Origin: Pseudobdellovibrionaceae bacterium
GTDB lineage: Bacteria; Bdellovibrionota; Bdellovibrionia; Bdellovibrionales; Bdellovibrionaceae
DNA: 26,474 nucleotides
Reading direction: 5' to 3'
Assembly: GCA_044359815.1 (NCBI GenBank)
Contig: JBIKLL010000032.1
Span: 1-26,474 of the forward strand
Both the position numbers and the translations under genes were made by a program. The notes under the pieces were generated by a model that made no database searches, was not told the DNA's origin, and saw nothing but the letters and a program-made list of their open reading frames with translations. Of the stretch, positions 1-26,474 are shown piece after piece (positions within the stretch are counted from its first letter, which is position 1; every line of letters starts with the position of its first letter).

Positions 1-188
1 TAATCTAAATGACTCAATACGAGAGATGAGCCCGCGGCCGTTAGCGAGTGTCTAAAAATAGTGAAAAAAATTATCTTTGCATTTACGCAACACCAGATAT
101 GCCATGTGCGCTCGCAAATGTATTCAAAAGGTGTAAAATCATAGAAATAGTTTTTAAAATTCAAATTAACTGCAGGCAAGCGGGTCAG
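1..188. repeat. Partial copy of the fold-back (MITE/REPIN-like) element also found at 5284-5500
   Basis: 6-49 resembles 5390-5433 (TAAATGAnTCAATACnAGAGATG..GCGGCCGTTAGCnAGT). 91-188 aligns by eye with the reverse complement of 5284-5383 (CACCAnATATG..GCGCTCGCAAA..AAGnTGTnAAATCAnAGAAATA..GGCAAGnGGG). Truncated by the window edge. Confidence 0.75.
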
Positions 189-1655
189 TTATAAATCAGT
201 CAGAAATTGAATCAGTGCTTGGACGCCCTGGCCGTTGCCGCCTGAAAAACTCATTCCGCCAGTGGGCTTGTCGTTCCAGGCATAGATATCCAAGTGCGCC
301 CATGATTTATTTCTGCAAAATTTTTCTAGAAACAAAGCGGCAGTGATCGCTCCACCAAATCCATCAACGGCATTGACGATGTCAGCAAAGGGCGAACTAA
401 ATTGGCTAGTGTATCTGCCATACAGGGGCATTCTCCACATCAGGTCGCCTGCGTGTTGGCCGGCCTTAATTAAATTATCAGACAGCTGGTCATCGTTACT
501 GAATAATCCGGCAAGCTCTGCACCCAGCGCAACTTTGATAGCGCCTGTTAAAGTCGCGACATTTATAACCATCTGTGGTTCGTCTTTCTGTGTGACGGCC
601 ACATCGATAGCATCAGCCAATACCAGTCGGCCCTCGGCATCAGTGTTGTGAATTTCAACGCTCAATCCGTTTCTGGCAGTGTAAACATCGCTGGGCCTAA
701 AGGCATTTTGATCGACCATGTTTTCAGCCATAGCAAAATAAAAATCTAAAGGCTTGTCTGAATCAGACTCTGAAACCCAGTGGGCCAAGCCTGCCAGACA
801 AGCGGCTCCGCCCATGTCCTTTTTCATCAAGCGCATACCTGAGCTGGGCTTTATGTCGTACCCTCCGCTATCAAAAGTGATGCCTTTACCCACAAAGGCA
901 ATGGGTTTGTGTTTTGATTTTTTTGGACGGTATTTCAGATGCATCAAACAGGGTGGGTTTTGTGATCCGCTTCCCACGGCTAAAAGCAGTCCCATGCCCT
1001 CGGATTGCAATTTTTTATGATCCCAAATATCCACTTCAAAAGCTTTGCCAAACTGAGCTTCAATGATTTCGCAAAAAGTTTTTGGATTCATCAGATTAGG
1101 TGGCAGATTGACCAGATGTCTGGAAAAATTAATAGCATCACCGATGGTGATTGCCTGTTGCAGTTGTTGATCCAGATCTTTGTTGATAATCGAAATCGCA
1201 GGCAGACCCTTCAGCTGTTTTCCCTCTTGAAAATCCTTAAAATTGTAACTGGCGATTTTTAAACCGACCAGCGCACCCAAAATCACATCAGAGTTTTTGC
1301 AATCAAATTCGATGTCGATATTTTTTATTTTAAGGGCTTTAAATAATCCCATCAGCGATCCTACCTGGTCCCTGAAGTGGCTATAATGGGATTCTTCAAG
1401 CATACCGTGATGTGAAAATCGATCATTCATTTTGGGAACTTTAAAAATCCAAACGGGACCGTCTTTGCCGATAAAATGAATCATGCCTTTTGATTCGGCT
1501 GAGTTTTCAATTTGCCAATGCGCCAGGGATTTTTTGAGCACTGATGACAGGGCTTTATCGTTGTCAGTGATCAGCAGATATCCCGAGGGGCCTTTGTTTT
1601 CGGATTTATGAGCGAAAATATTTTTGAATTCTATCTTTTTTGTTTTAGCTGCCAT
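189..1655 (-). CDS. pepA: Leucyl aminopeptidase (M17 family)
   Basis: 488 aa with M17 motifs VGKGITFDSGG, MKKDMGGAA, NTDAEGRL, ATLTGA and WAHLDI. Confidence 0.95.
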   Translation of the reverse strand: MAAKTKKIEFKNIFAHKSENKGPSGYLLITDNDKALSSVLKKSLAHWQIENSAESKGMIHFIGKDGPVWIFKVPKMNDRFSHHGMLEESHYSHFRDQVGSLMGLFKALKIKNIDIEFDCKNSDVILGALVGLKIASYNFKDFQEGKQLKGLPAISIINKDLDQQLQQAITIGDAINFSRHLVNLPPNLMNPKTFCEIIEAQFGKAFEVDIWDHKKLQSEGMGLLLAVGSGSQNPPCLMHLKYRPKKSKHKPIAFVGKGITFDSGGYDIKPSSGMRLMKKDMGGAACLAGLAHWVSESDSDKPLDFYFAMAENMVDQNAFRPSDVYTARNGLSVEIHNTDAEGRLVLADAIDVAVTQKDEPQMVINVATLTGAIKVALGAELAGLFSNDDQLSDNLIKAGQHAGDLMWRMPLYGRYTSQFSSPFADIVNAVDGFGGAITAALFLEKFCRNKSWAHLDIYAWNDKPTGGMSFSGGNGQGVQALIQFLTDL

Positions 1656-1773
1656 ATTAATTCCTTATATGAAATTGACACATAAGCTTATTCTGATTTT
1701 TTCGGAATTTCCAACAAAACCCAGTGTTATATAAAGCTAGACTCTGCGAGTCTGCCTCCATACAATAATAGGG

Positions 1774-2760
1774 ATGGGCAAAATCAATCTTAACTGTCTT
1801 TTGTTAAATGCTGAAAATTTATTTTTGTTAAGTGATCAAGAGCTCAAAGCTGAGCATCTGAAACTGGATCCCATCAGATGGCGCAGTTTATCCACTTCGA
1901 TCTATGAAAACAAACCTTTGGATAAACTGAATCAACTGACCCTGGTTATTAAAAAAAGCAATCCTGATGTGATCATGTTGTGCGAAGTCGGGGGTATCGA
2001 GAGCCTGACAAATTTCAACAAATTGTTTTTAAACAATGCTTATTCACCGGTTTTGATCGAAGGTAATTCTGATCGTAATATTGATGTTGGGTATTTGATC
2101 AAAAAAGATTTGGGGTTTTATTTTGATTTGATTTCAAATAAAAACCGTCTGATAAATTTTGTTTATCCCCATGGCAAAAGCCAGCAGAGCGAGAAATTTT
2201 CCAGGGATGTGTCTGAGCTGCATTTGTTTACCACCGACCGCGAAAAGCCATTTTTTATTTTCTTGCTGACTCATTTAAAATCCAGATTGGATCCTCAGAG
2301 TGTTGATCCCAATGGATTTTTGCGTCGCAAAGCCGAAATGAAAACTCTGCTTGAGATTTATTCGGATCTGGAAACAAAATTTCAAAACCAAGTGCCCATG
2401 GCTGTGTGTGGGGATTTTAACGGGTTGGCGGCAAAGCCCCAATGTGATCCTGAGTTTGCAGACATTTATACGCAGACGGGGCTTGAGGATGTGTTGGAGC
2501 TTGCGCAAATTCCCAATGCTAAGAGGGCCACCTATTACCAAACCAGTCGTAATGGTTCCACCGAGGGTAAACAAATTGACTATGCGTTTCTGTCACCTAA
2601 GGCTCATGGGCTGCTGCTTAAAGATTCCGCAGCGGTCTATAGGTACCGGGATGAATTGGATCAGGAACTGGATCCGCCCACATCTATGGAGGCCAAGGAA
2701 TCACTGCCCTCGGACCATTATCCGGTTTTGTTCACTCTTTCGCAAATCCCATTAAGGTGA
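1774..2760 (+). CDS. Endonuclease/exonuclease/phosphatase (EEP) family protein
   Basis: 328 aa with EEP motifs NAENLF, LCEV, HLKS, GDFN, IDY and SDHYP. Confidence 0.88.
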   Translation: MGKINLNCLLLNAENLFLLSDQELKAEHLKLDPIRWRSLSTSIYENKPLDKLNQLTLVIKKSNPDVIMLCEVGGIESLTNFNKLFLNNAYSPVLIEGNSDRNIDVGYLIKKDLGFYFDLISNKNRLINFVYPHGKSQQSEKFSRDVSELHLFTTDREKPFFIFLLTHLKSRLDPQSVDPNGFLRRKAEMKTLLEIYSDLETKFQNQVPMAVCGDFNGLAAKPQCDPEFADIYTQTGLEDVLELAQIPNAKRATYYQTSRNGSTEGKQIDYAFLSPKAHGLLLKDSAAVYRYRDELDQELDPPTSMEAKESLPSDHYPVLFTLSQIPLR

Positions 2761-2797
2761 CTTGACCAATCAGATTGGTGAATTTAATCTCCTGAAA

Positions 2798-3187
2798 ATG
2801 GGAATTCAAAAAACATTAAGCCATCATTTTAAGGTAACGACGGAAGTCACTTACAGGCCGTCAGAATCACAGCCCGAGGCTGGATATTATTTTTTTAGTT
2901 ACAAGATCAGGATTGAAAACAAAGGTTCTTTGCCTGCGCAGTTAATGAGTCGTCATTGGGTAATCACAGACGGCTATGGACAGACTGAAGAAGTTCGCGG
3001 AGCTGGAGTGGTTGGCCTGCAGCCCAAGATTAATCCGGGTAAATGTTTTGAATACGAAAGCGCATGTCCGTTAAACACTCAAAGCGGCAGCATGAAGGGT
3101 TTTTATCAGATGGTATCTGACGACGGCTCAACCTTTGAAATCGAAATCCCCGAATTTTATCTGATCGCCCCCACTGCGCTTCATTAG
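2798..3187 (+). CDS. apaG: ApaG protein
   Basis: Motifs YFFSYKIRIEN, QLMSRHWVITD, VRGAGVVG, GSMKGFY. ATG at 2798 preferred; the ORF extends to TTG 2762. Confidence 0.93.
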   Translation: MGIQKTLSHHFKVTTEVTYRPSESQPEAGYYFFSYKIRIENKGSLPAQLMSRHWVITDGYGQTEEVRGAGVVGLQPKINPGKCFEYESACPLNTQSGSMKGFYQMVSDDGSTFEIEIPEFYLIAPTALH

Positions 3188-3387
3188 AATTTTTAAGCGT
3201 CAACAGTCACAGTGAGACTTTTTCTGTCTACGGTGCGAAATGCAGGTATCCCAATTAGTTTAATTCAAATGATGTGTGACCCTAGTTCCTGAGAGGTCCA
3301 AGGTTTGAAAAAAATTTCTCACAGATTAGATTTTTATAAAGGATTTTTTTCAGATTTTCACAAAGCGGTATTTTCCCGAGGCACCTT

Positions 3388-3418
3388 CAATGCGCTGTCT
3401 CTATCCCGGGGAAAGTGA
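3388..3418 (+). repeat. 31-bp HNH-associated repeat, copy 1
   Basis: CAATGCGCTGTCTCTATCCCGGGGAAAGTGA; 30/31 identical to the copies at 3608 and 4965. Confidence 0.95.
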
Positions 3419-3607
3419 TTTGTTTGTTTAATTGGGAAAATGTTTTTTTACCATTACCTGAGATAAATAGTGATCATTGATTTTATTTTATTTTATTTGC
3501 TGAAGGGTATTTGTTACCCCAATAAAATTGAGTCTGAAATTTCAGTGAACGGATTTTTTGTTTTAGATGATTCTAATGTTTGATTGATACCGGTGCGTAC
3601 CTGACTC

Positions 3608-3638
3608 CAACGCGCTGTCTCTATCCCGGGGAAAGTGA
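3608..3638 (+). repeat. 31-bp HNH-associated repeat, copy 2
   Basis: CAACGCGCTGTCTCTATCCCGGGGAAAGTGA; starts exactly 220 bp after copy 1 and is identical to the intragenic copy. Confidence 0.95.
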
Positions 3639-4076
3639 TTTTTCATGATTATTAATCAAGGAAAAATTAACCTTAAAAATTCAATGAATGTTTGAGCTTT
3701 TAATTATTTAAAATATTTTCTTAGAATGTTCAAAACCCAACTGACCAATATCTAAATTCAAAATTCAAAGGTCTTAGAATTACAAAATTAATTTCTATTA
3801 GAATAAAACCAAAAATCAACGCCACGCCATTTTCTGAAGAAATAAAAAAAATATTTTTCTTGACCGCGGTTTTTCAAAAACATCCCAAGAAAATGCTGGC
3901 AAAACAAATCCTTTCTAATCGCCATTTAAAGCTCGGCATTTGCCCTCTATCAAAATTAATTTAGCAAAATAAATCCCCTGTGATTCGGCAAAATAAAACC
4001 CAGCAAACAAGATTCTAAGGCTGAAAAATCCATCTGAAAATCCATGGTAAGTTGCATTTTATCAAAAGGAGCAAGC

Positions 4077-5252
4077 ATGCAAACAAACTTTGAAATTAGC
4101 AGAGGCATTGAATTAGAAACAAGAACGCAGAATCCTATGCAAGATGATTTGCAGTCAGGAATGAAGATAAAAATGGAGATGAGATCGCAAAGCAAATTAG
4201 AATCTGGAAAAAGGTACGAAGTTGTGCAATTGAAAGAAAAAAGTAATCAAACGTCTGAGTTTAAATCAATACCAAAAGCCAAGCAGTCCGTCGAAATCAG
4301 AAAGCTAGATGATAAAACCCTCGATCAGCAGACCAAAAATCTGGTGGGACAAGAGCGCGAATTGACCGTACAGATTTTGCACTACTTGCAAGAAATCAAT
4401 CGCAGAAGGTATTTTGCCAAGCGGGGATATCCATCATTGTTTGAGTACGCCGTCAAAGAGCTGAAATATTCAGAATCACAGGCTCACCGCAGGATTGCGG
4501 CAATGCGGTTAGTAAACGACATTCCTGAGGTGGAAGAAAAACTGTCCAATGGTCATTTGACCTTGGCGACAGTGGCGCAGGCACAAACATTTTTTCGTCA
4601 AGAATCTAAAGCCACTGGTATCGCCAGAAACAACGATCAAAAGCGGGATCTTTTGAAAAAGCTTGAGGGTAAATCCAAGCGAACCGTAGAAAAAACATTA
4701 ATTGAACTGTGTCCAAAACTGGTTCAATCCAGGGAAACATTAAAGCCGATCGCAACAGAATTTTACGAGCTAAAAATCACAATGACCCAGTCGCAGCAGC
4801 AAAAGTTAGAAAGGCTGAAGGAGCTGAAAAACACCCAAAGCACAGCCGAAATAATAGATTGGATGATGGATTTGGCACTGACAAAAGTTGATCCGTTAAA
4901 AAAACCTAAAGTAGGTTATAGCAAGGCCAAACGTTCAAACTCTGAAACGCAGAAAAAATCTGCGCAACGCGCTGTCTCTATCCCGGGGAAAGTGAACCGA
5001 TACATCCCCAGGGATTTCAAACAGAATCTTTGGATCAGGTCAGGTGGGCAGTGTGAGTTTGTTGATCATCTGACAGAGCGACGGTGCGAATGCAGAATGC
5101 ATTTGCAGATTGATCATATTCAGCCAATTGGCTTGGGTGGAAAAACGGCCCAAGAAAACCTGCGACTAGTTTGTCGCAGCCACAATCAGCTATTTGCAAT
5201 TCAGTCTTTCGGAAGCCAGCAGATGGCAAAATTTTTACCTGATTTGAGATAG
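4077..5252 (+). CDS. HNH endonuclease with N-terminal helical domain
   Basis: C-terminal HNH/Zn motifs C-EF..RC..LQIDHIQPIGLGG..ENLRLVCRSHN. N-terminal helical block ERELTVQILHYLQEINRRRYF..GYPSLFEYAVKELKYSESQAHRRIAAMRL. AAGGAG RBS precedes ATG 4077; the ORF extends to 4044. Confidence 0.88.
   Translation: MQTNFEISRGIELETRTQNPMQDDLQSGMKIKMEMRSQSKLESGKRYEVVQLKEKSNQTSEFKSIPKAKQSVEIRKLDDKTLDQQTKNLVGQERELTVQILHYLQEINRRRYFAKRGYPSLFEYAVKELKYSESQAHRRIAAMRLVNDIPEVEEKLSNGHLTLATVAQAQTFFRQESKATGIARNNDQKRDLLKKLEGKSKRTVEKTLIELCPKLVQSRETLKPIATEFYELKITMTQSQQQKLERLKELKNTQSTAEIIDWMMDLALTKVDPLKKPKVGYSKAKRSNSETQKKSAQRAVSIPGKVNRYIPRDFKQNLWIRSGGQCEFVDHLTERRCECRMHLQIDHIQPIGLGGKTAQENLRLVCRSHNQLFAIQSFGSQQMAKFLPDLR
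4965..4995 (+). repeat. 31-bp HNH-associated repeat, copy 3 (intragenic, encodes QRAVSIPGKV)
   Basis: CAACGCGCTGTCTCTATCCCGGGGAAAGTGA in frame, immediately before NRYIP and the HNH domain. Confidence 0.95.
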
Positions 5253-5283
5253 ATCAACACTGGTGCTCACAATTACCAACACA

Positions 5284-5500
5284 GCTGCCCACTTGCCCGC
5301 GGTAATTTTAAACTTTAAAAAAATATTTCTGTGATTTCACATCTTCTGATGTATGTTTGCGAGCGCGCTAGTCATATATGGTGGTGATTTAAATGAATCA
5401 ATACTAGAGATGGTCTTGCGGCCGTTAGCAAGTATTCACAAGGTGTAACATCACAGAAATATTTTTTTAAATTCAAAATAACCTCAGATAACTGGGCAGC
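5284..5500. mobile_element. ~217-bp fold-back element with long imperfect terminal inverted repeats (MITE/REPIN-like)
   Basis: Ends are GCTGCCCA...TGGGCAGC. Perfect 22-bp IR TTTAAAAAAATATTTCTGTGAT at 5314-5335 and 5450-5471. A related copy lies at 1-188. No TSD seen; mobility is inferred. Confidence 0.65.
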
Positions 5501-5559
5501 GGCATTCACTTATCCAAATAATACTTTTTAACGGCAGGTCTGCTGCAGAGCCGACCCGA

Positions 5560-7383
5560 CTACGACGCTTTCAGAAGCCCCTTAGTCCATCGTTGGATGA
5601 TGGAGACTGGGGCGCGATCGAACTGAACTCCGTAAGCAGCGTTGGCCTGTGACCAAACAATGTGGCCTTGGACTTGGATTTCCTCTTGGCCTTCTGGACT
5701 GTGGATTTTGATCGTGACGATTCCACCTTTTTCCAGCATTTGTTCGGCATTGAATGACAGTCCACCAACCGAAATAGTTTTCATCTGACCCACAAGCTCT
5801 TGGCCGCCAGCCATCACTGTGATCGCAGAGTTCATTAAAAATCTTTCGTGCTTACGATTGTCTTTTGGTTTTTTGATTCTAGAGCGCAGGATTGTCCAAG
5901 CAAGAACTGGGACCAATGCAATTGCAAATACAATGGCAATCAGAGCATTGCTACCACCGGCTGCGCCGCCCGTTGCAGAAATTAATCTAACGGTTCCGCA
6001 ACCACCGCCACCAGAAACTTCTCCGTCTGGACCGCGGCCCGTAGCATTTGCAGCCACATAAGACGGTTGATAAGCAGCCGTGTTAGTTTCATTTTTCGCA
6101 GCCATGATCGCATCATAAACGTCGATTCGAGCGCTTGATGAAAGCTTGGTCGCCAAATTGGACTTAACTTCACCGGATCCAACCAACAAGGCTTTGATTT
6201 GATAACCTGTTAATTGCGGAGCCTCACGAAACATCATGGCAGCAATGCCGGCCACCAAAGGTGCTGCCATGCTGGTGCCGTTCATATATCGATAACTACT
6301 ATTTGGAATCGTTGAATAAATCGCAACTCCGGGTGAGCCAACGTGAACTGTTGAAACTCCGTAGTTTGAAAATGAAGCCAAATTGTCAAAATCATTTGAG
6401 GCCGCAATGCTCATTAATCCAGGCACAGGGTAAGTAGCTGGATAAAGAGGTTTTGAATCATTGTTGCTAGAATAATTGCCGGCAGCAGCAGTGACAAAAA
6501 CACCTTCGTTATAGGCGGCTGTGATCGCATCGTGCAGTGCTTGGCTGTAAGCTTCGCCACCCCAAGAATTATTAATCACTCGTGCGCCGTTGTTAACAGC
6601 ATAATTAATCGCCGCAATGGCTGATGATGTGGTCCCGCTGCCATCAGCACCAAGAAATTTTAAAGGCATGATTTTAACACGAGCTGCAGAAGTGTCTGTC
6701 AAAGCCTGGCTGATACCAAACACGATTCCAGCAACGTGGGTTCCATGATTATCGTCATCCATGGGGTCATTTGTATTGGCGTGGAAATTCCAGCCATTAA
6801 CGTCGTCTATATATCCATTGTGATCATCGTCAATTCCGTTGTTTGCGATTTCATCAGCGTTTGTCCATATTGCATTCGCAGCAGTAAAAACTGGGTGAGT
6901 GTAATCCACACCCGTATCAATAACAGCAACAACAATTGGATTTGGATTTTGTGACAATGGAATCATTTCATCCCAAGCCTCTTGCACATGAATATTGGCA
7001 TAAGTTTGGATGTAGCTGCCACTAGAGCTCATGGATTCCATATCTGACTGCGAATAAATTTGAGGATTGTCAGAAGCATCTATAGGTTTTGACAAATAAA
7101 AATTAGGTTCTGCAAATTCTACGTTAGGATCTTTTTTCAGTTCATCAATAAATGCCTGAACATCCCCTGATCCCTTCATTGCAATCTTTTGCATACCCAC
7201 CGAACTGTAAACACCACGAACCACAAAACTGCTAGAGATCTTTCCGCTGACTGCTAAAGAATTAGTTCCAGGCTTGTATTTAACAATGACTTCCCCGGGG
7301 ACATAATTTTGACCCCAGAGCGGTTGAACACCTATTATTAGACTCAAAACGGTGAGCCTGAACCATAACTTACGTGCCATCAT
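5560..7383 (-). CDS. S8 subtilisin-like serine protease with prodomain, TM helix and C-terminal PilZ domain
   Basis: Signal peptide; catalytic triad in VIDTG, HGTHVAG and GTSMAAP; GGGGCG followed by a hydrophobic helix; RKHER and ISVGG PilZ-like motifs. Start is probably MMARK (7383/7380); the ORF extends to 7440. Confidence 0.9.
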   Translation of the reverse strand: MMARKLWFRLTVLSLIIGVQPLWGQNYVPGEVIVKYKPGTNSLAVSGKISSSFVVRGVYSSVGMQKIAMKGSGDVQAFIDELKKDPNVEFAEPNFYLSKPIDASDNPQIYSQSDMESMSSSGSYIQTYANIHVQEAWDEMIPLSQNPNPIVVAVIDTGVDYTHPVFTAANAIWTNADEIANNGIDDDHNGYIDDVNGWNFHANTNDPMDDDNHGTHVAGIVFGISQALTDTSAARVKIMPLKFLGADGSGTTSSAIAAINYAVNNGARVINNSWGGEAYSQALHDAITAAYNEGVFVTAAAGNYSSNNDSKPLYPATYPVPGLMSIAASNDFDNLASFSNYGVSTVHVGSPGVAIYSTIPNSSYRYMNGTSMAAPLVAGIAAMMFREAPQLTGYQIKALLVGSGEVKSNLATKLSSSARIDVYDAIMAAKNETNTAAYQPSYVAANATGRGPDGEVSGGGGCGTVRLISATGGAAGGSNALIAIVFAIALVPVLAWTILRSRIKKPKDNRKHERFLMNSAITVMAGGQELVGQMKTISVGGLSFNAEQMLEKGGIVTIKIHSPEGQEEIQVQGHIVWSQANAAYGVQFDRAPVSIIQRWTKGLLKAS

Positions 7384-7482
7384 GTTAGATCTATCGGATC
7401 TAGGTCCAGTCCAGTTGAGCAAAAATCCGAAATTTCTCAAATTGATACAGGAAAAAATCTAGAATAATTGATGGAGATCAGG

Positions 7483-8088
7483 ATGAGTCATTTCAGTCGC
7501 ATTTTTGTACGGGGATTTGTAACACTGTTGCCAATCGCTCTGACCATATATATTACCTATTCGGCAATTATCATTTTGGAAAACGTGCTGGGTTCTCTGA
7601 TCCGAATCATAATCCCCAAAGAGGCCTACGTTCCTGGCCTGGGATTTATTGCTACCTTGGTGACCATCTATTTATTTGGATTGCTGCTTAACAGTTACTT
7701 GGCAGAAGGATTTTTAAAGTCCCTCGAGGCTCGCTTTAGGGATGTGCCTTTTATTAAAGCGATTTATGCTCCGTTAAAAGATCTGATGAATTTGTTTACC
7801 CGCGATAAACACGAACAGATGAAAAACGTTGTGCTGGTAAAGCTGCCTGACAACAGACACGCGTTAGGTGTGGTCACTCGCGAGAATTTCGATGATATTA
7901 GATTGTCCAAAGGAACTGGGATAATGGATCAGCATAAAAACACCGTGGCAGTGTTTTTTCCGATGAGCTATGGCTTGGGTGGATTTACATTTTTGGTTCC
8001 CAAGGATCAATTGGAAGCATTAGACATTCCAGTTGAAAAAGCCATGAGTCTAGCAATCACCGGTTGGGTTAAAAAGTCGGAGGACTAA
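7483..8088 (+). CDS. DUF502 family membrane protein
   Basis: FVRGFVTLLPIALTIY, VPFIKAIY and terminal VEKAMSLAITG. GGAG precedes ATG 7483; the ORF extends to 7468. Confidence 0.85.
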   Translation: MSHFSRIFVRGFVTLLPIALTIYITYSAIIILENVLGSLIRIIIPKEAYVPGLGFIATLVTIYLFGLLLNSYLAEGFLKSLEARFRDVPFIKAIYAPLKDLMNLFTRDKHEQMKNVVLVKLPDNRHALGVVTRENFDDIRLSKGTGIMDQHKNTVAVFFPMSYGLGGFTFLVPKDQLEALDIPVEKAMSLAITGWVKKSED

Positions 8089-9471
8089 ATGCAATCAAAC
8101 AACACCTTGGCAAAAGCGTTAGAGGTTAACAAGGATCCAAAATATTACGGAGCCTTTGCCGAAATTGGTGCTGGGCAAGAGGTCGCAAGGTTTTTCTTTC
8201 AAGCCGGGCAGGCTTCAAAGACCATCGCAAAAACCATGTCAGCCTATGACATGATTTACAGTGACGAAATTTACGGTAAAGAAAAATCCGGCAGATACGT
8301 CTGCGAATCCCGAGTGGTGAAAATGCTTGAAAAAGAATATTCACTACTGGAAAAACGATTATCAGCAAGTCGTGGTGATAAGACCTGTTTTTTTGCTTTT
8401 GCAGACACTGTGGCAACAGGGGATCAGATCAAGCAATACACCCATGGGTGGTTAGGAGTCAGGTTTCAAACTAAACCGCAGGGGCCTTTTAATGACATTG
8501 TTATGCATGTGCGGATGCTGGATAAATACAGGCTGTTGCAACAAGAGGTTTTGGGTGTGGTCGGAGTTAATCTAGTTCACACGGCGTGCTTTGCGCTGAA
8601 AAATGAGCGCGAAATCGTATCCAATTTAGTGGAAGATTTAAAGGAAGGTCAGGTCAGCATTGATTTGATCAGGTTTTCTGGTCCTGATGTGAAACATATT
8701 GATAATCATTTGGTAAATCTGGAGCTGGTTAAAAGAGGCCTTGCCGAGGCCGTGATGTTTGGACCAGATGGTGAAATAGTTTCTGCCAGCGAAACTCTGT
8801 TTAAAAAAGACGTCATCATTCAGAGGGGAAGTTTTAAGCCTGTTACAAAAACTCACATCGATGTGCTGGAAAAAGGTGTCGAAGAATTTAAAACAGATTT
8901 TTCAACCAAAGAAAATCCCATGGTTTTGTTTGAGCTGACTATGAATTCGCTGGAAGACGATGGAAAAATTGACGAAAAAGATTTTTTATCCAGGGTCACT
9001 GCGCTGACGGCGCTTAAGCGCCATGTGTTGGTTTCAAATTTCAGTTTGCTGTACAAGCTCAGGCGGTTTGTGCGGCAGTATTCCGAGGGCAACGTGGTCA
9101 TGATTGTTGGCGCTTACCAATTGGACAAATTATTTGATGATCAGTTTTACAAGGATTTAGAAGGTGGGTTGATGGAAGGGCTTTCAAAGCTTCTGGAAAA
9201 CAACACCAAGGTTTATGTATATCCCCACAAAACAAAAGACACCTGCCAGACGGCTTCGACCTTTAAGGACACAGGCAAATACAAAAGGATTTTTGAGTTT
9301 TTCTTTGAACAGGGTAAAATCAAAGACATTTCAGGATGCGATGATATTTCTGATTACGTACATTCACACCAGGTGATGAGGCTTATCAAAAAAGGCGACG
9401 ACACTTGGGAAAAATACGTTCCCCGCGAAGTCAAAGACGTCATCAAAAAAGAACACCTCTTCGGGGTGTAA
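8089..9471 (+). CDS. Conserved protein with C-terminal nucleotidyltransferase (NMNAT/NadD-like) fold
   Basis: N-terminal YGAFAEIGAGQEVAR..IAKTMSAYDM block. RGSFKPVTKTH resembles GxFxPxTxxH. C-terminus WEKYVPREVKDVIKKEHLF. Starts immediately after the DUF502 stop. Confidence 0.65.
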   Translation: MQSNNTLAKALEVNKDPKYYGAFAEIGAGQEVARFFFQAGQASKTIAKTMSAYDMIYSDEIYGKEKSGRYVCESRVVKMLEKEYSLLEKRLSASRGDKTCFFAFADTVATGDQIKQYTHGWLGVRFQTKPQGPFNDIVMHVRMLDKYRLLQQEVLGVVGVNLVHTACFALKNEREIVSNLVEDLKEGQVSIDLIRFSGPDVKHIDNHLVNLELVKRGLAEAVMFGPDGEIVSASETLFKKDVIIQRGSFKPVTKTHIDVLEKGVEEFKTDFSTKENPMVLFELTMNSLEDDGKIDEKDFLSRVTALTALKRHVLVSNFSLLYKLRRFVRQYSEGNVVMIVGAYQLDKLFDDQFYKDLEGGLMEGLSKLLENNTKVYVYPHKTKDTCQTASTFKDTGKYKRIFEFFFEQGKIKDISGCDDISDYVHSHQVMRLIKKGDDTWEKYVPREVKDVIKKEHLFGV

Positions 9472-9473
9472 CG

Positions 9474-9499
9474 GAAAAGAGACCGTACGACTTTTTCTG
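9474..9499 (-). repeat. REP-like repeat, left flank of RAYT
   Basis: GAAAAGAGACCGTACGACTTTTTCTG, the exact reverse complement of 10266-10291. Confidence 0.93.
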
Positions 9500-9500
9500 T

Positions 9501-10136
9501 CTACAGCTTGTCATTTTCGAGATGATGACGTCTTGAATTTATTTTTGGAAGCTTATATTTTTGTTTGGATAGCGCAACTTTCATTGCTTCTGAATCTGAC
9601 TGGCATGGCATTGTATTGAGCCATTTTAAATTTTTTGTTAGATCTGCATCAAAAAGAATTCTGTCTGGCTCCAGTGGAATGATGAGCTTAGAAAAACCCA
9701 GCAGCCCACTTAAGGTTGAGTAGGGATATTTTTCAACGTGTTGGCATACGCCCGCTCTTAGTGGATTTTGATAGATATATTTGTAAGTATTGTGAAAGTA
9801 ATTTCCTGAAACTATCTCACAACTTTTGTACCTATGGGCCCACAGCTGATTAAGTCTTCCGGAATCTTTCGTGACTTGCAAACTTGTATTGGCCAGAAAA
9901 TCCCTCATAGCTAGACTGAGGTTTCCATTTGGAGCAGATGCAAGCAGGTGGAAATGATTTTGCATGAGCACAAAAGAGTGAATTTTAATTTCATGGGTTT
10001 TGTGTATTAAAAACAAATAGTCCTCCATGATATTCCAGACTTCCTCAAGAGGCATGGAAAACCAGTCTCTGTTAATACACCGATTGGTGATATGAATTGG
10101 GTATTGAAATGTAAAAGTTCTTTTCTTTTTTGCCAT
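9501..10136 (-). CDS. REP-associated tyrosine transposase (RAYT / Y1 HUH family)
   Basis: HITNRC, HUH motif FVLMQNHFHLL, YIYQNPLRAG and YPYST. Flanked by inverted 26-bp repeats. Confidence 0.9.
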   Translation of the reverse strand: MAKKKRTFTFQYPIHITNRCINRDWFSMPLEEVWNIMEDYLFLIHKTHEIKIHSFVLMQNHFHLLASAPNGNLSLAMRDFLANTSLQVTKDSGRLNQLWAHRYKSCEIVSGNYFHNTYKYIYQNPLRAGVCQHVEKYPYSTLSGLLGFSKLIIPLEPDRILFDADLTKNLKWLNTMPCQSDSEAMKVALSKQKYKLPKINSRRHHLENDKL

Positions 10137-10260
10137 ACTGTGGGTCTTACAAAACCAATGCTAGTTCAATCTGCATTATAGTGAAATCCGAGTCCGCATT
10201 TTCAAAGTACTCCGGATTTTGTTTCGGAAAATTGTTTTTAAAAAGATTTATTGACGCACT

Positions 10261-10303
10261 ATGGGCAGAAAAAGTCGTACGGTCTCTTTTCACGGTCTCT
10301 TTT
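10261..10303 (+). repeat. REP-like repeat, right flank of RAYT, with partial tandem duplication
   Basis: ATGGGCAGAAAAAGTCGTACGGTCTCTTTTC followed by a second ACGGTCTCTTTT. Confidence 0.93.
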
Positions 10304-10632
10304 TAGACATCAAAGGGTAAAATAAAGGCTTGTTGGATTTTTGGATTTTTGTCCGCGCGTAGGATTAAGAGCTTGGTTTCCGAATTGAAGATTGCCTTTT
10401 CAGAACTAAACGAATCAGTTGAATTTTCAGACTGAATTTGCACCGTGACATTTTTTAACAAACTCAGTTTTCCATCGTAGGAAATCTCGGATTTTTCGGC
10501 TTGAATCAGGTAACAAACTTTATCAACACAAGTACTCAGCTTGTACCCCGTTATTAACGCAGCCCCGGAATTAGCCTGGGGCGCGTAAGTAAAAACACCT
10601 ATAATGAGTGCATACAAAAGACTATTTCGCAC
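10303..10632 (-). CDS. Small exported hypothetical protein (beta-rich)
   Basis: Signal-like RNSLLYALIIGVFTYAPQANS. GTG 10632 overlaps the upstream gene's end, suggesting translational coupling; the ORF extends to 10716. Confidence 0.55.
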   Translation of the reverse strand: MRNSLLYALIIGVFTYAPQANSGAALITGYKLSTCVDKVCYLIQAEKSEISYDGKLSLLKNVTVQIQSENSTDSFSSEKAIFNSETKLLILRADKNPKIQQAFILPFDV

Positions 10633-11968
10633 AACTAGGTCCGTAGGCAGCGATGTCTGGATTAATGTCGGTCGCAAAAATTGATCCGATTGTGCCATCA
10701 TACATTTCAGTAACACTACCGCAATTGTCGTATGATATCGGCATAAAGTTTTTAACTGTCGATTGCAGTTTAAACATATTCAAGTAATTGACTGAGTAGG
10801 CGCGATTCACGTCATTTACTTTTGTGCTAAAATTCACGTACTGATTGCTCGTAAACATTTTGAGTCCTTCAAAGGCCTTACCGGCGATTTCGTAATATTC
10901 TCGGCATTGCAAATCAGTTAGACCTTTTTCAATACAATTTGGGCGGCCTCTTTCGTATTCCAAAGTTCTCTTTTGAATGTAATCCGAATGAATTTTTTTG
11001 ATCAAAGGAATCATATCGGCACCTCGATTGCCAGCCCGAGCGTTTCCAAATACAGGATCTGCAACCAGTGCAGCCATGGTTTTTTGATTCAAGTCAGAAC
11101 CCTGTTGCATGGCAATTGACTGGTGATTGGGATTAATCAAAAATTCAATGGCCAGATTCAGATTGTAAGTCGAATAGAAAATCATCATGAGTTCATATCC
11201 TTCAAGTCCCATGATCAGAGCCAGTTTTTCAGCAGCTGCAAAGTTTTGGTAACCTTGGCTGGAAACTGCAATCAAGTTTTTAAATTCGTCACAACCTGCC
11301 AATGTCGCAGACCCTGTTGCCTTTTCAATTCGGCATTCTTGGTACAGCTTCTTGAGTTGGGCGCTGGTTAAGTTCAATTGTTTGCTAAGGCTGATTGAAG
11401 AAAGAACTTTTACCTGGAAATTAAAATCTGTGTTTTCTAAAAACAGTCTTAGGTTTTTGGAAAACTGAGCAAGCCTTAAGAAAATATCTTGAACTTCGTC
11501 AAAACTTTGAATGGTTTTGAGTGTAGGTCTCCAGAGTCTTTTAACAAAAGGACTTGAATCTGCAGTAGCGGGAACCATCTTGTGAGATATGTTGTTTCGG
11601 TTTGCATAATCATACAGTTGATATGCAATCCCATCAAGGTGGTCGATCGACTGAGAAATTCTTGCGACCAATAAAGCTTTTTGGTTTGTTGGGTCAACAC
11701 TCAGGGCTTCAGAAGCTAGTTTGCAAGACACTTCTAAATCTGTGGGTGCCGCTGCAAATGCCAAATCTGCCATTTGATCAGCTGTTGCTGATTCTTGAGC
11801 TGATGGAGTTTGGGAAACCTGTGACTTTGTTCCACAGTTTCCAGTATCACTCAGGCTATTGACATCGACGGGATCGCTGGAAACATTCGGTTGGCATCCC
11901 ATTAATGAAAATGCAGTCAATAGCAGCAATCCGTACAGCCATTTTTTATTGTTAACTAATTGATTCAT
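10622..11968 (-). CDS. Hypothetical lipoprotein
   Basis: 448-aa ORF with lipobox SLMG-C and AGGGG RBS. No recognised catalytic motif. Confidence 0.8.
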   Translation of the reverse strand: MNQLVNNKKWLYGLLLLTAFSLMGCQPNVSSDPVDVNSLSDTGNCGTKSQVSQTPSAQESATADQMADLAFAAAPTDLEVSCKLASEALSVDPTNQKALLVARISQSIDHLDGIAYQLYDYANRNNISHKMVPATADSSPFVKRLWRPTLKTIQSFDEVQDIFLRLAQFSKNLRLFLENTDFNFQVKVLSSISLSKQLNLTSAQLKKLYQECRIEKATGSATLAGCDEFKNLIAVSSQGYQNFAAAEKLALIMGLEGYELMMIFYSTYNLNLAIEFLINPNHQSIAMQQGSDLNQKTMAALVADPVFGNARAGNRGADMIPLIKKIHSDYIQKRTLEYERGRPNCIEKGLTDLQCREYYEIAGKAFEGLKMFTSNQYVNFSTKVNDVNRAYSVNYLNMFKLQSTVKNFMPISYDNCGSVTEMYDGTIGSIFATDINPDIAAYGPSCAK

Positions 11969-11995
11969 GATTCACCCCTGTATGATCACAAGTAA

Positions 11996-12011
11996 AGCAA
12001 GTCATGTGCCC
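11996..12011 (-). promoter_or_regulatory. sigma54 (RpoN) -24/-12 promoter
   Basis: Minus strand reads GGGCACATGACTTGCT (GG-N10-GC with GGCAC and TTGC), about 28 nt upstream of ATG 11968. Confidence 0.65.
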
Positions 12012-12223
12012 AGGTTTTTTTGAAACACCAAAAGTTTGACATCGGGATCTGATCGAATTCAGTGGGTTTTTTTGTTGTCTATTTGAAACACTTAACGCTG
12101 GCCAAAAAGACACGTAGAAGTAATGAGCGAAAAAGCTTCCGCAAAAATCGAAATCGCAAAAGCAATCGATAGTTTAGAAGCCAAGCAGTGCTATAGATTG
12201 AGATAGACACTGCTGTTTATATC

Positions 12224-12973
12224 TTATTGAGCTAGAACATGATCACGAATTTTTAATTGGATTTTTTCAATCCAGATTTTCGCCGCCGCCATTTGTGATT
12301 GGGGATAGGTCAGTTTAAGTTCCACCAATGGAATGTGAACTCGGAAACTGATCACAAAGGGACAGTTTTTAATTTCTTCTGCCAATTTATGACTGATTTC
12401 GCCTTCGCCTATACCCTGCAGATCCCAAGAATGAATTTGTAATGCATCAAAATCTTTGGAAGCCTCGATCAACACTGAAATAATGTGCTGTTGCCAAATG
12501 GCATCGATTTCTTTCGGGGGACCTGGCAACACAAACAGATTCAAATCATTGTGTTTTACATAAAACCCATCGGCGGTGCCCTTGGAATTTGTCAAAATCT
12601 GACTTCCCTTTGGGAAATAACACTGGGATTTTTGAACTTCCCGCACTGGGACTCCGCGAGAGGTTAATTTATCCTGCACCCTTTGCCAAGCCGCCGGATT
12701 AAACTCGAGCTCAGTTTTAAAATATTCGGCAATCACATCACGTGTAAAATCATCCACTGTGGGGCCTAAGCCGCCAGTTACAAATATCCATTGTGATTTG
12801 TCGATTAAAAACTGCAAAGATTCAGTCATTAATTTTTTATCATCAGGGACAGTTAAATGGGCTTGCATTTGAAAGCCCATTTTAAAAAGAGCTTGCGACA
12901 AAGTTTGTGCATTTGAATTCAAAATCTGACCCAGAGTCAGCTCAGTCCCGATGGCTAAAATTGATGCTTTCAT
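12224..12973 (-). CDS. cinA: CinA-like protein (molybdopterin-binding N-terminal domain; no PncC domain)
   Basis: IGTELTLGQILNSN, TGGLGPTVDDFT, GTADG and LPGPPKE motifs; only 249 aa. Confidence 0.85.
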   Translation of the reverse strand: MKASILAIGTELTLGQILNSNAQTLSQALFKMGFQMQAHLTVPDDKKLMTESLQFLIDKSQWIFVTGGLGPTVDDFTRDVIAEYFKTELEFNPAAWQRVQDKLTSRGVPVREVQKSQCYFPKGSQILTNSKGTADGFYVKHNDLNLFVLPGPPKEIDAIWQQHIISVLIEASKDFDALQIHSWDLQGIGEGEISHKLAEEIKNCPFVISFRVHIPLVELKLTYPQSQMAAAKIWIEKIQLKIRDHVLAQ

Positions 12974-13094
12974 TCAATTAAAGTAATTGATTATTGAGCC
13001 ACAGTCTAATTTTTTCAGATCAGACAGAACCTTTTAACCCTACAATCCAAAGGATCGAAATACTACTACGCCGCTACTGCTCTGAAAATTGCAA

Positions 13095-13766
13095 TTAATT
13101 ATCCAAACAGCCATCGCGACCAACTTGAACTTGTTCTCTGACTGTACCAGAAGAAACTAATTTGCCTATGTTTCTTTGATTTGAAGGATCTAACAAATCA
13201 CTTTGAATCGTCGTGATAGTGATGTCATCGTAGTAAGTCACAGTGACATATCCGTAAACGTTTCTGTAAATAGGATGGCAGACACGTCTTTCGACCTCGC
13301 AGGTTTTGCCCGCAGCTGGCGGATTGCACGGAACCTGCTCATAAGTGGTCTTGCATTCATCCCCTGCCCATTCACGGTCTACGATGCAGTGTTTATCCTT
13401 CTGATAGGTTTCAGATTGTTCATAGTCTTTAGAGATTTGCCCATTGAGCCCAAAATTTTGTTTTAGTTGATCGGCAGGGACAAAGAACCGACCGCTTTTA
13501 TCTGGCCTTACCTTAACCTTCATTTTTAAAACTGCTATTTGATTGTTACTGCCGTAATCGTTTTCGGGAAACACTCTTAGGACTATGCGATCATCTTCCA
13601 CATCAAGGTTGGTTTTATAAATCCCAGCTGGAACGGGGACAGGTTTTTTATCCATTATAAGGTTTAATGCCTCACCCAGATGGAGCTTACCACTAAGCCC
13701 AGTTAAATGTTTGTCATCACAACCCAGAAGTAAAATTACAAAAGACGCCATTAACAGTTTTTTCAT
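13095..13766 (-). CDS. Hypothetical Cys-rich lipoprotein
   Basis: MKKLLMASFVILLLG-C lipobox. GGGGGA RBS precedes ATG 13766; the ORF extends to 13811. Confidence 0.8.
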   Translation of the reverse strand: MKKLLMASFVILLLGCDDKHLTGLSGKLHLGEALNLIMDKKPVPVPAGIYKTNLDVEDDRIVLRVFPENDYGSNNQIAVLKMKVKVRPDKSGRFFVPADQLKQNFGLNGQISKDYEQSETYQKDKHCIVDREWAGDECKTTYEQVPCNPPAAGKTCEVERRVCHPIYRNVYGYVTVTYYDDITITTIQSDLLDPSNQRNIGKLVSSGTVREQVQVGRDGCLDN

Positions 13767-13813
13767 TGATTCCCCCATTAGTAGAGCCAAAATGGGCCCT
13801 GCTAGAGTCATTT

Positions 13814-13829
13814 AGCAATAACAATACCA
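13814..13829 (-). promoter_or_regulatory. Possible sigma54 -24/-12 promoter
   Basis: Minus strand reads TGGTATTGTTATTGCT (TGG-N10-GC, TTGC), about 48 nt upstream of ATG 13766. Confidence 0.5.
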
Positions 13830-13929
13830 TCTGAAGTGGTGGCAAATTTCGACCGAAGCCGCTCATTGAGTTTTAAATTGAAGGCTTAAATTTATATATT
13901 CTAACTGAAGTTTTGGTAAAACAAGCATT

Positions 13930-13949
13930 CACTTTCCCCGGGGAAAGTG
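13930..13949. repeat. Perfect 20-bp palindrome related to the HNH-associated repeat
   Basis: CACTTTCCCCGGGGAAAGTG; shares CCCGGGGAAAGTG with the 31-bp repeat. Confidence 0.85.
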
Positions 13950-14134
13950 GGGAGCTAGGATTATCATGCTTCAAACAATATTGAAATTGATGGGATCTAT
14001 AACTTTTGATTAGAGCGCGACTCTTTCGATTGCTGTGTATGTCTACTTAAAATGAAATGCTGTAATTTTTCGCCATTGTGATTTAACTCAATGATGGGTA
14101 AATTCCTAGCAACTTAATTTAATAGGAGAACTCT

Positions 14135-14590
14135 ATGTTCAAATCTATTTTTGCAGCGCTTTTTGTTTTTGTTGGAGCTTCAGCTTTTGCCAAAGAAAAC
14201 ATAACTGGCAAAGAAGTTGTTAAATCAGTGACCCGAATTTTAGGTGGAACCGAAGTTTTGGGACAACAAAACGATTTCCACCATACAACTTGCAAAGTTC
14301 GCCTAGAAGAAGAGTATGGCCAGGCAAAAATCGAATTGCTGGGTCCAAATGGCGATCGAGGATTTGTTATGCCAGCTTCTTTGCAATCCATGACGATTTC
14401 TCTGGATAAAAAATATGTCTACGACAATTCTGGCGCAGTAAAAACTTTTACCGGTAAAAACTTTGATTCAGATGACGGCAGAACCCGAACATTAATGATC
14501 ACTAAAACCAGTTCTGAAATTGCGGTGCAAATTATTATCGTTGGCTACGAAGAATTTCAAGCTGACATGGCCTGCGTGATTTCAAGATAA
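14135..14590 (+). CDS. Secreted hypothetical protein
   Basis: AGGAGA RBS and Sec signal MFKSIFAALFVFVGASAFA. Confidence 0.8.
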   Translation: MFKSIFAALFVFVGASAFAKENITGKEVVKSVTRILGGTEVLGQQNDFHHTTCKVRLEEEYGQAKIELLGPNGDRGFVMPASLQSMTISLDKKYVYDNSGAVKTFTGKNFDSDDGRTRTLMITKTSSEIAVQIIIVGYEEFQADMACVISR

Positions 14591-14635
14591 TCATCCGCGC
14601 AGCTTACGATACCAGTAATAAAGTTATAACGCTGC

Positions 14636-14665
14636 ATGGGCAGAAAAAGTCGTACGGTCTCTTTT
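14636..14665 (+). repeat. Dispersed REP-like repeat (RAYT-associated family)
   Basis: ATGGGCAGAAAAAGTCGTACGGTCTCTTTT, 30/30 identical to 10261-10290. Lies between convergent genes and overlaps the mgtE stop. Confidence 0.93.
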
Positions 14666-16064
14666 ATAGTAATTTCCCGCGCAGCACGACAGCTGCAATT
14701 GAAAAATAAATCACCAATCCTGTGACATCGACTAATGTTGCTACAAAGGGTGCGCTGGCCGCAGCAGGATCCAGTCGGCATTTTTTCAGAACAAAGGGCA
14801 GCATGGCGCCGGCAATGGCTCCCCACAACACCACAAACACAACGGCCAATCCCACGGTCAATGTCAGCGGTCCAATGTGAGTGGAAGCATTACCCATCTG
14901 TGGTGGAATCACCCAAATCCTGATCATGCCTATTAATCCTAAAATCAATCCCAGAGCCAAGCCCGCAATTATTTCTCGGCCCAAAACCCGCCACCAGTCC
15001 ATCATGCGGACTTCACCCAGTGCCATTGCGCGAATTATCAGGGTTGATGTTTGCGATCCGGCGTTTCCACCGCTAGAAATAATCAGAGGGATAAACAGCG
15101 CCAACACAAAAGCTTTTTCGATTTCGCTACCAAAATATCCCATAGCGTTTGCAGTCAGCATTTGCCCCACAAACAACACTAAAAGCCAAATTGCTCTTTT
15201 GCGGATCAAATGAAGCATTCCGATTTTTAAATAAGGTGCATCCAAAACCTCAACACCCCCGATTTTTTGAATGTCTTCGGTGGCTTCTTCTTGAATAACA
15301 TTGGCGATATCGTCGTAGGTAACGATCCCTTTCATGTGACCCCATTCATCAATTACTGGAATGGCTAAAAAATCATTTTTTTGAAAAATCCTGGCGACTT
15401 GTTCTTGATTAAGCTGAATCGGAATTTTGACGATATCGGTTTTCATCACCTCTTTGATGGTTTTCTGATGAGGAGTTGAAAATAGTTCCCTGAATGAAAC
15501 CACGCCCAACAGTGTCTGATCCGCATCCAGCACATAGGCGTAATAAATAATTTCAACCTGAGCCTTTGCTTGGATTCGCAAATAGCTAATGGCTTCATCA
15601 ACGGTCATGTCCTGCCTGAGTCTGGCGAATCTGGAATTCATCAATCCACCGGCGCGGTCTTCTGCATAAGCCAACAGTGCTGTGACTTCGCGGCGAGATT
15701 GGTTATCCAATAAACTTAAAATTGATTCTTTAGAATCCGGTCCTAGCTCTTGAATCAAATCGGCTACGTCATCAGGGCTCAGCAATCTGACCCAAGATCG
15801 TTTTTCCAGCGCAGAGGCTTCGGCAATCAGTTCTGCCTGATCATGCACATTCAAGCTATAAAACAATTCCTCGGCATCGGTTCTGCGTAGGGCAGCAAAT
15901 TTTTCGATACGTTCTTGGTGAGTGAGAGCGCTCCAATTGGACGACAAATTAAAAATTTCTGATTGATCCTCGGTTTTAACCATAGAATCATCCAGCGCAG
16001 GCGCGCCTTCATTTTGTGAAGCTGGCTTTTTTATTGAATCAGATTTTTCGTCCTGTTCGGCCAT
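14664..16064 (-). CDS. mgtE: Magnesium transporter MgtE
   Basis: AGGLM, CBS pair, GIVTYDD, SGGNAGSQ and DPAAASAPFVATLVDVTG. ATG 16064 preferred; the ORF extends to 16073. Confidence 0.95.
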   Translation of the reverse strand: MAEQDEKSDSIKKPASQNEGAPALDDSMVKTEDQSEIFNLSSNWSALTHQERIEKFAALRRTDAEELFYSLNVHDQAELIAEASALEKRSWVRLLSPDDVADLIQELGPDSKESILSLLDNQSRREVTALLAYAEDRAGGLMNSRFARLRQDMTVDEAISYLRIQAKAQVEIIYYAYVLDADQTLLGVVSFRELFSTPHQKTIKEVMKTDIVKIPIQLNQEQVARIFQKNDFLAIPVIDEWGHMKGIVTYDDIANVIQEEATEDIQKIGGVEVLDAPYLKIGMLHLIRKRAIWLLVLFVGQMLTANAMGYFGSEIEKAFVLALFIPLIISSGGNAGSQTSTLIIRAMALGEVRMMDWWRVLGREIIAGLALGLILGLIGMIRIWVIPPQMGNASTHIGPLTLTVGLAVVFVVLWGAIAGAMLPFVLKKCRLDPAAASAPFVATLVDVTGLVIYFSIAAVVLRGKLL

Positions 16065-17886
16065 CGGTTTCAAATTCCTTTATAATTTCTGCAGCCGGCC
16101 CCAGTCTATAACACTTTCCTTCTTTAAGCCACAAAACTCGATCACAAATTTTTAATGTCGACAAACGATGGGCGATAATAATTCGCGTTTTACCTTCAAA
16201 AAAATCATCCGTAGCTTTAACTAAAATTTCTTCTGACTGTGGATCAATGGAACTGGTGGCTTCATCAAAGACTACAATGGGGGATTTTTGCAACAAGGTC
16301 CTGGCCAAACTGATTAACTGACGTTCGCCCATGGACAGGTTGCGACCCTTTTCCTCGATCAAATACCCCAAGCCCTCGGGGGTTGCAAAATGACCAAGGC
16401 CCACAATCCTGAGAGCTGAAATCAATTCTTCATCTGTCTGCTCCCACTTCAAGGACAAATTATCTCTGAGAGTTCCTTGAAAACAAACTGGGTCCTGTGA
16501 AATATACGAAATCAGCGACCTGTATAAATTCAGATCTGTGTTTCCTGGATGATGATCCGATATTTTAATTGAGCCTTTTTCAATCGGGTACAAACTGAAC
16601 AGAGTTTGAATGATGCTGGATTTTCCTGATCCCGTTTTGCCAATGATTCCCAGTTTTTCACCGGCTTTCACGTTAAAACTCAAGTCCTTCAATACATAAG
16701 GCAGATCACCGGAATATTTAAACCAGACATTTTCAAAACTGATGGGTAAAGCCTTGGGCCATTTTTGCATTTGTTGAAAAATTGATTGTTGCTCGGCGGG
16801 AGTATAGATTTTGGTAGGTGTTTGAAACTGCACACCAGCCGGCAAAACCGCAAATTTTTCCAGAGGCTTGTTGATGTAATCATCCAAGCGCTCGACTCCA
16901 ACCATGGCCTCTTCAAACTGAGCCATCCATTCAAAAAACATTTGAACTGTGGCGCCAGACAACACCACAAAACTGATGGCTGCTGCCAGCGCTCCAGGTG
17001 ATACAGAGCCCTTCAGCAAAACAAAAACAGCCACCATAGCGGTCAGTAAAAAGAGCAAAGCCGTCAAAGAATTCATTTGCAGGGAAAATAAAAAGACCTG
17101 TTTGGTAGTTTGCATTTTTTTTTCGCGAAAATTAAAATCCAGCAGCTCAAACCTTTGCTGAAACTTGCGTTCGCTAACAAAAGACCTGATTGTACTGGCG
17201 CCCTGAGAGGTCTCGGCAAAATGGGCTATGGAGGGCGAACGATTTTCAGACAGTTCGCGCCTGAGGGCTCTTAGGCGATCCCGATTGCTTCTGTAAATAA
17301 CATAATTTAAAAAACCTGAAATCAGCACAGGGATCAGATATATCGGATGGGCGATGGTCACCAGGATGACCATGCTGATCAGATCAAACAATATGGCAAA
17401 AAACTCTGCCAAGGGACCACCAAACAACCTAAAAATATTTCCGTAATCCGATGAAAATCGCGTGACGATCCTGCCAACCGGAGTGTTATCAAAAAATTTC
17501 ATGGGATATCTGGATGTCCTGACGGTGGTTTCGTCATACAATCTGCTGACGGCCAGTGCCGACAGCCTGGAAAATCCGACTCTAAAAATAACAGTAGCAA
17601 TAAATCCAAACAGCGATACCCAAAGCATCAGATTTAAAAAATCTGCTGATCTGTATTCCGAAAAAACACCAGGCAGGGGACGGCACTGAAAGCTATCCGT
17701 GGATTTGCAAAACGAATCAATCCAAAAGCCAACGATATTGGAATTTGCCAAAATAACCAACCGGCCTAAAAACCCAATCAGCAAAAACAATCCGATATAA
17801 TAACGATAGGGCCAATAGGCAAACCCCAGTGTTCGAAACACTGATGTTGAATATTTGCCTGTAAAATGACTTTCGGATTCTTGCAT
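16039..17886 (-). CDS. ABC exporter half-transporter (TMD+NBD), ABCC C-terminal-half-like
   Basis: FFDNTPVGRIVTRFSSD, Walker A GKTGSGKS, degenerate signature LSMGERQ, Walker B VVFDE, IAHRL. Confidence 0.92.
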   Translation of the reverse strand: MQESESHFTGKYSTSVFRTLGFAYWPYRYYIGLFLLIGFLGRLVILANSNIVGFWIDSFCKSTDSFQCRPLPGVFSEYRSADFLNLMLWVSLFGFIATVIFRVGFSRLSALAVSRLYDETTVRTSRYPMKFFDNTPVGRIVTRFSSDYGNIFRLFGGPLAEFFAILFDLISMVILVTIAHPIYLIPVLISGFLNYVIYRSNRDRLRALRRELSENRSPSIAHFAETSQGASTIRSFVSERKFQQRFELLDFNFREKKMQTTKQVFLFSLQMNSLTALLFLLTAMVAVFVLLKGSVSPGALAAAISFVVLSGATVQMFFEWMAQFEEAMVGVERLDDYINKPLEKFAVLPAGVQFQTPTKIYTPAEQQSIFQQMQKWPKALPISFENVWFKYSGDLPYVLKDLSFNVKAGEKLGIIGKTGSGKSSIIQTLFSLYPIEKGSIKISDHHPGNTDLNLYRSLISYISQDPVCFQGTLRDNLSLKWEQTDEELISALRIVGLGHFATPEGLGYLIEEKGRNLSMGERQLISLARTLLQKSPIVVFDEATSSIDPQSEEILVKATDDFFEGKTRIIIAHRLSTLKICDRVLWLKEGKCYRLGPAAEIIKEFETDGRTGRKI

Positions 17887-17887
17887 T

Positions 17888-19639
17888 TTAGGTGGTCTCG
17901 GCTTCTTTTAGTTCAGTTTGTTTAATAAATTCTTTAAAGTCTTTTTCTTTGCGCAACTGTGACAGGGTTCCTTGCGAATGGACTTTGCCATTCTTAAGAA
18001 AAATTATGTGATCGGCATTTTTTAAAACACTCAGCCTGTGGGTCGACAGCAATATGGTTTCGTTTTTCCAAAGTTTTAATTGCTGTAGCAATTTTTCCTC
18101 GGTACCGATATCCAATGCGCTGAAACAATCATCCAACATGATAATAGGTGCCTTTAAAAAATCCACTCTGGCGATACTGACCCGCTGTTTTTGGCCCCCA
18201 GATAAATTCACCCCGCGTTCGCCAATTTCGGTATCCAGACCCCGAGGCATTTTTTCATCAACTGAATCAAACTGAGCAAAGCTCAATGCTGAATTGATTT
18301 TTAAGTCCTGCTGTAAGGTCGTATCATAACTAAAGGCCACATTGTCGCGCAGGTTACTGCTCATAATAAAGCCTTCTTGAGGAACAAAAGAAAAAAATTG
18401 TTTTAATTGCTGAAGCGAAATTAGCCGGCAATCATTTTTGCCGATAAAATATTTCTGAAACTGAGCTCCGGTTTCGCCCAGTAATGATAGCAACAGCAAA
18501 GTCTTACCGCTGCCGACCTCGCCCACAACGCAGACAAACCAGCCTTTTTTAATCTTCAGATCAATATCCTTTAGAATCAAATGATCCTCTATGACCAGAT
18601 TCAAACTTTCCACATCGATAGCTAAATCGTCTGAGACAACAGGTTGTAATTGGTTTTTAGAAGTTCCTAAAAAATAGGATTTAGAATTTTCAATGGACAG
18701 AAACTGTGAAATTCGAGTCAGCGATGTCCAAGAATCAAAAACAAAAGTAAAAAACCATGGCAGCTGCCTGAGGGGTCTGGTCATAAATACCCCGATAACC
18801 CAAAGACAAGCCATTAAGGTACCGGCTGAAACCTGGTCACCCTGACTGTAAATAATCAGATACAGGCTACCAATATTCAGAAAAAATGTGGCCGATGAAC
18901 TGATGCTGTTCATTGATTGCCCATTGGTGACCATGGTGATGCGATTACCGGTTTCGATTCTGCGTATTTTAAATATTTTTTCTTCGAAACTGTCTATCCA
19001 GCCCAAAATTTTTAAGGACCTAATATTTTGAATCCATTCGTTGACCAGCGCGATTCGGTCAGCAGCAAGTTTTTTGAATCTGAAAAAATACACGCTTTGC
19101 CGGTAGGCCATAAAAACATTTAAAATAAACAGTAAAAATAAAACTGTAAAAACTAGGGTCCAGGGCAGATGAAATAAATAAATCAGGGCAATAGGTGCGA
19201 TAATTAGCGGAAATAAAATATTAGCACCTACTGGTAAGCTTTGCTCTAAAAACACTGTGGCGTGGGGGATGTCTGTGGCATACACGCTGACGAATTCGCC
19301 GACACTGCGGCCCTTGAGACTGTCTGTTTTAAGTAAAAGCACCTTTTCGTACAGTTTTTTGGCCAGGATTCCCTGCATGATGACGGCTTCATTCATGCCT
19401 AAAAAGTTTGTCAGGCCATTCAGTGCCAATGATAAAAACAAACAAAAAAATCCAGCCATTACATGAAAAGCTGATGCCTGTAGCATCCACTCTGGTGACA
19501 TCAAATCGTCTATAAAAAGTTTTTGAAAATAGGGACCCGCCAGCCCAATAATTGTGGCCAGCAATGAAACCAGCAAAATCAGCAAACGAGCCTGCAGCCG
19601 GTGAAAAAATACGAGTCTTAATAATTTTGAAACAGACAT
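17888..19639 (-). CDS. ABC exporter half-transporter (TMD+NBD), ABCC N-terminal-half-like
   Basis: Walker A GEVGSGKT, IGERGVNLSGGQKQR, Walker B IMLDD, STHRL. Confidence 0.92.
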   Translation of the reverse strand: MSVSKLLRLVFFHRLQARLLILLVSLLATIIGLAGPYFQKLFIDDLMSPEWMLQASAFHVMAGFFCLFLSLALNGLTNFLGMNEAVIMQGILAKKLYEKVLLLKTDSLKGRSVGEFVSVYATDIPHATVFLEQSLPVGANILFPLIIAPIALIYLFHLPWTLVFTVLFLLFILNVFMAYRQSVYFFRFKKLAADRIALVNEWIQNIRSLKILGWIDSFEEKIFKIRRIETGNRITMVTNGQSMNSISSSATFFLNIGSLYLIIYSQGDQVSAGTLMACLWVIGVFMTRPLRQLPWFFTFVFDSWTSLTRISQFLSIENSKSYFLGTSKNQLQPVVSDDLAIDVESLNLVIEDHLILKDIDLKIKKGWFVCVVGEVGSGKTLLLLSLLGETGAQFQKYFIGKNDCRLISLQQLKQFFSFVPQEGFIMSSNLRDNVAFSYDTTLQQDLKINSALSFAQFDSVDEKMPRGLDTEIGERGVNLSGGQKQRVSIARVDFLKAPIIMLDDCFSALDIGTEEKLLQQLKLWKNETILLSTHRLSVLKNADHIIFLKNGKVHSQGTLSQLRKEKDFKEFIKQTELKEAETT

Positions 19640-19643
19640 TTTT

Positions 19644-20246
19644 TTAGACTGTCCTACGCTTCAACCAGCCAGTCAAACTGCGTCTGACAAAGTTTGAAGC
19701 CAGCACTCTGTGCGGAAATTGTGCAGAGTCAAAAACCACCAAATGATTCCACATTGGCTGCACAACACCATAATCACTGACCTCTAATTGGCCCCCATCA
19801 GATTCCTGCCAATTTTTGTTTAAATATAAAATTAAAGTAAATACTCGCTCTGTGGTCTGTCCCTGTTTGTTTGAGTGCTGATCGCGGTGAAGTTCGTACT
19901 GAGCTCCATTTTGATATTGTGCAAAATGAAATTCATATTCATTGATTCCCACAAACAGTTGCTGATTCAAAGCGCTGACAAAGGGATTTATAAATTGGTT
20001 TTCAAATTCGGGCAGTTGGTCAATCCAACAGATTAAATCAGATCTGATTTGGGTATTAAGGCTTTGGGTGTTCAATCTGCCAATCTGAGCGGGTTTAAAA
20101 TGGCCTTGCTGAAATTGTTGGTCAAAAGACTGGCTGATGTTTTGGATGAACAATTCATCAAATGCATTCTTTTGCAGGCTGATCCTGTGCTGGCTGAGAT
20201 CTGAAATAATATTATCAATCAGCTGAAGATTGTTTGCCTGAGACAT
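19644..20246 (-). CDS. 2OG-Fe(II) oxygenase, prolyl-hydroxylase (PHD/SM-20)-like
   Basis: IRSDLICW, HxD in YELHRD, RVFTLILYLN, DGGQL, PHRVL and RRSLTGW. Confidence 0.88.
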   Translation of the reverse strand: MSQANNLQLIDNIISDLSQHRISLQKNAFDELFIQNISQSFDQQFQQGHFKPAQIGRLNTQSLNTQIRSDLICWIDQLPEFENQFINPFVSALNQQLFVGINEYEFHFAQYQNGAQYELHRDQHSNKQGQTTERVFTLILYLNKNWQESDGGQLEVSDYGVVQPMWNHLVVFDSAQFPHRVLASNFVRRSLTGWLKRRTV

Positions 20247-20270
20247 GATTTGTTTCTTACACTGAAACCT

Positions 20271-21734
20271 GTGGATAAATCACGTCGAAAATTTTTAAAA
20301 TCTGTAGGGGTTGGTGCTGGTGCCTGGATGGTTTCTGGGTGTTCCACCATAGATAATTTTTATTTAGGGCAAACCAGAGATTTCACTGACCGTGTTGTTA
20401 TTTTGGGTGCAGGGATATCTGGTTTAGTAGCCGCGCTGGAGCTGAAAAAGGCCAACATCCCCTATATTTTGATCGAGGGTTCTAACCGAGTCGGCGGGCG
20501 GATGTTTTCGCTGGATGATTTTGCAGATACGGGCAGAGCCGTTGATCTGGGCGGTGAATGGATTTACCCATCACAATCTGCGATCATATCTTTGGCCAAA
20601 GATTTAAGGGTAGGCTTGGATGAATACAGTTTTTCTGGATTACTGACTGTTCACAAAAATGGCCAATGGGTTGAAACGGCTTCTCATCATCTGGAGCTGC
20701 AAACGGCGTTGGCAAAAATAAACTCTGAAATCTATAATCGGACAAATGAAGTTTTAACACCTGCCAATCAGTTTAATTTTCCTAAGGCAGTTATTTTTAA
20801 TAATCTGTCGATCGAGGATATGATTTCCAGATTGAGTGTCAGAATCAGTTCCGGGGCAGTGAATTACGCCCGATCTTTTACAGTTCAGCAATGGGGTGTT
20901 AGTCCCAAGGAAATCAATGCCTTGATGCTGCTGCATAAATTCAAGGAAATGGGCAGAGCCCGCAGTGCTTTTAGGATTGAGGGCGGGGCGCAAAATTTAG
21001 CGACGGCTATTTTTGACAGAATTTCTGGAGTGATACCTGAAAAAACAATCAAGCTGGGTCATGAGTTAGTAAAAATAAAACCACGGTCAGATTTTTATGA
21101 ACTGTATTTTCAGAATGCTGATCAGATTGTTTCATTTAAGGCTCGACAAATTGTATGTGCCTTGCCACTTAAAATTGCTGCAGAGATCGAGGGGATAGAT
21201 GAATTGAATTTACCCGCTGGATTTTTGACTTTTGTTAAATCTGCGGCCTCATCTGATTTATCCAGAATCACTGCTTTTTCTACTGATAAATTGCCGCCTT
21301 CGAAGTTTTTTAAAAATCAAAATTGGCTGTTTGAAAATCAAGGCTTTTATATGAACGAAGGGCCTTTTGAGCTTAGAAATGAATTGGCAAACAGCAAAGG
21401 GATTTTGCAAGCCACTTATTTTGGTAAGAGCGCCACTGATTTGCCGGCAAGCGCAGGCGAATTGTTGAAAAAACAATTGGCAGAGGTCTTTGGTAAAACG
21501 CCAAATTTCAAAGAAATTCATTTGCACAATTGGGTAAAACACAAATGGGCAAAATCTGGAAAAACCTATTTAAAACCCAAACAAGCTTTGCTGGTGCCAG
21601 CCAATGAGCAGATTCATGATCATTGGAAGTTCTGTGGCGAGTACGCTGTGACCGACGGGATTGGGACAATGAATGCCGCAGTGGTTTCGGCAATGCATGC
21701 GGCTCAGTTTTGGAAGTCTAAAAAAACCAGCTGA
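20271..21734 (+). CDS. Flavin-dependent amine oxidase family protein, predicted Tat lipoprotein
   Basis: SRRKFLK twin-arginine motif, VSG-C lipobox, GAGISGL, RVGGR, DLGGEW, FCGEY..GTMNAAVVSA. Start uncertain (GTG 20271 or TTG 20250). Confidence 0.85.
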   Translation: MDKSRRKFLKSVGVGAGAWMVSGCSTIDNFYLGQTRDFTDRVVILGAGISGLVAALELKKANIPYILIEGSNRVGGRMFSLDDFADTGRAVDLGGEWIYPSQSAIISLAKDLRVGLDEYSFSGLLTVHKNGQWVETASHHLELQTALAKINSEIYNRTNEVLTPANQFNFPKAVIFNNLSIEDMISRLSVRISSGAVNYARSFTVQQWGVSPKEINALMLLHKFKEMGRARSAFRIEGGAQNLATAIFDRISGVIPEKTIKLGHELVKIKPRSDFYELYFQNADQIVSFKARQIVCALPLKIAAEIEGIDELNLPAGFLTFVKSAASSDLSRITAFSTDKLPPSKFFKNQNWLFENQGFYMNEGPFELRNELANSKGILQATYFGKSATDLPASAGELLKKQLAEVFGKTPNFKEIHLHNWVKHKWAKSGKTYLKPKQALLVPANEQIHDHWKFCGEYAVTDGIGTMNAAVVSAMHAAQFWKSKKTS

Positions 21735-21751
21735 GATTATTTTTTTGGGTC

Positions 21752-21779
21752 GATTTTTCTGTACAGATTTTTCTGTACA
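21752..21779 (+). repeat. 14-bp perfect tandem direct repeat upstream of folE
   Basis: GATTTTTCTGTACA twice in tandem. Confidence 0.85.
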
Positions 21780-21809
21780 TTGAGATCTTAAGAAGCTAAC
21801 TGTATTCCC

Positions 21810-22472
21810 ATGGACGCAAAATCGAAAAACCTAATTAATGAAATACTGCAAAAGGTTGAACCTACGCCATTGGTTAAAAACAATTTATCTAATTCAGAAA
21901 AAATCAGCAAAATCGAAATGCATTTCACTGAAATTATGAAAACTCTGGGTATGGATTTGGAAAACGATAGCCTGCGTGAAACTCCAAAGCGAATTGCGAA
22001 AATGTACGTGAATGAAATTTTCAGTGGCCTGGATCCCGAGACCTTTCCAAAGATTACAGTTATTCAAAACGAAATGAAGTATGACCAGATGGTTTTGGTG
22101 CAAAACATTGAGGTCTTAAGTCTTTGTGAGCATCATTTTCAAACCATCGACGGTTTTGCGACTGTGGCCTACATCCCGCAAAAAAAAGTGGTGGGGTTGT
22201 CAAAGATAAATCGAATCGTAAATTATTTTGCCAGAAGGCCTCAGGTTCAAGAACGATTAACAAAACAAATCGCCGATTGTTTGCAGGTAGCTCTGGAGAG
22301 CGAGCACGTGGCGGTTCACATGACGGCCAAACATTATTGTGTGATCGCTAGAGGGGTCACTGACAGTCACAGCACGACGACGACCTCTGATTTACGGGGC
22401 TATTTTAAACGGCAACCTGAAACCCGTTCAGAATTCCTGAACCATTGCCGGAAAAGCCTGGCTTCTAGTTAG
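21810..22472 (+). CDS. folE: GTP cyclohydrolase I
   Basis: [35 protein letters not shown] and HYCVIARG. Confidence 0.96.
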
Positions 22473-22762
22473 CTCCGCGTATTTTTGAAAGACCACAGCT
22501 CTCTGTTTACTATCAATGCACATATCGCTCTGGCTATGCCTCCCGCCGTCCAGACTCCGCAGAGATCCAGCTTGCAGCTTTTAAGCAAATTCAGTGGGAA
22601 GGCTCTGCACTGGACTAATTGCTAAAAATAAACCTGTTCATTGGGCCGTGATTTTTATTTGAAGTTCAGTTTGGATCATTTTGAGACACAGTACCTGGTC
22701 TATTTCTAGGCGCCCCAATTTTGTATTATAATGAGAGAATCAACAATAACAGAGGAGGGTCT

Positions 22763-23056
22763 ATGAGTTATGATTACGCAAGCATTTATCAATTTTTGAC
22801 TCAGACACCTGAGGGTGGATTGCGAAAAATGTTGGTCGACAATAAGCCAATGAACGAAGGTCATTTTAATTTACTGATCAAGATTATCAGAAACTGCAAA
22901 GAAGAAGATTTTGCAAATCATTATGAAAAACAAGATTTTCCAAAAATCAAAATGTCACCCAGTGAAACAAAAGTGAAAGAGACATTTTGGAAAGATATCA
23001 CCACGACGCTTCAGTCGCGTGGTTTGTTAGCTCCCGCACAAAAGAAAGTCGCTTAG
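22763..23056 (+). CDS. Small hypothetical protein
   Basis: AGGAGG RBS before ATG 22763, TATAAT at 22727-22732, and a downstream hairpin. Confidence 0.8.
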   Translation: MSYDYASIYQFLTQTPEGGLRKMLVDNKPMNEGHFNLLIKIIRNCKEEDFANHYEKQDFPKIKMSPSETKVKETFWKDITTTLQSRGLLAPAQKKVA

Positions 23057-23065
23057 TTTATTCGC

Positions 23066-23104
23066 GCTCTGACCCACAACAGTTTTTCTGTTTTGGTTCA
23101 GAGC
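23066..23104 (+). terminator. Hairpin / probable terminator
   Basis: GCTCTGACCCACAACAG-TTTTT-CTGTTTTGGTTCAGAGC: a 17-bp stem with 2 mismatches, 9 nt after the stop. Confidence 0.55.
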
Positions 23105-23372
23105 CGTTGTTGATTGATTTGCGCAAGCTTGTACTAAAAAAGAAATAATTGATTCAGCAATAGTATTTAATTTTCAATGATGCCGGTGATTTTCTTTTGC
23201 AGGTGTTAAAGTGAAAATACTCCTTCAGGCACAGTGTTTTTCAGAGTCCTCAGTGTTGGGCAGATTGGCTTATTGGTAATAGTCAAAAAAACCTAGCAGT
23301 TAGTTTCAGCCAAATCTAAAAAAATCCCACTTGCTCCGGCGCAGGAGTGAAAATGATTTTGGCTATGAATCT

Positions 23373-23984
23373 TTATGTTTGTACGACTACTTTTTGTAAA
23401 TTAACCGAGTACGCTCGTTTGGTTTTCAATCGATACAGAAACTGATTGAACGATTTCAGATATTCTGTGCGTGCCGCATAGCCAAGCTCGCGCTGCCGGT
23501 GATTGGCTTCAAAATAGGCCCGCAATCCGAGCTCCTCAAATTTGGTGGTGATAATCCTGGTAAAAGCCAACCCATCCCAAAATCTGCCAAAGGATTTTGA
23601 TCTGTGTGCCCCTGTAATTTTACGAGCCAAAATTGCGGCAAAAGTTCTTAAAAAATTCTGAAAATTCTGTCGGTTTTTAAATCGGACTTTCAGGTGTAAA
23701 TGGTTACCCATGTTTACCCATTGAATGATTTCAATAAAATATCTTTTTGATCTGTCTTTTAACAAAGCCGCCGTAAGATTTTTGTTTTTATAGAAGCTTA
23801 ATGATCCAACGGCTTTACTGGATTTTAAAACCACATGGTGAATGGCTCCAGGTATCAGAGGGCGAGCTATTTTTCTGCGGTTTTTTAATTTGCTACCACC
23901 AAAGCTCATGGCCTTTACAAAGCGTAAATCCTGCTTTGGAACAAATGATAACTGCTGGTCATTTTTAGAATTTATTGAACTCAT
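23373..23984 (-). CDS. Y1 HUH transposase-like protein (IS200/RAYT superfamily)
   Basis: HHVVLKS, HUH motif NMGNHLHLKV, FWDGLAFTRI, candidate catalytic Tyr in LRAYFEANH. ATG 23984 preferred; the ORF extends to 24056. Confidence 0.8.
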   Translation of the reverse strand: MSSINSKNDQQLSFVPKQDLRFVKAMSFGGSKLKNRRKIARPLIPGAIHHVVLKSSKAVGSLSFYKNKNLTAALLKDRSKRYFIEIIQWVNMGNHLHLKVRFKNRQNFQNFLRTFAAILARKITGAHRSKSFGRFWDGLAFTRIITTKFEELGLRAYFEANHRQRELGYAARTEYLKSFNQFLYRLKTKRAYSVNLQKVVVQT

Positions 23985-24172
23985 GTGGGGCAATATATTT
24001 AAATAGTTTAAAAAACGCAAAAGTCTTTGAATTGATTGAAAAAAATCTAAAGCCATCAGGGTCTTAAGACACAGAAAAACAATGAAAAGGAGGAAGCAGG
24101 AAAACAGCTCGAAAAATTGAAAGTGGAAAATGGATGATGTTCAACCGGTTAATGAAATAGGAAAATGATAAA

Positions 24173-24427
24173 ATGGAAAATGGAAACAGAAGTGCGGGAA
24201 TAGGGAAAACGAGAAATGGGAGGCTGGAAAATGGAAAAGGAATTACAGGAATTGGAAAAATGAGAGATCGGAGACGGGAAAACAAGAAAAGAAATATAGG
24301 AAAAGGAAAACCGAGAAATCGGAGGCTGGAAAATGGAAAAAGAAATTTAGGAATTGGAAAAATGAGAGATCGGAGACGGAAAAACAAGAAAAGAAATTTA
24401 GGAACAGGAAAAGCGAGAAATCGGAAG
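24173..24427 (+). repeat. Purine-rich tandem repeat: 5 x 51 bp with 102-bp higher-order period
   Basis: GAGA(A/G)AT(C/G)GGA recurs at 24211, 24262, 24313, 24364 and 24415. Alternating units are near-identical. Confidence 0.88.
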
Positions 24428-24512
24428 TGGGAGATTAGAAAATCATTTTTCGAAAAAGGAAGAGCGAAAAAATGAAGGCGGTAAAATAGAAAACGGGAAA
24501 TAGAATTCTCAA

Positions 24513-24655
24513 AAAACTCCGCATCAATGCAGCTCCAATAAAACTCTGCATCGATACAGTTTCAAGAAAACTCACCTTCGCCATCACCATCACCAACGAC
24601 ACATTCCAGACAAAAGTCCGCAACCCAAAAGTCCACAACCAAAAAGTCCTAAACA
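24513..24655 (+). repeat. Short degenerate A/C-rich tandem repeats (27-bp and 15-bp units)
   Basis: AAAACTC at 24513, 24540 and 24567; (C/A)AAAAGTCC at 24611, 24626 and 24641. Confidence 0.7.
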
Positions 24656-24848
24656 CACTTCGCAAACCCGCGCAGAGTCGGCGAAAAGCCAAAACACAAT
24701 GCAAAGGAAAAAGCAAAGATAGGTTAAGATTCTCATATTGAGAATATCTGTTCATATCAGATCAAGAATGTCCCAAAAATTTCTCAAGAAATCGTCAATC
24801 TTTGGCTAAGTACGAGAAATACTATTAAGAAAATTCCACATTTAGCCG

Positions 24849-26474
24849 ATGGACTGGGCAGAGGTACGTGTGTTAGAACAAAAAGCTCAATTCCAATCTG
24901 TAAAGGTTTTGGAAACTGTCCCGACTGATCTTGCCAGAACTGCTTTGGCGTTAGTCGCAGTGATTTTGCAATTTGCAGTTTTGACCATGCCTCAACAAGC
25001 TCAAGCCGGCTCCAGCGACACCATCACTTACCACGGACGTATCTTAAAACCTGATGGCACTCCCTTAAATGATTCAAGTGTGACCTTTACAATCAAAATC
25101 ACAGGTTCCTCTAGTCTGTTGGGCGATGGAAATTCGGGTTCAGAAAAATGTGTGCTTTATAGTGAAACTCAAACTTTAGATCTGTCAGTCAGCAATGGTA
25201 TGTTCACCATCCCAATCGGAGCGGGTAGCTCTCCTTCATTCGGTTCTGGAGTAACATCTCTGTCAAAAGTATTTATCAATCCACCCAGTGATTTAACAGC
25301 TCCGGCATCAACTGCCTACGCTATACCCGCTGTCAGTTGTGTGACCGGTCAAACAAGCTTTTTAGCTAATTCAAAAACCTTAGATCGTGATATCGAAGTT
25401 TCAGTAACCACTTCTGCTGGAGTGTCACTGAATCTGGGATCAATGGCGATTAAATCAACTCCGTTTGCAATGCAGGCTCGTGAAATCGGTGGTTACGGTG
25501 CTTCAGATCTTTTAAAGGTCGGCTCTGCAAGTTCCACTGCCTACAAGGTTATGACCTCTGGCCAAGCAAATTATCTGATCGGTCTGTTGAATGAATCTTC
25601 AGATGTGATGGATGCTCAAAGCAAAAAAATTAAAAACGTAACGACACCATTGACGTCTGAGCCAGATGCTGCGGCCAACGTTGCTTACGTTGATGCAGCT
25701 ATCGCGGCCTCTGCTGCTGCTGGTGGAGACATTACAGCAGTTGCGGTCGGGACCGGACTGACAGGTGGAGCTACGTCGGGTGCTGCGACAGTTTCATTAG
25801 CCGACACAGCAGTTACGGCTGGCAGCTTTGGATCAGCATCAGCTGTTCCATCATTTACTGTGGATGCTCAAGGTCGTTTAACTGCTGCTTCCAGCGCGGC
25901 TTATCAAGACGCAAGTTATTCAGGAAAAGGTATCGTGCAATTAGATACAGACGCTGCGACATCTGGAATCACAATTTCAGCAGGAGTTATCAGATTGGCT
26001 GACAGCGGTGTCACAGCTGGAACTTATAAATCAGTGACAGTGGATGCAAAAGGCCGTGTAACAGCGGGAACTAATCCAACAACACTTTCTGGTTTTGGAA
26101 TCACTGATGGTGTTCAAAATGCAGGAACTGGTGCGACTTCTTATGTGAGTTCGTTTCAAGCAGGAACTGATGCTGGTAAAGGTGCAGCAAGCACAGCTGG
26201 CAGAATGTGGGTTGCTACAGATACAGGTAAAATCTATCGCGACAATGGAACTGGTTGGGATGAAGTTGCGTCTAGCGCAGCGGCATCTGCCAGCGGTGAC
26301 ATCACTGATGTGACAGCAGGTACGGGCTTGAGTGGTGGAGCGGCTACTGGTAATGCGACATTAAGCTTAGGCACCAGCGGTGTGACAGCTGCGACTTACG
26401 GAACCACAGCTGCAAAAGCTGTTTCATTGACAGTGGATGCTTACGGCAGAATCACAGCAGCAACAGAGGCTGAC
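24849..26474 (+). CDS. Large secreted phage-tail-fibre-like adhesin (Bdellovibrio MAT-type), 5' part; truncated by the window end
   Basis: Absent from the ORF track, consistent with having no stop in the window. Frame opens after TAG 24843 at ATG 24849 (alternative GTG 24870). Signal ..AQA, ITYHGRILKPDGTPL, CVLYSETQ, STPFAMQA, DAAANVAYVD, and fibre repeats GVTAGTYKSVTVDAKGRVTAG and GDITxVxxGTGLxGG. Confidence 0.85.
   Translation, partial: MDWAEVRVLEQKAQFQSVKVLETVPTDLARTALALVAVILQFAVLTMPQQAQAGSSDTITYHGRILKPDGTPLNDSSVTFTIKITGSSSLLGDGNSGSEKCVLYSETQTLDLSVSNGMFTIPIGAGSSPSFGSGVTSLSKVFINPPSDLTAPASTAYAIPAVSCVTGQTSFLANSKTLDRDIEVSVTTSAGVSLNLGSMAIKSTPFAMQAREIGGYGASDLLKVGSASSTAYKVMTSGQANYLIGLLNESSDVMDAQSKKIKNVTTPLTSEPDAAANVAYVDAAIAASAAAGGDITAVAVGTGLTGGATSGAATVSLADTAVTAGSFGSASAVPSFTVDAQGRLTAASSAAYQDASYSGKGIVQLDTDAATSGITISAGVIRLADSGVTAGTYKSVTVDAKGRVTAGTNPTTLSGFGITDGVQNAGTGATSYVSSFQAGTDAGKGAASTAGRMWVATDTGKIYRDNGTGWDEVASSAAASASGDITDVTAGTGLSGGAATGNATLSLGTSGVTAATYGTTAAKAVSLTVDAYGRITAATEAD

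What the first reader, a model, noticed from the sequence alone, without database searches (positions are those of the whole stretch)
3388..4995. HNH endonuclease gene carrying an internal 31-bp quasi-palindrome that is also repeated in its upstream non-coding region
Seen: CAAYGCGCTGTCTCTATCCCGGGGAAAGTGA occurs at 3388 and 3608, in the ~890-bp AT-rich gap upstream of the gene, and at 4965 inside the gene, all in the same orientation. The intragenic copy lies in the low-complexity linker right before the HNH domain (QRAVSIPGKV-NRYIP). Its core TCTCTATCCC-G-GGGAAAGTGA is an imperfect palindrome (8/10 pairs). Identity stops abruptly at the repeat edges, so this is not a gene-fragment duplication. 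Known: RAYTs maintain cognate flanking REPs, and several HNH proteins are RNA-guided or homing nucleases. I do not know a described system with the cognate repeat embedded in the nuclease ORF. Inference: this could be a new nuclease-repeat partnership in which the protein binds, nicks or propagates a self-encoded palindromic site, or in which the repeats demarcate an RNA used by the nuclease.
Basis: partly seen in the sequence, partly recalled or inferred. Interest (0 to 1): 0.85.

Follow-up and report, generated by a model that had tools for sequence, protein, structure and literature searches.

The report
Selfish HNH gene with cognate palindromes
The 31-base repeat is real and appears to be the recognition site of a small, mobile, many-copy nuclease gene that carries two copies at its left edge and one inside its own coding sequence, which gives a first handle on how this widespread but unexplained gene family works.

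Summary
The 31-bp sequence lies at 3388, 3608 and 4965, all on the + strand, with 0 copies expected by chance.

**The gene.** Gene 4077-5252 encodes a DUF222 helical domain, a disordered linker and an HNH nuclease.

**The pattern is general.**
- This genome holds about 10 paralogues. All 8 with readable flanks carry their own palindrome in the pre-HNH linker, plus copies outside the gene. Usually two lie upstream.
- In other genomes of the phylum, 15 of 34 loci show an intragenic/upstream pair, against 5 of 170 mismatched controls.
- Third codon positions are invariant in 10 of the 11 codons under the repeat, against 31% gene-wide.

**It is a mobile unit.**
- In a sister genus with complete genomes, the cognate motif occurs only in these loci.
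- Empty sites in related species show that the inserted unit runs from the outermost upstream repeat to just past the stop codon.

**The protein.** The helical domain resembles ParB/KorB DNA-binding domains, weakly, and is predicted to dimerise.

**Reading.** This is a compact selfish element whose own nuclease binds these dyad sites. Whether the sites serve end recognition or autoregulation is not resolved. A RAYT/REP origin, a guide RNA and a hairpin function are not supported.

The parts
3388..3418 (+). R1, the outermost upstream copy of the 31-bp dyad repeat and the proposed left edge of the element
   Evidence: exact match. By analogy with related elements, in which the outermost repeat is the first conserved feature of the inserted or duplicated unit.
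3608..3638 (+). R2, the second upstream copy, 220 bp after R1 and 438 bp before the start codon
   Evidence: Pairs of upstream copies 70-315 bp apart recur at other paralogues and in the sister genus.
3639..4076 (+). AT-rich 5' region between R2 and the start codon, with no known RNA family. A ribosome-binding site AAGGAG lies before the ATG at 4077
   Evidence: The homologous region of sister-genus elements has an invariant TTGACG about 125 nt after R2 but no conserved structure.
4077..5252 (+). Gene for a 391-aa protein: disordered N-terminus, DUF222 helical domain, disordered linker, HNH nuclease
   Evidence: Pfam DUF222 scores 26.3 bits (cut-off 24.4) and HNH 25.1 bits (cut-off 21.4). Model. 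Across three paralogues, codon positions 1/2/3 are invariant at 0.66/0.81/0.31.
4284..4709 (+). Codes for helical domain residues 70-211, the proposed dimeric DNA-binding domain
   Evidence: pLDDT is about 90. VIA-align matches ParB, KorB, Spo0J, SopB and VirB DNA-binding domains at Z 4.9-6.8, which is middling. Homodimer prediction scores 0.82 against a best control of 0.02.
4965..4995 (+). R3, the intragenic copy of the repeat, inside the linker coding stretch (residues 297-307) and 257 nt before the end of the stop codon
   Evidence: In the 11 codons under it, 10 third positions are invariant across three paralogues, the top-ranked of 281 windows.
5004..5231 (+). HNH nuclease domain (residues 310-385)
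   Evidence: GVE2 HNH 5h0o_A, Z 6.9. C326, C337, D346, H347, N361, C366, H369 and N370 are invariant in 8 paralogues.
3388..5270 (+). Proposed extent of the whole mobile unit in this window, about 1.9 kb. The right limit is approximate
   Evidence: Inferred from related elements whose empty sites and paralogue comparisons bound the unit at R1 and within about 20-35 nt after the stop. No empty site could be found for this locus itself.

Best explanation
The repeat (R) is the cognate cis-site of a compact selfish mobile element of about 1.5-1.9 kb. The element's only gene encodes a dimeric, ParB/KorB-like helix-turn-helix domain (Pfam DUF222). A long disordered linker joins that domain to an HNH nuclease.

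The element carries R at its left edge, usually twice, and again inside its own reading frame. The right end of the element is the stop codon, so the linker is the only place near that end where a 20-30 bp dyad can be written without damaging a folded domain.

I propose that dimers of the protein bind R on double-stranded DNA. Binding at the upstream and internal sites would bridge the left edge to the interior of the element. The tethered HNH domain would then cut or nick nearby DNA to start the element's spread. The same binding probably also limits the gene's own expression.

**Shown**
- The repeat is real.
- The repeat is specific to each paralogue.
- It is constrained at the nucleotide level inside the coding sequence.
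- In the sister genus the motif occurs only in these loci.
- The unit from R1 to the stop codon is present or absent as a block between species.

**Inferred**
- The element's own protein binds R.
- Binding serves end recognition.
- The HNH domain drives movement.
For: 1. **Eight of 8 assessable paralogues in this genome have their own linker palindrome plus copies outside the gene**.
   - C8, C120, C107 and C35 (through contig C122) have two upstream copies each.
   - C50, C19 and C48 have one upstream copy each, and these are degenerate.
   - C28 has one copy after the stop.
   - C34 and C17 are cut by contig ends and could not be assessed.
2. **Other genomes show the same pairing.**
   - 10 of 25 loci have an intragenic/upstream pair, against 8 of 150 mismatched controls (Fisher p 1.2e-5).
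   - 15 of 34 loci do, against 5 of 170 controls (p 9e-10). Twelve of those 15 have the intragenic copy 220-460 nt before the stop.
   - 10 of 20 loci do in the sister genus.
3. **The repeat is constrained as DNA.** Third-position invariance is 10 of 11 codons in R against 31% gene-wide.
4. **In complete genomes the sister-genus motif lies only in HNH loci** at up to 1 mismatch.
   - G141: 9 of 9 copies lie in three HNH loci.
   - G085: 5 of 5 copies lie in two HNH loci.
   - The HNH-free genomes G081 and G089 have none.
5. **Empty sites exist.** The L065 unit of about 1.56 kb is absent in 4 species, where the two convergent flanking genes lie 4-27 bp apart. A second site is filled in 2 species and empty in 3.
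6. **The outermost repeat marks the left boundary.** R1 lies within about 20-70 nt of the left flank in two of the filled sites. In the third (L076, G085) detectable flank homology ends about 270 nt before R1. The stop codon lies within about 20-35 nt of the right flank in two of them; the third carries an extra gene after the stop. In the B family homology starts at R1. In the G141 pair it starts at R2, although R1 is present in both copies. In both cases homology ends at the stop.
7. **The family behaves like a selfish element.** It is multicopy and patchy: 71 of 121 genomes of the order, 99 of 201 of the phylum, and 9 of 13 species of one genus.
8. **The fold resembles ParB/KorB DNA-binding domains**.
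9. **A homodimer is predicted** for residues 70-270.
   - Score 0.82, best of 3 controls 0.02.
   - The mark was reached by 20 of 30 proteins solved as pairs of one chain and by 1 of 23 solved as single chains.
   - The runs agree in at least 97% of contacts, and the partner's pLDDT is at least 89.
   - Dimers of ParB-type proteins are solved, so the pass may reflect likeness.
10. **The dyads of different paralogues share an outer ...AGTG/AGTA half-site edge**.
11. **The repeat is a poor hairpin**, which fits a duplex binding site.
Against: - No binding, cleavage or movement was observed.
- About half of the loci in other genomes show no pair at the thresholds used.
- The right end has no conserved sequence, and no target-site duplication could be read at 70-87% flank identity.
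- The internal site lies 200-470 nt from the right end, so it cannot itself mark the cut site.
- Orientation differs between genera: direct here, inverted in the sister genus.
- The fold match is middling (Z below 8), and the whole model is only moderately confident (mean pLDDT 64.8).
- In this genome a few copies of the window's repeat type sit away from any HNH gene: C30 three times and C67 once.
- Related genomes are not independent samples, and the collection holds one genome per species.
Confidence: 0.42

Rival explanations
1. R is purely an autoregulatory operator set. The protein binds two sites upstream and one inside its gene and represses transcription at a distance or by looping. 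The nuclease's real target lies elsewhere, for example in empty alleles, and the gene spreads by homing or by chance recombination.
For: - R sites lie upstream of the likely promoter. An invariant TTGACG lies about 125 nt after R2 in six sister-genus elements.
- The sites are dyads suited to a dimer.
- The fold resembles KorB, a repressor that acts through palindromic operators (KorB's biology is recalled).
- The right end of the unit has no recognisable site.
- Orientation of the sites is not conserved.
- No derivatives lacking the gene were seen in G141.
Against: - The outermost repeat coincides with the left boundary of the inserted unit in two of the three filled sites and in the B-family comparison. 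An operator need not do that.
- Ten to twenty copies at unrelated sites in one genome need a means of insertion that this model leaves open.
Confidence: 0.25
2. The copies outside the gene are scars. Repeated replacement or nested insertion of paralogues would leave fragments of older genes behind, and the repeat would have no function of its own.
For: - The copy after the stop of the C28 paralogue extends into a gene-like remnant (NPSKPPTSTAAVSPC against NPKPHTSTAAVSQC).
- B-family genes and C19 have tandem leftover copies of the gene's last 25-60 nt downstream.
- The same chromosomal site holds divergent genes in two species.
Against: - Identity stops abruptly at both edges of R.
- Upstream copies stay 88-95% alike within spacers that are only about 70-78% alike.
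- The two-upstream-copy layout recurs in separate subfamilies and genera with unrelated sequences.
- Third-position conservation is strong inside the gene.
- Downstream leftovers are found at only 6 of 54 loci.
Confidence: 0.1
3. R is a REP/REPIN-type repeat spread by one of the genome's RAYT-like tyrosine transposases, and it landed in the linker by chance.
For: - The genome has 9 Y1_Tnp matches, two of them in the window at 9501-10136 and 23373-24056.
- Palindrome cores like those of families B and C also occur singly after unrelated genes.
- One A-type copy sits in the 3' end of an unrelated gene on C67.
Against: - None of the 9 RAYT-like genes has a perfect palindrome of families A-D within 300 nt.
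- The full units, handle plus dyad, are almost confined to HNH loci.
- The sister-genus motif is confined to HNH loci and is absent from HNH-free genomes.
- Independent chance hits at the same linker position in many subfamilies are implausible.
Confidence: 0.05
4. R acts at the RNA level, either as a hairpin that controls translation or stability, or as the boundary of a guide RNA used by the nuclease.
For: - The sites lie in or near the likely transcript.
- Other HNH nucleases (IscB, Cas9) use RNAs encoded beside the gene (recalled).
- In the sister genus an inverted upstream copy could pair with the intragenic copy if both are transcribed.
Against: - The hairpin is weak and no better than shuffles.
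- There is no Rfam match in 2800-5800.
- The consensus fold of six 5' regions gives 8 pairs with no compensatory change.
- Orientation is direct here, so no 5'-to-internal pairing is possible.
- The R2 copy lies upstream of the conserved promoter-like TTGACG.
Confidence: 0.05

Closest known systems
DUF222 + HNH proteins of the REP13E12 repeat family of actinobacteria (Pfam PF02720 with PF01844)
   Same: Same two-domain layout, many copies per genome, and treated as a repeated, possibly mobile element. Passages of PMC10589994 read list REP13E12/HNH/DUF222 among repetitive elements.
   Different: - The match to DUF222 is weak (26.3 bits against a cut-off of 24.4) and the host is in a different phylum.
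- None of my searches found a paper that describes cognate palindromes or an internal site for the family.
- I could not fetch actinobacterial loci to test whether they share the layout.
Free-standing homing endonuclease genes of phages, and I-TevI acting as its own repressor (recalled, not read here)
   Same: A single nuclease gene sits between host genes and is present or absent at the same site in related genomes. The protein has a DNA-binding part joined to the nuclease by a long linker, and may bind near its own promoter.
   Different: Here there are 10-20 copies at unrelated sites in one genome. The sites are carried by the element rather than destroyed by it. Cleavage of the empty allele is untested.
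Insertion sequences whose transposase reading frame runs into the terminal repeat (recalled)
   Same: The element is compact, one recognition site is written inside the coding sequence, and there are several sub-terminal sites. In the sister genus the left sites are inverted relative to the internal site.
   Different: There is no DDE, HUH, serine or tyrosine enzyme. No terminal inverted repeat lies at the right end, and no target duplication is seen. The internal site lies 200-470 nt from the end.
ParB-parS and KorB-operator systems
   Same: The fold resembles their DNA-binding domains, a dimer is predicted, and there are several palindromic sites. A parS inside the parB gene itself is recalled for Bacillus subtilis.
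   Different: No ParB N-terminal domain was found by Pfam at E 0.01. An HNH nuclease is fused. The sites are specific to each paralogue.
RAYT-REP/REPIN partnerships
   Same: A protein family is paired with its own short palindromic repeat family.
   Different: The enzyme class differs. The repeats are not dispersed in hundreds of copies, are not stable hairpins here, and are not next to the RAYT-like genes of this genome.
IscB with its omega RNA (HEARO)
   Same: An HNH protein with a non-coding region upstream of its gene.
   Different: There is no RuvC or PLMP domain, no Rfam match, and no conserved RNA structure.

Membership tests
Pfam DUF222 (PF02720) | Score over the curated cut-off | tested here: met
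   26.3 bits against 24.4, residues 100-217. The margin is narrow.
HNH nuclease (PF01844) | Profile match, plus catalytic His and Asn and metal ligands | tested here: met
   25.1 bits against 21.4. D346-H347, N361, N370, C326, C337, C366 and H369 are invariant in 8 paralogues. The fold matches HNH domains at Z 5-6.9.
ParB/KorB-type DNA-binding domain | Helix-turn-helix fold of the central domain | tested here: inconclusive
   Six members appear among the top 22 rows at Z 4.9-6.8 and rmsd 3.0-7.8. Z below 8 can be a common helical arrangement. Foldseek gave no match at E 0.001.
ParB proper | N-terminal ParB/Srx (CTP-binding) domain | tested here: not met
   No Pfam match other than DUF222 and HNH at E 0.01. 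Residues 1-70 are predicted disordered.
RAYT-REP system | Repeats flank a RAYT gene and are dispersed genome-wide | tested here: not met
   0 of 9 RAYT-like genes have a family A-D palindrome within 300 nt. The sister-genus motif is confined to HNH loci.
IS200/IS605 with IscB | RuvC split by HNH, PLMP domain, omega RNA | tested here: not met
Free-standing homing endonuclease gene | Gene-sized presence/absence at one site between related genomes | tested here: met
   Two sites have filled and empty alleles.
Free-standing homing endonuclease gene | The nuclease cuts the empty allele | not testable with these tools
   Needs enzyme assays.
Insertion sequence / DNA transposon | Terminal inverted repeats and target-site duplication | tested here: inconclusive
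   Sub-terminal sites are inverted in the sister genus but direct here. No duplication is readable at 70-87% flank identity.
Anti-phage defence systems in PADLOC | Match to a defence protein model | tested here: not met
   0 families at E 0.01.

The most novel reading that the evidence does not exclude
These elements are a new class of DNA transposon. Their only enzyme is an HNH nuclease fused to a ParB-like site-reader, with no DDE, HUH, serine or tyrosine chemistry. The enzyme recognises sub-terminal dyad sites, one of which is written into its own linker. The REP13E12 elements of actinobacteria would be distant members.
Probability: 0.22. Interest if true: 0.9.

Novelty: new variant of a known kind. 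Interest (0 to 1): 0.68.

Why it matters
DUF222-HNH genes are common and multicopy. They were found in half of the 201 sampled genomes of this phylum. Their actinobacterial relatives, the REP13E12 repeats, have been catalogued since 1999 (cited in PMC10589994), yet my searches found no published mechanism.

Defined cis-sites, a predicted site-reading dimer and nucleotide-level boundaries of the inserted unit turn "repeated HNH gene" into a system that can be tested. It becomes possible to ask directly whether an HNH nuclease alone can move a gene. The family would also supply a set of natural, paralogue-specific pairs of DNA-binding domain and site.

Tried and rejected
**RNA and structure**
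- Rfam on 2800-5800 at E 1 gave nothing.
- The consensus fold of six sister-genus 5' regions gave 8 pairs and no covariation.
- Hairpin folding of the three window copies was no better than shuffles. Two further references in that call had wrong coordinates and are ignored.
- The promoter/terminator scan was uninformative: 13 promoter-like sites against 5.7 expected, none clearly placed.
- Foldseek against the PDB gave no match at E 0.001.

**Sequencing runs**
- Four lake-water runs were laid. Their contigs break at the repeats, and no joint, deletion or empty site was seen.
- No RNA holder is listed.

**Searches elsewhere**
- The DNA search of 40 relatives found only other genera at 65-70% identity, so no empty site is available for this window's locus.
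- For locus L069, the two flanks lie far apart in the HNH-free species, so that site gave no empty allele.
- tblastn against plasmids found no match.
- The search for related loci failed twice: the alignment was too diverse, and the single protein found nothing.
- PADLOC and NCBIfam have no family for the protein.
- The scan's earlier notes hold nothing on this.

**Side tests**
- Picking the best perfect palindrome in each sister-genus ORF was not informative.
- Leftover copies of the gene's 3' end downstream appear at only 6 of 54 loci, against 1 of 54 for a mid-gene control. This is not a general feature.

**Rows dropped**
- My ORF filter dropped 4 of 29 loci.
- It dropped 12 of 46 loci.
Full report
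**1. The observation**

The 31-bp sequence occurs exactly three times in the window, at 3388, 3608 and 4965. All copies are on the + strand. None is expected in shuffled sequence.

The two upstream copies lie in an 889-bp gap of 33% G+C, after apaG (2762-3187). The third lies inside ORF 4077-5252. It encodes QRAVSIPGKV immediately before the HNH domain.

Identity ends sharply at the edges. The sequence is a dyad that pairs at 8 of 10 positions. As a single strand it folds no better than shuffles.

**2. The gene and its protein**

Pfam gives DUF222 (residues 100-217) and HNH (348-379), both just over their cut-offs.

The AlphaFold model has mean pLDDT 64.8, but about 90 over residues 80-210. 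It shows four parts:
- a disordered N-terminus (1-70);
- a helical domain (70-211);
- a disordered linker (266-307);
- an HNH domain (310-385).

The repeat lies in the linker. The HNH catalytic and metal-binding residues are invariant in eight paralogues. Across three paralogues, codon positions 1/2/3 are invariant at 0.66/0.81/0.31. The protein is therefore under purifying selection.

**3. The pattern in this genome**

The genome is 2.95 Mb in 125 contigs; the window is contig C8. tblastn finds about ten paralogues. They fall into subfamilies, each with its own linker palindrome:

| Subfamily | Genes | Linker palindrome core |
|---|---|---|
| A | C8, C19, C48 | ...TCCCGGGGAAAGTGA |
| B | C107, C35, C34, C17 | a 42-nt unit ending in CTCCGGCGCCGGAGT |
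| C | C120, C50 | ACTGCCACGGTGGCAGT and a relative |
| D | C28 | ACCGCAGCGGT |

Copies of the same unit lie outside the gene, on the same strand:
- two upstream of C8;
- two upstream of C120;
- two upstream of C107;
- two upstream of C35. These are on contig C122, which joins C35 through a shared 8-bp tandem repeat;
- one upstream of C50 (degenerate);
- one each upstream of C19 and C48. These are degenerate but are themselves dyads;
- one after the stop of C28.

C34 and C17 are cut by contig ends. A pair at the end of C101 and a copy at the end of C35 probably belong to them.

The 15-nt A core occurs only 18 times on both strands of the genome at up to 1 mismatch. A copy within 1.4 kb upstream of C19, and another upstream of C48, is therefore not chance.

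Full B units, with their 5' handle, are found only at HNH loci or at contig ends that adjoin them. A few bare palindromes sit after unrelated genes. Four A-type copies lie away from any HNH gene: C30 three times and C67 once.

**4. Nucleotide-level constraint**

C8, C48 and C19 are 60-72% identical as proteins. In the 11 codons under the repeat, 10 third positions are invariant in all three. This is the top-ranked of 281 windows, against 31% gene-wide. The rest of the linker does not even align. The repeat is therefore conserved as DNA, not as peptide.

**5. Other genomes**

A profile of the eight paralogues finds the family in 71 of 121 genomes of the order and 99 of 201 of the phylum. Many genomes have 10-20 matches. 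The family is patchy inside one genus: 9 of 13 species, and four complete genomes have none.

I searched each ORF against its own upstream DNA on both strands.

| Test | Own flanks | Mismatched controls |
|---|---|---|
| 16 of 18 matches | 10 of 25 loci | 8 of 150 |
| 15 of 16 matches | 15 of 34 loci | 5 of 170 |

The Fisher p values are 1.2e-5 and 9e-10. Related genomes are not independent, so these values overstate the case.

Twelve of the 15 loci have the intragenic copy 220-460 nt before the stop. In the sister genus, with 4-kb flanks, 10 of 20 loci have a pair, and 9 of those 10 fall 247-472 nt before the stop. There the upstream copies are inverted relative to the intragenic copy.

About half of all loci show nothing at these thresholds.

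**6. Not a genome-wide REP**

In three complete genomes of the sister genus I searched for the motif CACTGCCAAATGGAAGT at up to 1 mismatch:
- 9 copies in G141, all in three HNH loci, each with two upstream and one intragenic;
- 5 copies in G085, all in two HNH loci;
- none in the HNH-free genomes G081 and G089.

A swapped-arm variant sits a further 300 nt downstream in the G085 and G121 genes.

This genome has 9 RAYT-like matches, two of them in the window. None has a family A-D palindrome within 300 nt.

**7. It is an inserted unit**

*First site.* The element at L065 (G141) is missing from four species. In G085 the two convergent flanking genes lie 27 bp apart. In G125, G089 and G081 they lie 4 bp apart. 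In G141 they are 1565 bp apart. The insert starts about 18 nt after the left gene's stop, at R1. It ends about 18 nt after the HNH stop.

*Second site.* This site holds:
- a 2.7-kb insert in G085, with one extra gene after the stop;
- a 1.44-kb insert with a broken ORF in G141;
- nothing in G089, G125 and G081, where the gap is 146-237 bp.

*Paralogue comparisons agree in part.* In the B family homology starts at R1 and ends about 20 nt after the stop. In the G141 pair L064/L065 it starts at R2 and ends at the stop; R1 is present in both, but the spacer between R1 and R2 differs.

The right ends share no sequence. No target duplication could be read at this divergence.

*Flanking genes.* In 19 of 25 loci the gene to the right points towards the HNH gene, often within 12-110 nt. 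My ORF rule there was rough: it used a 150-aa minimum, so apaG was missed for C8.

**8. The site reader**

VIA-align places residues 91-218 on the DNA-binding domains of several ParB-family proteins:

| Protein | Chain | Z |
|---|---|---|
| ParB | 6s6h_B | 6.8 |
| KorB | 8qa8_A | 6.6 |
| KorB | 1r71_A | 6.1 |
| Spo0J | 1vz0_A | 5.6 |
| SopB | 3mkw_B | 5.0 |
| VirB | 3vwb_A | 4.9 |

These Z values are middling, so this is a lead and not a proof.

A homodimer of residues 70-270 is predicted with score 0.82, against a best control of 0.02. The mark was reached by 20 of 30 proteins solved as pairs of one chain and by 1 of 23 solved as single chains. The runs agree in at least 97% of contacts, and the partner's pLDDT is at least 89. 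ParB-type dimers are solved, so the pass may reflect likeness.

The dyads of different paralogues share an outer AGTG/AGTA edge and differ inside. That would fit one fold with varied specificity.

**9. What I conclude**

*Settled by sequence*
- The repeat is real.
- It is specific to each paralogue.
- It is constrained as DNA.
- It is part of a gene-sized mobile unit.

*Best reading*
R is the binding site of the element's own dimeric protein. It sits in the linker because the element ends at the stop codon. The linker is the only tolerant place near the right end.

*Open*
I cannot yet tell end recognition for movement from long-range autoregulation. I favour the first because the outermost repeat coincides with the left boundary in two of the three filled sites and in the B-family comparison.

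*Low-ranked readings*
- The scar model explains some local oddities: the C28 remnant, and the tandem 3' leftovers at 6 of 54 loci.
- It does not explain the conserved layout.
- The RNA and RAYT readings found no support.

**10. What is known**

The literature searches were:
- DUF222 with HNH: 5 papers listed;
- REP13E12: 22 papers listed;
- HNH endonuclease with repetitive extragenic palindromes: 2 papers;
- HNH with Bdellovibrio and mobile: 1 paper;
- HNH with ParB-like, homing and palindromes: 3 papers.

I saw only listings and abstract starts, plus passages of PMC10589994. None describes cognate sites or a mechanism for this family. Statements about I-TevI autorepression, KorB operators, parS inside spo0J and IS end structure are recalled, not read here.

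The runs that hold the stretch are lake-water metagenomes.

Noticed in passing
window 5284-5500: A MITE-like element of about 220 bp with internal inverted repeats sits right after the HNH gene. One search found 229 BLAST segments on 61 contigs, 66 of them within 300 nt of a contig end. Laid metagenome depth jumps 30-60 fold there. It may be the partner of the genome's RAYT-like genes.
   Followed up: partly
window 9501-10136 (-) and 23373-24056 (-): Two RAYT-like tyrosine transposase genes. They match NCBIfam REP_Tyr_transpos at 72.5 and 22 bits, both under the 80-bit cut-off. The genome has 9 Y1_Tnp matches.
   Followed up: partly
window 13930-13949: A perfect palindrome, CACTTTCCCCGGGGAAAGTG, shares its right half with the finding's repeat. 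Related copies with conserved flanks lie on contig C88 three times. Bare copies lie on C68 and C99.
   Followed up: partly
G000 contigs C35, C107, C34, C17 and C19 (loci L012, L014, L013, L016, L009), just after the stop codons: Tandem leftover copies of the gene's last 25-60 nt lie downstream, up to five in a row at about 77-nt spacing on C35. On C107 and C35 a different palindrome, ACCGCGACGGT, is joined directly to a copy of the final codons. These are unexplained.
   Followed up: partly
G000 C50 after the stop; C122/C35 junction after the second upstream repeat; L076 4990-5050 and about 3680-3740: Microsatellites sit right beside the repeat sites or the gene end: (AATAATCG)n, (AAATAACT)n, (TAGA)n and (CATTTGTT)n. 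They may mark repeated breakage and repair.
   Followed up: no
G000 C67:15358-15384 and C30:18223, 19530, 21397: A-type repeat copies lie away from any HNH gene. One is read through as the C-terminal tail of an unrelated protein. Three lie after tandemly duplicated 161-aa ORFs and a 401-aa ORF.
   Followed up: partly
L091 (G141:1545198-1547240): The HNH gene at the second polymorphic site is broken in G141: the open frame covers only 860-1375. It still keeps its two upstream repeats and one internal repeat.
   Followed up: no
window 5560-7440 (-): A subtilase with a C-terminal PilZ domain and a fervidolysin-like prodomain, which is an unusual fusion.
   Followed up: no
between R1 and R2 of the sister-genus elements (alignment A2, columns about 225-275): A strong hairpin comes in two sequence versions, CCTGACGAGCA...TGCTCGTCAGG and CCTGGCCACGA.GGCCAGG, in different elements. 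Its role is unknown.
   Followed up: no
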